This document shows, one piece after another, positions 1 through 64,000 of a stretch of DNA of 64,000 nt. The position numbers and the translations under genes were made by a program. The notes under the pieces are model-generated. The model made no database searches and had not been told where the DNA came from. It worked only from the letters and a program-made list of their open reading frames with translations. Each line of letters opens with the position of its first letter. The first letter of the stretch is position 1. Origin of the DNA: Corallochytrium limacisporum Hawaii (lineage: Eukaryota; Protista; Pluriformea); NCBI GenBank assembly GCA_002811645.1, contig PDIP01000036.1, forward strand, positions 1-64,000. Reading direction: 5' to 3'.

Positions 1-587
1 TTGGCCATCATGTTGGCAACAGTGAATCGTCGATGTTGGCAAAAATGTCCCGCTAATTGTTTGTGTAACGGTCATGAGGTTTCCGGCTTTTCAAAACGCT
101 GTATTAGATCAGCGCATCTGTTTTGTTTGAGGTGATCACCATGGCATAAGAGAGGAATGTGCCAGGGGAAGGGTTTAAATTCCTGCATAATCATAGTCTC
201 AGAAGACTGATAAGAAAAGTGTGCAGTCCTTGTCCAAATAAGATACCATAGTATACCAAAGTCTCACCACGATGGTGTAACAGTTTGTAGGATCGGCTTG
301 AGACAATCCCGGGCGGTGGCTTGATATGCATCGCCAGATACATTTTGAACTATGCATGGTGTGTACCGATGTGATCAAGTACCTTGAGAGATGGGCCGAT
401 ACAGTTGCTGCAGAGTGTGTTCTTGGAAGCATCGACACCCCGTTTGCAGGCCGCACAGATCTCAGGAAAAGTCAAAGTGAGCGACAGCAGAAGCTCTAAC
501 ACACCAGAAGTACGCAGTACCGCATAAAGGACCTTATAGTCACAGGCGCCCAAAGTATATCGATCAGCAAACCTGTCCCTGTTCATC

Positions 588-998
588 ATGAAATCGTTCA
601 TTCTTGTAGGCCTCAGTGCCATTGTCGGTATGGCAGCTGCTTCCCCTGCCAAGTGCCAGCAACCCGAGTCGTGCACAATTGCTACTGAATGCGGTGACAA
701 CGAACAGTTCCTCGTGACCTGCGTCCGGTCCAAAAAAGGTAACTGTGTTGCATACAACCTCAATGGCCATCCCCATAGGATCAACGATCCATGTGATGAC
801 AACAGCGACTGTATGTCACAGTGGTGCCAGAATGGCTTCTGCGCTCCCACCCTCGTCAATATGAATCCACCAGCTCTTGACGACGGCGAAGACTGCTTGT
901 GGGACTTTTCTTGCAAGGGAGGCTGGTGTGCCCCAGCTCCGGGTGACTCTGGCGTGTGCAAAGACCGTGCGCACTCTGACGATCCCCCCAAGTGGTAA
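588..998 (+). CDS. Small secreted cysteine-rich protein (136 aa), unknown family
   Basis: ATG in atcATG context; signal peptide MKSFILVGLSAIVGMAAA; many Cys in repeated modules (DPCDDNSDCMSQWCQNGFCAP, EDCLWDFSCKGGWCAP). Confidence 0.8.
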   Translation: MKSFILVGLSAIVGMAAASPAKCQQPESCTIATECGDNEQFLVTCVRSKKGNCVAYNLNGHPHRINDPCDDNSDCMSQWCQNGFCAPTLVNMNPPALDDGEDCLWDFSCKGGWCAPAPGDSGVCKDRAHSDDPPKW

Positions 999-1331
999 AT
1001 GGATTGAGACAATAGAACACGCCGTTATATTGGTTTAAACCTCTGAGACATCCAATTCTGCCCATCTTCTTGTGAAACGGTGTTCATTATTCACGATATC
1101 TGACACAGCTGGAAGAGCAAGGCTTGCACTCCATAGTTACGCTACTGGTTGATGCTAGACAGAAGGTTATTTCGTCGTGACCATATCACTCGCACCACCC
1201 GAATCACCTCGGCATTGGAAGGTACAAGTCACATCATCGACTGAACCGTCACCTTAACATTAATTCCCACAGATTACTGTAAGTTCTTACATGTGGCTGA
1301 GCACACGAGTGAAAAAGTAAAATGGACTACC

Positions 1332-3449
1332 TCATTCCTCACTACCTAACCTCTTGACTTCTTCATCAATGGCAGAAAATTGCCAACGGAACGACGCGGG
1401 ATAGAGGAAGGGACGCAGGTCGAATCGATTGTCATCAGGGGAGTAGGATTCAGCATGATAGGCTGGGGTCACCGTAGTCATCTTATGGCGATTAATCGCG
1501 TACATTCGGTACCAGAACTTGATCTTATCTGCCACTTCAGCGGCAGAATACATCACTCCATTTATGCCTTCACTAGCGACATGGCGGAACATGCTCAGCG
1601 GCCCGCAAAGAGAAATCTTACGAAGACGTCCAAAGATGCTCAATTCGTCGTAAGTCATACCCATATCAACTTCATCGGTTTGAACGTAGTCCTCAGTGAT
1701 AGGTTCCAACTCCGCAGTAGGAGGCGCATCTAAGAACTCGCTCAGCATGTCACACTTGACGTGATCACGGTAGTGCGCAATGAAAGCCTTCAAATCTGTC
1801 TTGCTTATTCCACCTATTGGATTGACATCAGCGGACGAACAGTCATACTTCGTCATGTATCCCCGTAGACACTCATCAACATTGGCGCTACCCAAAACCA
1901 AGAGACCGCCGCGGCGATCCATGCTCCACGGCAAAAGTTGAGCACAAAGATATGCCATGACCATGCGCAAACGAGCCTGAATGTTTTGCAGCGCCACATT
2001 CTCTACATGGGATCCACCATGTACACGGAACTGTGGAACTTTGCCACTAAGCGCCGTAAAGATAGACGCTACAGCCTGCACCGCAGTGTCTATGTTAAAA
2101 TCGTAGTGATTTGAACCAATGAACTCCGCCAGGCGCTTGCTACGCGAGCGTGTCTCTGGTCCCGAGTTCGAAGTGCCCATGAACGCGGTGTAGAAGATCA
2201 AACGGCAAACATGCTGTGGCGTTTTAATGTCATCTGGATCTGCACCAGTCAAGTACTGAAAATCCTTGCGCACCTGCACATCACCTTTGTTAACAATACT
2301 GTCGTACACAAGTTCCGTCATGGACCCCACAATGCAAGCCGTTGCACAGCTATCAATGCCACCGCTGAGAGGAAGAAAGAACCCTCCCATACCACTGCGA
2401 CGCAGGTAGTCCCAAAGCCAACAGGCCGGACCCAAACGGATCTCATCTTGTGGGGTGTGATAGAAAATATCTCGAGGAGGCGTTGGCTTGGCATAGGTCT
2501 CCTGGCATAGGCGCATTTCGCAGTCGATGCGACAAAAGGCACGTGCCGTGCTTGCCTGAATGTTGCGGCTGGCACTTTTACCTCGGTAGGAGTGTACCTC
2601 ACTGAGATCAACAGTAGCAGTAATGACTTCGATATCCTGTAGACTAAACTGAGATGTTTGCGCCAGATTTCGGCCGTTCATATAAATCATTCCGCAGCCA
2701 TCGTAGTATACGCGTTCACCATCACATCCCTGCTGATTTGCAAACAGATACACACCTCCACTCATGCGTGTAGCTCCCTCAACCAATTCCACTCGCCTAT
2801 GCAGTTTACGCAGCTCGTGATGACTTCCGCTACCATTGACAAAGATGTCGACACCATCGAGTGCCATGGAAATGTGCGGCGCCTCCGGGACAAAGACTTC
2901 TTCGCAGCTCTCAATGCCGATGCAATACCCATCAGCACTACGAATAACACCTTCACCAAAGGGGCAAGTTGTTTGCTTCTTCGCTGTGCGCTCTGACACG
3001 AAATCAGGCAAAATGTAATCTGAGATTTCCATGCGTCTCCGGTACGGAGTAAACCAGCGCATTTCTCGATAGTTTCCATCGTTGGCGAGGAACAATTTCG
3101 GTCGGATCAACAGAATCTCTTTGTTATAGAAGAAGACACGGCAATTGTAGCGGACACCTTTGCGCATTACCGGCATTCCAATGTCAATAATAATGTCTGT
3201 ACAGTCGGGATGCTCCAGGAGCCTAGCAAAAGACTCCCATGCGTGACGGTATGTGTCCTGTTCGTAAAAATGATCATTACAACCATACCCAGTCACTTCC
3301 AGTTCAGGTCCTGTTCGTAGGCGTGCACCTTTGGCCTTTGCTTCCTGAATGCTCTTCAGGATCCGCTCAAAGTTGCCTTCAAAATCCAGGGCCCACTGAT
3401 TCAGAATGCAAGTGGCAACCACTGTGGTGGATGCGTGCCTACTGTACAT
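1332..3449 (-). CDS. NADSYN1: Glutamine-dependent NAD+ synthetase
   Basis: 705 aa; nitrilase domain (LNQWALDFEGN, GPELEVTGYGC, RPKLFLANDGNYRE) and synthetase domain (FFLPLSGGIDS, QNIQARLRM, GYMTKYDCSSADVNPIGG). Confidence 0.98.
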   Translation of the reverse strand: MYSRHASTTVVATCILNQWALDFEGNFERILKSIQEAKAKGARLRTGPELEVTGYGCNDHFYEQDTYRHAWESFARLLEHPDCTDIIIDIGMPVMRKGVRYNCRVFFYNKEILLIRPKLFLANDGNYREMRWFTPYRRRMEISDYILPDFVSERTAKKQTTCPFGEGVIRSADGYCIGIESCEEVFVPEAPHISMALDGVDIFVNGSGSHHELRKLHRRVELVEGATRMSGGVYLFANQQGCDGERVYYDGCGMIYMNGRNLAQTSQFSLQDIEVITATVDLSEVHSYRGKSASRNIQASTARAFCRIDCEMRLCQETYAKPTPPRDIFYHTPQDEIRLGPACWLWDYLRRSGMGGFFLPLSGGIDSCATACIVGSMTELVYDSIVNKGDVQVRKDFQYLTGADPDDIKTPQHVCRLIFYTAFMGTSNSGPETRSRSKRLAEFIGSNHYDFNIDTAVQAVASIFTALSGKVPQFRVHGGSHVENVALQNIQARLRMVMAYLCAQLLPWSMDRRGGLLVLGSANVDECLRGYMTKYDCSSADVNPIGGISKTDLKAFIAHYRDHVKCDMLSEFLDAPPTAELEPITEDYVQTDEVDMGMTYDELSIFGRLRKISLCGPLSMFRHVASEGINGVMYSAAEVADKIKFWYRMYAINRHKMTTVTPAYHAESYSPDDNRFDLRPFLYPASFRWQFSAIDEEVKRLGSEE

Positions 3450-4036
3450 TGTTCACCAAAATCTACCGAACACAATGTCCTTCAAATAACTGTATGTAGA
3501 TGGCTCCACAAGACCGTGGCGCAATATATGGGCCTGTGGTGTGTGTTTTGTACCTCATTTGCCTGGACACAGAAGGCCAGGTGAACCAACACGCACCCCG
3601 TCATTTGTGACGTTTTTGGTGACGGGCCCTGGGAAGCTTGTTCGAGTGTATATGGTTATGAGCACCGGATCCCTAAATCCACTATCGAAATAGCGAGAGC
3701 CTCATTAAGTTGCTCCAACTAAGCTTGGTGGGTAGGTGTTCAGTTATTGGCGGAGTCCCTTTTATCTCCGAATTTCCTTTCTTCGCTTTTTGGCGCGCGC
3801 GGTCGGGTTACAAGGGGCTGGTGCTGCCCGGAAGTTCGCGGTACTCGCACTACCCGTGGCCGTCCAGAAGGGGTTTCCTGAGCGGGTCTCATGCGGCCGG
3901 GGTAGACCACTGGCACCTGCTGTGTGAGCTTGGAAACAGTTATTTCAATGGATTATATCAGTTATTCCGTACGCATTAGGAAATTCAATGCCTACGATAG
4001 TGTGCTAAGGGCAAATTATATCATTTGTACACAGAA

Positions 4037-5107
4037 ATGTACATTGGTAAGAAACAAGACAAAGCACATCTTCAAAGCCTTGTGGATAAATATATCACGG
4101 AACTTGGAATCTTTCGACTGAAGCGTGACCATAGGGTGGCACAAAGGCTTAGGGAGTATAGAAATAAACTACAAAAGCTAAAGAAACAGAAATTGAAGCA
4201 CTATTCATTGGAGGCACCGGTGCAAACTGAGGAGGACATCGACCAGGTCACACCACAAAGTGAGTTTGTCCTTGCCCGCGTATCGGATAAATCGTTTGTA
4301 AGATTGGTTTGCGTCCACTGTGGTAAGGAAACGTTTGCCAACACCCTTGGATTCTTCAATCATTGCCGTTACTCTCATAACGTACACTACGCGACATTGG
4401 GAGAGGCAGCGTGGGTTTGCGGCAAGTCAGTACCCGAAGCATCTATTCCGCAAGAACACCCAGTTCGATCCCACATAGGTATTATACCGCGTTTGGGAGC
4501 TTCTTCTGAACACTATACGGAAACAAGCTTGCAGAAACAATTGGAGTCCTTGGTACCTGCCCATCTATTGAAGCATACCCTCACGGGCTTACCAGAGACA
4601 CACAGCACGGAGAGTCGTGTTCTCGAAGGAGGTGAATTCAAGTCGCGTTTCTACGAAAGGCGTTTAGTGATCGTTGGAAATACCAGTCAGTACATTTCTC
4701 CATCCCTGAGACACGGAGACGCATCATATACGCATCGCTGGCTTCTGTACGTCCGGCAACCAGAGAAAGTTGGAGAGGACAGCAGTGACGTGTCTGCCCT
4801 CAGGTATACAAAGCTCAAGAACGTACCGTCTTTAGACATCAACCGGGTACTCTCACGCGTGGTGTTCCATTTGCACCCGAGTTTTGCCCCCAATCAAGTA
4901 ATTGAGGTCTTGGAGCCTCCGTTTCAGATTGAGCGTAGGGGCTGGGGAGAATTTCCTGTTCGCATTTCTATCCATTTCAAGGAATCACGGTTCCAAAAAC
5001 CGTTGCATATCATTCATCACTTACGTTTGGACAGATCCTTTAGTGGCCTCCAGACCTTAGGTGAAGAAACAGTCGTTGCGGCGGAGATCGATCGCAGAAC
5101 GTTGTAA
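4037..5107 (+). CDS. YEATS2: YEATS2 homologue, N-terminal part (coiled coil, AHC1-like C2H2 finger, YEATS domain)
   Basis: First ATG at 4037 (track starts at TTG 4025); CVHCGKETFANTLGFFNHCRYSH finger; YEATS motifs THRWLLYV, FHLHPSF, PPFQIERRGWGEFPVRI; YEATS2-type end HHLRLDRSFSGLQTLGEETVV. Confidence 0.9.
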   Translation: MYIGKKQDKAHLQSLVDKYITELGIFRLKRDHRVAQRLREYRNKLQKLKKQKLKHYSLEAPVQTEEDIDQVTPQSEFVLARVSDKSFVRLVCVHCGKETFANTLGFFNHCRYSHNVHYATLGEAAWVCGKSVPEASIPQEHPVRSHIGIIPRLGASSEHYTETSLQKQLESLVPAHLLKHTLTGLPETHSTESRVLEGGEFKSRFYERRLVIVGNTSQYISPSLRHGDASYTHRWLLYVRQPEKVGEDSSDVSALRYTKLKNVPSLDINRVLSRVVFHLHPSFAPNQVIEVLEPPFQIERRGWGEFPVRISIHFKESRFQKPLHIIHHLRLDRSFSGLQTLGEETVVAAEIDRRTL

Positions 5108-5120
5108 ACGAATTTGCAAA

Positions 5121-6857
5121 ATGGCTTGCTCAGCCCTCCTGATGCCCGTACCGGTAACCTTGCCTGGCGCAGAACACACTACGGAAGAGACCGTCCCAAT
5201 AACAATTCTTTCTGGTGGTAAGCACGGCAAAACTGGGGATACCCGGTCTTCGGCAGACAAACCAGGAGGCGATGGTAAGGGTAACGAAGGCAACAAGAAG
5301 GACGCATCCAACACCGGCAGCGGCGGAAGAAACCGCAGTGGCAAAGATGGCGGTCAGCAAGGTAGTGCTAGCGGCGGTGGTGGCGGAAAGGGCGACAAGG
5401 ATGGTTCAAAGAAGAAGCGTATTGACACCATGACCACGGAAGAAGATGACGAGGATGACGAGGATGACCTTGATGATGATGATATTGACATCGACTCTGG
5501 GGAAGATGAGGACGATGATGAAGAGGATGATGACATCGACATTGATTCCGTGGACGAGGATATCGACGTTGACATCGAAAGTGAAGACATTGAGGTCGAC
5601 TCTGAAGACATCATGGACGAAAGTGGTGACGAAGTCGAAGCAGAGGAACAGCAAATTGCACAGCAGATGGTTACAGACGCAGCGGAGCGTGCCATTGCCG
5701 AACAGCGCAAGAAAATCGCGAAGATGCTGCCGGAAAAGGACCGCGAGATCCCAAAGGCACCCACGCATAAGGAACCTGGCACCTGGACACCTCTCAGCAC
5801 CTCTACACGCCCGGATGTAGCCAAGGTGACCGCTGCCGATGTTGCGGCAACACGTCTCACCAAGCACAAGAAGCGCAGCACCGCGGGAGGTCTTGAGTTT
5901 GCGCCGACACTAAAGGCCGTCGCTGCCCAGTACCCCTTCGTACGAACCGAGCACGGACCACAGACAGAGAATATGTACCATCCGTACATTCAGGCAGATG
6001 ACATTACGGAGATGTTGCTGTGGCCCATGGACATTCGTGGTGCTGTTGAGTGGCAACGTGCACGTAACATTCAGGCATACCTACAGCAACACCACCCGGA
6101 ACTCAACGACAGTATTCCCACAGTGGAAGAGCTGGTCTTCCAATGTCGTGAACAGGGTCTCACACCTGTGGTAGTCTTCAATGGCGCCCTGGGTCGCAAT
6201 GGTGTCAGGGTTGTGGCGGAGCACCAGATTTGCAAAGTATGTGGTGCTGAAATCCGCCACGATGGCAAGGATATGCCCCAGGATGCTTTTGCGGAGCATG
6301 TTTGCAACAAAAATCGTCGCGCCCAGGGGCCCATGACGCTGAGTTCCAGCACACCAGTCGACCACATTTTGGCAGTCCTTAACATTGACCCGAATGCTCT
6401 GGTCAAAGAGCGCAGCAAGGAGCTCAAAGATATGCAGCAGAAGCAGCACGCGTACCAGCGACTGCTAAAGACGCGGGAGGCTCAGCGCAAGGGAAATGGA
6501 GCGGTGGCAGGTTTACCGCCCCCAAGTCACGACGAAAACATCCGCACATGGCTCACCCGCGCCGCAGACGAGGTGGACGCCAGCTTCGGCCTCAGTGCCC
6601 TCTCCTCACTGCACACTTCGAGCCACGACTTGCATGAGGCGGGAGAGGCCTATGTACTTGAAAGCATGCTTGTGGTGATGTGTCGCCGTTTCATTGAACA
6701 ATTGGCACGCGAATCGTTGGATGTCGCGCGCACAAGTGCAGATCAGTCCGCTGGTGACCACGCCGTCGCCGTTACCCCTTACCACGTGTATCAGGCAGTG
6801 CTAAAGACGCCAGAATTTGACTTTGCAACCGATGCGTACCTTGGCAAGCCGATGTAA
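5121..6857 (+). CDS. YEATS2: YEATS2 homologue, C-terminal part (Gly-rich and acidic linker, EWQRA motif, C-terminal histone-fold-like region); frame is open from 5061
   Basis: +1 frame relative to the upstream ORF; first ATG at 5121 (gcaaaATGG); WPMDIRGAVEWQRA resembles the YEATS2 W..KRRAAEWQRA motif; C-terminal RRFIEQLARES...VTPYHVYQA. True start uncertain. Confidence 0.75.
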   Translation: MACSALLMPVPVTLPGAEHTTEETVPITILSGGKHGKTGDTRSSADKPGGDGKGNEGNKKDASNTGSGGRNRSGKDGGQQGSASGGGGGKGDKDGSKKKRIDTMTTEEDDEDDEDDLDDDDIDIDSGEDEDDDEEDDDIDIDSVDEDIDVDIESEDIEVDSEDIMDESGDEVEAEEQQIAQQMVTDAAERAIAEQRKKIAKMLPEKDREIPKAPTHKEPGTWTPLSTSTRPDVAKVTAADVAATRLTKHKKRSTAGGLEFAPTLKAVAAQYPFVRTEHGPQTENMYHPYIQADDITEMLLWPMDIRGAVEWQRARNIQAYLQQHHPELNDSIPTVEELVFQCREQGLTPVVVFNGALGRNGVRVVAEHQICKVCGAEIRHDGKDMPQDAFAEHVCNKNRRAQGPMTLSSSTPVDHILAVLNIDPNALVKERSKELKDMQQKQHAYQRLLKTREAQRKGNGAVAGLPPPSHDENIRTWLTRAADEVDASFGLSALSSLHTSSHDLHEAGEAYVLESMLVVMCRRFIEQLARESLDVARTSADQSAGDHAVAVTPYHVYQAVLKTPEFDFATDAYLGKPM

Positions 6858-6934
6858 TGGCTCGGGATAATCTGAAAACTATAAGAAAGGCATTCATACA
6901 TGACACCGAAATTTTGTAATATGTTGTGCATCAT

Positions 6935-8446
6935 CTAGCTCAGGGTCTGTGCTCGAAGCATCTCACCCAGAGCCTTCAAATTACCCATGTGCCTCTGATA
7001 TATACGCAGGGCGCTCCTTGACTCTGCCATGGCGAGCACGCGGCGCCGTTTGTTGACATCTTCACTGCAGCGATTCATGACCATGTCGTGTATCTTGGTA
7101 ATCTTGCCCATATTTGTGATCCCGTCCCGGTTTCCTCCATTGCACTTTGCCAGTTTGTCTACAAAATGCATACGCACATGCGGTTCCATTTCTACCCAGA
7201 GTTTCGATTGCATTTGCGCTTTAAGAAGCGTAAGAAGGTCATCCGCGTGTTGTGTGAGCATTTCTGAATCCAGAAACGCATCACCGGTCGGTCCCCGGAA
7301 GAGGGCAATGCGCACGCTGACCACGATCGGCGCTGGCAGCATATTCTGACCTGTGGTTAATGAAATTGCTTCCATGTTACAGGCGCGTTGAGGACAAAGC
7401 TCTGCAGCATATGTTTCATCCAACAGTCTCCGCTTCTGCACGGCCAGGGGATCGTTATCGCTGATCTCTGCGTACAGAGACATTTCCACAATGGATTCAA
7501 GCGGATTTCCCGGGAAAATGAAACCATACATATACAGCAAGGTTGCATTGCTCTTGACGCCGTAGTCCAGGAAGAGCTGCGCTCCTGGCTCAATTTCCGA
7601 TATCGCAACGATAGAAACCATTTCTTCCTCAGGTATATAGCAGTGCGTTACGTTGAAGTGTTGTTCTGGTGGGATATCTCCGACTGCGATGCGCGTGTTA
7701 ATCATGTCCACACCTGGAACAAGGGCTACGGTGGCTAGCTCCTGATTCGCTGTGAAAAACTGCATACCTCTGCTCATGACCATACTCTTACACCACGACC
7801 AATCTTCCCAAAGCAGAAACTCAAGAAGCCCGATGTCAATTTCCAGTGCGATCGTTCTGATGAGTTGTGAATGGAGTTCCTTGTCCTCAAGCACTGCACT
7901 TGTGAGACCCTCCGAGAGGTGCTCTTGCTGGCCTTCAGTCCAAACAATCGGACAGTCAACTTGAGACCGTGTCGGCAGTGCAAAGAGGTAGCCATGGATG
8001 TGCAATGGATCATCCGGCTTGAAATCAACGAGGCGGCCACCTTCCTTGGCCTCCTCCATTTGCCAGCCGTACAAGTGATACAACAGCAGCAGGTTCAGTG
8101 TCAGACAGTGCTGGGCGTGATTGGGATGTTCCTTGAAAATCGATAGTTGATATAATTTTTGCCAGTTTTCAAAATGCTGCCATCTCTTTACTGCCTCAAA
8201 TACCTCTGGTTGACTCAATAGTCCGGCATTGGACGTTCTCGGCACATCGTAGGTTATGCACCATTTCAGAGGGACGTCGATGATCCGTGAGCCGTTGGCA
8301 ATCGTGTCAACAGTACTTAAGATCACGCCACGGTTGCCATGGTCTAGACCCGTTTTCACTTCTACTTTTGGCTTTTGTTCTCCATCTTCGCTGACTAGGC
8401 CAGTGATTCCTTCCTTTCCGAGAAAGGTGCGCAGGCCTTCATCCAT
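6935..8446 (-). CDS. SET-domain methyltransferase, SETD3/SETD4/Rubisco-LSMT type
   Basis: 503 aa; GNRGV, IIDVPLKWCIT, ALVPGVDMIN, IEPGAQLFLDYGVKSNATLLYMYGF, DNDPLAVQKRRLL. Confidence 0.85.
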   Translation of the reverse strand: MDEGLRTFLGKEGITGLVSEDGEQKPKVEVKTGLDHGNRGVILSTVDTIANGSRIIDVPLKWCITYDVPRTSNAGLLSQPEVFEAVKRWQHFENWQKLYQLSIFKEHPNHAQHCLTLNLLLLYHLYGWQMEEAKEGGRLVDFKPDDPLHIHGYLFALPTRSQVDCPIVWTEGQQEHLSEGLTSAVLEDKELHSQLIRTIALEIDIGLLEFLLWEDWSWCKSMVMSRGMQFFTANQELATVALVPGVDMINTRIAVGDIPPEQHFNVTHCYIPEEEMVSIVAISEIEPGAQLFLDYGVKSNATLLYMYGFIFPGNPLESIVEMSLYAEISDNDPLAVQKRRLLDETYAAELCPQRACNMEAISLTTGQNMLPAPIVVSVRIALFRGPTGDAFLDSEMLTQHADDLLTLLKAQMQSKLWVEMEPHVRMHFVDKLAKCNGGNRDGITNMGKITKIHDMVMNRCSEDVNKRRRVLAMAESRSALRIYQRHMGNLKALGEMLRAQTLS

Positions 8447-9038
8447 CTTTGGATCTGCGGTGGTATCTTACCACACTCAGACGTTGTTGGGATCACCTTC
8501 TCTTTCACAAGTCAAATCAACTTAACACGATTCTCTAAGCATATTGTTTCAATCGGTTTCCTCTACTCGAAGTCTCTCACCCGTTTCCGCGCCTTGCGTT
8601 GTTCCAAAAGGACCTTCATTGTCCTGTGGTTGGGACTGTCGCGTGGTTTGGAATTAGGAGGAGGGTGAGGGGATGATCGCAGTATCGACCAAGAACGCGT
8701 CGCTAGGCTGAGCATTCTTCTCCAGCTCGCTCCGCTCCGGGGAGGGTGGCTGGCTGGGGCGGGTGTGGTTTCTGGCGCAGTGGGATGAGGAAAAATAAAG
8801 GAATTGCAAGGGTGGGTTAGGGTGTCAAAGGGTATTGCAGAGGAAGTATCTTTTGTAATTAAAGCACCAATAGAGGTTACTACTTTTCAAAATTCTCAGG
8901 ATCATAATACATATTTTGTAGCAAGGGTACCAGAGGAAATCGTCCTCGAAAAAAAAAGAGGAAACTCCAAGGAAACTAAGGTTTACATTAGTCATACATT
9001 AATGTCGAATTAAAGAAACAACAAGCAACACCGCAATC

Positions 9039-9470
9039 ATGTTTCCACGGATAGTAAAATTCGTGATAGTGCTGACAACTGTGACATTTTTGGGTACATT
9101 CCTAGTTCTTCACTACACGATTGGACAGGGATCGGTGACGGGTGCTGTCAAGAAAAGTCCGGGGCCACTCGACTACGTCTATGCGGGCGTGACTGCCGCC
9201 AAAAACAAACACCGACAGTACTGGGACGAGCTTGAGGACGCTCGTTCAAAGCGATATGTAGTGGTCTCAGATTCCCCAAGGTTTCCTGTCGTTGACAACC
9301 GTTTCTACTTCGACGCGAGAGTCAAGGACGAGGTAGCTCTGGCCGAGAAAAGGAATGACTACCGCGATATTCAGAACTGGCGGTGGGAACGCGAGAAGCT
9401 AGAGGGTCGTTGGCACGTTCCAGACATGTTGCAACGTCTCCTTGATGCACAAGGCAACGAAGAACTATGA
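9039..9470 (+). CDS. Hypothetical small type II membrane or secreted protein (143 aa)
   Basis: ATG in atcATG context; N-terminal hydrophobic helix FVIVLTTVTFLGTFLVLHY followed by a protein-like charged domain; divergent from the SET gene. Confidence 0.7.
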   Translation: MFPRIVKFVIVLTTVTFLGTFLVLHYTIGQGSVTGAVKKSPGPLDYVYAGVTAAKNKHRQYWDELEDARSKRYVVVSDSPRFPVVDNRFYFDARVKDEVALAEKRNDYRDIQNWRWEREKLEGRWHVPDMLQRLLDAQGNEEL

Positions 9471-10484
9471 GGAAGGAACATGAACCAGCCGTAGCCTCAG
9501 CGACGTGGTCGAAGAACCAACGTGACAACATCAGTATCATTAGTAGAAATCATTCATTTACAAGTCTCACAATGATTCGTTTGTGATCATCATTTCCTGT
9601 TCATCAGTATCGCTAGTGTGCACAAGTTGCATGCTTAATGCAGCGTGCCAAGACCTGATGATTGAGTGATATTGACGTTCTTGATGCAACGCCAAGCCCA
9701 GCGACCAGACGAGCCGGCAGGGCCGGCAGTGCCACCCATTCCCCACCCAGGCTGCTTAAAAATTAAGCTGAAACACCTAACTCGTCATTACCGCATTGCC
9801 CAGGCGCCAACCATACAAAATCGTCTTGCTGGGGACGCGACGAAGGGTAAAGAACGGAACAGAAGGACTCGTCCCCCCCCCCCTTTTTTTTTTCTTTTCC
9901 CCATCAACACCATCTGGAAAAGTGGGCGGTCTCCAGGAGGTGAGAAACGAAAACGAATGTCGGAATGGTAGTGGGAGAGGGGGAACAAGGGGGGCGGGTG
10001 TGGAGGTGTGTTGTTGGACAAGCGGTGGTGAATAATTAGCAAAGAGCGACGGGTCTAAAAATAGTCACTGTCGGGGCTACAGTCTCTCTCCAAAAAGATT
10101 CAGTGGCACAGTAAGCACCAAAATTACCGGGGGTATTGGGGACAAGGGAAGACTTTGGTGTTTTGTTGGGGAAGGGTCGATTTTGCGGAGGTTTGCGATG
10201 CATCTTTGGTCGTGTGATTCGTCAGCTCATCACAAAACCCCGGACCGGTCAGTGTGCAATAAGGCCGGGAGAAACAAGAGTGATCAAAACTGGGGAGCAG
10301 ATGGGTTGGGGGCTAGGCGGCTTCGGTACTTGACTTTCTTGGTCCTTTGTGGACTACTCTTCCCATCATTCTTTGCCTGACTGCGCACTCCGGAAAGGGC
10401 CTGGGAGAGGGCAGGGCCACAGATCGCTAAGTGAGGATACAACAACAGCCGGTTGCGAGTGCGAGGGTACAGGAATTCAGTGAG

Positions 10485-10559
10485 GTATGTGAATGCCGTT
10501 GATTCTGTAGCAAACGAAGTTTATATTGAAGTCGCCGATTATTGACCTCCCTTCCACAG
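10485..10559 (+). other. Probable 75-nt spliceosomal intron in the 5' UTR of GST copy A
   Basis: GAG|GTATGT donor; ATTGAC branch-like site at 10541; pyrimidine tract ctcccttcca and CAG acceptor ending 15 nt before ATG 10575. Confidence 0.6.
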
Positions 10560-10574
10560 AGATCAAGCAATAAC

Positions 10575-11240
10575 ATGTCAAAGGTTCGCATTCACGGAAA
10601 CTGGGTATCCCAGCCCACACGCAGCGTACTTTGGCTGTGCCTCATTGGTAACATTGACTTTGAGATGATCAAGCTTGATCCGGCCAAAGGAGACACCCGC
10701 AAGCCTGAGTTCCGGGCATTGAATCCCAAGGCTAACGTCCCTTACTTGGAGGACGGCGATGTCAAGCTGCAAGAAGGCGCTGGTATCATGACGTACCTCT
10801 GCGACAGCCGTGGCTTGGACGATTGGTACCCCAAGGACCCTTCCACCCGGGCTCGCGTGGACGAATATCTGCACTGGCACCACAGTAATACGCGCTTTGC
10901 CTCGTCGGGAATCTTCCGTCCAAAGGTCTTTGCTGCGATCGGAGCTCCTGCTGGCAAGAAAGAGGTGAACGAGGCCTTTGAAAAGGGTTTCTGGAGGTCT
11001 GCCAAACATCTTGAAGGCATTCTTAAGGAGAACAAATGGGTGGCCAAGACCACCAAGCCGAGCATCGCCGACTTATTCGCCTACTGCGAGTACGACCAGC
11101 TGGAGGCTCTTGGGTTCTGGCCCGCGGATCAATACCCGAGTGTCACTGCGTGGATGAAGCGCATGGAAAAGCTTCCCTTCTACGCTGAATCCCACCAAAC
11201 AGTGATGAAGATGGCGGGCAACATGAAAGGACGCCTCTAA
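10575..11240 (+). CDS. Glutathione S-transferase, theta-like (copy A)
   Basis: ATG 10575 aligns with the paralogue start (MSKVRIHGNWVSQPTRSV); SQP motif, LNPKANVPYLEDG, RARVDEYLHWHH, SIADL N-capping box. Confidence 0.95.
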   Translation: MSKVRIHGNWVSQPTRSVLWLCLIGNIDFEMIKLDPAKGDTRKPEFRALNPKANVPYLEDGDVKLQEGAGIMTYLCDSRGLDDWYPKDPSTRARVDEYLHWHHSNTRFASSGIFRPKVFAAIGAPAGKKEVNEAFEKGFWRSAKHLEGILKENKWVAKTTKPSIADLFAYCEYDQLEALGFWPADQYPSVTAWMKRMEKLPFYAESHQTVMKMAGNMKGRL

Positions 11241-11539
11241 ATTTGTACGAAATACAGTCAACATAGACGGACTTGTAATTCTATGTGTCACAGTGATATC
11301 CTTGTGATGGTGTCCATTGAAACTAGACAGAGAATCTGCTCGAGTTTGGTTCCAGTCTTCCGGTTTCCCCCTACACGGCCGGCCCCCTCCCCGGGGTAGG
11401 GCGGCCGGCATAACTTCTTCCCCAAGAACGCAACTGCCTTCGACCTGATCGACGTACAGTCTGCGCGGTCCGGAACGGCTTCGGTGAGGAAGAGTGCAAA
11501 CCAGGATCTTCACCAGACACGCGTGCCGAGGAAAATGAG

Positions 11540-11624
11540 GTATTCAAACCCAGCCAAGCTACGAAACCAAAAATTGTGAAAGACGTTGTGTTCTTACGGA
11601 CATTCATTTACATTGATCAAACAG
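11540..11624 (+). other. Possible 85-nt 5' leader intron of GST copy B
   Basis: TGAG|GTAT donor context shared with copy A; ATTGAT branch-like site; CAG acceptor ending at 11624, just before ATG 11626. Confidence 0.45.
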
Positions 11625-11625
11625 G

Positions 11626-12300
11626 ATGGCAAAGGTTCGCATTCACGCGAATTGGATCTCGCAGCCCAGCCGGAGCGTGCTCTGGTTGTGCTTAATTGGT
11701 AATGTTGACCATCAATTTATCAAGGTCGACCTCTTCAAGGGAGAGACCCACACACCTGAATACCGGGCCATCAACCCCAAGGGTAATATCCCATATATGG
11801 AGGACGGCGAAGTTAAACTGCAAGAGGCCGCTGGCATTATGGCCTACTTGTGTGACACTCGTGGACTGGATGATTGGTATCCGAAGGATCCTTCCACGCG
11901 GGCTCGAGTGGACGAATATCTCCACTGGCACCACAATAATACGCGCAAGGCCTCCATTGGCATCATGCGGCCCAAGGTCTGGGCTAAACTGGGGGCACCT
12001 GCCGGCAACAAGGATGCCAACAAAGACATCGAAAAGGTCTTCTGGAAGTCTACTGAGCACCTGGAAGGCATTTTCAAAGAGAACAACTGGTTAGCTAAGA
12101 CTGCCCAGCCGACCATTGCCGATTTATTTGCGTACTGCGAATACGACCAGCTGGAGGCCTTTGGTTTCTGGCCCTCAGATCAGTACCCGAGTGTCACTGA
12201 GTGGATGAAGCGCATGGAAAAGCTTCCCTTTTACACAGAAACTCACGAGGGCCTGTTTAATTTAGCCAGCACCGTGAAGGAACGCCTGCAAGATTCGTGA
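11626..12300 (+). CDS. Glutathione S-transferase, theta-like (copy B, tandem paralogue)
   Basis: 224 aa; SQPSRSV, INPKGNIPYMEDG, RARVDEYLHWHH, TIADL; collinear with copy A. Confidence 0.95.
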   Translation: MAKVRIHANWISQPSRSVLWLCLIGNVDHQFIKVDLFKGETHTPEYRAINPKGNIPYMEDGEVKLQEAAGIMAYLCDTRGLDDWYPKDPSTRARVDEYLHWHHNNTRKASIGIMRPKVWAKLGAPAGNKDANKDIEKVFWKSTEHLEGIFKENNWLAKTAQPTIADLFAYCEYDQLEAFGFWPSDQYPSVTEWMKRMEKLPFYTETHEGLFNLASTVKERLQDS

Positions 12301-12737
12301 CACTACAACGAAGATGTGTACAAGTCTTTGAACTGAGCCTCTATGGTCAACCAAGCATCATCGAAGAAGCTTGTTGGCACCCAGATGTGCCCCTGTAGGA
12401 TGGTGCCCTCGGCTTCTTTTTCTGTCCAGAACGATCCTTGACTGTGAGCAAACCACCGCGAAGTCTTTGAACGACTTGGAAGCACCTGGGTTGGCCGCGG
12501 GTCATAGAACACGCGAATGTGTGTGGGGGCCTAATATTTTCCCTCCAATATTTTCGACCCCCTTCCCAAAGCCCGAGAGATCGGAGGAACTGCCACTGCC
12601 TTGGGCCACGTCGGAAGCTCTGTCGCATATTTACTTGGCAAAATGGGCAGGTATTTGTACAAACCGAGATCTTGTACATTGAGAAAATACGTGCGGCTAA
12701 GGTCTGACACTTCGAGTGAATTACTACACCGAACACA

Positions 12738-13364
12738 ATGGTGGAAAGTACAGATGCCGCAAAGGCACAGGAGAATCCCGAACAAGAAAAGCAACAATCA
12801 CCCCATCCAGAGAACGGAAACCATGCAGAACAAGAGGATGAATACGAGCATGAAATGGATCTCGACTATGAGGACATGCAAGAAGTTGTGCCAGTTGAGG
12901 ACTATGATTGGTGGCGGGGTAAACGCACGGCCACACGAGACAAAATAAATGCCACTTTGCAGAAAGAACTGGACAGGGTCGGAGATCTCACTAGTGAAGA
13001 CAGGAATCGTGCGCACGCCCTGTCGTTTAGCGAGAGACAAAAGCACCGAAAGCTGCTCAAAAAACAAATACGGTGGCTCATGTATGGCTACGGGGATGTG
13101 AGGAGCCCTGATGAGGACTCCATCCTCGTCATGGCTGACATTGTGGCAGAATATGTAACGGAGCTGGCGAGTGTGGCTGCCCATTGGACCGGCCATCCGC
13201 AACTGACAGTATCGAACGTGCAGACCGTGCTGCGTCGTGATCGCAAAAAAAGTCAAAAGGTCAGACGATTGCTGCGCTTCAAGAAAGACTACGACGCCAT
13301 CAAGAGCGGTGTTGCACCAACTGCCAAGGATGTCATAGATAAGGACGATATCTTCAAGAAATAA
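12738..13364 (+). CDS. TAF13: TFIID subunit 13 (TFIID-18 kDa histone fold)
   Basis: KQIRWLMYGYGDVRSP..SILVMADIVAEYVTEL...LRRDRKK matches TAF13 MYGFGD...LIRKDPRK; a single fold argues against SPT3. Confidence 0.8.
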   Translation: MVESTDAAKAQENPEQEKQQSPHPENGNHAEQEDEYEHEMDLDYEDMQEVVPVEDYDWWRGKRTATRDKINATLQKELDRVGDLTSEDRNRAHALSFSERQKHRKLLKKQIRWLMYGYGDVRSPDEDSILVMADIVAEYVTELASVAAHWTGHPQLTVSNVQTVLRRDRKKSQKVRRLLRFKKDYDAIKSGVAPTAKDVIDKDDIFKK

Positions 13365-13471
13365 CCTCTGGACAAGATCTGCAGCGTATCATTCAATCTT
13401 CTAAAGAACAGCAATAAAGAAACTATGGGTCGATTTCGAATTACTTTATAAAATTCCGTGCTCTTTGGCGT

Positions 13472-16400
13472 TCATGAGGTCGCTTCCGCGGCAGCGTCGA
13501 CCTTGGGATTCTCCCTGCTCTTTTGGGGGGAGGTCGGAGACGACAGCTGGGCACGGGCCAATGCGCTGGCCTGCTGACCAGCCTTCACCACCTGGATTTG
13601 CTCGGCCAAAGTCTGAATGAGGTTCTCAAGGCGCAAAATCTCCTTGTCCATGACCACAATCACACGGTCCGAGGGATGGTACACACCGGACTTCAGCAGT
13701 GACTCGCGTTCGCGCAGGAGCCTTGCTAGACTCGCGCGGTGGCTCCGCAGCTGAGGCTCCTCCCCAATGCCGGTCGTATCCTCGTCATCGACCGCCCCAT
13801 TAGTGTCCACGGCGTCAAAAGGCTTTCGAGTGGCGGTCGACACTTCAGCAACGGCCCCAAACGACAGGTCAGGACGCTGAGCGCCGTAGCCGTACGTGTC
13901 GGTATTGCCTCCGGTACCTTCCTCGTTCTCCTTCTCTTCGGAGCCAACACGAATGGACTCCAGCTCGCGCTTGATGGCCAGCAAGGCTTCGTTGTCGCGT
14001 TGCACGGCTCTTTCATCCTCGCGCACAAGGTACCCCAGCTTGAGGCGGTCCACTTCGAGCTGGGAGTCACGGAGGCGTTGCTCAAGCTCACGAGCGCGCA
14101 GCTTCTGGTTCTTTTCCAACTCCGCCACTGCCGCACGGTGAGCCTTCTGGAAGTACAGCTTGCCCTGAAGTGCCTCGGACAGCTGCTTTTGCAGGGCAGC
14201 ATTGTCCTTCTCGAGCTTGGCCACAGTGACCGCCATCTGCGCCTGAGAGGTGTTGGCCATTTCGTCTTTCAGGCGAATGATTTCCTTGTCGAGACGGCTG
14301 GCACGCTGCTTCGACGTCGCGAGCTTCTGTTCCGTTGCCTTGAGCTCCTCCCTCAGATCAACGTATCGACTTCTTTCCAGGGCCAGTCGATGGTCTGTCT
14401 CAGCCTTCAGCCGCTTGGCCGCCTCTCGAGCATCACTGACTTGGCGAGTATGCTCAGCCGCCAGGAGTTCTTTCTTGTGTCTGAAATCTTCCTCTGCCAT
14501 CCTGAAACGATGTTCCTTTGACTCCATGCGAGCTAAGGCTTCCTTCATGTCACTTTCCAGCTTTTGGTACTCACGGATACGCAACTCTAGCGTACGCTCT
14601 CGTTCGCGGTCGCGTTTCTTCCATTCCGCTGCCAATGATTTCGTCAGAGCCTCTTCTTCATTTCTTAGGTGCCGCATAAAGGCCCGTTTCTGTGCCTGGC
14701 GCCACGATGTCAGATCACCCCCTTGATCGGGCACCATACCTGCATCATAATCCGCATCGTCCTCTGTTTCGCCGAGCATGTGCGCAGTTTCCTCACGCGT
14801 CACGTCTGCGGCTGGCGCTGCTGCCTTTCCTTTGGCACCCGCACGCCGAGCTTTCGGTTCGTTCATAGGCTTTCCCACACAGGGTCCCTGGCCTGGCTCA
14901 CTGCCGAATCCTTCGTCTCCCTCGTCCCCCTCGCCCAGTGCGTAGGTACCGGAAGGAGACGGTGCAGTCGCCTGTGCACCAGACTGATGGTACAGACTGT
15001 GGTCCTTGTGGTCCTTTGTGCTGCCGCCATGCAGTCCCGCCTTTTCGGGATCCACAGCAGTCTCCCCGGTGCGCGTATCCCGGCGCAGGACCCCGAAATC
15101 TTCCAAGCTAAGAATGACGCGGATTTCTCCGACCTTATGGATCGTACCAGCAGCATCAAAGGTGCAGACTGCTACATAGGAGTCGTGTGTCTGCATCCAG
15201 GCCAATGATCCCTGCACCCGTGTACGCATCGAGGACAGCACTTCGCCGAGGTTTACCTGAGCAACGCCCATCAGCTGGTCCCGGTGGATCCTGTCGCGGT
15301 TCCACAGCTGAAGACTGAGAGGGACATCCCGGAAGTGGCTGGACATATGGTGGGGATCCGTGCTAAATGTGTGAGCGCAGAACGAATTCGGCAGGATGTG
15401 TTGTGAGCCCACCCGCACCTCGACAGGTGGATACGTAATGACTGGAGCCGCGCTGCCAAAGAATGGGTAAGTGTAGCGCACGTACACGTTGCAGTTGGGC
15501 AAAGTCACATCCTTAACTTCCCGACATTCGATTCCGTACCGGAAGTGATGCTCGCTGCGATCGTAGTACGGAAATCCTTCAGCAGAGAAAGGTCGTGGTG
15601 GTGGGACAATGTCATGGAAAATGACTTGCTCCATGCTTTTGGGTGACTGGTGGATCTTGACCGTGTCGTCGCCTGCGTTCTCTGTCAAACGTTTGTGACG
15701 GAAACCACTTGAAGGAGTGGAACTACGGGGCCGGGGAATTGCCCTCACCGGCGACAGATACGCGGCCTCAACCAGACTACCTTGCAAATTTCCAATTGCG
15801 GCCGCAACTTCGGCATCGTCCGGATCTACGGTAGTAATTCTCGGCGGCGACCCTGCAGTAGGCTGCTGATGAGAGGCCGAGGCGCCACTTGCACCCAGGT
15901 CATGAAAAGGTGGTGTGTCAGTGCCAGTGGTCAGGGAAGCACTGACTACCATTTCGGGCTTAGCTGACCCAGACCTGTAGGCAATGCTTTCTTCACCGTC
16001 GATTGGCACAATTGTGAGCGTGTCCTCAATATTGCGCCGACTGTTGGGTACGCCGCGATCGGTCAAGCGCGTGAGATCAACGGCAACGTGTCCAAGTCTG
16101 CGGGTAGGCCCATTCATCAGTGTGATGGTCAGAGCGGGCATTGACTGCCGAATGTAGGTGTAGAGTTCTTCTTCGCTGGATTTAATGCGCACGGTTGCTC
16201 TCTCCGCAGCCATCTCCTGGGGCTTCAACAAGTCTTGAAAGTGGCCACAGGTGATTTCCGCGCCGAACAGCTCGTACGAAATATAAAACTCTGGGCCAAA
16301 CGTACGCTCGCCATCCTTTACCACGAGATCAATGTCGCTGACCTTGTGAACCGTCACAGTCAACACAAAGTCATCCTGCCCATTGCCTATAAGAAAGTGA

Positions 16401-17068
16401 CCCGCCCCATCGTCAACCACTGTTGGAATACCGCTCCTGAAAGGCGATGACACCCGTTGCGGGGAGGCAACGATCTGTTTCTGGCGCGTAGGACTCATTT
16501 GAGACGTGTTGGCCCGGAAGACTCCGTTAAATTCTTGCTCATCAGCACCCGAAATGACAGGTACCTGCTGTTCAGCCTCAGGCGGAGGTTGGCTGGTCTC
16601 GCTAGCGGCCAGATTTGCGCTCTCCACAGCAACCCGGATGTTCAACTTAGGGTGCAGACGTGAAAATTGCTGGCTGTTCACCGTCTGGTAGTCTTCTGAT
16701 TCCATTCCAAACTGTGCGCTCCGAATGTCAATCATGACAAAACCGAGTTCTTCCTTGCGATACTGTGCCGGGTCAGTCTCCTGATCTCCTTCACCCTCCA
16801 GGGCGTCCATCAGTTCCTCCGGCAGGGCATAGATACGAAGCTTCAGAGGCGTCCGTTGTCTGCGGTGGTCCTGTAATACCTTGTGAGATATTTCCCATGC
16901 AAGCTCGGTCGAGAACTGCGGAGTGGAATCGAAGGACCGGATTGGATCCGTCCAAAGTCTCTCGCCGTTGAAAGTCGCCTCTGCGATCAGACATTTTCCA
17001 TGGAGCGTCGGAAAGTTGACACCATCCCCGATACCAATGAGGAACAGTACAACATCATTGTCTGACAT
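13472..17068 (-). CDS. CEP120: Centrosomal protein CEP120
   Basis: 1198 aa; C2A (EATFNGERLWTDPI..TPQFSTELAWE...RRQRTPLKL), C2B, C2C (YVRYTYPFFGSAAPVITYPPVEV), coiled coil LAAEWKKRDRERE, terminal LLRERESLLKSGVYHPSDRVI. Confidence 0.95.
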   Translation of the reverse strand: MSDNDVVLFLIGIGDGVNFPTLHGKCLIAEATFNGERLWTDPIRSFDSTPQFSTELAWEISHKVLQDHRRQRTPLKLRIYALPEELMDALEGEGDQETDPAQYRKEELGFVMIDIRSAQFGMESEDYQTVNSQQFSRLHPKLNIRVAVESANLAASETSQPPPEAEQQVPVISGADEQEFNGVFRANTSQMSPTRQKQIVASPQRVSSPFRSGIPTVVDDGAGHFLIGNGQDDFVLTVTVHKVSDIDLVVKDGERTFGPEFYISYELFGAEITCGHFQDLLKPQEMAAERATVRIKSSEEELYTYIRQSMPALTITLMNGPTRRLGHVAVDLTRLTDRGVPNSRRNIEDTLTIVPIDGEESIAYRSGSAKPEMVVSASLTTGTDTPPFHDLGASGASASHQQPTAGSPPRITTVDPDDAEVAAAIGNLQGSLVEAAYLSPVRAIPRPRSSTPSSGFRHKRLTENAGDDTVKIHQSPKSMEQVIFHDIVPPPRPFSAEGFPYYDRSEHHFRYGIECREVKDVTLPNCNVYVRYTYPFFGSAAPVITYPPVEVRVGSQHILPNSFCAHTFSTDPHHMSSHFRDVPLSLQLWNRDRIHRDQLMGVAQVNLGEVLSSMRTRVQGSLAWMQTHDSYVAVCTFDAAGTIHKVGEIRVILSLEDFGVLRRDTRTGETAVDPEKAGLHGGSTKDHKDHSLYHQSGAQATAPSPSGTYALGEGDEGDEGFGSEPGQGPCVGKPMNEPKARRAGAKGKAAAPAADVTREETAHMLGETEDDADYDAGMVPDQGGDLTSWRQAQKRAFMRHLRNEEEALTKSLAAEWKKRDRERERTLELRIREYQKLESDMKEALARMESKEHRFRMAEEDFRHKKELLAAEHTRQVSDAREAAKRLKAETDHRLALERSRYVDLREELKATEQKLATSKQRASRLDKEIIRLKDEMANTSQAQMAVTVAKLEKDNAALQKQLSEALQGKLYFQKAHRAAVAELEKNQKLRARELEQRLRDSQLEVDRLKLGYLVREDERAVQRDNEALLAIKRELESIRVGSEEKENEEGTGGNTDTYGYGAQRPDLSFGAVAEVSTATRKPFDAVDTNGAVDDEDTTGIGEEPQLRSHRASLARLLRERESLLKSGVYHPSDRVIVVMDKEILRLENLIQTLAEQIQVVKAGQQASALARAQLSSPTSPQKSRENPKVDAAAEATS

Positions 17069-17540
17069 TTTTTCTATCCAGGCTTGTGGGTTATTGAATG
17101 TTATCCCTGTTCTGTGTTACTTCTCTCCTACCCTTCCATGTCTTCCTTTCACCGTCGGTGGCTTTTGAGTTCTTGATCTACATGTTCTTTACGCGAATTC
17201 ATAAATCAGCGCTTTTTCGAGGCAACTTGAAGAATACTGGCACGCTAAATACCAATGCAATCTGCCTGCCAATTTCACAGTCAGCACTCGACAAAGAGCC
17301 GGGAGGGTAAAGCCCACAGACGTCCCCCAAAGGAGGCGATCCAAGTGCCGACGGCCCGACTGTCTCAAGCGTTTCCCCGCCGCAGTCTCCCCGCCCTCCC
17401 TCTCTTCACCGTTTCCGAAGAGACTCGCGTTCGCTCCTTGGCCGGCAACGAGAGAGACTGGACCGCCAAACGGGCACACTCGGCCACACACTCTCTCTCC
17501 CTCCCCGGCCCTCCAGCCCTTTTTCACTTTGACGCGTTTG

Positions 17541-17737
17541 GGTGGCCTCTACCCAACCAATATTTTTTTTACACCCCCCCCCCCCCCCCCCCCCCCCNNN
17601 NNNNNNNNNNNNNNNNNNNNNNNNNNNNNNNNNNNNNNNNNNNNNNNNNNNNNNNNNNNNNNNNNNNNNNNNNNNNNNNNNNNNNNNNNNNNNNNNNNNN
17701 NNNNNGGTGGCCTCTACCCAACCAATATTTTTTTTAC
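17541..17737. other. Assembly gap (N 17598-17705) flanked by the same ~30-nt sequence and poly-C
   Basis: ggtggcctctacccaaccaatattttttt occurs at 17541 and 17706, on either side of the Ns; typical of overlapping contig ends. Confidence 0.85.
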
Positions 17738-18073
17738 CCCCCCCCCCCCCCTCTCCTGCCCCTGCTGTACCCCCCCTGGGTCGCGCCAAAAAATGCGCGC
17801 ACAAAACAATTAGACCCCCCCCCACCAAGGGCCGCCACACTCACTTTAACTGACACCCTTGTTACATGGTTTTAATCCAAACGCCCCCAGAGGAAGGTAG
17901 AGAAAGAGAGAGAGGGAGAGAAGCACAGCACCCTTGGGAAGCAGAGGGGGGGGGGGAGAGATGGGGGAATAGAGAGAGAGAGACAGCCAGACAGACAGAC
18001 AGACAGAAGACCACGTAGAAAACCCAAAAAAAAAGCCAAACTCGTCTTCTCCCCCCCCCTTCCCCGCCCCCTT

Positions 18074-18980
18074 NNNNNNNNNNNNNNNNNNNNNNNNNNN
18101 NNNNNNNNNNNNNNNNNNNNNNNNNNNNNNNNNNNNNNNNNNNNNNNNNNNNNNNNNNNNNNNNNNNNNNNNNNNNNNNNNNNNNNNNNNNNNNNNNNNN
18201 NNNNNNNNNNNNNNNNNNNNNNNNNNNNNNNNNNNNNNNNNNNNNNNNNNNNNNNNNNNNNNNNNNNNNNNNNNNNNNNNNNNNNNNNNNNNNNNNNNNN
18301 NNNNNNNNNNNNNNNNNNNNNNNNNNNNNNNNNNNNNNNNNNNNNNNNNNNNNNNNNNNNNNNNNNNNNNNNNNNNNNNNNNNNNNNNNNNNNNNNNNNN
18401 NNNNNNNNNNNNNNNNNNNNNNNNNNNNNNNNNNNNNNNNNNNNNNNNNNNNNNNNNNNNNNNNNNNNNNNNNNNNNNNNNNNNNNNNNNNNNNNNNNNN
18501 NNNNNNNNNNNNNNNNNNNNNNNNNNNNNNNNNNNNNNNNNNNNNNNNNNNNNNNNNNNNNNNNNNNNNNNNNNNNNNNNNNNNNNNNNNNNNNNNNNNN
18601 NNNNNNNNNNNNNNNNNNNNNNNNNNNNNNNNNNNNNNNNNNNNNNNNNNNNNNNNNNNNNNNNNNNNNNNNNNNNNNNNNNNNNNNNNNNNNNNNNNNN
18701 NNNNNNNNNNNNNNNNNNNNNNNNNNNNNNNNNNNNNNNNNNNNNNNNNNNNNNNNNNNNNNNNNNNNNNNNNNNNNNNNNNNNNNNNNNNNNNNNNNNN
18801 NNNNNNNNNNNNNNNNNNNNNNNNNNNNNNNNNNNNNNNNNNNNNNNNNNNNNNNNNNNNNNNNNNNNNNNNNNNNNNNNNNNNNNNNNNNNNNNNNNNN
18901 NNNNNNNNNNNNNNNNNNNNNNNNNNNNNNNNNNNNNNNNNNNNNNNNNNNNNNNNNNNNNNNNNNNNNNNNNNNNNNNN
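18074..18980. other. Assembly gap (907 N)
   Basis: Run of N in the CEP120-UGP divergent intergenic region. Confidence 1.
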
Positions 18981-19585
18981 GCAACACCCCATCCCCTCTC
19001 TTGACTCCGCTCCCCTTTTTGCTTGTGTCCTCGAAGACTGGAGCACCAATGAGCAAGCCGATCGCTGGCCCCGTCACGAAGCTGGCTTTTTTTTTTCTTT
19101 TTGGGAGCCCGGTGGGCAGTCAGTCGAGTGCGTGTCCGTGTTCTTGATGAGCGATGAATGAGAGAGGGTTCATCACGTCCCGATCCGAAGGGGGATCCAT
19201 TCTGTGCGCCTGGGACTAATACGTACGCTGGGGTACAATAGCCCGTTCGTTATGCAAGTGTGTTTATTTTTATTTTTTGGAATGGTTCAGTTCCGCCCTG
19301 AAGGCTGGAATAACCCGCCCCGGGGCAATACGACGGAGACTGCTTTGGACCCTGTGTTGCTCTGTTGTTGGCCTTGATGGGGAAGGGACCCACGACCGGG
19401 GCAGACAACCAAGTTGACTAGATTGGCAGGTCAGATGTTCTCTGGAGCAGTGGACAGGTACTTTTGACCATACGGATGTGAAGAGCGGAACCTCTATCTT
19501 GGCCAGATTGAGCGTCCGTTCAGAGGCACGTCGCGTTTCGGGTAATATCGTCAATAGCTCGATAGAACCAACCCACTCAATCACC

Positions 19586-21067
19586 ATGACACAAATTGAT
19601 CGCAACTCCATTGCTGACTTCCAGCAGGCCGCTTACCGCACCGCGGAGCAGGTCATGGACGTGGAGATCACCAACCTTGCACTGCAGATTACGGACGAGG
19701 CTGAGCGTCGTGAGAAGTCTGCCCAGCTGAATGGCTTCCTCGATTTATTCAACCGTTTCATCGAACTCGGTGACTTCAAAATTGACTGGGAGAAGGTAAA
19801 GTCTCCTGCCGAGGGAATGGTTGAACACTACGATACACTTAATGAGGTCGACAAGAGCAAACTAAAGAGCTATTTGAACCGTCTAGTGGTTTTGAAGCTG
19901 AACGGTGGTCTTGGTACTACCATGGGTTGCAAAGGTCCCAAATCCGTCATTGAGGTGAAGAATGACCAGACCTTCCTGGATTTGGCCATCCAGCAGATTG
20001 AGAAACTAAACGAAGTCTTTGATGTCGATGTTCCTCTGGTGCTGATGAACTCGTTCAACACGCACGAGGACACTACAAAGATTTTGCAGCAATACGAGGG
20101 TCGTCGGATTACCATCAAGACCTTCAACCAGAGCCGATTTCCGCGCATTCTGCGCGAGTCGCTGACTCCCGCACCGCAGAACTGGAACAACTCACAGGAG
20201 TGGTACCCTCCGGGCCACGGTGATGTCTATGCTTCCCTGCAGCGGTCCGGCCTGTTAGAGGAGCTGGTCGAACAGGGCAAGGACTGGTTGTTCATGTCCA
20301 ACATTGACAATTTGGGAGCCACTGTGGACACCAAGATTCTGCAGTACGTTGTTGAGAGCGGGCTCGAATACCTCATGGAGGTCACAGACAAGACCATGGC
20401 TGACGTCAAGGGTGGTACTCTGGTCGAATACGAGGGTAAGGTCAAGCTGCTTGAGATTGCTCAGGTACCCAAGGAGCACGTTGCCGACTTTAAGTCCATC
20501 AAGAAATTCAAAATTTTCAATACCAACAATGTTTGGTTCCACCTGCCCGCGTTGAAGCGCGAGCTGGCGGATGACGAGCTCGCCTTGGACGTTATCATCA
20601 ACAACAAGACACTGGACGATGGCACAAACATTATCCAGCTCGAGACTGCCTGTGGTGCGGCCATTCAGTATTTCCACAAGGCCAAGGGCATGAATGTGCC
20701 ACGGTCACGCTTCTTGCCGGTCAAGTCATGCTCTGATCTGCTGCTCATCAAGTCCGATCTCTACGACATGACAGATGGTTGTCTAACCATGACCAGCAAA
20801 CGTCCGTTACCTCAGGTTCCTCTGGTGAAATTGGGCGCTCAGTACTTCAAGAAGGTCAACGACTTCCTGAACCGGTTCGAAAGTATGCCCAAGATCATCG
20901 AGCTGGATCATCTTACCGTCACCGGTAATGTGAGCTTCGGCAACGACGTTACTCTGAAGGGAACCGTCATCATTGTCGCCAGCCACGGGGAGCGCATTGA
21001 TATTCCTCCTGGATCTGTATTTGAGAACCAGGTTATTTCTGGAACATTGCGCATGACCAATCACTAG
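19586..21067 (+). CDS. UGP1: UTP-glucose-1-phosphate uridylyltransferase
   Basis: First ATG 19586 (accATG); LKLNGGLGTTMGCKGPKS, LMNSFNTH, WYPPGHGD, SNIDNLGA, ADVKGG, VPRSRFLPVK. Confidence 0.98.
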   Translation: MTQIDRNSIADFQQAAYRTAEQVMDVEITNLALQITDEAERREKSAQLNGFLDLFNRFIELGDFKIDWEKVKSPAEGMVEHYDTLNEVDKSKLKSYLNRLVVLKLNGGLGTTMGCKGPKSVIEVKNDQTFLDLAIQQIEKLNEVFDVDVPLVLMNSFNTHEDTTKILQQYEGRRITIKTFNQSRFPRILRESLTPAPQNWNNSQEWYPPGHGDVYASLQRSGLLEELVEQGKDWLFMSNIDNLGATVDTKILQYVVESGLEYLMEVTDKTMADVKGGTLVEYEGKVKLLEIAQVPKEHVADFKSIKKFKIFNTNNVWFHLPALKRELADDELALDVIINNKTLDDGTNIIQLETACGAAIQYFHKAKGMNVPRSRFLPVKSCSDLLLIKSDLYDMTDGCLTMTSKRPLPQVPLVKLGAQYFKKVNDFLNRFESMPKIIELDHLTVTGNVSFGNDVTLKGTVIIVASHGERIDIPPGSVFENQVISGTLRMTNH

Positions 21068-21581
21068 TTTGGGTACGTGTTCACCTTGGTCTTCCGTCGT
21101 CTTCGCGATGGCGTTTGTAAGCCTCTTAGCTCGCAAGACAGACCGTCTACTGTTCTTAGTGGAAAGGAAAAGACGAAGACCAAAAACAAAACAAAGTTTA
21201 GATGATAAACAAATGTGGGAAGAAGCCCCCTTTCTTGTTTCATGTTATGGTATGATGTTAAAAAGAAGATGATGTTCATCACTTGTCACTTCAATGACAA
21301 GGGAATGAAATAAAGTTATGCCTTAAAATTTGGGGGCTACAGGTGATTGAACATGCCGCGATGTTTTGCTTGATAAAATAGTCAAAGGGATGATCAAAAC
21401 TAACACTTGATACACCCTTCACCATGTTTTGTGTTTAGTGTTGCCTTTCGTCTCTCTCTTAAAGGGGATCGTAAACAAGCTCTCCTTGTATGCGGAGTAT
21501 GTCTACCAGAGATCCCTTGTTGTTTTCAACACAAAAGAGACTGTTTGTGAACAAAATTAATTTCTACAGTCCGTCAAGCAC

Positions 21582-22325
21582 TTATGCCTGAGGAGCAGGG
21601 ACCTGCTGAGGAGCCTGCTGGGCCATAGGGTCCTGAGGCTTGGTACGGTTCTCAGAGGTGGGCACGGTGGGGGTGACTTCCTCCTTGGGGTCCAGGATCT
21701 GAATAACATCGGGCAGAGGCTTGCGGGGACCCTGCTTGCCGCTGGGGTCGTGGGGCAGCATAATCTTGACCTTGATACCGAGCACACCCTGGCGCAACAG
21801 AACGTGGCGGATGGCAGTGTCGATGTACTCCCGAGTGGGCTGACCAGAGTGGATCATGAAACCGTCAACAAACTTCATGCTCTTGGCACGCTGGGCCCGC
21901 AGCTTTCCGCTAACAATAACTTCGCATCCCTTAGCCTCAGACTCCATGATGAAGCGCAGAACACCGTAGCAAGCACGGCGGACGGCGAGACCTCCGAGCA
22001 GTTTGTAGCGCAGAGACTCGCACTGGGCAATAGCGCAGAGACCACGGTTGGCAACCTTCTCGGCGTACAGCTCAACGGTGTTGTCGTTGAACTGGAAACG
22101 CTTCTGGACAACAGAGGTCAACTCGCGAATGCGGCGTCCCTTGTCTCCCAAGACATTCTGGGGACGAGTAGCACGGATGATAATCTCGGTACGGATGGGG
22201 GTAGTGCGCAGCTCAACGCCAGAGTATCCCTCCTCGGCCAATTCCCGGGTCAAGAACTCGTTCAGTTCGGCGAAGAAAACGCCATCGGCGACAAACTTGC
22301 GCTTCTTGGACAGGAGCTTCTGCAT
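21582..22325 (-). CDS. RPS3: 40S ribosomal protein S3 (uS3)
   Basis: [66 protein letters not shown]. Confidence 0.99.
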
Positions 22326-22414
22326 GTTGAATTATAAAATATTGATCCCGATATGTATAAATATGCAAGGTACCTTTTCCAATGCTTGTGTGAGACACTA
22401 TTCTGATGACAAGT

Positions 22415-22422
22415 CTTTTATA
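22415..22422 (-). promoter_or_regulatory. TATA-box candidate for RPS3
   Basis: Minus-strand TATAAAAG about 90 nt upstream of the RPS3 ATG. Confidence 0.3.
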
Positions 22423-23247
22423 GCCCTTATGATCACAAGCCTATATAAAATATTGTAATGCCATTACACTGGTCTGTATAATGACTCCTTTACACGAGAA
22501 CGGTGTCTCCGGAACAGAACATAGAAGAGACTCTTTGTTGCCAAAATGAGCCACTGTCTCACAGTGGAAAGTGTGTGTCTGTGTGTTGCTGTCAAGCGTC
22601 TGGGTAGACGTGCCAAGGCACAGTCCCCCGGGGGTGGAGGGTTGTGCCAAGGGATCTCTGAGGCCATAGTAAATGTACCTCACCAGCAGAACCACCTGCT
22701 CTCAATCGGAGCGGTGGGGCCGTCCCGAGGCGCTTCTTCAGGGCTGACTCTTGGCTCCTCTGTTTCCCCTTGGCCGTCACCTCCGTGGGCGGCGGAGGGT
22801 GAACAACTGCAATTTTGTTCGGAGATAATCGAAGAAATGTAATTCATTTACTACTTCTGTGAATGCCTTCTCTTTGAAGATGAGCAGGAAGCAGGGGTAG
22901 GTTGAGAAAAAAGGACGATGGAGTGCTGTCCCTTGCAGCACTCTTTTGAAAGGTTTTGAGGCCTCCTCAAGAGTTTGACGACCTCCCGTCCACCCACCAC
23001 TGCCCTTGGTTTTGCCTATACTGAAAGTATAGGGAACCCTCACGGACGGCGGAGGCGCCCCATACATTGACTATGTAGAGTACATTTATTACGCAGTTCG
23101 AGAGAGAGTCGGATCATGTATATTCAGTATGAAATTTCCGGTCCCCCTCAAACTGCCCGTTTTCGACGAAAATAGAGCCTTACAGAAAAAACAGAAAAAT
23201 AGAGAGAGAAAAAATTCCAGACAATTTCCAATTTTGTGTGTTCTCGT

Positions 23248-23268
23248 TTGTGTGTGTGTGTGTGTGTG
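23248..23268. repeat. (GT)n microsatellite
   Basis: Direct TG dinucleotide run. Confidence 0.9.
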
Positions 23269-23581
23269 TTTTCTGGGACCCCCGGAAGAGAGGGCCATGG
23301 CGGCGCCCTCTCCAGAGGGAACCGCGGAAAGGGAGGGGGGGCGGGGGAGGGAAACGTGGAAGAGCCAATCTGGTGGTGAACTGCTGGCGGAGGAAGCGCG
23401 GGCTCGCGCGACATTCTCGTCTATTGATTGTCAACATGATCCGGTACCGGCGGTCTCCAACTACGGGGTGACTTTTGTGTGTGGAGAGCATGTGATTCTT
23501 TTTGACAACATTGAACTAAGTATGTGATATACATATATACGTGTGTGTGTGTGTATATACGCCTAGATAGGCCATTGCTCG

Positions 23582-24700
23582 CTATGCGTGGAAATTCTCG
23601 TAGAGGATTTGATATGTTAGTTCAAGCTCCTCTTCTGTGTAGTCCTCAGTACTGAGAACCTTGCGGCCTGCAATTGACAGAAGGGAAGGAACATCGAGGT
23701 AGATTCGATGTGTTTTGTTAGTGCGCAAGCGCCCTCCAGCATCGAGACAGCCACCAAAGACATACAGGCAGCCGTTCACAGTGGCTACGGTCGCGTGGAA
23801 GTTACGCGGCCCAGGAGAGTGACGACCAGCAGAGTCACAGAGAGCCCACCGCATGGTGTCCAGGTTCAATCGCCAAAGATCCTGGAATGTGGTCTTGCCA
23901 TCGGTGCCTCCAAACATGAAAATTTTATCCCCGTAGATATCCACAGAGTGGCACCGACGCGGAGCAGGGTATCCGTGAACTGAGTCCGCTTGACATGACC
24001 ATTCGCTCCATTCCTCGGCTTCGTAGTTGAATGCGTAGACATCCAAAAACGCGCTACGGTCACAGTAGGGGTCTGGTCTACCACCACCGACCACAATAAA
24101 TTTGTCCTTCATGTGCACGACACGATGACAGTATCTGCCCTTTGGTGCCCATGGCACAATAAGCTGTGTCCACTCTCGAGTGTCCAAATCGAACTTGCAG
24201 ACCTCATCAAAAAATTTGTGCCCTGACGTTCCACCATAGACATATAGACTGTTCCTGCGGAGACTAAAGGTTAAGCTCTGCCCGTAGCGTGGTGCCGGCA
24301 GCACCCTTCCGTTTCCTTTGGAGAGCAGGGTCCATTCCAGTGTGTCCACATCCAGGACATAGAGTTTGCTGCTATTGCTCAGTCCGAAGCGGTGCCCACT
24401 GCCTCCAAACAGATACATTTTGTTCTCAACAAGCACCGCAGAGTGCGAAGTAAGCTCCCCGGGCAGGTCACCGGTTGTCTCTAATCTTTCCCATTCCCAG
24501 TAGAGCAAGTCTAGTCGCCACAGATCAGAGTAGCAGACACCATTGTCGTACCCACCGTAGATGTACAGATAGTGTCCATTGCTCACTGCCGAGTGCCCTG
24601 AACGCTCTGTGACAGGAGGATTTGTTTGTTGGCACTCAATCCAACCACCAAAGCGGGAAATATCAGTCCGCCAGCTCGGTGCTCCCCAACGTCTATCCAT
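23582..24700 (-). CDS. KLHDC10: Kelch domain-containing protein 10 (CRL2 substrate receptor)
   Basis: First ATG 24700; six kelch repeats (RSGH...YIYGGY, LFGGSG, YGQS...VYGGTSG, GYPAPRRCHS, NFHA...GCLYVFGG); C-terminal BC-box VPSLLSIA. Confidence 0.88.
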   Translation of the reverse strand: MDRRWGAPSWRTDISRFGGWIECQQTNPPVTERSGHSAVSNGHYLYIYGGYDNGVCYSDLWRLDLLYWEWERLETTGDLPGELTSHSAVLVENKMYLFGGSGHRFGLSNSSKLYVLDVDTLEWTLLSKGNGRVLPAPRYGQSLTFSLRRNSLYVYGGTSGHKFFDEVCKFDLDTREWTQLIVPWAPKGRYCHRVVHMKDKFIVVGGGRPDPYCDRSAFLDVYAFNYEAEEWSEWSCQADSVHGYPAPRRCHSVDIYGDKIFMFGGTDGKTTFQDLWRLNLDTMRWALCDSAGRHSPGPRNFHATVATVNGCLYVFGGCLDAGGRLRTNKTHRIYLDVPSLLSIAGRKVLSTEDYTEEELELTYQILYENFHA

Positions 24701-25763
24701 TCTGTGTTCTGTTACGTACAAATACGTGACGTGGCACCCCAAACTAAATTGTTTGTTCTATTCTTTGCTTGAACACCGTCACACAAGGTATTTCTCGTAT
24801 AGTCCGCTGGTCTTTCACGGGGCCCCTTGGCAGCCAATCAGGTGTTCATATTGAATATCCTTGTCTCCAGCTACCCCTGCAAACACCTACTCTCTTGCTC
24901 AACTGGACAGCAGTGGGAAATTAACTCGCTTCCGCGGATCGTTCCCCCGAAATACCTCTGCCCACGGCCGTACTTGAAACCCACTGAACAATTGGGGTTA
25001 CGCGCGCGCGTCCAGACGAGTCATTTGAAACCCTAAACAAATAAACAGAATACTACCACAACGGGCCACCAAGAGGACAGATTTGTCGTCCACCGCACTT
25101 GTCCCATCGCCGTCGAAACACAGAAAGACAGAGGGGGGCCATGCCCTCCCCCTTTCCTTAGCATAGGGGGTCCCGGAGGGGGGGGGGTGTGGGGGAGGCA
25201 GGCAGTGGTGTGGGTGTGCAAGGAAGGGGGGGGGGGGAGGAGGGGAAGTAACGCGTCCCTCTCTGTCTGACTGTGCAGGCCCCCCCCCCGCTTGCCTTTC
25301 TTTTATCCTTATTTTCTTTTTACAAAAGACTTCCCCCTCCTCCCTTCCTTTCCTCCCTCACCTCTCTTCGCGAGACCTTCCTTTTTCTGTCTCGCCATTT
25401 CCTTCCTTTTTGTATTTTGAGGACCGCTGCGGGCAGGCTGTCCACTCTGAGCAGTCATCTGCGGGTAAGCGTGGTTATGGAAGCTCCTATTCCCTCTCAC
25501 TCTCTGTCTTCAAACCGCCGTTCTTTCTTTTCATTTTAATGGTCCGCCACTCCAAAATGTCATACTTTCTTACGCGCGGAATATTAAGTAAAAGAGGGTT
25601 AGGGTAGAGGGAGAAATTGGACACAGAGAAAAAAGAAAAGGTATCTGCTGTATTTCCCCCTTTTCTTTTCTTTTTTTTTTCAATAGTCTCCTTTCTTTTT
25701 CTTTTTTTTTCTTATGCTTTCTGGCCGCGCCCCCTTTGAAAGCTTCTTTTTTTTTCTTCTTAT

Positions 25764-25780
25764 NNNNNNNNNNNNNNNNN
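25764..25780. other. Assembly gap (17 N)
   Basis: Run of N next to a poly-G tract. Confidence 1.
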
Positions 25781-26055
25781 GGGGGGGGAAGGGGGGAGAA
25801 AGAATGTTCTTGTCTCATGCCCAACTGCGACAAAAATCAGGAAAGAGAAAAGCAAAAAAAAAAATTGCGTAGGATTTTCCCATAGTTTCAACTCAGCTGC
25901 TAAAAAAAAGCGTTCCATTTTCTTTTGCCTCGCTCGTCGTTTCACGGTCGTTTTTATGGTTGGTTGGGTGAATATCGCTTTAGTCATATCACCCGCTTCG
26001 ACGTGGGCCCCTCGGGGGTCGCTCGCTCGGGTCTTGCTGTGTGTGTCCTGCACTC

Positions 26056-26144
26056 CCTCTCCCTCTCTCTCTCTCTCTCTCCCTCTCTCTCTCTCTCTCT
26101 CCCTCTCTCTCTCTCTGTCTCTCTCTCTCTGTCTGCTCTCTCTC
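26056..26144. repeat. Imperfect (CT)n microsatellite
   Basis: About 90-nt CT/pyrimidine dinucleotide run. Confidence 0.9.
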
Positions 26145-27726
26145 GTCCCGCTTTCTTGCGCGCCCAACCGGCGGCCCGGTTGCAAACGGAGAATTTCAGG
26201 TTCAAAAAAAAAAAACAAAATGGGCTGACAGTTTTAGTTCTCATTTGTTCAGACAATCCACTCAATATATTCACTATTGATTTTCACAAATACGGAAAGG
26301 ATGGAATCTATAAAAAGACTCCCGCAGAGTACACGCTCGCGAGAAAATTCCAAAAAATGAAAAGCAAAAGAGAAAGGAAGGCGCTGGTCGCTGATTGGGT
26401 GCAAACAGTTCCGGACATTTTCTGCAGCCCCCCCCCTTTCAAAATATATATCTCCAGACTTTATCAATTTCACGCCAACTGGCAACCTTCTCCTTTTGTC
26501 TTGCGTTTTCTTTCTTTTCCCTTTGTGTTTTCTTCTTTGTGTGGAGCGGGACAACGGACCAGCCAACCACCACGACGCTTCTCCCGGCAAGACCGTTCGA
26601 GAGTGTCACGGGGGAGGAAAGGTTTCCCTAAGGTTTTTTTTTTTTGGTGGCACGCCTCCCTTACTCTCGCTCTCTCTGCTCTCCTCTGCTCTCCTCTGTG
26701 TCCTTCCGTTTACCCTTTTTCCCCCCGGACGGCTACTACTCCGTGTGGAATGGGGCCTTTATATGGTAACAGTTAGACAGCATATGGGGAGGAGTGTGTG
26801 ACAGGAAGGGATATCAGACCTTACGCTTCCTCTTCTTGTTTTCCCTTTATACTTACCTTTTCGTATACTTCGTTCCGTGATTTTTTTTCTGTCTTTGCCG
26901 TGGAGGGCTCCTCTGGCATACTTTCTCTTTGGTATTTTCTTGGCCTGCAGACAGGAAGTTTCCGTAGTATTCACTCCCCAAGCGGGGAGACTGCGGTCTC
27001 TTCCATTGTTTTCTAAGATATGGTAGCATAGATGGCACTTTGTTATTTTGCCAACTTCCGATCAAATGGCGGGGCCCTTTTGGCACTGGGCACGCGATAA
27101 CAAAAAAGAAAATGGAAAAGAAAAATTGAAAGGGGACAATGCTAAGAACCCTTTGAAAGCAGCAGCCCTGTGCTGCGATCTGCTTAGTCATCGTTAGCCA
27201 TATTTTTTTTCTTTGTGAGTGGGCCATACGGCCTCTTCCCCTATCGCGTCTGCCTCGTGCGCACCTCTGCGCAAAACGGGGAATTTTTTTATTTTACTTC
27301 TCTCCTTTCTTTCTTCTTTTCCTTTTTACTGAGCAACGTTCCCTGTGATTTCGACCGGTGTCTTTGGCCCCGAAACTTTAAAATTCCGCAGCTTTCTGCG
27401 TGGCCCCCTCCGGGGCCGCCGCCGCCGCGGGAGGGGGGAGGGTTTGGGGGGGGGGGGGCCGGATGACGGGAGGAGGTACGGTAGGGCGCAGCAAAATCCC
27501 TGCTGCTCCAGTGCCCTGCTTCGGTTGGTCGGAACAATGTAAAAAAATAATCGACAGGCCACCTCTAAAAAAAATACAAAACTTGGAAGGAAAAGGAAAA
27601 GAAAAAGAAAAAGAAAAAAAGAGGAGGAACGGGTGGAGAGATCCACTTGACTCTGTCCTTCACCCCAACTTTGACCCAACGGTTTTCCCACAGCGTGGCC
27701 AACACACACTCGCATTAAACACAAGC

Positions 27727-27762
27727 ACACACATCACACACACACACACACACACACACACA
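27727..27762. repeat. (CA)n microsatellite
   Basis: CA dinucleotide run with one interruption. Confidence 0.9.
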
Positions 27763-28326
27763 TTTGGTGGGCAGTGAGGCTGGCGTGCCTAACGGAACGC
27801 GGTAGCCCACTGTGGCTCAGTGCGCGAGACGGCGGTGTGTGTCTGTAAGGAGAAGCGAGATCCTGACCCACCCATGCCCATGGCTTTCTGCCCTTCTAGT
27901 GCGCTCATGATGATGGCATTTTATGGTTTGATCTTGGTACGCGATGGCTGCTTTAATCTGTTGTGTGAATGTGCGACGGGACTCCGCGAGTCAGCAGGGG
28001 AAGTCGGCCAAGGAGATGGCAACGGTGGGGTCCCGGTTTGAAGCAGATCATCGTGTGCTCAAGATGATTTGCAACGGGATGCTTCACCGATGTGTATATT
28101 TCTGCTTCCCGTCAGCTCACGCGTAGTTGCGTCGGAGTTGCAACCGTGTGTGTGGCATGTGTTCCCAAGTTCTGCGCATCCTTCTTATGATGTTGTCTGA
28201 TGTCCGCTGTGGTGGCTACTCAACCATAGGCCCATAAGACTAGAGGTACACTATGCCATATGTATTTCTCTCTCCTTTCAGTCTGTTAAGGGGGGGGGGT
28301 GTGGGCCGGGTCCAGTTCACTATGAT

Positions 28327-29769
28327 CTATGGACTCCTGAGGAGCTGCGTAAGAACCTCTTGCACATCATTCAGTGCATGTTCAGACTGCGATTTGGACC
28401 GAAAGTTTTTGAGCAAGAACGAGCCGGTCCCCGCCTCGCGCGGACCAATTACTATGCTTGCCGAGGCCTGCAATTGGTTCTCGGCCTTCTTGAGCTGTTT
28501 CTTCATAGATCCGGTACCTAGGATATGCAATGAGATTCCGTCAACTGCGATCGCGTTTTCGTAGGCTTTAAGGGCCGCTGCCATCACGGGATCTGTACCA
28601 GCGCTACTGTTGTCGTGGGTGAGAACCAGTGCAATACGGCCCTTGTGCTGACAGTCTTCGATCTTTGCCGCTTCGTCCTTCCATGCGTTGCTCCTTTCGG
28701 TCATTGTGATGCGCAAACGGTCAACGCCAGCGGCCCAACCCACAGCAGGCAAGCTGCGAGGTGCTCCCATCTTGTGCAAGAGATCATTGTACCGGCCTCC
28801 CGCCAGTACTGCCGTCTGACTGCTTCCCAGACCGTCGCCAATAACTTCAAAGACCATCCCTGTGTAGTAGTCGAGCCCTCGCACCAAGTGGTGATCAATC
28901 TCATAGGGAATGCCGATGACATCTAAGCCATTGCACACGGCATTGAAGTGGGCACGAGAGCTATCTGTAATTGCATGCTCCAAGATCTTGGGTGCACCTT
29001 CCTTGAGCAGTTCTTGGTCGCCCAGGTCCTTGGAGTCCAATATCCGCAGCACTGCGTTGGCTTGCAAGCGGGTCAATGAAGCCGTACTCAAGCGGTCTTT
29101 GTGGGCTGTGAGATACTCCGTGAGCTGCTGAATATACTTAGAACGTGTTTCACTATCTCCCAGTGTGTGCAAGAGCAACTTGCAGTGATCGGTAACGCGA
29201 ATCGCCTCCAGACACTTCCATGCACAGGCGATGGCTTCGGCGTCTGCGATGGGATGTTCGGGACCGATATGCTCAATTCCAAACTGACGAAACTGGCGAT
29301 ATCGACCCTTCTGCGGCCGCTCTCTACGAAACATCGGTCCATTGTACCACAATTTCAATGATCCACGCTCGAACAAGCGGTGCTGTACCACTGCGCGAGC
29401 TACACCTGCGGTGCCCTCTGGACGCAGACAGACTTCCTTCTCGCCCTGATCAGTCCAGTGGAACATTTCTTTCAGGACGATATCACTATCCATACCTAGG
29501 GACTTTTTGTACACGTCAACTTGCTCTACCATAGGTGTGTTGAAATGCTCGTAACCGAACCCACTAACAGTCTTGCTGAACTGCTGGCCGATCCAACTCG
29601 TGGCTGCTTCTTCCATACCAAAGCTGTCGTGCATACCACGGACGCTTTCGAATTCTTTATCAAGTTGCCGACTGGTTGTTTGAATACTACGACGTATACG
29701 AGTGGCTCCCTGCGGTGCCCTCATTGTCTTAAACGCGCCATTCACAAGCGCACGAGGTATCCGTGTCAT
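28327..29769 (-). CDS. hisS: Histidyl-tRNA synthetase, bacterial type, probably mitochondrial
   Basis: VRGMHD, SDIVLKEMF, LRPEGTAGVARA, GPMFRRERPQKGRYRQFRQFG, LVRGLDYY, GGRYNDL, AVGWAAGVDRL; Arg-rich, acid-free N-terminal presequence. Confidence 0.95.
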   Translation of the reverse strand: MTRIPRALVNGAFKTMRAPQGATRIRRSIQTTSRQLDKEFESVRGMHDSFGMEEAATSWIGQQFSKTVSGFGYEHFNTPMVEQVDVYKKSLGMDSDIVLKEMFHWTDQGEKEVCLRPEGTAGVARAVVQHRLFERGSLKLWYNGPMFRRERPQKGRYRQFRQFGIEHIGPEHPIADAEAIACAWKCLEAIRVTDHCKLLLHTLGDSETRSKYIQQLTEYLTAHKDRLSTASLTRLQANAVLRILDSKDLGDQELLKEGAPKILEHAITDSSRAHFNAVCNGLDVIGIPYEIDHHLVRGLDYYTGMVFEVIGDGLGSSQTAVLAGGRYNDLLHKMGAPRSLPAVGWAAGVDRLRITMTERSNAWKDEAAKIEDCQHKGRIALVLTHDNSSAGTDPVMAAALKAYENAIAVDGISLHILGTGSMKKQLKKAENQLQASASIVIGPREAGTGSFLLKNFRSKSQSEHALNDVQEVLTQLLRSP

Positions 29770-30355
29770 GATACCCCTTTGGAACCAGTGTCATCCCACA
29801 TTACCTAACATTTGGTCAGACAACTTATTGACATTCAGATCAACTTGCGTCTGATCACAGCGCATGTCTTTGGTATCGTGAGTACCTGTCATACTCATAT
29901 TTGTAATCATAGAAATGAGCTGAGTTTGGTATTGAATCCAGACGTCTACGTCATTTGCTGGTCCGTTCTGGGCCACCACTGACCATTGCACGAACGGACG
30001 TTTCCCGGCGCGTGCGGGTCTCTGAGGGGTTCGCAGGTCAACTGTCTCCTCAGGTGGAAGTGAAAATGTTGATTAGACTCCGCCCCTCAAGGCCAAACCA
30101 CCCACCCCCGGGTTGGGGGGAGAGGCAGAGCGCGAATTGATGGTGGGGAGCACTAATTGGAGACTGCTGCCAGGGAGAGGGGCAAGTGGCGTTGGCAAAA
30201 CACTCCTCTGTTTCGGACCGGTTTTCGATCCAGCAGATCCCTGTCCTTTCACTTGCGGGTTACCCTTGCGCATGCCTATGGACTCGAGGACAGGATGAGA
30301 TGGTTGGTGATGGGTATGTAAAGGGGCGTGCAGCACTCACACAGAGCTTACCATC

Positions 30356-30403
30356 ATGAATAGCGGACAAAACGGTGGAACACACGCTCTGATCTACTCT
30401 TGA
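30356..30403 (+). promoter_or_regulatory. uORF MNSGQNGGTHALIYS* ending 4 nt before the deacetylase ATG
   Basis: atcATG at 30356, TGA at 30401-30403, main ATG at 30408. Inclusion in the mRNA is unknown. Confidence 0.4.
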
Positions 30404-30407
30404 AGTC

Positions 30408-31523
30408 ATGCAGGAACTGAAGAAGCCTTTGGAGGTGATCTGGACCCCCCTGCACCAAAAACATGCACCGCCAGTTGAATTTTACGCGATAGATGGTCTC
30501 TTCCCCCACCATGAGCATCCAGGTAGAGTGAAGAATATCGTGGAGGCTTTGCGCAAACTAGGTGCGGCATCAGATGGCAGGGTTATTTTCCACGACGATG
30601 TCCCCAACTACAGCGAGGGTGAAGAGTACATCCGCAAAGTGCACGATGCGGATATGGTCGACTTCATCAAGGTCGCCTATGAGAAGACCAAGGAAGCGAA
30701 TGGTGGCGTAGATCTGAAATATGGTGTGATGCCTGAGGTGTTCAACATTGCGAGTGGTGGAACGGACAAGAAAAAGCGAGGTGCCATGAAATCCAAGAGC
30801 TATGTGGCACGCATGGGCTATTTTTGCTTTGACACCTATACCGGTATTGTGGCGGATACTTTTGAACAGGCCTGCGGAGCCGCTGCAATTGCCATTGCTG
30901 CTGTGCGTATGGCCGTGAACAAGGGCAATGACGTGCGTGTCTACGGTCTTTGTCGCCCACCGGGCCATCACGCCGGTCGCGGTTTCTTCGGCGGGTACTG
31001 CTACTTCAATAACGCGGCCATAGCCGCGGAGGTGCTGCGTAAAGAGTTCCAGGCACGGAAGGTGTGCATCCTCGACGTCGACTACCACCACGGCAACGGT
31101 ACACAGGAGATCTACTATGACGATGAAGAAGTTCTCTACGTGAGTTTGCATGCCGATCCAGAGTTTGAGTATCCCACCATTGCCGGTAGCGCCGAGGAAA
31201 CGAAGCCGGGATCGTGCATTAATGTACCGCTGCCGGAGGGTACAGATATTGTAGCTTACCGCAACGCTTTGGTCGAGAAGGCACTGCCCCCTATAAGAGA
31301 ATTTGCACCGGAGTATGTTGTCATCAGTCTTGGTCTGGATATTCAAAAGGACGACCCCCAAGGCAAGTTCGCCTTGCTACCGACAGACTTCGCCGTATTG
31401 GGAGAGACGATTGCACAAGCCTTCCCCAAGATACCCATCATTACCCTGGCAGAAGGTGGATACAAAGTAGACACTCTGGGAGACTGTGCTGTACAATTTT
31501 TCCAGGGATTATGCAATAACTAA
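30408..31523 (+). CDS. HDAC-family zinc deacetylase, acetylpolyamine amidohydrolase (AphA)-like
   Basis: GYFCFDT, LCRPPGHHA, GGYCYFNNAAIAA, ILDVDYHHGNGTQEIYY, VSLHADP, SLGLD, EGGY. Confidence 0.9.
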   Translation: MQELKKPLEVIWTPLHQKHAPPVEFYAIDGLFPHHEHPGRVKNIVEALRKLGAASDGRVIFHDDVPNYSEGEEYIRKVHDADMVDFIKVAYEKTKEANGGVDLKYGVMPEVFNIASGGTDKKKRGAMKSKSYVARMGYFCFDTYTGIVADTFEQACGAAAIAIAAVRMAVNKGNDVRVYGLCRPPGHHAGRGFFGGYCYFNNAAIAAEVLRKEFQARKVCILDVDYHHGNGTQEIYYDDEEVLYVSLHADPEFEYPTIAGSAEETKPGSCINVPLPEGTDIVAYRNALVEKALPPIREFAPEYVVISLGLDIQKDDPQGKFALLPTDFAVLGETIAQAFPKIPIITLAEGGYKVDTLGDCAVQFFQGLCNN

Positions 31524-31583
31524 AATATAACGTGATTTATATCGTTCTTTACCTTCACCATTTGAATTGTATTCTTCGCCCTC

Positions 31584-31832
31584 CTAGCCCAGATCTGAAA
31601 CTCCAAAATGTTTATGTACTTCCTTGACCGTTTGCATCCTAAGCTCCGCCAGCTGACCAAATATCTTTTGTCCTAAGTCTTTGGCTTCGTTGTAGTCATG
31701 GATCTTCTGTTTCAGTGATTCAGCTTCTTCCGTTGGCATTTGTTCCTTAAGCTCTGCCAGCTGGGACAGCAGATCGGCTTCCTTCTCCCGCAGGTCATCC
31801 AGCTTACTCCTCTGTAGCGCCTTGTACACCAT
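31584..31832 (-). CDS. SWI5: DNA repair protein Swi5/Sae3
   Basis: 82 aa coiled coil ending IHDYNEAKDLGQKIFGQLAELRMQTVKEVHKHFGV (Swi5 LH.YNE.KD.GQ.L.G.LA signature). Confidence 0.9.
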   Translation of the reverse strand: MVYKALQRSKLDDLREKEADLLSQLAELKEQMPTEEAESLKQKIHDYNEAKDLGQKIFGQLAELRMQTVKEVHKHFGVSDLG

Positions 31833-32176
31833 GCTTTCATGTTCTACGAGTGGTTAATATCTTCACAACCACTACTCCGTGCTCATTAGCCAACACAATC
31901 TTGTACCCACAAAGGGTGTGCGACGCTGTTCTAGCCTCACCCCGCCCGGCGGTGGCTATCGCACGGGAGCCCTCCCCTCCCCCAATTTTCCAAACCCTTC
32001 GCGCCCCATTCCAGCAGTGGCTGTTGAGGACATGCCAGGGCTACTTCAATGCAATGGATCGTGATTATGCTTCATGCAAACTACAAACACTTCTACTTAA
32101 ATATCTGCGCTTAGGACGCGATGTTTTAAGAAGGTAATGACGTGTAGAACACCAGGGTAATCGACCCGTCTGCTTA

Positions 32177-32827
32177 ATGAACGAGCTGGGCACCGCGTAC
32201 GATGAGCTCATTCGCACCCGGGAATACATAACGGAGAAGAAGTTCTTGCCGGAAGAGAATTCGGATGATGGCCTGGACGATATCCCAGTAGTGTACAGCC
32301 GTGAATTCTCCACGATCTTTGAAGCGGCAGAAACAGGTAAAGACGTGCTACTCAGGGCAAATCTTAAGACCTTGAGCTTCACGTTCCGTACCACTTTACG
32401 TGACATGGACGGGTATACACCCATGCATAGAGCTGCATACAATGGGCACACCAAATGTATCGGAGCATTACTCGAGGCTGGTTGCGACCCTGAATCGACG
32501 ACTCCAGCCGGATGGACGCCCTTACACTCTGCCGCACGGTGGGAACAGCCCTGGGCAGTGCGACAACTGATCTCCGCGGGTGTTGATGCAAATTTGGCCA
32601 CAGAGGGTGGCAATACGGCCCTGCACATTGCTGCGGAACATGGATGTAAGCTTGTCATTGAATGTCTGCTCAGTGACCCGTTGGTACGGATACATCTGCG
32701 CAATGCACGAAATGAACGACCTGGAGACATTGCGCGGCGAGTTGGACAGGATTGCTTCAATCTGTTCGAAACAGCGGAAGTTTTGGATGACCTTGAAGGC
32801 CATATCGAAGACTATCGAGGTAAGTGA
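32177..32827 (+). CDS. Ankyrin repeat protein, ANKRD49-like
   Basis: RDMDGYTPMHRAAYNGH, GWTPLHSAARW, GNTALHIAAE repeats; acidic N-terminus. Confidence 0.88.
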   Translation: MNELGTAYDELIRTREYITEKKFLPEENSDDGLDDIPVVYSREFSTIFEAAETGKDVLLRANLKTLSFTFRTTLRDMDGYTPMHRAAYNGHTKCIGALLEAGCDPESTTPAGWTPLHSAARWEQPWAVRQLISAGVDANLATEGGNTALHIAAEHGCKLVIECLLSDPLVRIHLRNARNERPGDIARRVGQDCFNLFETAEVLDDLEGHIEDYRGK

Positions 32828-32938
32828 GCAGTTCGCGTACGAAACTTAGCCAGGATCTAAAAACAAGAAAACTAATAATGTACAATATACACATGTATGA
32901 CATGAATGCTGGACAACTGAACGATGACGCGAGAACCG

Positions 32939-33667
32939 CTACAACCCCTCAACGAAGGCAGGCACCCAGAACTGGTGCGGCTCTGCCTGCTGGTCTACCC
33001 ATAGGATACCTTCCTGCATCAGCTGTTGAATGGATGTTTCACAACGGTCTTTGTCCCACTGCAGCCTTTCTTCGAGTAAATTCATGGTGATAAACCCTCC
33101 GTTGTCGTCCGCAATCGCAAGCGCTTGAGAGTGGTCAAGGTTAAGTTCCAGTGGAACCGACTGCAGGATCTTGCGGCCCCCAGCTTTGAAGATTGTGTAA
33201 CCACCGCCCAGTTTACCTAATTTCTTTACAGAGTCTACAATGTCATCGACGGTAACGGGATCAGCTTTCTTACCGCGCTTCTCGACTACCCGGCGCTGCA
33301 GTTCGTTAATATCGATCAGACCTCCGTTACGGGTACGAGTGACTAAGCAGACCTCTGCAACCTGTATACCGAGCGTGTAGTAGAACTCACCAACACCTAA
33401 AAGATTTGACCAGTAGCCCTTGCTTGACGCCAATGGATCAACACCAATGGTATTACACAACTGTTGAAAATATCGACGAAACTCTGGATTGTTTGCGATC
33501 TTTTTCTGATACTTTATGGCGAATGTTTCGAGGTTTCCACGAAAGCTTTCCAGTTGAGTTTTCATATTCTCCATCTTTGCTTCTTGGAGCTCTGTACCTT
33601 CGGCAACAAATCGATCTTTCTGAACCCTCCGGTTCTGCAGACCTGCTAGTCCCGGGCGCCTTCTCAT
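32939..33667 (-). CDS. SNF8: ESCRT-II subunit VPS22/EAP30
   Basis: MRRRPGLAG, NPEFRRYFQQLC..IGVDPLASSKGYWS.LLGVGEFYY.LG, ILQSVPLELNLDH, EGILWVD.Q. Confidence 0.97.
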   Translation of the reverse strand: MRRRPGLAGLQNRRVQKDRFVAEGTELQEAKMENMKTQLESFRGNLETFAIKYQKKIANNPEFRRYFQQLCNTIGVDPLASSKGYWSNLLGVGEFYYTLGIQVAEVCLVTRTRNGGLIDINELQRRVVEKRGKKADPVTVDDIVDSVKKLGKLGGGYTIFKAGGRKILQSVPLELNLDHSQALAIADDNGGFITMNLLEERLQWDKDRCETSIQQLMQEGILWVDQQAEPHQFWVPAFVEGL

Positions 33668-34360
33668 GATGTTTTCGTTTAAATCTTCGCTGCACTCACC
33701 TTACATTGTTACGACCATATCACCGGATTTCTTTTCGAACACCGTGTTCATTTGAGTTCCATTTTTTCTGAAACATACTGGCACGCTCAACTGAAATAAC
33801 AATGCCGAAAGTCGCCTTGTGCAATCGATCGCAAACTGCAGAATCTGACAAAGCAATGGAATGGCTTGGACGAGGCACCCACCCTCCTTTCCTGGCCTTG
33901 GACGGGCGGGTGACCGAAACCCCCGAAGTGAAGCAAAAACCGAAGGGTGGTTGCGTTGGAGAGGAAAGGTTTCGGCGCGCAGGGGTGCGGGGCCAGGGCA
34001 TCGACCGCCTTGCTGGCCTCGGAAGAAGGGGAGGGGGCCAATTTGGCAGAGTTTCGTGGGGCCGAACGGGGAAAGACCGTCCCGTCAGGCATGCAGGATT
34101 TTGGCGGGTTTTGGACTTTTGGTACTGCATCGTTTTTGTCTCTTCCTTTGGTGTCTCTTTCATTTACTTAATCACTTTTTGGGTTCAATTAAGTGTAAAT
34201 TTCGTGGGATCATTTGTAGTATTTTCATTGTGTTTATTTCTTTTATAGAAGGATGGCCGGGTACTTCATAGGAGCACACTATCTTGCCTGAGTTCTTACA
34301 ATATTGGCGCTGTTCCCGGAAGAATACGACAGAATCGGTTTTCTTAAGCCATAACCGCTG

Positions 34361-34390
34361 TTTTATTTATTTATTTATTTATTTATTTAT
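34361..34390. repeat. (TTTA)n tetranucleotide repeat in the WDR5 leader
   Basis: ttttatttatttatttatttatttatttat. Confidence 0.9.
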
Positions 34391-34449
34391 CTATTGAATC
34401 TATAATCAGTTGAAAAACATTGGAACAAAAAACCACGACTCATTTCTGA

Positions 34450-35463
<1,014 letters not shown>

Positions 35464-35764
35464 AACCAAAACAGAATCATATAACTTTACATTCACAACC
35501 CTATTCTTATGGAGCACCTTGCTCAACGAAGACATTTCGACCCTCCTTTGCTGACCTCCTTGTGCAGAGTCCTGGTCTGGCTGGAGTTTACCCAGTTCCT
35601 GCTCTTGCGCATGATGTTCTGGGAATCGTGGACTGCTGAGTCTTCTGCCTCTATACAGGCGTAAACTTTGGACATATATATATTTCTTAATTGGCCTGCG
35701 GGTGTGATCATCGATCGAAAACTATGTGATTTGATTGACTTTTGAATGTCATCAAAGCAAACTA

Positions 35765-38700
35765 TCACCCAAGTGACTGCTCAATCCATTGACGCAGGGC
35801 TGCGGACAAGACATCAGGCAAGTGTTTGATGTCGCGCAGTAAAATATAGTACGGGAATGGCATGGAGTCGATGAGACGCGACCTATTGATGCGACCATTC
35901 ACAAAGGAAATCTGTTCGCGTCCCAAAATGCCGTCCATAGGGTTTTCCTTCCCTTGGCTGTCAATAATGATTAGTAGCAACATGACACCTTCAGCCTGCG
36001 CCTGTCGGGCCAGGTACCGTACCCTGGTCGGGTCGCTGATATGACCATCGCTAATGATGAACACCAATCGTTCGTTGATACGAGTTGATGTACCAGCGTC
36101 TTCAAAGATTCGTGGTAAGGCATGAAGCAATCGGTGCATATTGGATTCCTTCTGCTCAAAGGTGAGCTCGCTCAGAACTGCATCACCGTGATTGTGGCTG
36201 GCGAACGGTAGTCCACCAAACGGGTGTAAAATGTTAATGTCTTCACCATACTTAACAATGCTGATGCCTCCAACTTCCAGACGAGACATGGCAGTGGCCA
36301 GCATGATGAGAGACTCGTAAGCCATCTGAACACTCGCAGAGTCATTCATGGACTGCGTATCGTCCATGGCCAAAATAACCTGATAGGTCCGCTTGGAAGG
36401 CTTAGTGCGGCGCAGCCAAATTTTGTCTTTGCGGTAATTCGAGGCAATAAATGGAATTATGCGTCGCATGTTTAAGCGCTTGCCAGTTCTGTAATCACCC
36501 TGGAGCCGAGCAGCCAAAGTTGGTTGCAGAATAGATCTGAGAAGCTCGGTGAGGTGGAACGCAGCGTACGTGACTCGTTGCTCAATATCCGCCCAATGCT
36601 CTGTCTGATCATCTTTAAGTGCAATCACCTCCTGTTCCTCGGTTTCTTCCTTCATACGTGATGCATGACTGTCCAAAGCATCCAAATGTTTCGCCTTGGA
36701 AACAAAACTTGCTTCTTCCTGGGCCTTTTTCTCATCCTCCTCTGAAATTCCCATCTTCTCCTCCTCGTCCTCATCCATCTTGTCCTCAGTTTCGTCAAAG
36801 GCAAGACTGTCCTTACCTTTTGACTTTTGATCAGTGTCTTCATCATGCTCACGACCTTTCGTTGGAGCAGATTCTGGGATCTCTTGGGTCTGATCGCCTT
36901 CTATCCTTTCATTCTCCATCGCGTGCTGATCCGCCTTCTGCTCGTTCTCCTGAGCAGTCATCTTGCTTTCCCGCATTTGTTCGTCTGTGGCGGCGGCCCG
37001 AACTCCCACAGCATCCTCATCTTCGCTGTCCTGACCTTGAGTGAATTCATACTGCTGATCAGGATCGGCGCTCTCGTCTTTCAGGGCCGTCAAATCTTGT
37101 TGTTCGTTCGCAGCGGAATCCTGCGCCTTAACTTCATTAGCCCAATGCATCTGATGTTTGGCACGGTCGCGGTAAGGGTTTGGTTGCTTGGCAGAGTTCT
37201 GCATGCCTTCAGATTGCTGCTGTTGCTGTTGAATCTGTCCAGACATGTCCTCATTGCCACCAGTACCTTTACCCCCTCCAGTACCGCCAGCTTCCATGTC
37301 ATCGAGCATCATATCATTACTGCGCTGATTATTCTGATCAAATCCATGCTCAATTTCTTCTTCATCAACTCTCGGCGCTTGATCGCGCCCGTGGAAGTCA
37401 GGAACTTCGGCGGGTGCCGCTGCTGCCTCGAGAGGATTCTCCAGGCTACGTCCGGGGCCATCGTCGTCCTCTTCCCCGTCATTGTCTTCGTCTTCTTCTG
37501 CTTCGCCAATCTTTTGATCGTTTCGAGGATCTCCGTCATCATCGTAGTCCTTCGGGCCTTCGTCATCTGCGTCATCATCGTCTTCATCCATGTGGTCAGC
37601 TTGGTCCACGTCCATCAGGTCTTGCTCCTCTGCCTTGTCACTATCAGCCTGTCCATCGACCTCACCGGCAGGATCATCATCGTCTTGATTGTCTTTTCCA
37701 TCCTTGGCCTCCTCGCCTTCGTCAGCGTCGGGCTCTGCATCGTTGCCATCTTCGCTGCCTTCTTCTTCATCCTTTGCCTCCTCTTGTTCACCGTCAGTTT
37801 TAGTCTTTAGATTCTCTTCGACAAGCTCTGGCATGTCCTGCACGTCATTTTCTTCTGCCGCCTTCTCGGCCTCTTCGGTTTTCTCCATGTCGTCCTTCTT
37901 CTGCTCTTGCTCGGGCCCGTCTTTGTCTCCGTCCCTCTTGGATTCACTGTCGTCCAGGCGGGCACCTATCTCTTCTTCTTCATCCTCTTGCTGTTGGTCA
38001 GGTGCCTTGCGGGTCTGGTTGGACTCTGCAGCGTTTTCTTCACCTTCTTCTTCTTCTCCCTTGTCAGCGCGCTGCTCCTCGTCTATGGCGTCGTTCATAT
38101 CATCCATGGCATCTGCCATCATCTGCTCATGGTCCTCAGAGTTAAGATCGTCTTCATCTTCATCAGATTCTGGTTCATAGTCAAATGTTTCCCCGTCAAA
38201 GTCATTGTTCATCTCCTTGCCGGTGTCTTTATCCCAGTCCATCTCTTCTTGCTGCTGCTGGTCTTCTTGTTTGTCTTCATCGCCCTTCAGACCCATGACC
38301 TGCTCCTCATCCTCGATCTCATCCGCGACGTCCTTAGCTCCAGAAGTATCACCATCCCCCATTCCAGTGCCCTGCTGCATCTGATCTTCAGCTTGCAGTT
38401 GCTCGGCGACATCTGCTGGCATGCAGTAACCCCGCTCGAACAGATCACTTGCCAGAACCAGGAATATACGAGTGAAGTCATTGACAAAGAAGAGTGTTGA
38501 CTGGATGCCATGAATAATGTTAGTAAAAATCTTCACCGAGTCACTTTCTGCCGAGGAAGCGGTATCATCTTGCATAGGTTCGAGGTTCTCCGAAGTGCAC
38601 TGTCCGCTGGCTTTTTGAACAAGGCTTACAAGGAGATTCAAATCCAATTCACCGAACTTGATGTCGTCTTCTTCACTTTTTACCTTATAGATATTCCCCT

Positions 38701-41700
38701 GAATTTCAGTGGCCAAATGATGAAGGTCCGTCAGAGCTTTCTCGTTCAGCACAGAGTCCTGCATTGTCTGTGCTAAGCTGGAAATCATAGACAATGGATT
38801 TTGTCCCCTTTCATTCACTGTGTGACTCAAATTTGACATCAAACCCCTGAGGCTGCGAGCTGCTTCCTGGAAGCCGCTCTCAACAGGTAGAACTGCACTG
38901 CACCCTTCCGCATGATGCTGTGTATCGAGCTGCATATGTGCAATAACGGGGATAAGCAAAAGGGAAACATTCTGGAGAATCTGGCCTGCCGCACACAAAC
39001 TCTTGGAGTATCCAAGCATCTTTTCGGAGACGGTAAGGACATCTTGATGGGCTCCAGTGCGCCAAGTTTGGACTAGTTTAAGGAACAACACACGATTGGT
39101 TTGCAAATCAGTTTCGTTTGCTCGCCAGGCGTTGAGCATCACTTCCGAATGGTTATCCTTCACAGTATTGGACGCTAAATGGTGCAATTCTGGCGTCCAT
39201 GCTTGCAATTGAGGAAGACTCTCCAATTCACCTGGGCTGCGGTACCGCAGCTTCTGCTGCCGAAGGCCCTTCAGAAGTTTGGATAACATCCCGGCCTTAT
39301 ATTGCTTGTTGGCCCTCCACGCTTTCACCCTCCGCTCCTCATCCTTAATATCTGAGCACCGGTTGTCCATGTCCTGGATCTCCTTGAGATGCATGACCAC
39401 CTGTAGTTTGATACCATGGATCGCAAGGGAATAGGATGTGGTGAAGAGATGATTGTCGCCGTACAGTCCGCCCCGACTGATGGGATGCTTGGCCACAACG
39501 TCATCCTTTCTCCATGCAGCGAGACGATCTTTGAAGGGTACAAGCAAACACTCCTTGAATTTTCGAACCTCCCGCGCAATAGGTCTTCGCAACCTCAGTC
39601 CGGATTGACGCAGACTCCAGAAGTTCGCCGTTTTCCAATTACTGAGCTGCTTCAATTTCTTCAGTTCTTGGCGCGTATCCTGCAACACGGCCTCAACTTC
39701 ACTGCGCACCAGAGCTTCAAAGACAGAGTAATGCCGCACAATGGCTTCTGCCTTAAGGATAAAGGCCGGCTTCATTAGTTCCCCACGGGCTGGTGCAACC
39801 AGTTCACGCAGCGTAAGCAACTGTCGAATGTACCCGATTCGGGCACCAAACGCACCCACTGCAGCGGACGTCACAAAGTATTCGACAAAGAGTGGTACTT
39901 CCTTCGCCTTGCTCTCATCGGCCACAGGATTCACGAGAACGTTGTAAAAGTGACCAAGCACTTCCGGTTTGGGGCAAGCAATCGCCGCGTATTGCTCCGT
40001 CAACATTGCCGGCCACTGTCCAATCTCCTGGTCACGCCATTCCACTATCAGATTGGCTACCTTGTTGATATAGTTTTGCACAGAAATTTGAGCGTGAGTG
40101 TACTTTTCCCATTGCTCTAATGCAAACAGCAGCTTCTCCAGAACATAGACAACCTGCATTCGTGGAGTGTATAAGGTTTGCTTCTGCAGACGACGGATGA
40201 TTTCCAGAATATGCAACACATATGTCTGTTCACTAAGGTCCTGCAGAGTCTGCTGGAGGTGTTGATACAATGGACGAAGAATGCTATCCAGAGTGGCAGC
40301 ATTCTGCCTGTAGGACTGTCTCGGGCGACGGTTCGTTGCCAGGAAGCCAAGACTACGATCCATTACCTCCAGGCATGCAGCTCGTGTATCGTCGTTGTCA
40401 CAGATGTCATACCACAGACTTTGCAGTCCTCGTTGAACAATTTCAATGACACGATTGTCAAGGTCAAGCGGCAAGATCTCTGAGGTGTGCATCTTCAACG
40501 TTTCACGCAGACCCTCCGCTTTCAGTCTTCGCAGATAGCGTTGTGTGATCTCGTGAAGGGTATGGCAGTCATCTTTCCTCTGCAAGGGATCAACAGAGGA
40601 GGATGCAAGCACAAGGGCAAAGAGGAAGCAGGTTGCAACATCTGGCTTGGCCGCTGCCGCAGCTTTCTGCATCATCTTGCTTGTCTCTTCGGCATCGACG
40701 TCAGCTTCTTCGCTGCTGGCGACGCCGAAAAGAATGTCTGCAAGTTCATCTACCTCCTCAAGTACGTGGTCCGTGGTGCCTGATGACAAAATCGCTTGGC
40801 CAGCAACATTGACGGGTGCACTTTCACTCAATTGTTTGCTACAGTCACTCAGGTCACTTGAGAACTGACCACTTACTGGTTCCAAAAACTTCAGGCCGAA
40901 TTGCAGATTGGCAGAGAGGGCCGCGGAGGTTAACAGGTTGTGCATGATGCCAGTTGACGACGACAAAGTCTTCGTATACACATAGAGCAGATCTTCGTCG
41001 GCATCTGAGAATGGTCTGAAAACAGAAAACCCATCAGTAATGTCTCCTCCTCTAATACGACACATTGAGAGGAACGCACCAATGCGCAGCATTTGGGCAG
41101 CATCGAGAATCGGGAAAATCAGATCAGGGTACGCAAAGAAGTTACGAAGGATCTCCAGGCAGACCTGCTCCATTGACGCTTGCCAAACCATATGCTCTCG
41201 AGGGGTTGCAGACTTTGCCTTGACACTGGCACGGAATAGCTGGTCGCAACGATGGACAATGCGAAGTAACGCCTTATAGTGACCTGTCCATTTGCCCCGA
41301 GTTCCATCGACCGCGCGTGCATTCTGAGCGGCCTCCATGCGAGACGACAAGCCGTCTTCAATTTGCTTCCAATTCAGTTCATCAGATGTCTTGGGGAGGT
41401 CAGAAAGATTGTGCATTACCACATGGGACTGCTTCAAGCGCTGCAAAGACCGCAGAATTGCTTCATTGTAAGCAGTTTGGAACCTGGTTGCTTCTAAGGG
41501 ATCTACCATGGGCAAGCGAACCGCATGCTTTGACTTTAGCAATCCAAACTCAAACATAAGATCCGCTACGTCACTGATGTCGTGTGAATCTTTCTGATGG
41601 CAATCGGTGACAAGACCAGTCAAATCTTCAGCATCTCCCATAGATTGGTAGGCCTCAATCCATGACTCGGCTGCCTTTGTGAGAACTCGCATTTCCTTGG

Positions 41701-44700
41701 TGCAGAGAGTTGCGCTACTGATGTCAGTGTTCATGAGCATGGTCTTCAACGACATAATATGTTCAAGACGACCGTAGTTCAGGAACGTGGCCTGTTCAAC
41801 AGCTGCATAGATTCCCAAGGCATCCTGGTATTGGAAAGCTTGCATCAACCACAAAGCAAATGCTGGAGCTGCTTGCAATACATCTACGCTTTGCTGATGG
41901 TAGAATCGCCGAAAGTAGGAGACAGCCTCCACGTCTATGACGCCTGTGGGGTCGGTGCCATTCATGATGGCTTCCTTTCTCCACAAAAGATCTTGCATGT
42001 ACACGTAGGGAAGGATCATAGCTGGATCATAAGCTTCTGTGTTTCCGCCTCGGAACGCAGTCTTAACGGTTTCGAGATCAAGTTCGTCAGGATCCTGCAG
42101 TGCTAAGAAGCGCTTAGCCCCCTGATAGCGCGAATACTTCGCGATGGCATGTGCAAATGACAAACGAATACCAGTCTCTTTGTGAAACCCCTCTCGGACA
42201 TATGGAAGCGTGTGGATATCAATGTCGGCCATGGTCTGCTTTCGCAGAGAACCAAAGTGCTCTAAATACTGATTAAGTGCCATGCTCATCTGTTTTGCAG
42301 TCACATTCATTTCATACTCTTTGCCATCGTATTCGCGGACAAAAGTGCCGGAAATCAGCGCAACTGCCTTGTCAAATGTATCCACATGGGCAAATTGGAA
42401 GGCCAATGAATGGGTGGCAACGTCCTCCTCGTTGCTAATCTCATGAGCGCTTGCCAGCTCAAGGTGATCAGATATGATCTTCTCAATCGCCGCCAATGTC
42501 TCTTTGTGGCGATATGCCAGACACTCACGGCGGAGCTGATAGTTCCAAACCATTGAGTCACGACTATTTAGAGAGGCCACTGCCAAAGGCGAAGCCTTCA
42601 ACTCACGCAAGATCAGTGGAACAGTGTGAAGATTCTTCCCGGGCTGTAGCACATCCGTGGCCAAAGCCTCCAAGCCAAACAGAAAATCTGGGAACTCCCT
42701 GAGTTTGGAACCCTCAATTTCGCTTGGCAGCACATCCACGAGCGCTTCGTAGATGGTCATCAAATCAGATGCGTTTCCCATATGATCCAAAGGGCCCTTG
42801 AGTTCCGAGTGCCGACGACCTAGAGTGGTAATCAGATGACGGACATAGTCGTAACTCTGGGTGAGGTAGTCACCGTTCTTCTGCTTCCAATACCTCAGTG
42901 CATCACACAAGCCCTGGTACTGCACCGGGGATAGTACCATGCGATACACATTTTCGGCAACAGATCTGGGATTTCCAAGCATGCTGCCTGAAAAATGGCC
43001 CATCATATAGATCTTGAGCTGCCTGAGGTCGACATCACCATCCGGAGTAAACCATTGGGCAGCACTTACGTTCAGCATCTGCACTAACTTCTGTTCGGTG
43101 CTGTGGGAACGAAGATACAAAGGCAGAACACTCAATGCATGGAGAGTTCTCCTCATTTGCAATGAGTGCGCGAACACGTAGTCTGCAGAGCCTGGCAGCA
43201 CCGCGTCCAGAAAAGGGACACCACAAACAAGGTCTTCTGACTCATTTCTTACCCAGTGCGAGATGTCATTAGTAACCCTGGTAGCGCGAGATGCAGACAT
43301 GTCGCTCTCTCCCTCGGTGTTTCTTGTACGAAGAACCGTATAGTTTGTCCCCGTCATATACGGTGACAACAGTTCCAGTGGTTCCACGTCAAATTCGTCC
43401 AGGAACACTTCCAAGCATCGATTCCGAACAGCCCGCGACAATTCTCCACGAGTGACATCGACAGTCAGGAAGATACGAAAATCGGGGTGGCGTTCTACAA
43501 GTGGAACTCCATTCTTCGTAGAACCCTTTTCGGGAATCGTGAGTTGGCCATTTGGCTCCAGTAGCGCGTTTAGGCGATCCAGGGTAGCCGTGTTGCACAA
43601 GTTAGCATTCTGAATCACGATCCAGCTGCCGTCTTTCACAGCCTGGGTCAGCATACTGTCCACCCAAACAAAATGACCCTGTGTCACATTGTCCATTTCA
43701 GACCGGATACGCTCGAGTTGTCGTTGAACACCTGCAAAGATCTGGGTCCCAGCTTGATATTCACTCCACGGCCAGGATGCACATGCTTCGTACAGTTTCC
43801 ACAGGTTTGCAACGACAGCTCGGATATTCTTCATTTCTCGGATTTGCCTCAATCGCTCTAGGTATCGCATAACCAGGACAAGATCCTGGCCTGCACACAT
43901 CAATGCTTGTCTGAAATCAGTGATGACGGTTTTGACGTGCCGATTTAGGTCGTACTGCTCGTACGAACCCAGAAGCTCCGAGGCATCGACACTGGCATTC
44001 ATTGGTAGCTGCAAAACTTTCCTGCCGCAGAGGTCTGCCACATACCGCAAGACTCCCATTGCATTGCCATTGCCGTTTTCCGCCAGGAGGATGGGGAGCT
44101 TCATAACGATGCCCGTAAAGACAACTTTAGACAGCCATTTGAGATGTCTACTCATAGGGGCGAAACTGAGGCGACTTTGTCGGCCTTCTTGACCTCGTTG
44201 AAGGACAAATGGACCATATGAGACATGATCGTGAGTGACATTGAAAACCCAGTCCGGGTCGCGAACCCACTGCTCAGCACCATCTGCATAGCCCTCATTA
44301 AGTTCCATCACCAGGCGTCTATCCTGTGGGGTCCGCAGCCGACTGCCGTACAAAGTACTGATCGCATGCTGACGATATACAGAATTGTGTGCAGTCTTTC
44401 CCGTGCTCTCTATACAACTCCTCAGGGAAATGTAGCGTTCCACATCACGAATATTGAACTCCCATGGGCTGCCGACCGTGCCACGAAGAGCAGTGGTCAA
44501 TTTGTCATTGAGGTCAATGATAGCGGACATTTCAGCTTCGCTTGGTAGATGTCCGTCATCATCCCCTGCCTGCTGCAGCAAACGCAATGGCCTCATGGCA
44601 ATTGCATGTGCACTCATCTTGTCCATAGCCGCAACATAGACCTTGCCGAATCGGTTCATGAAACTTTTCGGGAGCACCTTTCTACCAGCACCCTGTGATG

Positions 44701-47700
44701 CAGGGTTCTGGCAGGCAAAAATTCGAAAGTTCGAATGGCACGGGAAGGTGAGATCTAACTCTGGGATGTAAACCTCTGCACGATGATCCAGACATGCATT
44801 CAAACCCTCTAGAACGGATTGGGAAGCAAGATTAATCTCGTCAAGGATCACCCAGTGGCCCTCCTTCAGCGCAGTCAGGAAAGGCCCATCGCGCCATTGG
44901 AAACGTGGACCAACAAGTTCCTCATTGGGCATGTCAGCACCAAAGAGATCCATTATGTCTGTCTGTTCTGACAGGTTAAGCCTCACAACCGTATTGCCAG
45001 TGACTTTGCCCAAAGCCACAGCTGTGGAGGTCTTGCCAACACCAGGATCACCCTCCATGAGGATGGATCTGGACATTTGCATGGAACGGATCAAACGGTG
45101 AATGTTTTTGCCGGCTGCCTGCACGTCGAAGTCGAGCTTGTTGATGTCGACAGTGGTACCGGGAGCCTGGGGAAACCGGTACAAGCCACTGTGGACGTAT
45201 CCTTCTCTGATGTCAATTGTAAAGTCGTCAGCTGCGGATAACACCATCGAGTCACAGGATACCAACTTATGCCTCTTCAACAGCTCATCTATAAATACCA
45301 AGCATGATTGCCTTGTGTCATCACTGCGATGATCGTTGCGGTCTAAACCAATGGGAAGGAGCATCTCTAGTGCATCTAAGCAGCAAAAGCTAGCGGCCTC
45401 AATAAAGTGGCTGGCCTGGAATCCCTGGGACTCCTGGTTCCTAGCCAATTTGGTCATAAACTTTGCCCAAGAAATGACATCGCGAACTGACATTACAAAT
45501 CGGCCGCTCAATTCAGCCGTGAACCATTGCAGGAAATCGATAATGGCGTACGCAACCTTCTTAGAGAGGTCACCGTAGAGGTCTCCTAGATGGGTTGCAG
45601 CGATCGCCTGTAGATCATTGCGGTCTGTCACTGCTGGAGCCCAAACTTCAGTTAACCGATTACGGAGTGCAGGGGACAATTCTTTCTTTCCAAAATCATC
45701 CCCCGGATTCATAGTAGCGGCCAGAAGGAACTCCGGTTTCGGATACAAGACAGGGTCCTCGTCACTGGTTTTCTCGTAAAGCCAAAGAGCACGGTCAGTC
45801 TCGAACACACTGTTAATTCTCTCCAGTACGCTGTCATCAGCCAGCGAAATCTCATCGAGGAGGAAGCAGTGACCCCGCCTCATGCAATCCACGAGTGGGC
45901 CATCGACCCAAGTGAAGATTTGCTTTTCGGTCCGCATGGCCTTGTCGAGTTCCATCAACGCCTCTTGGCAAACCGGCGGGAGCTGACTACCAGTTTCCTG
46001 TGTCATTTGACGGAGGAAATGCTCGGCATCGTCTACGGCAAGATCTCGAGGCACTTCAATACCATGTTCCAAGGTTAGCTTCAGGATGCCATCAATAAGT
46101 GACCTGATACGTGTCTCTGCAGAGCGCACCGGACGGAATCCTCCTATGATATCAGAGGTTTCAGTGTTCTGATGGCAGTTCAGAATACGCAGCTCACTGC
46201 CGTAGAAGTCCATGATGAGCTGCACCACAGTTGTCTTTCCGCACCCTGTCTCTCCAACAAGTAAAATCGCTTCCTTGTTTTCAAACGCGCGATGAATAAG
46301 GATGCATAAACGACGAAAATGACTCGTCCAAACAATTTTCGCATAAGGCTGCTTACCGTCAGAGTTCACAAACGTTCTCGCAAAATTGTGCAGCTTAACA
46401 ATCAGGTCATCTTCAAAGTCATACTTTAAAGTGACTTCCTTCGTGTGCTTCCTAATGATGTCTCGTACAGTCCCGCGATCTTCAGGACGCCGACAGCGTT
46501 CACCAAGCAGCATAAAACCATCGTTGGCGAGGTTATCAAAGAACCCCTTCTGACGATAACCCCATCGGAACAAATCGCGCAGGGTAATGAATCCTTCTTT
46601 GCCAGCAAATATCTGTGAAGAATCTCGCAAGGCCTCCAAATCTTTCATTGTCGCAACCAACTTCTCGCTCACGGATGGCGGAATGCTACAGCGCCGCTCA
46701 ATGATATTCCTGAGGTCCATCCCCGGGATGTCTCCAAAGTGCAACTCGACAAAACGGTTGCGGAACGCCCGAGACAACCGCTTGCGTCCACCGTACATAC
46801 CCACAGGGTTCTGTGTTGCAAATAACATGAAGTTAGGATGTGGCTTCAGGATCTTCTGCGTTTCTGGAATGACTAGTTCATGGTTGTCATCAAGCAACCG
46901 ATTAAGAGCTTCAAGAACATCAGAAGGGGCCAAATTCAATTCATCGAGAATGAGCCAATAGCCGTTCTCGACAGCTTTCACCAACGCACCGTTCAGCCAA
47001 ACTAGAGATCCGTCAACGGGAGATGGGCCATACTGACCAAGGTATTCCGAAATTTCTGTGTGTTCATGGTTGTTAATGCGGATGATGCCTTGGTTGACAA
47101 GCCCGGAAAGGAACGAAATTATGGACGTTTTGCCGCTGGAGGTAGGCCCTTGAAGGAGCACAGGATATCGGTGGGGTGCCACCGCTCTGGCAAGATTCTG
47201 AAGATTTCTGGACACAGTCGGGGTCGTCACAAAAGTCTCCTGCAGTGGATTCACAACGACACCGCACTTGAGATTAAACCCCTTCACATTCTTGTATCCC
47301 TCCGGAGCCGAAAGACCTGAACTTAGCTTCAGGACGGAGCCATCGATGCCTCCATTCACAAACGCATCGACTAAACGCTTATGAACCGTGTTTCTCGAGT
47401 CCTCATCCAGATTGGATTCAAACATCAAGCAGAAGCCCTCAATTAGTCGTCCAAATGGTTGGCTGTCAAGGGACTTAATGTATCCACTTGTTTCAATTGC
47501 TCGACAGAGACTACGAAGGGAGTAGTGTGGGCGTTCTCCAGCCCCATCAATGATGATGCCCTCGGTCGCAAGATTCCGGATCTCAAGATAGAATTTGGTG
47601 AGCGCAGTGGCCAGCGGCCGCTGAGAAATACCCAAAGCACACAGTTGTTCATGTACCAGAGTGCTCAGATCCTGCTCGGTAGTCACTTCGTCCACATAGA

Positions 47701-50374
47701 TTTCATGGAAACGAGACTGGATACCTGGCGGTAAATTTGACTTCCCAGCATCTGTGGCAGGATTCATGCATCCAAAGATCCGGAAATCCCGATGACGCTT
47801 CAGGCGGCGACGGTTTCCCCGCTCGCTTAGTAGAATGGATCCACCAGCACCATCTAGGACTCCGTTCAAATAGTCAAGGGTCTCGGGCGGCGCAAGATTA
47901 ATCTCGTCCAACAGAAGCCAGTCACCCTTTTGCATGGCCTTCGCCAGGAAGCCTTCCTCGTACTTGAAAGAAAACTTTGCAGCCCCTTTCTCCAGCAAAT
48001 GCTTCATATCTTGCACTCGGCGATGCATTGTCTCCCATTGATTTCGCAGTACTTTGTGCTCCGTGGCCTGCTTCTTGGGCAGGCTGCCTTGATTACTCTC
48101 AGCGGAGGCTGACTTTGTGCCCAGAAAACGGCGACATATCTGATCCATCATTTTAAGAACCTGCTTCCATTTGCCCTTCGAGATACTCTTGTGTAAGATG
48201 CGCAGCCAATCTGAGTTTTGCTTCCTGCTATAAGTCTTGTCAAATAATTGCAAATAGTCATCGCACAATGGCTTCATTCGAGAACTCATGTCCATGGGTT
48301 TGTAGCCACCGATGAGCTCCGATGTGTCACTCTGCTGACTCATGTTTAAAACCACAAGGTTTCGTCCAAGGGCCTTGGCAAGGTACTGCAGAGCAGTTGT
48401 CTTGCCAACGCCAGTTTCACCGACCAAGAGAGCTGGTTCTGAAAACGTGGCAGCAACCAGAAGCTTTTCCAGCACCGTCTGTGTAGGCTGTGTGGCACTC
48501 AGATGGCGCAACCGCGAGACGCGATCCTGGAACTCCATTTCGGAGTCAGAGCTGCGGCAGTATCCGCGGCCGACTTGAATTCCCAAACTTTTGATCACAG
48601 TAGTCGGGCGTCGTTCTTGGAGCAAGAACTCAGCTTTACGTTTATCCATTCCAAAGATGCTCATCAGCAGCTGCAGGAAGCCACTTGTCATCTTCAGATT
48701 CTGCTCCATACAGCTGCCGTAAACGTCAATGAACTCCAGAACGGCATTGTCCGTCTGACATAGCTCATGAAAGGATTGAAATTTGAGGAGTACTTCCAAG
48801 CGCTGAGCCCATCGACAGAGTTCATGAGCGCTCACCAATTTCAGACGCCCCGTTCCAGGTGCCGTCGGGCTGTGAATCCATTCCATCACATTCTGGTGGG
48901 CTCTAATGAGACCTTCGGCAACATCAGCAACAAATTCGTATGGTTCACACATGAGTATCTGCACGAGATCTGGAGCTGTAGGACCGTCAAAAGTCATAGC
49001 ATGAAAAGAGGAGCGCAGCAGTTGAACGTCAACACCTGCACGTCGACTATGCCCCTTCATGGTAGTCGTGGTTGTCGCTATCATCCTGAAGCTTGGAGGT
49101 GCCCTCAACATTTCGTTTCTGCCCGGAATGTGCAGAATACCAGCCTCGGCAAGCGGCATCAGCACTGCCAAGACCTCACTGTTGGCACAGTCCACATCCT
49201 CCAGCATAATAACCCGTCCGCTCATGACTGCATCTGTCAAAGGCCCTGCTCTCCATTGGAAGTCACCTAGTGTCTCGTGTGCGGCATAGGTTCCCAACAG
49301 GCTCTTGCTATCCATTTCAGGTGACAGGTGAAGACAGGTGTAGTCGCTCGCGCCCACAGTCGCCAGTAGGTGCCTGATCAACAGGCTTTTTCCCGACGCC
49401 GCTTGACCTTCAACCAGCACACTGCGTTCACATCCAAATGCAATGGCAAGAGCGGCCAGGTTCTTCTCGAATGATGGTGTTCGAACCACGGCACTGAGTG
49501 AATCCGTGATGTTTCCTGCGCCAGTCCGCTTTTCTAGTGGAACACCGCTCACTGATGTTGTTCGCTTCCCATAAACTCTGTACTGAGCATCAATAAAGCC
49601 CTGCTCAACTGCAAACCCGTTACCGCTCACCCTGGTCAAGTTTGAAGCTGCGATGGGTGTGATTGACACCAGGTGTGACTGCACGAAATCGTTGTCGTCA
49701 TAGAGTTCGTCCCTGGTGTGCAAACTCTCCCCCAATTGGGCAAGTTCCTGTCCCACGATTCTCCGTAAGAGCAATGTCAACAACTGGCGGATGTCTCCTC
49801 GCTCCTCGACCTTCAACCAATCCACAAGAGTCTCCACACTCCAGCAGTCACGGACCGATGCCAGGTCGTACACGGAAATTGCGAGTGCGGCCGAAAGTGC
49901 CTGGGCAGCTGGGAAAGCATCCCACTGTGGCTTGCAAAATGCGTATGGGGGACGTCTCTCCCTAACACACGCGTGGATCAAGTGCCCAATGCTGGTATCA
50001 CAGGACACCAGGCGAGCAAAGATCATGTGCTCAGCCACGAAAATGAACTCATCTTCGAGAGATCGAGTGTCCAAAGTCTCGATCCTGGTCATATCGTCCA
50101 AAATATCTTCAAGTAGCAAGGGTAGAGCAAACGCAAGGTGCGCACAAAATCGTTGCAGACCCAGTTCTGTTAATACTACCAAGGGGCGAATAAATGGCCT
50201 CACGGTCTCCCACCAGTGCTCAGGTGGGACATTCCAAGTGCGCTCATGGCGTAACATACCCAGGCTATCTTCAATCATCTGTCTATCTTTGCCAGATAGT
50301 CCGACCACCTGGGTGGCGGCCCACTCTTTGGCGCTTACATCTGTAGCCACAAATTTTGCGTGTGGCCCCGCCAT
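35765..50374 (-). CDS. MDN1: Midasin (Rea1) AAA-ATPase
   Basis: 4869 aa; tandem AAA modules (GQAASGKS, GETGVGKT, GPTSSGKT, GETGCGKT, GDPGVGKT); long linker; D/E-rich region; vWA domain (LQGDYRTGKRLNMRRIIPFIAS..RKDKIWLRRTKPSKR, DDTQS). Confidence 0.99.
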   Translation of the reverse strand: MAGPHAKFVATDVSAKEWAATQVVGLSGKDRQMIEDSLGMLRHERTWNVPPEHWWETVRPFIRPLVVLTELGLQRFCAHLAFALPLLLEDILDDMTRIETLDTRSLEDEFIFVAEHMIFARLVSCDTSIGHLIHACVRERRPPYAFCKPQWDAFPAAQALSAALAISVYDLASVRDCWSVETLVDWLKVEERGDIRQLLTLLLRRIVGQELAQLGESLHTRDELYDDNDFVQSHLVSITPIAASNLTRVSGNGFAVEQGFIDAQYRVYGKRTTSVSGVPLEKRTGAGNITDSLSAVVRTPSFEKNLAALAIAFGCERSVLVEGQAASGKSLLIRHLLATVGASDYTCLHLSPEMDSKSLLGTYAAHETLGDFQWRAGPLTDAVMSGRVIMLEDVDCANSEVLAVLMPLAEAGILHIPGRNEMLRAPPSFRMIATTTTTMKGHSRRAGVDVQLLRSSFHAMTFDGPTAPDLVQILMCEPYEFVADVAEGLIRAHQNVMEWIHSPTAPGTGRLKLVSAHELCRWAQRLEVLLKFQSFHELCQTDNAVLEFIDVYGSCMEQNLKMTSGFLQLLMSIFGMDKRKAEFLLQERRPTTVIKSLGIQVGRGYCRSSDSEMEFQDRVSRLRHLSATQPTQTVLEKLLVAATFSEPALLVGETGVGKTTALQYLAKALGRNLVVLNMSQQSDTSELIGGYKPMDMSSRMKPLCDDYLQLFDKTYSRKQNSDWLRILHKSISKGKWKQVLKMMDQICRRFLGTKSASAESNQGSLPKKQATEHKVLRNQWETMHRRVQDMKHLLEKGAAKFSFKYEEGFLAKAMQKGDWLLLDEINLAPPETLDYLNGVLDGAGGSILLSERGNRRRLKRHRDFRIFGCMNPATDAGKSNLPPGIQSRFHEIYVDEVTTEQDLSTLVHEQLCALGISQRPLATALTKFYLEIRNLATEGIIIDGAGERPHYSLRSLCRAIETSGYIKSLDSQPFGRLIEGFCLMFESNLDEDSRNTVHKRLVDAFVNGGIDGSVLKLSSGLSAPEGYKNVKGFNLKCGVVVNPLQETFVTTPTVSRNLQNLARAVAPHRYPVLLQGPTSSGKTSIISFLSGLVNQGIIRINNHEHTEISEYLGQYGPSPVDGSLVWLNGALVKAVENGYWLILDELNLAPSDVLEALNRLLDDNHELVIPETQKILKPHPNFMLFATQNPVGMYGGRKRLSRAFRNRFVELHFGDIPGMDLRNIIERRCSIPPSVSEKLVATMKDLEALRDSSQIFAGKEGFITLRDLFRWGYRQKGFFDNLANDGFMLLGERCRRPEDRGTVRDIIRKHTKEVTLKYDFEDDLIVKLHNFARTFVNSDGKQPYAKIVWTSHFRRLCILIHRAFENKEAILLVGETGCGKTTVVQLIMDFYGSELRILNCHQNTETSDIIGGFRPVRSAETRIRSLIDGILKLTLEHGIEVPRDLAVDDAEHFLRQMTQETGSQLPPVCQEALMELDKAMRTEKQIFTWVDGPLVDCMRRGHCFLLDEISLADDSVLERINSVFETDRALWLYEKTSDEDPVLYPKPEFLLAATMNPGDDFGKKELSPALRNRLTEVWAPAVTDRNDLQAIAATHLGDLYGDLSKKVAYAIIDFLQWFTAELSGRFVMSVRDVISWAKFMTKLARNQESQGFQASHFIEAASFCCLDALEMLLPIGLDRNDHRSDDTRQSCLVFIDELLKRHKLVSCDSMVLSAADDFTIDIREGYVHSGLYRFPQAPGTTVDINKLDFDVQAAGKNIHRLIRSMQMSRSILMEGDPGVGKTSTAVALGKVTGNTVVRLNLSEQTDIMDLFGADMPNEELVGPRFQWRDGPFLTALKEGHWVILDEINLASQSVLEGLNACLDHRAEVYIPELDLTFPCHSNFRIFACQNPASQGAGRKVLPKSFMNRFGKVYVAAMDKMSAHAIAMRPLRLLQQAGDDDGHLPSEAEMSAIIDLNDKLTTALRGTVGSPWEFNIRDVERYISLRSCIESTGKTAHNSVYRQHAISTLYGSRLRTPQDRRLVMELNEGYADGAEQWVRDPDWVFNVTHDHVSYGPFVLQRGQEGRQSRLSFAPMSRHLKWLSKVVFTGIVMKLPILLAENGNGNAMGVLRYVADLCGRKVLQLPMNASVDASELLGSYEQYDLNRHVKTVITDFRQALMCAGQDLVLVMRYLERLRQIREMKNIRAVVANLWKLYEACASWPWSEYQAGTQIFAGVQRQLERIRSEMDNVTQGHFVWVDSMLTQAVKDGSWIVIQNANLCNTATLDRLNALLEPNGQLTIPEKGSTKNGVPLVERHPDFRIFLTVDVTRGELSRAVRNRCLEVFLDEFDVEPLELLSPYMTGTNYTVLRTRNTEGESDMSASRATRVTNDISHWVRNESEDLVCGVPFLDAVLPGSADYVFAHSLQMRRTLHALSVLPLYLRSHSTEQKLVQMLNVSAAQWFTPDGDVDLRQLKIYMMGHFSGSMLGNPRSVAENVYRMVLSPVQYQGLCDALRYWKQKNGDYLTQSYDYVRHLITTLGRRHSELKGPLDHMGNASDLMTIYEALVDVLPSEIEGSKLREFPDFLFGLEALATDVLQPGKNLHTVPLILRELKASPLAVASLNSRDSMVWNYQLRRECLAYRHKETLAAIEKIISDHLELASAHEISNEEDVATHSLAFQFAHVDTFDKAVALISGTFVREYDGKEYEMNVTAKQMSMALNQYLEHFGSLRKQTMADIDIHTLPYVREGFHKETGIRLSFAHAIAKYSRYQGAKRFLALQDPDELDLETVKTAFRGGNTEAYDPAMILPYVYMQDLLWRKEAIMNGTDPTGVIDVEAVSYFRRFYHQQSVDVLQAAPAFALWLMQAFQYQDALGIYAAVEQATFLNYGRLEHIMSLKTMLMNTDISSATLCTKEMRVLTKAAESWIEAYQSMGDAEDLTGLVTDCHQKDSHDISDVADLMFEFGLLKSKHAVRLPMVDPLEATRFQTAYNEAILRSLQRLKQSHVVMHNLSDLPKTSDELNWKQIEDGLSSRMEAAQNARAVDGTRGKWTGHYKALLRIVHRCDQLFRASVKAKSATPREHMVWQASMEQVCLEILRNFFAYPDLIFPILDAAQMLRIGAFLSMCRIRGGDITDGFSVFRPFSDADEDLLYVYTKTLSSSTGIMHNLLTSAALSANLQFGLKFLEPVSGQFSSDLSDCSKQLSESAPVNVAGQAILSSGTTDHVLEEVDELADILFGVASSEEADVDAEETSKMMQKAAAAAKPDVATCFLFALVLASSSVDPLQRKDDCHTLHEITQRYLRRLKAEGLRETLKMHTSEILPLDLDNRVIEIVQRGLQSLWYDICDNDDTRAACLEVMDRSLGFLATNRRPRQSYRQNAATLDSILRPLYQHLQQTLQDLSEQTYVLHILEIIRRLQKQTLYTPRMQVVYVLEKLLFALEQWEKYTHAQISVQNYINKVANLIVEWRDQEIGQWPAMLTEQYAAIACPKPEVLGHFYNVLVNPVADESKAKEVPLFVEYFVTSAAVGAFGARIGYIRQLLTLRELVAPARGELMKPAFILKAEAIVRHYSVFEALVRSEVEAVLQDTRQELKKLKQLSNWKTANFWSLRQSGLRLRRPIAREVRKFKECLLVPFKDRLAAWRKDDVVAKHPISRGGLYGDNHLFTTSYSLAIHGIKLQVVMHLKEIQDMDNRCSDIKDEERRVKAWRANKQYKAGMLSKLLKGLRQQKLRYRSPGELESLPQLQAWTPELHHLASNTVKDNHSEVMLNAWRANETDLQTNRVLFLKLVQTWRTGAHQDVLTVSEKMLGYSKSLCAAGQILQNVSLLLIPVIAHMQLDTQHHAEGCSAVLPVESGFQEAARSLRGLMSNLSHTVNERGQNPLSMISSLAQTMQDSVLNEKALTDLHHLATEIQGNIYKVKSEEDDIKFGELDLNLLVSLVQKASGQCTSENLEPMQDDTASSAESDSVKIFTNIIHGIQSTLFFVNDFTRIFLVLASDLFERGYCMPADVAEQLQAEDQMQQGTGMGDGDTSGAKDVADEIEDEEQVMGLKGDEDKQEDQQQQEEMDWDKDTGKEMNNDFDGETFDYEPESDEDEDDLNSEDHEQMMADAMDDMNDAIDEEQRADKGEEEEGEENAAESNQTRKAPDQQQEDEEEEIGARLDDSESKRDGDKDGPEQEQKKDDMEKTEEAEKAAEENDVQDMPELVEENLKTKTDGEQEEAKDEEEGSEDGNDAEPDADEGEEAKDGKDNQDDDDPAGEVDGQADSDKAEEQDLMDVDQADHMDEDDDDADDEGPKDYDDDGDPRNDQKIGEAEEDEDNDGEEDDDGPGRSLENPLEAAAAPAEVPDFHGRDQAPRVDEEEIEHGFDQNNQRSNDMMLDDMEAGGTGGGKGTGGNEDMSGQIQQQQQQSEGMQNSAKQPNPYRDRAKHQMHWANEVKAQDSAANEQQDLTALKDESADPDQQYEFTQGQDSEDEDAVGVRAAATDEQMRESKMTAQENEQKADQHAMENERIEGDQTQEIPESAPTKGREHDEDTDQKSKGKDSLAFDETEDKMDEDEEEKMGISEEDEKKAQEEASFVSKAKHLDALDSHASRMKEETEEQEVIALKDDQTEHWADIEQRVTYAAFHLTELLRSILQPTLAARLQGDYRTGKRLNMRRIIPFIASNYRKDKIWLRRTKPSKRTYQVILAMDDTQSMNDSASVQMAYESLIMLATAMSRLEVGGISIVKYGEDINILHPFGGLPFASHNHGDAVLSELTFEQKESNMHRLLHALPRIFEDAGTSTRINERLVFIISDGHISDPTRVRYLARQAQAEGVMLLLIIIDSQGKENPMDGILGREQISFVNGRINRSRLIDSMPFPYYILLRDIKHLPDVLSAALRQWIEQSLG

Positions 50375-51173
50375 GTTTCTTTAATTCTCTATGTGTTCGA
50401 TCTGGCTGTTCACGTGTTCATTCTGACTTTCTTGGGGATCCTAATGAGTTTCGAACAGAAACGTATCAGAAGACTCGCACTCCTAGAATAGGCTTCCAAG
50501 TTTTTGCGTAACCTCTAGTTAGTAACTACCTGCTACATTTTGCTTCCTGGTGGTCACATTCCTCCCACCCAGCAAGATATACGAAGCAATGAGTCTCGTA
50601 TGGTTTGAGGCCCCTCCGTGGACCTCATGCGGCCCTCCGAGCTCCCCCACCCGCCCCTCCCTCGGTTAACGGTGTGCGAAGGGAGAGTGCGGGCTTCGTT
50701 CACTCGCCTGATACTCTCACCGGGGCACCAGTGCGCCGCGCTGTTCACCAGAGCGCAGTGTCCCCACCCTCCCTCCCTTGGGCAGGGAGGTCAAACCCGC
50801 TACCCCCAGTCTGCACGCAGTCGGGCGGGTGTCTCTCGTCACCTATACTGAATGGCCCGGACTTTGCATCAACCGGATGACTCAGTACATTCAGTACCGG
50901 ACTGGGCTCTGCAAAGTACCCTTTTTCAGTACTGAAAGTACTAGCTCGACGCCAGTCCCTGCGGACTTTGATTCAAATATGTCGTTGAATCGGGATCAGC
51001 GCGCGCCAAAAGATGGGTGAGTAGGTTTTCGGGGCAGGGTGCCGGTAGTGGCCCCCCCAGGGCTTCGGTGGGCTGCCCATTGGGAACACCAGTACGGTGT
51101 GTGGATCGTGGTTCTTCAGGAAGCAGGTCATATTCCTAGACAATACAAAAATGTCGCCCTGAAGATGATAATC

Positions 51174-51227
51174 GTAAGTAGAAATGAATGTGGGCCTAAC
51201 AGAGAGGATAAATGCTGTTGTTTACAG
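51174..51227 (+). other. Possible 54-nt 5' leader intron of the coiled-coil gene
   Basis: GTAAGT donor; CCTAAC branch at 51195-51200; tgttgtttaCAG acceptor ending 24 nt before ATG 51252. Confidence 0.45.
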
Positions 51228-51251
51228 CAGCAGGCAGCTAGGTGAGTCGCC

Positions 51252-54200
51252 ATGAGTAACAAAGCAGATACCCCGGGCCCGGGCAGTCCTGGGAGGGGAG
51301 AATCAGGGTTCTATGATACTCCTGAAGCAGATGAGGAGCTGGTCATGATCGGTCGGGCCAACTCCATGGTGGCTATGCGGGATGAGCAAGCGGAAAGTGA
51401 CTCATTTGGTCGGCGAACCCCTTCAATAGTGGTATCGCAGGAGGGACCAGAAACAAGTTCGAAGGCTAGCTCCGGGGGACCGGCAGACACACAAAGGGAA
51501 TCCGTAGATATTGAGGATCACACATTGCAGCAAAGGTATAGAAAAGTAAAACAGGCCCTCAGAAAAGCCGTCGAACAAAATCAGCAGCTGGTTGAGCGCC
51601 TGAATGAGACGGAATCGAGGATTCAGATGCAGTCAGAGAGACTTGCCAGAGAACGTGCCACGACAGCCGCAGACAGGGATAAACTCATTTTTGACCTCGA
51701 GATCAAGAACCAGGAGCTCGAGGACAAGCTTAGCAAGCTGCAGAATGATTTGGATTCGAAAAAGGTTGAAAGTTCGAATATGGAAAGTATCCATGTAGGA
51801 ACAGACAAAGATATGCACAGTCTGGTAGCCGAAATTGGTGCGCTAAAGTCACAATTAGAGGATGCCCTCAGGGAGGTCGATGAGTTTAACGAGGAAAGGA
51901 AACAGTGGACAAAGGATAGGGAACAACTGAAGAAGGAAGGAGACTTACTGGAAGAGGAGCGTGATGTACTCGTTCGGGAGCTCCAAGAATTGAAAGAAAA
52001 GCTTGCAAACGCCCAGCAGAGAGAGAAAAGCGAGCCCGAAGAACTTGAACAGGTGCAGGCACTGAATGACATGCTACGCGACGAGCTGCACGCCTTGCAA
52101 AAAGCGCATGAGCAGCTTAACAAGAAGTTTAATGCTGCGAAAGTCGCCCTCGAGCAACAAATCGATTATGCTTTGAGGGCACAGGAGATCAAGACTGGAC
52201 CGGAGCAGGCTAAGATTGGACTAGAGAATCTACAAATAGCCAACCAAGAGGCCTTGCTCGAGGATGAGGCCTTCCCTGGAGAGCCAGATCTCGATCTGGG
52301 TAAATCTTTGGCAACAGCAGCGCCCGACACCGATGCAGCCCTTGGACAACCGAACCATGCAGGCGAGGAGATGCGCCGACGCAAGAAGCGGACACTTGCG
52401 GAGACAAACTACAGACGCTCTGCATCTATTTCACCCCGGCGCTCGGGCATGGTCGCCCGTGCGGATAGTCTGCCATTTAGCAGTCGATACATGGTGCCTC
52501 CGCGCGTCGATGACTACATGGTAATTGAGGAACTTGAGGGAGAAGATGCGGTGGTGCCCGAGCGGGAGAGCCAGCCCAGTCCTGACCCAGATCATCGCAG
52601 GCCCCGGTATTACGGTGCCCTCATGGACTCACCCGCGCGGAAACGGCCGTCAAGTGCCCTTGCCGCCGTGTCCCAGAATCCTCCGGGCGGTCGCAACCGT
52701 TCCAGTTCCGGGGATGATCCAAACGACAGCCCGGTCAAGATGCGGCGGGCAAGTACGGCGCCCAATACCCCCCAACGCCACACTGGTAGCAGTCAGCTTT
52801 CAATGCGGAGCGCTGTCAGACGTCTCGACTTCATCCCAGAGTCCAAGTCACCAACCTTGTCGCCCGTGAAGCAGGACATGTCGAATATCTTGCCTTTGGA
52901 CGTAGAAAATCTGCCGGAAGAGCCGGCTAAGGCCACACTGAAGCTGCGCCGTGACTACGTCCTGCTCCGCGCATCCTACATGGCTCTGGTGAGAGAACGC
53001 AATGAGTTGCAGTCTAAGGCCGAAGATCTGACGAAGACACTGGACAGACAGCAGAGAAGAACAGTAAGCGAATCCTACATCATTCGCACAATTACCAATA
53101 TGGAGGAGCAAAATCGCCAACAGACACGCGATCTCAAGGCCCATGCAAATCGATTGGAGGTTCTGCGTCATCAGCTGGAAGAAAACTTCCGCCAGATTAC
53201 CAGTGCTGAGGAGACAAGGCATGTTCAGTACGCGCGTCTGCGTGCAGAGACAGAGCGCGTGACCCTGGACCTGGGCCTTGCCCGGGCAAAGTTCGAGAAG
53301 AATCCATCGTTTGCGGCACGGGCACTGGGCACTCAACCACCTCCTTCGAGTGATCGGACGCCGGCGGGAGCCCTGGTCACCATGCTTGGGGACCCCGTCA
53401 TTGAGGCCGCGCTGCAGGCCCTCCAGCTGCAATCGGGCACTTCGCAGCGGTTGAAAGCGGTTGATGCTCTTGTCAAACGCCTGGAGTCCAAGGCTGGTGA
53501 TCCGGTGGATCCGTACCTGAGGCAGTTGATCCTCGCCCTCGGCCGGCAGGCCCTTGAATTCGCTAAACAGCCCCGGGCCATCACTGTGACATCAACAAAG
53601 GAAATCCAAAGACTTCGGAGTGAACTACAAACCATGAACGCGCAGCAACAGGCCGTATTCAGACGAGCGGAAGAGATCATGTCTTCGAAGATGCGAACAG
53701 TGATCAAACACAAGGTTGACCTGCTGAATGCGCTATTCTATGAGGCCGTGGCCGACACTACTGCTCCGGCGGGACTCAAGAAGGAGGTGGTGCTTCCAGC
53801 CGCGTATGAGTTCGATGGCACTGTTCAGTCTGCCATGTACGCCACTGGCTCCGCAGAGATCCTAGCAGCAGTCAATGCTTTCCTCTCCAGAGTACGTCAG
53901 ATGGCGGCCGAATCCAACACTGTCGATGGAAATCAGTCCCCCAATACAATCGAAGCCGAGAACGCGCGCCTCAAGACTGTACTCCAGCATGTCAATGGTC
54001 GCATTAACGAACTGTGCCAGCGCATGCGCGAGCAGGTAGACCAGTGGGAGGCAGAGAGAGGTGAGTATTTGGAGCTCATTGCCGTCAAGGATCGCGAACT
54101 ACACTCACTGCGACAGACTGTGACCAAATTGGCACAAATTCCAGGTTCTGGCTATGTCGTCTCAGGTGACGGGGAGCAAACGATCACCGACAGTGGATTT

Positions 54201-54386
54201 GACCAGGATAGTGGGTCCCGATTTTCGAAAGTCCTCAGGGAATTTGAGGGGCTGAAGGCAGATTCCATGCTTGCGCTGAACAGTGTCGGTATCTCCAGCA
54301 CCGTGGAGGACACTGCCGCCAGAGGCATCAGCGGTCCAGCGGTGGACGAGACCTTGGAAGAGGCCTTGCTGGGCGGCAAGGAGTAG
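51252..54386 (+). CDS. Large coiled-coil protein of unknown function (1044 aa)
   Basis: Long ORF with heptad-rich E/K/Q/L segments separated by an S/P/R-rich disordered linker; no catalytic motif recognised. Confidence 0.9.
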   Translation: MSNKADTPGPGSPGRGESGFYDTPEADEELVMIGRANSMVAMRDEQAESDSFGRRTPSIVVSQEGPETSSKASSGGPADTQRESVDIEDHTLQQRYRKVKQALRKAVEQNQQLVERLNETESRIQMQSERLARERATTAADRDKLIFDLEIKNQELEDKLSKLQNDLDSKKVESSNMESIHVGTDKDMHSLVAEIGALKSQLEDALREVDEFNEERKQWTKDREQLKKEGDLLEEERDVLVRELQELKEKLANAQQREKSEPEELEQVQALNDMLRDELHALQKAHEQLNKKFNAAKVALEQQIDYALRAQEIKTGPEQAKIGLENLQIANQEALLEDEAFPGEPDLDLGKSLATAAPDTDAALGQPNHAGEEMRRRKKRTLAETNYRRSASISPRRSGMVARADSLPFSSRYMVPPRVDDYMVIEELEGEDAVVPERESQPSPDPDHRRPRYYGALMDSPARKRPSSALAAVSQNPPGGRNRSSSGDDPNDSPVKMRRASTAPNTPQRHTGSSQLSMRSAVRRLDFIPESKSPTLSPVKQDMSNILPLDVENLPEEPAKATLKLRRDYVLLRASYMALVRERNELQSKAEDLTKTLDRQQRRTVSESYIIRTITNMEEQNRQQTRDLKAHANRLEVLRHQLEENFRQITSAEETRHVQYARLRAETERVTLDLGLARAKFEKNPSFAARALGTQPPPSSDRTPAGALVTMLGDPVIEAALQALQLQSGTSQRLKAVDALVKRLESKAGDPVDPYLRQLILALGRQALEFAKQPRAITVTSTKEIQRLRSELQTMNAQQQAVFRRAEEIMSSKMRTVIKHKVDLLNALFYEAVADTTAPAGLKKEVVLPAAYEFDGTVQSAMYATGSAEILAAVNAFLSRVRQMAAESNTVDGNQSPNTIEAENARLKTVLQHVNGRINELCQRMREQVDQWEAERGEYLELIAVKDRELHSLRQTVTKLAQIPGSGYVVSGDGEQTITDSGFDQDSGSRFSKVLREFEGLKADSMLALNSVGISSTVEDTAARGISGPAVDETLEEALLGGKE

Positions 54387-56244
54387 ACAGACAAGGCAAT
54401 AAAGAAAGAAACGATCCGATCATCTTGTTGTAAGTATGTTGCCCGCGACCGCGAAAGGGGTAGCAACGCGGGAATGGGATGCTGTTGTATGCCGCAGTGT
54501 ACATGCTATCGGGCGTATCAGTATGGGCCTTGTCGTCCGACATCATCTCCGCATCTTGAACAAGTAGGCTTTGCTGTCGGCGCGTGCACGAAGGGGTAAG
54601 CCTCCGGTGTCTGAAGCACCGTGCCCCGCCTCTAGGGAGCTGGGTGCCCGACTCAGGTGTTGGGGTGGGGGGAAGGCTGGACGGGAAACAAGGGGGGGTT
54701 GAGGGGTGAGCAGGGGGACTTTGACGGGATGATATCACGCGCATGGAATTCCATCCCGTGCATTTTGATGCAGTTCAACGCAATGAGTTTGGACGGGCTC
54801 GCCTAACTTGAGCATCTGTTGTACCTAAACCTTTACTTCGCACACAAGCACAGACTGAACTTGTTTACCCCATCAACCAGGACCGTCTGTGTTCATCCTC
54901 AGTCCCGCTCATCTGATGCGATGATTGGTGATTGTGCTTTTCCTCTGGGCCAAGCATCTTGGACTCTGCACACAAGTGCCACATCAGACATGCAGGAAGC
55001 ATGCAGTAGCAGCGATCCTTTCGTTATGCTTCATCTCTTACTCTCATCCACGATCAAAACCAACGCCACACACAGTCATTCATGGACTGCCCCCGTAGCC
55101 TGCACCATCCCTTCCCTCTTCGCCACCATGGAGGGGTTGGGAGGGAGGGGTAGTATTGCCGCTGGCGTTGTTCACTTGGCCCACCCAACTCTTGTGCCTA
55201 TATCAGAGCACCCAAACTCGAACGACACGGATCTCCCATCAGAACCCTGCCAGTCGTGAAACCTTCCCCTAATTCTCAGTGGATTTCAAGGCAGTTAGAA
55301 AATTTTGGATCCATCGACACTCTTAAGGAATCACACCCTTTGCACTGTGCCCAGTCGAAATAGCCCGCTACCTCACATGGGGGGTGGGGGCCCACGCACT
55401 GTTCACTGGGAACCTAAGACCCAAATTTCTAACTATGTCTTCGAGCTCGCGCCAAAATATATTATCCTATATTCACTACTAAAAATGAAGCGGCGGAATT
55501 TGAGTCTGTCGGCAAGGCAGTTGTGGCGTCTGAGGCACCGGTGAAGTTACAAACATGTGCACAATGTTCTGGCAAATGCTATGAAGGCAAAATCGCTACA
55601 GCATGCACGAGACCTAGCGAACCCAGGGTATACAGGAGAAGTGCCTATGTAGTTTGGTAAATGGGTATCCTGAATTTCCAACCCGCTGCATGTCCGAACA
55701 GTTCATGCCCCTGTGCACCAAAGTAGACGGGGCAGGGGATACACAACTGTACTGTGGAGGTGTGTGGTATCTGTTTGATAATGACGACAAACCCATCGGG
55801 GACTAGAAACAGCTGGGTCCCAAGACCAGACCAGTAAGAGACATGTGATTGACAGCCTCAAAGTCTAGTCTGCACCTAGCGGTGTGTGCCTGCACATACA
55901 CACTCACATCTGAATGGGACACGTCTGCATGTCCATTCGTATATCGCTAATGCGTCGTAACCTGATGAGAAAATAGTGTTTCCGCTTTGATGCAGTGCTG
56001 TCAGGTGGAGCAATTTGTACGGCACCACCGGGGACGATGGCAACTGAACCACAGGAACCCAAGCTTCCGCGATCCAGGTCTCGCGCCCAAAGGCTCCGCC
56101 GTAACATCACATCCCCTTGTGCCAAAACTGCCCCAAACACTCATGCAGACAAGACCACCCACCACCCGCCGTTTTCACCCGCTGCTGCCACATTCAGCCC
56201 TCCTTGAGAGCAATCCACGTTCTCCCTCCCCGGGGGAGGGGGGG

Positions 56245-56403
56245 GGGGGCGCCCCAAAGGGAGCTCCCTCCCTCNNNNNNNNNNNNNNNNNNNNNNNNNN
56301 NNNNNNNNNNNNNNNNNNNNNNNNNNNNNNNNNNNNNNNNNNNNNNNNNNNNNNNNNNNNNNNNNNNNNGATCTGGGGCGCCCCAAAGGGAGCTCCCTCC
56401 CTC
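56245..56403. other. Assembly gap (N 56275-56369) flanked by a duplicated ~29-nt sequence
   Basis: ggggcgccccaaagggagctccctccctc occurs on both sides of the Ns. Confidence 0.85.
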
Positions 56404-59400
56404 TCCTCTGCCCAGGGCCTGGGATTGTTCTTTTTTCCCTTTTCCTTTATTTTACGGGCGTTTTGTTTCCGTCCCGTGTATTTCTTTTTCTTTCGGTTTT
56501 TTTTTTGGCTCAGTCAGGCTCAGTCCAACGGTGCGCCCTAACCGTGCAGGCAGGCAGACAGCGCTCTCCCTCCCCCTCTCACTTTCAGTCACGGGAAGTC
56601 ACCTGACACGTACTTTTTGGTTGTCCGGTTTGCTACGGCGGCGCTCTCTATACTGAGACAGTGTGGTGCCCTTCTGCCGCGTTTCGTCTCGCTCCGGGTT
56701 GACATGTGTGACCGGGGTCATATTCCACTAGCCTTTCCGGTTGGCCGGGACCCGAAATCGGCAAGTAACGGATAGTCTCTTATGAATGGACATCCACATT
56801 GCATCACCACTTTGTCGGTATTGTCTCTTAAGTACGCACCTGACAAGGGCGAGACGGAAAGGCGCACACACACACTATCGTGTCCCGTCACGTATTAACT
56901 CTACCGTGTTCGCGCACCACACAGACAATGGAAACTGAACGACGATGACGCCGGGAACGCCTCCACCACAGGGTGTCTTCCCGTACGGTGCACTGAAGAA
57001 ATTTTCCGTACGAGCTTCTAATGCCCATTTGCCCTGTAGTGCCTGCCGTTATAAGCAGAGAATACTGCGACATTTGGCTTTGTTCTGCGGAACGACCAAT
57101 GGCGAACTGCCGCGGATGCTACTGTTGCTGCTGGTGGCATATACAATCTGTGGTCCCCTGCGATCCCATCATCACGCCTCCGCACGGAGGAAGAGCGCGG
57201 GGGGGGGGGGGGAATCAGAGTGGCAACAGACACGGGGAGGCAAACAACGACCGTTAGGCATGGCGCGTCCTTCCCTTCTTAAAGTCACAAGCAAATCGCC
57301 CGTTCCCGGGAGGGCATCGTATACTGCGTCAAAGGCACACCATGTCTTGTCGATCACCGACAGCACTACCAGACACTGTGATCTCGTGTCGTAGACCCAC
57401 ACAAATGATTATGTCCACACGCAGATTATACTACTACCTTCTGATCCCAATAATCTCGTTGCGCCGCCACAAAACCACGCAAACTTGTCGTCGTCCGCAG
57501 CCGAAGGCGTGAAAGTTATACATTTCATCACTACCACAATCAATACATAAACAATGAAAATCCGATGTCAGACACAAGCCACAGCACAAACGATAAAAAG
57601 CTACTCCGGAGTTTTATCGGGGACTCCTCCTACCTCTCTTTCTCTCTCTCTCTCTCTGTGTCTCTCTGGGGAGCAGTCGACTGACCAGTAAGGGAAGTTT
57701 TTCAGCGCGGACTATCGAAAGATGTTTTCTTCGGTTCTCTTGTATGTATGTGTGTGTGTCTGTTTTGGGGTGATATTTATTTTTTGAAAACCCCTAGCCC
57801 GTTCCCCGCCCGCCCCCCCCCCCTTGGCTGCGCCATTGTAGGTGCCCAAAACACCCCTTACTGAATGAACTGATCGTTCGATACCTTCCGGGGCGTGGTG
57901 ATTGGATGAAATAGGTCATCTTCCGGACGAACGAGGGGAGATAAACTGGGTGCACCAAAAGAGCCAGAGAGCGGGAGTATAGGAAAAATTGCCTTTGGCA
58001 AGAGTTCATCGCCCCCGGGGTCCGTGGAGATATCCAGTACTTTGGGTATGTGGCGCGCGGACCAGAATGGAAGCAAAGGGTGACCTGTCTTTTTAGTTTG
58101 TTTTAGACTTCGGAATTTGTTGGTGGTTCGCCTTTTTTTCCTTTATGGCGTTAAAGGCGAATTCATTGGTATTGGCCGAGAGAGCGGTTGCGAGGTGACA
58201 CAGACGGAGATCTTTTTTTTTTCTTTTCTTTTTGTGCCTTGTCCTTTTTGCTGCAGTGGCACCCCTTTGTTTCAAACGACAACAGAGTCCCCCCCCCGGG
58301 GAGGGGGGTTAGGAAGGGCAGAACAGAGTATCGGGAGCACGCGGAACCGGCGCAATGAGGAAGTTGCCTCCCCCCTCCCCGGGGTGGCCGGGGGAGAGGA
58401 AGGGGTGTTGGGAATGCGGCAATGGGTATTTCCCTTGCGACCCCTCTCCCTTTGGCGTGGCTGACCTGTCCTTTCTATAAAGAATGTATGGAGAAAACGA
58501 AGACTGCCAAGGCACAGTGAGAAGGGGGATGGGGCGAGCTTGGTAACCTCCAGGAGTCTGGGTTTTGTTTGGCAGGAGCTCCCTAGGGCGAGCAAGATGG
58601 GGTGTGTTTGTGGGCGACCTACTGCCATTCCATGCGGGCAACGGGTAAGCACACGTAGAGAAGTCTGTGTGGATACGGTTAGTTTTGTAGGCGTGAGTGT
58701 AACACGCGACTCCCTCCCCCCCCTGGGTCCCGTTCTCTTCGTCCCGTGGAATTGCGGCCCCGAAGCATGACTTTCCGGTGCGCGCGGTTTTGGCAGTGGC
58801 AAGAGAACGCAGTTGAGCGCCATGTAAATATCGATACGAATCAATGGCAGGTCAATAGAAAAGCAATGACGGTGCTGCGGAATATATTCTTCTGGCCCTC
58901 GCCGCATCTTGGACGTGTGTCCGTTGCCTTCTCCCCATTCTCCAACCAACCCGGACGCGTGGTCCTGTGCCGCTGTGTGATGTCTGCGTCTGCGTGTGTG
59001 TGTGTGTGTGGCTGTTTCGGAGCACGGTGGACAGCGATGCGGTGGCCCCGAGAAAGGGAGAAGCGGGACACACCGCAGCATCAAAGGAAAGGTGCAAGCA
59101 AGCCAAACACCTTCGAGTGAAGTGGGGGAGGGAGGGAGAGGAAAGGTTGGGGAAGGGGGAGGGGGGGGGGGGAAGTGTGGGAGCAAAATTGCTGCGGGTG
59201 GGGTGAGACTGCCATTTTACTCCCAAATCTCACCCCTACCCACACCAGCTCTCCCTCCCCCCCCCTCTCTCTCTCTCTCTCTCCAGTCCCTGTGCACTTT
59301 GTATTTCCTTGCTCAAGCGAGCAAAAAACAGTGAAAAGCCAGTGGGCCCATGGTCGTGCTGTGGGCCGTTTCAGATTATTTTTCCCATTCATTTTTTACC

Positions 59401-59824
59401 AACCAGGCAGGCGTCTCAAATGCTTGGCTCCAGTGTCAAGTCCGTCTCCCACCACCTGCGGCGTGCCCGCGCGCACACACGCAACGGGGCTAAGGACAGC
59501 AACCAAATATTTTGGCCACGGAGGGAAAGAGGGGAAGAGGACAGCAACAGATATTCTCCACTCACTAACTCTTCTTCGGACTTTCAGTAATAGTGTCATT
59601 ATTGAAACGTGAGGCGTGTCTGAAGTAACACCGTGGGTCGGACCATTATTTATGTTTCGACCGAATCAAACGGTCTGCGGCAATGGAAGAGGTCTTGGGG
59701 AGGAAAGCCAGGGATGGAGGTGGAGTGCGATAAACAGCCTTGGAGCATCCACCATCGTAGGCCACAGGATCCATTTTCAAATGGGATCAAGACGCGAAGG
59801 CCTCACACACACACTTGTTCAACA

Positions 59825-60489
59825 AATTCACATGCAAACCACTCCTCCCCGTTTTGAAATTCGATATTTACTTTCTTATCCTGTTTTCTAATCTTGCGCT
59901 TCCGTTGTCTGTGGCGTGCTTGGCAATTGCCATTGCGTGTGAGAGAGACGAGAAAAAAAGGGGGGGGGAGCAGTAGTGGGGACAGTAGGGAAGGAAACTG
60001 AGTGTGAGTGAGTGTGAGCGTGTGTGTGTGTGTGTGTCTCAAAGTCTTTTTTGGGGGGACATGAGTGGAGTTGGGGAGGGGGAACAGACAGTTGGGGAGG
60101 GGGGGGGTGTTGCCGGAGAGAGATGGACAGGGAGTGGTGTTGGTTGGCTCTCCGTTCGATATGGTGGATGTGTGTGTTTGATTTCTGAGAAAGTGGTAAA
60201 TGGATCCAGAGGGGACAAGACGGCAGGGCGAGTAGAGGTGGTTCTGGGGCTGTGTGCGTGTGTGTGGTGCTGCAATTGGTACAAACTGCGCTTTTACGTA
60301 AATTCATGTGACTGTCCGTTACCAGTCGTGTGGACGAGACTCTTCATATGCAAGTTCTAAATTTGTTGGTCACGAATAGAAACGGATACTCGATGAGTAA
60401 TATCTCTAGAAATTTCTAACCTGGTTCAGCTCATTGAGTAACGATATTTCTGGTATTTGTAAAAAGCGAGTATCACATGCATATGAAGG
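59825..60489. promoter_or_regulatory. Cluster of ICRE/UAS-INO-like E-boxes upstream of INO1
   Basis: AATTCACATG 59825, AATTCATGTG 60301, TCTTCATATG 60341, GTATCACATG 60470, CATATGAAGG 60480. Confidence 0.4.
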
Positions 60490-60548
60490 TAGCTTAGTGT
60501 TTGATCAGTTTTGCGGTTCTATATAGCACAATCAAAACACAGATAAAA

Positions 60549-62123
60549 ATGTCCGAGATCGACCAACGTAACTTCCCTTCCGACGCTGTCGAGGTGGAGT
60601 CTGAGAACATTGTCTACACCGAAGAGGCAATCATCTCAAAGTACAACTATGAGCAGACCACCGCTGCCTTCGAGAACGGTAAGCTGAAGGTGAAGCCCAC
60701 CACTGTGAAGTACAACTTCCGCACCGAGCGCAAGGTGCCCAAGCTCGGTGTTATGCTGGTCGGCTGGGGTGGCAACAACGGTACCACCGTTACCGGCGCT
60801 TGCATTGCCAACCGTGAGCACATCACCTGGCACTCTCGCACTGGCATTCAGGAACCCAACTACTACGGTTCCGTCTTGCAGGCCTCTACCATGCGCATTG
60901 GCGTGGACGCTAAGGGTAAGGAGGTGTACATTCCTCTTGCCAAAGTCCTCCCCATGGTCGACCCTAACGACATCGTCTACGGTGGCTGGGATATCAGCTC
61001 CATGAACCTGGCTGACTGCATGGATCGCGCCCGGGTCTTTGAGTACGACCTGGTCCGCCAGCTCCGCCCTCACATGCAGAACATGGTTCCTCTGCCTGGT
61101 ATCTACTACCCTGACTTCATTGCTGCCAACCAGGGCGACCGCGCTGACAACGTCCTGCCGGGTAACGACAAGTACGAGCACATGGAGACCATCCGTAAGA
61201 ACATCCGGGACTTCAAGGCCGCCAACGGTGTCGACAAGGTTGTCGTCTGCTGGACTGCCAACACTGAGCGCTTCTGCGATGTGCAGTACGGTCTGAATGA
61301 CACTGCCGAGAACCTGATGAAGAGCCTGAAGGAGTCTCACTCCGAAGTCTCCCCTTCCACAGTGTACGCCATTGCTTGCATTCTTGAGGGCGTCACTTTC
61401 ATCAACGGCTCTCCCCAGAACTCTCTGGTCCCCGGTATCCAGGAGCTCGCCGAGCAGCACCGCGTGTACATCGGTGGCGATGACTTTAAGTCTGGCCAGA
61501 CCAAGATGAAGTCCGCTCTGGTTGACTTCATGGTGAACGCCGGCATCAAGCCCACCAGCATTGTCTCCTACAACCATCTGGGTAACAACGACGGTAAGAA
61601 CCTGAGCGCCCCCAGTCAGTTCCGCTCCAAGGAGATCTCCAAGTCCAACGTCGTCGACGATATGGTCGAGAGCAACCGCATTCTGTACAGCGAGGGTGAG
61701 CACCCCGATCACGTTGTTGTCATCAAGTATGTCCCCAACGTCGGTGACTCCAAGCGTGCCCTGGATGAATACGTCAGCGACATTTTCATGAACGGTAAGC
61801 AGACCATCTCTATGCACAACACCTGCGAAGACTCCCTGCTGGCCTCTCCTCTGATTCTGGATCTCGTTATCCTGGCTGAGCTTGTTGAGCGCATCACCTG
61901 GAAGACCGACGACATGCCTGCTTTCGACAGTTTCCACAGCGTTCTGTCCCTCCTGAGTTACATGCTCAAGGCTCCTCTGGTCCCCCAGGGTACCCCCATC
62001 GTCAACTCTCTTTACCGCCAGCGCGCTGCCATGGAGAACTTCTTCCGTGCGTGCCTGGGTCTGCAAGCCGAGAGCAACTTGATGTTGGAGCATCGCGCTT
62101 TCCATCACCATCAGAGGGTCTAA
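60549..62123 (+). CDS. INO1: Inositol-3-phosphate synthase
   Basis: First ATG 60549 (aaaaATG); [50 protein letters not shown]; strong codon bias. Confidence 0.99.
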
Positions 62124-63067
62124 GTGTTTCTGGGTTTAAAAAAAATAGCAGATACTTTGAAATCGGGAGAATGCCTATAGCTACGGCATAGCTGGGCCTC
62201 CCGGGCACACTGGATGGCGTACGGGTTAATGACCTCTGTTTCTGGCTCATTTGTCAACCCCGAGGATCCACTGTACTCATAGACACAAACAAGAATCGCA
62301 CAGACCAACAATCCCTGTTTTCTTTTACAAATATATTACTCCTCATAGGCTCATATTCGTTTGGTTTTACTACGTATGTTGTGGAACAACAAGCACAAAC
62401 TGTCTGTTACCATCAGTGTTGGATGTTCATCGCTGGTTTAAGGTTATCCTCGAGTGTTCCTGAGCTACGGGCCGCTTCCCAGTCTACCACACACCCTTGC
62501 CCCCCCCCCCTTTTCTTCCCGTCCTTCCCGGCTCCTTGTCTTTCGGCGCGAAAATCGGTCCCGATTGCGGGGGTGACCAGTGCGAGGGTGAACAGAAGGA
62601 AGAAGGGGGGGAGGTTGGGTTGGTGTGGGCGCAACAGAAGGCACCAAGTCTTCGCCATTTTTCTTTATTAACTTTTTGGGCGCGCGCGAAAATATGCCTC
62701 GGGGCCGAAGTTCACTGCTGCAGCGCTGAAGGGAAGTAGTACGGACCGTCAGGCTCTCTGTTTTGAGGCAGTGAGACGGGCCAGAGGCAGTGCGAGCGCC
62801 CTTTTTTTTTCTGGTTCGGTCGTGGCTTGTGACCAACTGAGCGGCCAGCAAGAGCAGGACGGAAACATGTTCCCTGATGGCTTTTCTCTTGCCCTTGTGC
62901 CTGGTACTATACTCAAGACGTACTTCAAAGTTTCCTGGGAATGATCGATGTCTTCTCAGTGAGACAAACCGTTTGGGGTCGAAAGATTTCCATGGAGAAC
63001 GAGAATGTAATCCGAACAAAGGGAAGGAGGGACAGCCAAGAAGTAACTTGAAGACAGAAAAACAAAG

Positions 63068-64000
63068 ATGGGAGATCCTGCCTCTGTCGTCGACCTGTCC
63101 AAGGCCGTCATGATCGAGTATGCGGCCCGGAACATTTTGGACTCCATGCGCGAGGGCAACTTGGAGATTAGTGCCTGGGACATTATTTACACATCGTCCT
63201 TGAGGGACGAATCACTGGAACTAATGCCATCAGTTCAGGCCCTTACTAATATGGTCAACATGGCATTGACATATCTTCGTGTCACAGAGGTGTACCAGGC
63301 TGGGGAACGGAACCTGAAGGTTCCCCTGCTGTTCCAGAGCATTCTCCTCCGCTACGATCAACTCAAGCACACTTTGCGTCTCGTCGATTCTTCATTCCAA
63401 GAGGACGATCACTGGTTGGAATTGTCAGGAGATCTGCGCATTGCAGCGGTATACGCTTGTAGATGGTTGCCGAGTACGGTGGCGAGACAGATGAAGGATA
63501 AGCTCTTTTCACGAACCCCGCTAGCTGGTACGGAACATCATCGATGGGCTGGAGAATGGGTTGATGCGATGGAAAACGACGACATTGCAACTCAGAACGC
63601 ATTGGTGAAGGAGGCTGCGCCAAAGGGTGATCTGGTTGAGAACACATTCCACAAGATGCTGCGTTGGTTTGGGTACTTTGAGGACAGTTTCGTTGACCGC
63701 GTTGCCGTCGACTCGCTGGATGCGGCAAAGGCAGCTCTTGGTCTGGAGGATCCGGGTCAGTTGTTGGAAGAGGCTGCAGAAGCACCGCCGCAAGCTGTGG
63801 CATTCTCAGACAAACGATACAGCAAAAGCGATTTGCAGAAAATGTATGAGATGATCAAACCCAGTGGTGATTTTGACAAAGATGTGTGTCAATACGAGGA
63901 GCCTCAGGTTAGCGCTGTCCGCCAGCGGGCAGAACAAGCCTTTCAAAACGCAGCAGCTCAGAACAATGTGTTGCTCGAGGCAACATCCCAGGCTGAGGAT
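63068..64000 (+). CDS. Partial ORF (311 codons, runs off the window); candidate TRF1/TRF2-like telomere repeat-binding factor
   Basis: Hand-translated with no stop from aagATGG at 63068 to the window end (MGDPASVVDLSKAVMIEYAARNILDSMREG...); in-frame upstream stop at 63044. The ORF is solid; the TRFH-like call is tentative. Confidence 0.6.
   Translation, partial: MGDPASVVDLSKAVMIEYAARNILDSMREGNLEISAWDIIYTSSLRDESLELMPSVQALTNMVNMALTYLRVTEVYQAGERNLKVPLLFQSILLRYDQLKHTLRLVDSSFQEDDHWLELSGDLRIAAVYACRWLPSTVARQMKDKLFSRTPLAGTEHHRWAGEWVDAMENDDIATQNALVKEAAPKGDLVENTFHKMLRWFGYFEDSFVDRVAVDSLDAAKAALGLEDPGQLLEEAAEAPPQAVAFSDKRYSKSDLQKMYEMIKPSGDFDKDVCQYEEPQVSAVRQRAEQAFQNAAAQNNVLLEATSQAED

Follow-up and report, generated by a model that had tools for sequence, protein, structure and literature searches.

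How can both halves of one protein be made at a locus where a stop codon and a change of frame separate them? YEATS2 of animals and fungi is a scaffold of the ATAC acetyltransferase complex, and combines an acyl-lysine reader with a histone-fold module (PMC5651844, PMC4856769). In Corallochytrium limacisporum, the reader and the histone-fold half are not one polypeptide: in two strains, both DNA and RNA place a stop codon and a shift of frame between them. A eukaryotic mRNA is expected to encode one protein, and after the fission of a eukaryotic gene the downstream piece normally has to acquire a new promoter. We propose that a single ancestral gene has probably undergone fission here, with both halves produced from one bicistronic mRNA by leaky scanning rather than by reinitiation or frameshifting. 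The locus lies in a stretch of 64,000 nt (contig PDIP01000036.1, positions 1 to 64,000), the whole of which is referred to below as the window.

Organization of the locus

The locus contains two open reading frames, ORF1 and ORF2, with the following features.

4002-4036 (+): short 5' leader without ATG; RNA-like contigs begin at 4002 (assembly X3) and 4010 (assembly X4)
4037-5107 (+): ORF1, 356 aa, from ATG at 4037 to TAA at 5105-5107
4040-5120 (+): ATG-free tract of 1,081 nt in all three frames, made up of ORF1 after its start codon and the spacer
4310-4378 (+): C2H2-type zinc finger, ORF1 residues 92-114 (alignment)
4643-5095 (+): complete YEATS domain, ORF1 residues 203-353 (phmmer against human YEATS2)
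4742-4744 (+): codon of Leu236, the position being Met in 18 of 18 aligned homologues (WM-VYVR motif)
5105-5120 (+): ORF1 stop codon TAA and the 13-nt inter-ORF spacer
5121-6857 (+): ORF2, 578 aa, in the +1 frame relative to ORF1
5238-5690 (+): low-complexity linker, Gly/Lys-rich and then acidic (translation), in place of the variable linker of fused homologues
5904-6170 (+): three-helical bundle 3HBD (PF22951) with the EWQRA motif, ORF2 residues 262-350 (Pfam, E 8.6e-12)
6231-6305 (+): conserved Cys cluster, C-x2-C ... C (alignment A2)
6582-6830 (+): histone-fold-like tail with a long helix, a loop, a short helix and an FDF motif (alignment A2 and structure model)

In the +1 frame, a TAG at 5058-5060 is followed by an open stretch that begins at 5061 and overlaps ORF1 by 47 nt. 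This overlap is not beyond chance, because simple arithmetic gives 20 stop-free codons a probability of ~0.4. The first ATG of the +1 frame, at 5121 in the context caaaATGg, lies 13 nt past the TAA of ORF1. Re-reading of the sequence bore out the layout of the two ORFs given in the preliminary description, including the overlap and the gap between TAA and ATG. Its statement that the other same-strand neighbours are all about 400 nt or more apart needs correction, as their spacing elsewhere in the window ranges from 208 to 1,256 nt.

The split in DNA and RNA

Four assemblies (two DNA and two RNA-like) from three samples and three studies were compared, and all are identical base for base over 5040-5175. 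The RNA-like assembly X4 represents a different strain, with 15 SNPs and no gaps, and covers 4010-6852 in a single contig. In the RNA-like assembly X3, one contig spans 4898-6797 and thus crosses the junction. Both leave the flanking intergenic DNA uncovered (3488-4001 is bare), as expected of RNA. The split is therefore genuine, being present in both DNA and RNA from two strains. A 1-nt assembly indel had been listed among the earlier explanations; neither RNA-like assembly contains an indel over the junction, and with the four assemblies in agreement, one of them from a strain differing by SNPs elsewhere, the probability of a single-base assembly or sequencing error is negligible. The contigs of X3 and X4 are colinear over both ORFs, and the unbroken X4 contig speaks for one transcript over both, although contigs cannot prove a single RNA molecule. 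The X3 contigs break at 4898-4905, where the depth rises from 41.8 to 57.5, which could reflect an internal transcript start.

A frame-restoring intron of 73 nt with GT...AG ends (5061-5133, +) had also been considered in the preliminary description. The corresponding joint is absent from both RNA-like assemblies, which span the site, and its excision would delete the conserved last YEATS strand (ETVV...DR), which aligns to human YEATS2 and to 18 of 18 homologues. Some homologues have both this last strand and, in tandem after it, an IP-type motif. A micro-intron removing the stop and restoring the frame was rejected as well, the only GTA...AG candidate (5104-5133) being 30 nt long and leaving the frame unchanged. 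The GT...AG ends and the restored frame are present in the sequence, and contigs drop rare variants; nevertheless, with no joint observed, the last strand lost and the only stop-removing segment neutral for the frame, restoration of the frame in a minor mRNA form by the 73-nt intron or another small intron is extremely improbable.

ORF1 encodes the reader half of YEATS2

ORF1 corresponds to the N-terminal half of YEATS2, with the conserved N-terminal helix, the C2H2-type zinc finger and a complete YEATS acyl-lysine reader. Pfam YEATS (PF03366) matches residues 231-332 (E 3e-23), and the best PDB matches are the human YEATS2 chains 7eie, 5iql and 6lsd (E about 1e-37, phmmer). The phmmer alignment takes in the last YEATS strand and continues to residue 353 of 356, placing the TAA three codons after the last aligned residue, and the final residues ...DRRTL are still matched in homologues. 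The split therefore does fall at the end of the YEATS domain, as first described. Within the domain, the homologue alignment revealed a loop insertion of roughly 20 residues. In the acyl-lysine pocket, the H, the S and WGEF are kept, and both Tyr are replaced by Phe, by comparison with the residues in PMC4856769. The zinc finger is shared with the fungal YEATS2 homologues (Blakeslea, Spizellomyces and Absidia) and is missing from the aligned animal ones.

The only Met of ORF1 is the initiator, compared with 2-11 internal Met over the corresponding part of homologues and a Met content of 1.3-4% in the neighbouring genes. The SNPs between the two strains in ORF1 comprise 4 non-synonymous and 2 synonymous changes and thus do not demonstrate recent constraint on ORF1.

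ORF2 encodes the scaffold half of YEATS2

ORF2 can be aligned in successive blocks to the C-terminal halves of fused YEATS2 proteins and is entered as a separate 578-aa protein in the searched protein collection (source eukprot). It carries the 3HBD with EWQRA, the Cys cluster and the histone-fold-like tail, in agreement with the earlier placement of the C-terminal YEATS2 motifs in the +1 frame; an ORF2 devoid of YEATS2 homology, which would have spoken against a split YEATS2, is not what was found. Its PF22951 domain is the sole copy in the genome. The structure model of the 3HBD has pLDDT values of 82-96 over most of the domain, with one 10-residue block at 68. In alignment A2, columns C132, C135 and C156 of the Cys cluster are nearly invariant, and F285, D328 and F329 of the tail are invariant. 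The tail is modelled with helices at 266-300 and 314-331 (pLDDT 63-88). Top Foldseek matches of the ORF2 model in the PDB are histone folds of the H2A/NF-YC type, all non-significant with E > 1, and a PDB sequence search with ORF2 gave nothing beyond low-complexity matches. A word-index protein search returned only ORF2 itself, the acidic low-complexity linker having dominated the search words. Read in the ORF2 frame, the SNPs between strains are 6 synonymous and 2 non-synonymous, and purifying selection therefore acts on ORF2 in that frame.

Fused YEATS2 as the ancestral form

The homologue set of ORF2 was obtained by an exhaustive HMMER search with its residues 240-578. YEATS and 3HBD lie within one protein in 19 of the 25 homologues, including those of Trichoplax, Actinia, Tachypleus, Spizellomyces, Blakeslea and Absidia. 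Fused YEATS2 thus appears from its distribution to be the ancestral form. Among the matches that seemed to contain the 3HBD only, three are demonstrably fragments and one more is probably unrelated. P0022 was considered as a second independent protein of this kind and rejected, as the YEATS part of its gene lies immediately upstream on the contig, in other frames; the gene is fused and contains introns, and the gene caller had reported only a fragment of it. Scanning metagenomes with ORF1 as the query yielded no relative.

The two ORFs together resemble the YEATS2 of animals and fungi in having the N-terminal helix, the YEATS reader with its pocket residues, the 3HBD, the Cys cluster and the histone-fold-like tail in the same order. 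They differ in being two proteins in different frames, which leaves the reader without a covalent link to the histone-fold half. Further differences are the lack of any internal Met in ORF1 and a linker made up of a long Gly/Lys and acidic tract.

An ATG-free tract between the two start codons

The distance from the ATG of ORF1 to that of ORF2 is 1,084 nt, and the ATG-free tract runs exactly from start codon to start codon. Dinucleotide shuffles gave an expectation of 13.7 ± 2.9 ATGs for the tract, with a minimum of 4 in 2,000 shuffles, against 0 observed. When the protein was held fixed and synonymous codons were permuted, 5.2 out-of-frame ATGs were expected, and none occurred in 0.02-0.26% of the permutations. 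The tract is the longest N-free gap without ATG on either strand of the window. Among 66 ORFs of at least 250 aa (264 kb, the window plus a further 200 kb), ORF1 alone falls below 6.5 ATG per kb, the other genes here having 6.6-31 per kb. The second strain likewise has 0 ATG in the tract. Therefore, the tract is a statistical outlier. Two further ATG-poor ORFs in the window (17255-18992) proved to be artefacts of runs of N. The absence of ATG in any frame over 4040-5120 is the strongest feature of the locus and had been overlooked in the preliminary description.

The leader upstream of ORF1 is probably short, at least 27-35 nt, and the nearest ATGs upstream of it are at 3988 and 3948. At the start codons, positions -3 and +4 are G and T in ORF1 and A and G in ORF2. 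The context scores are 0.4 for ORF1 and 2.55 for ORF2, with a matrix derived from only 18 genes of the window, A standing at -3 in 14 of them. With a purine at -3, the context of ORF1 is only moderately weak.

A proposed mechanism and its alternatives

We infer a single mRNA for both ORFs, initiation of ORF2 by leaky scanning, and a function for both proteins. The ancestral single YEATS2 gene would have been split just after the YEATS domain, with the two halves remaining one transcription unit and giving a bicistronic mRNA. The majority of scanning ribosomes would initiate at the AUG at 4037 and make a free 356-aa reader protein. Some ribosomes would skip this AUG, cross about 1.1 kb that holds no other AUG and initiate at 5121, producing the 578-aa 3HBD/histone-fold half. 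Selection for leaky scanning may then have cleared all AUGs from ORF1 in three frames, including that of the Met found in 18 of 18 homologues. The chances are roughly even that a frameshift split the gene and that rescue followed, ORF1 having turned into an AUG-free 'transparent' cistron in which the context of the first start would set the ratio of reader to scaffold.

The preliminary description had proposed fission into a bicistronic mRNA translated by reinitiation. Fission and the bicistron are favoured by our analysis; leaky scanning past the start of ORF1 is preferred over stop and restart because ORF1 is AUG-free in all frames and has a weaker start context than ORF2, and because the leader is short. 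Termination at the ORF1 stop followed by a new start at the AUG 13 nt further on would suit the close spacing on a shared RNA-like contig. However, reinitiation after an ORF of 356 codons is normally very inefficient, and an efficient restart would normally need a dedicated element; inspection by eye of the last 75 nt ahead of the ORF1 stop found no UGGGA-type motif, which counts against this route. Nor does reinitiation give a reason for purging AUGs from a translated ORF1, and we regard it as very unlikely. Programmed +1 frameshifting within 5061-5107, with a full-length YEATS2 as the product and the short reader as a termination product, had also been suggested and is quite unlikely. The locus shares with +1 frameshift genes (antizyme, Ty1/Ty3, Euplotes) an upstream stop, a +1 continuation and a short overlap, the +1 frame being open for 47 nt ahead of the stop. 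In established cases, antizyme and Euplotes among them, a +1 shift can be favoured when a stop codon occupies the A site. Unlike those genes, the locus has no known shifty motif in the ORF1 frame over 5061-5107, and the RNA at 5085-5230 has no more structure than shuffled sequence (z = +1.07, with equally good folding in 170 of 200 shuffles), giving frameshifting no positive support. A run of 20 open codons needs no explanation beyond chance, and frameshifting would select neither for an AUG-free ORF1 nor for a strong AUG 13 nt past the stop. A Ty1-like CTT-AGG at 5056-5061 was rejected, being out of the ORF1 frame.

The remaining alternatives concern the transcript and the status of ORF1. A promoter inside ORF1 could give ORF2 its own mRNA, the long contig having merged separate overlapping transcripts. 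The contig break of X3 with its rise in depth is in line with this, and a contig across two genes is no proof of one transcript; but a start near 4900 needs just ~220 AUG-free nt and leaves unexplained that 4040-4897, with about 11 ATGs expected from composition, is also ATG-free. The X4 contig is moreover unbroken, and an internal promoter is unlikely. ORF1 might instead be a decaying relic whose sole remaining role is that of an AUG-poor leader or uORF of ORF2, the YEATS2 reader being in effect lost. Although the excess of non-synonymous SNPs and the loop insertion inside the YEATS domain would fit such decay, ORF1 still has 356 open codons and matches human YEATS2 strongly, and it retains the pocket residues, the N-terminal helix and the zinc finger that fungi also have. 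Over the time needed to purge ~14 ATGs, stops or frameshifts would have accumulated in an ORF free of constraint, which makes a relic highly improbable.

Comparison with known bicistronic genes

Nuclear bicistronic loci are known in green algae (Chlamydomonas and Auxenochlorella), where leaky scanning has been shown experimentally, with a signature in which the ORF1 context is weak, AUG is under-represented before ORF2, and both spacer and leader are short (PMC11291117). The present locus resembles them in its two ORFs, putatively on one transcription unit, and in its very short spacer, ATG depletion before ORF2, weaker ORF1 context and short leader. Its spacer is 13 nt, compared with algal medians of 40-183 nt, and its ATG depletion is total (0 of about 14 expected), whereas the algal median ratio of observed to expected is 0.43-0.49 (PMC11291117). 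ORF1 (1,071 nt) has roughly three times the median length found at the algal loci (291-357 nt; PMC11291117), which counts against the leaky-scanning reading. Furthermore, the cistrons in this holozoan protist are halves of what we take as one ancestral gene, whereas the algal loci combine two separate genes.

In humans, the bicistronic MOCS2 mRNA encodes the subunits of molybdopterin synthase in two overlapping ORFs by leaky scanning. The reading proposed here would likewise place partners of one machine on one mRNA in different frames, with the first start skipped. The upstream ORF of MOCS2 is under 100 codons, and its products match separate bacterial genes rather than fission pieces. Our literature search found no paper pairing bicistronic mRNAs with Corallochytrium, the matches for polycistronic and Corallochytrium being unrelated by title.

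Implications

The locus suggests another route of gene fission, in which one mRNA is kept, upstream AUGs are cleared and some ribosomes reach the second start. If this is true, an upstream gene of full size, longer than 1 kb, can be accommodated by leaky scanning in the lineage next to animals, which would give eukaryotes a way to tolerate gene fission. The upstream cistron encodes a well-studied histone acyl-lysine reader, and the reader untied from the histone-fold half would offer a natural test of how important tethering is in ATAC-type complexes.

Structure of the YEATS2 locus

The two halves of YEATS2 are encoded by adjoining reading frames:

4037 (ATG) to 5105-5107 (TAA), + strand: ORF1, N-terminal half, 356 aa
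4310-4378, + strand: C2H2-type zinc finger, ORF1 residues 92-114, by alignment with homologues
5121 (first ATG of the +1 frame) to 6857, + strand: ORF2, C-terminal half, 578 aa

The ORF2 frame (+1) is open from 5061, and its ATG lies 13 nt past the ORF1 stop. Re-examination of the sequence bore out the preliminary description in its coordinates, its start context and the 47-nt overlap. Its placement of the split at the end of the YEATS domain also agrees with the human YEATS2 alignment, which reaches ORF1 residue 353 of 356.

Comparison of contigs from four public runs over 3000-8600 revealed that two DNA assemblies are identical to this stretch of the window and may be the source of its sequence. 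The other two assemblies, X3 and X4, come from other samples and other studies and are RNA-like, covering the genes but not 3488-4001 and 6853-6927. X3 spans 4898-6797 in a single contig with zero differences, and X4 spans 4010-6852 in a single contig with 15 substitutions but no gap and no joint. X4 is therefore a distinct strain with the same stop and frame change. A 1-nt assembly indel, one suggested cause of the split, is ruled out by these gap-free contigs, the junction being unchanged in all four runs. A 73-nt GT...AG intron (5061-5133) had also been proposed, which would restore the frame between the ORFs. However, no joint is found in the RNA-like contigs, which shows that most of the RNA is unspliced here. 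The intron is also unlikely on protein grounds, because its removal would delete the conserved final YEATS strand, which aligns to human YEATS2 and to 18 of 18 aligned homologues. The X3 contigs break inside ORF1 at 4898-4905, where the depth goes from 41.8 to 57.5 and X4 is unbroken; either a transcript start within ORF1 or a simple break in the assembly could account for this.

Domains of ORF1 and ORF2

YEATS2 is described as the scaffolding subunit of the ATAC complex, in which a histone fold accompanies the YEATS domain (PMC5651844). Each half was used separately as a query. The Pfam YEATS domain occupies ORF1 residues 231-332, and the best solved-structure matches of ORF1 are human YEATS2 reader constructs (E about 1e-37), the alignment taking in the last strand of the domain. 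Against the acyl-lysine pocket residues listed by Zhao et al. (PMC4856769), ORF1 retains H, S and W-G-E-F, and both Tyr are replaced by Phe. The YEATS domain also contains a loop of about 20 inserted residues (window 4763-4828, ORF1 residues about 243-264), which none of the 18 aligned homologues has. The N-terminal helix upstream of the reader is common to all homologues aligned. The zinc finger and the next roughly 30 residues are shared with the fungal YEATS2 proteins of Blakeslea, Spizellomyces and Absidia, and the animal proteins in the alignment lack them, which suggests an ancestral opisthokont feature lost by animals.

ORF2 lines up with the C-terminal portions of YEATS2 proteins in a series of blocks, namely the helix bundle with EWQRA, the Cys cluster (C-x2-C...C) and a tail that closes with FDF, a motif invariant in the alignment. 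Its three-helical bundle domain (3HBD, PF22951), which holds the EWQRA motif, is the sole copy in the genome. The AlphaFold model of this half of YEATS2 is confident over the 3HBD and gives the tail as a long helix followed, after a loop, by a short one. The top Foldseek matches of the model are H2A/NF-YC-type histone folds, all non-significant. Alignment places C-terminal YEATS2 motifs (EWQRA and a tail of possible histone-fold type) in the +1 frame, as earlier assigned. Between-strain SNPs in the ORF2 frame comprise 6 synonymous and 2 non-synonymous changes, so ORF2 is probably translated and constrained in its own frame. ORF2 is also an entry of eukaryotic proteome origin in the protein collection, and marine metagenomes contain part of the sequence; both agree with Corallochytrium limacisporum as the probable organism.

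YEATS2 in other organisms

With ORF2 residues 240-578 as the query, exhaustive HMMER searching matched 25 proteins besides ORF2, at 26-38% identity. YEATS and 3HBD stand in a single polypeptide in 19 of them, including the animals Trichoplax, Actinia and Tachypleus and the fungi Spizellomyces, Blakeslea and Absidia. In six no YEATS domain was matched: two have no initial Met and are partial ORFs by appearance, one has a cluster mate of 1,516 aa, P0025 is a transcriptome ORF from Endostelium, and P0008 has none of the scanned sequence motifs and is probably unrelated. The sixth, P0022, seemingly a 3HBD-only protein, was rejected as a gene-caller piece, as the contig encodes its YEATS part immediately upstream in two other frames; the locus (L005:1-1884, a Logan contig of SRR14578328) is an intron-bearing fused YEATS2. 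This gene has Arg in place of the Met that the W-M-V-Y motif usually keeps. No close relative was found in the protein collections or JGI metagenomes searched. Judging from these sequences, the single-gene YEATS2 is the ancestral state.

The end of ORF1 (...DRRTL) still matches the homologues, in which an IP-type motif comes a few residues later, and an M-P-V-P motif among the first ORF2 residues resembles the latter, although the match is weak. This resemblance nonetheless suggests that the break cost little or no sequence.

An ATG-free tract across ORF1

From 4040 to 5120, start codon to start codon, the 1,081 nt contain zero ATGs in any frame, a feature absent from the preliminary description. 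Runs of N aside, 4037-5121 is the longest ATG-free interval in the window on either strand, the next longest gap being 580 nt and the mean about 60 nt. ORF2 contains 45 ATGs. Among 66 ORFs of at least 250 aa in 264 kb of the genome, all except ORF1 have 6.6-31 ATGs per kb. Dinucleotide-preserving shuffles predict 13.7 ± 2.9 ATGs (minimum 4 in 2,000 trials). With the protein fixed, synonymous-codon permutation predicts 5.2 out-of-frame ATGs, and zero occurred in 0.02% of cases, or in 0.26% when codons were drawn from the usage of the window. ORF1 has no internal Met versus 2-11 in the same part of 18 other YEATS2 proteins, and neighbouring genes contain 1.3-4.0% Met. Leu stands in ORF1 where each of the 18 aligned homologues has the Met of the W-M-V-Y-V-R motif. 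The SNPs of strain X4 add no ATG to the tract. Between-strain SNPs in ORF1 (2 synonymous, 4 non-synonymous) are too few to judge; nevertheless, the intact 356-codon frame, the deep conservation and the slowness with which about 14 ATGs would be purged speak for ORF1 as a gene that still functions.

N runs aside, second place in the window goes to 24151-25141 (+), where two adjoining ATG-free gaps (410 + 580 nt) lie partly in a gene-poor stretch. Long ATG-poor ORFs at 17500-19000 on both strands are false, being made by runs of N (108 + 907 bases) that adjoin a CEP120-like gene. On another contig of the genome, L018:7972-8487 (+) is a 171-aa ORF with no internal ATG, the next ATG lying 38 nt past its stop; it may be a further AUG-free upstream cistron.

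Proposed mechanism of expression

In green-algal bicistronic loci, an AUG-stripped upstream cistron, a very short spacer, a weaker ORF1 start context and a short leader form a signature that mutational tests link to leaky scanning (PMC11291117). Similar to these loci, the YEATS2 locus has an AUG-free ORF1, a 13-nt spacer, an ORF1 start context weaker than that of ORF2 and a leader that is probably short. The ORF1 start is flanked by G at -3 and T at +4, that of ORF2 by A at -3 and G at +4, and A at -3 occurs in 14 of 18 window genes. The RNA-like contigs start 27-35 nt ahead of the ORF1 ATG. A further ATG at 3988 opens a 6-codon ORF (3988-4008), 14 nt before the RNA-like contigs begin, and would be a uORF if the transcript truly starts further upstream.

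A bicistronic mRNA with reinitiation, as earlier proposed, shares with leaky scanning the fission and the bicistron, which we favour; reinitiation itself is not expected to select against AUGs over the whole of ORF1, and leaky scanning is preferred. An internal promoter would likewise not purge AUGs along all of ORF1. The +1 recoding also proposed would bridge the adjoining frames, but it leaves the AUG loss unexplained, since frameshifting would not select for it; moreover, no known shift motif was found in frame, and the predicted folding of the RNA at 5085-5230 is unremarkable (z = +1.07).

We found no paper joining bicistronic mRNAs with Corallochytrium, and the two papers in which polycistronic occurs alongside it are, by title, unrelated. 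We infer that both ORFs lie on one mRNA molecule, and the initiation site of ORF2 likewise. It is fairly probable that YEATS2 underwent gene fission followed by bicistronic expression of both halves, in which ORF2 would be translated by leaky scanning past the ORF1 start.
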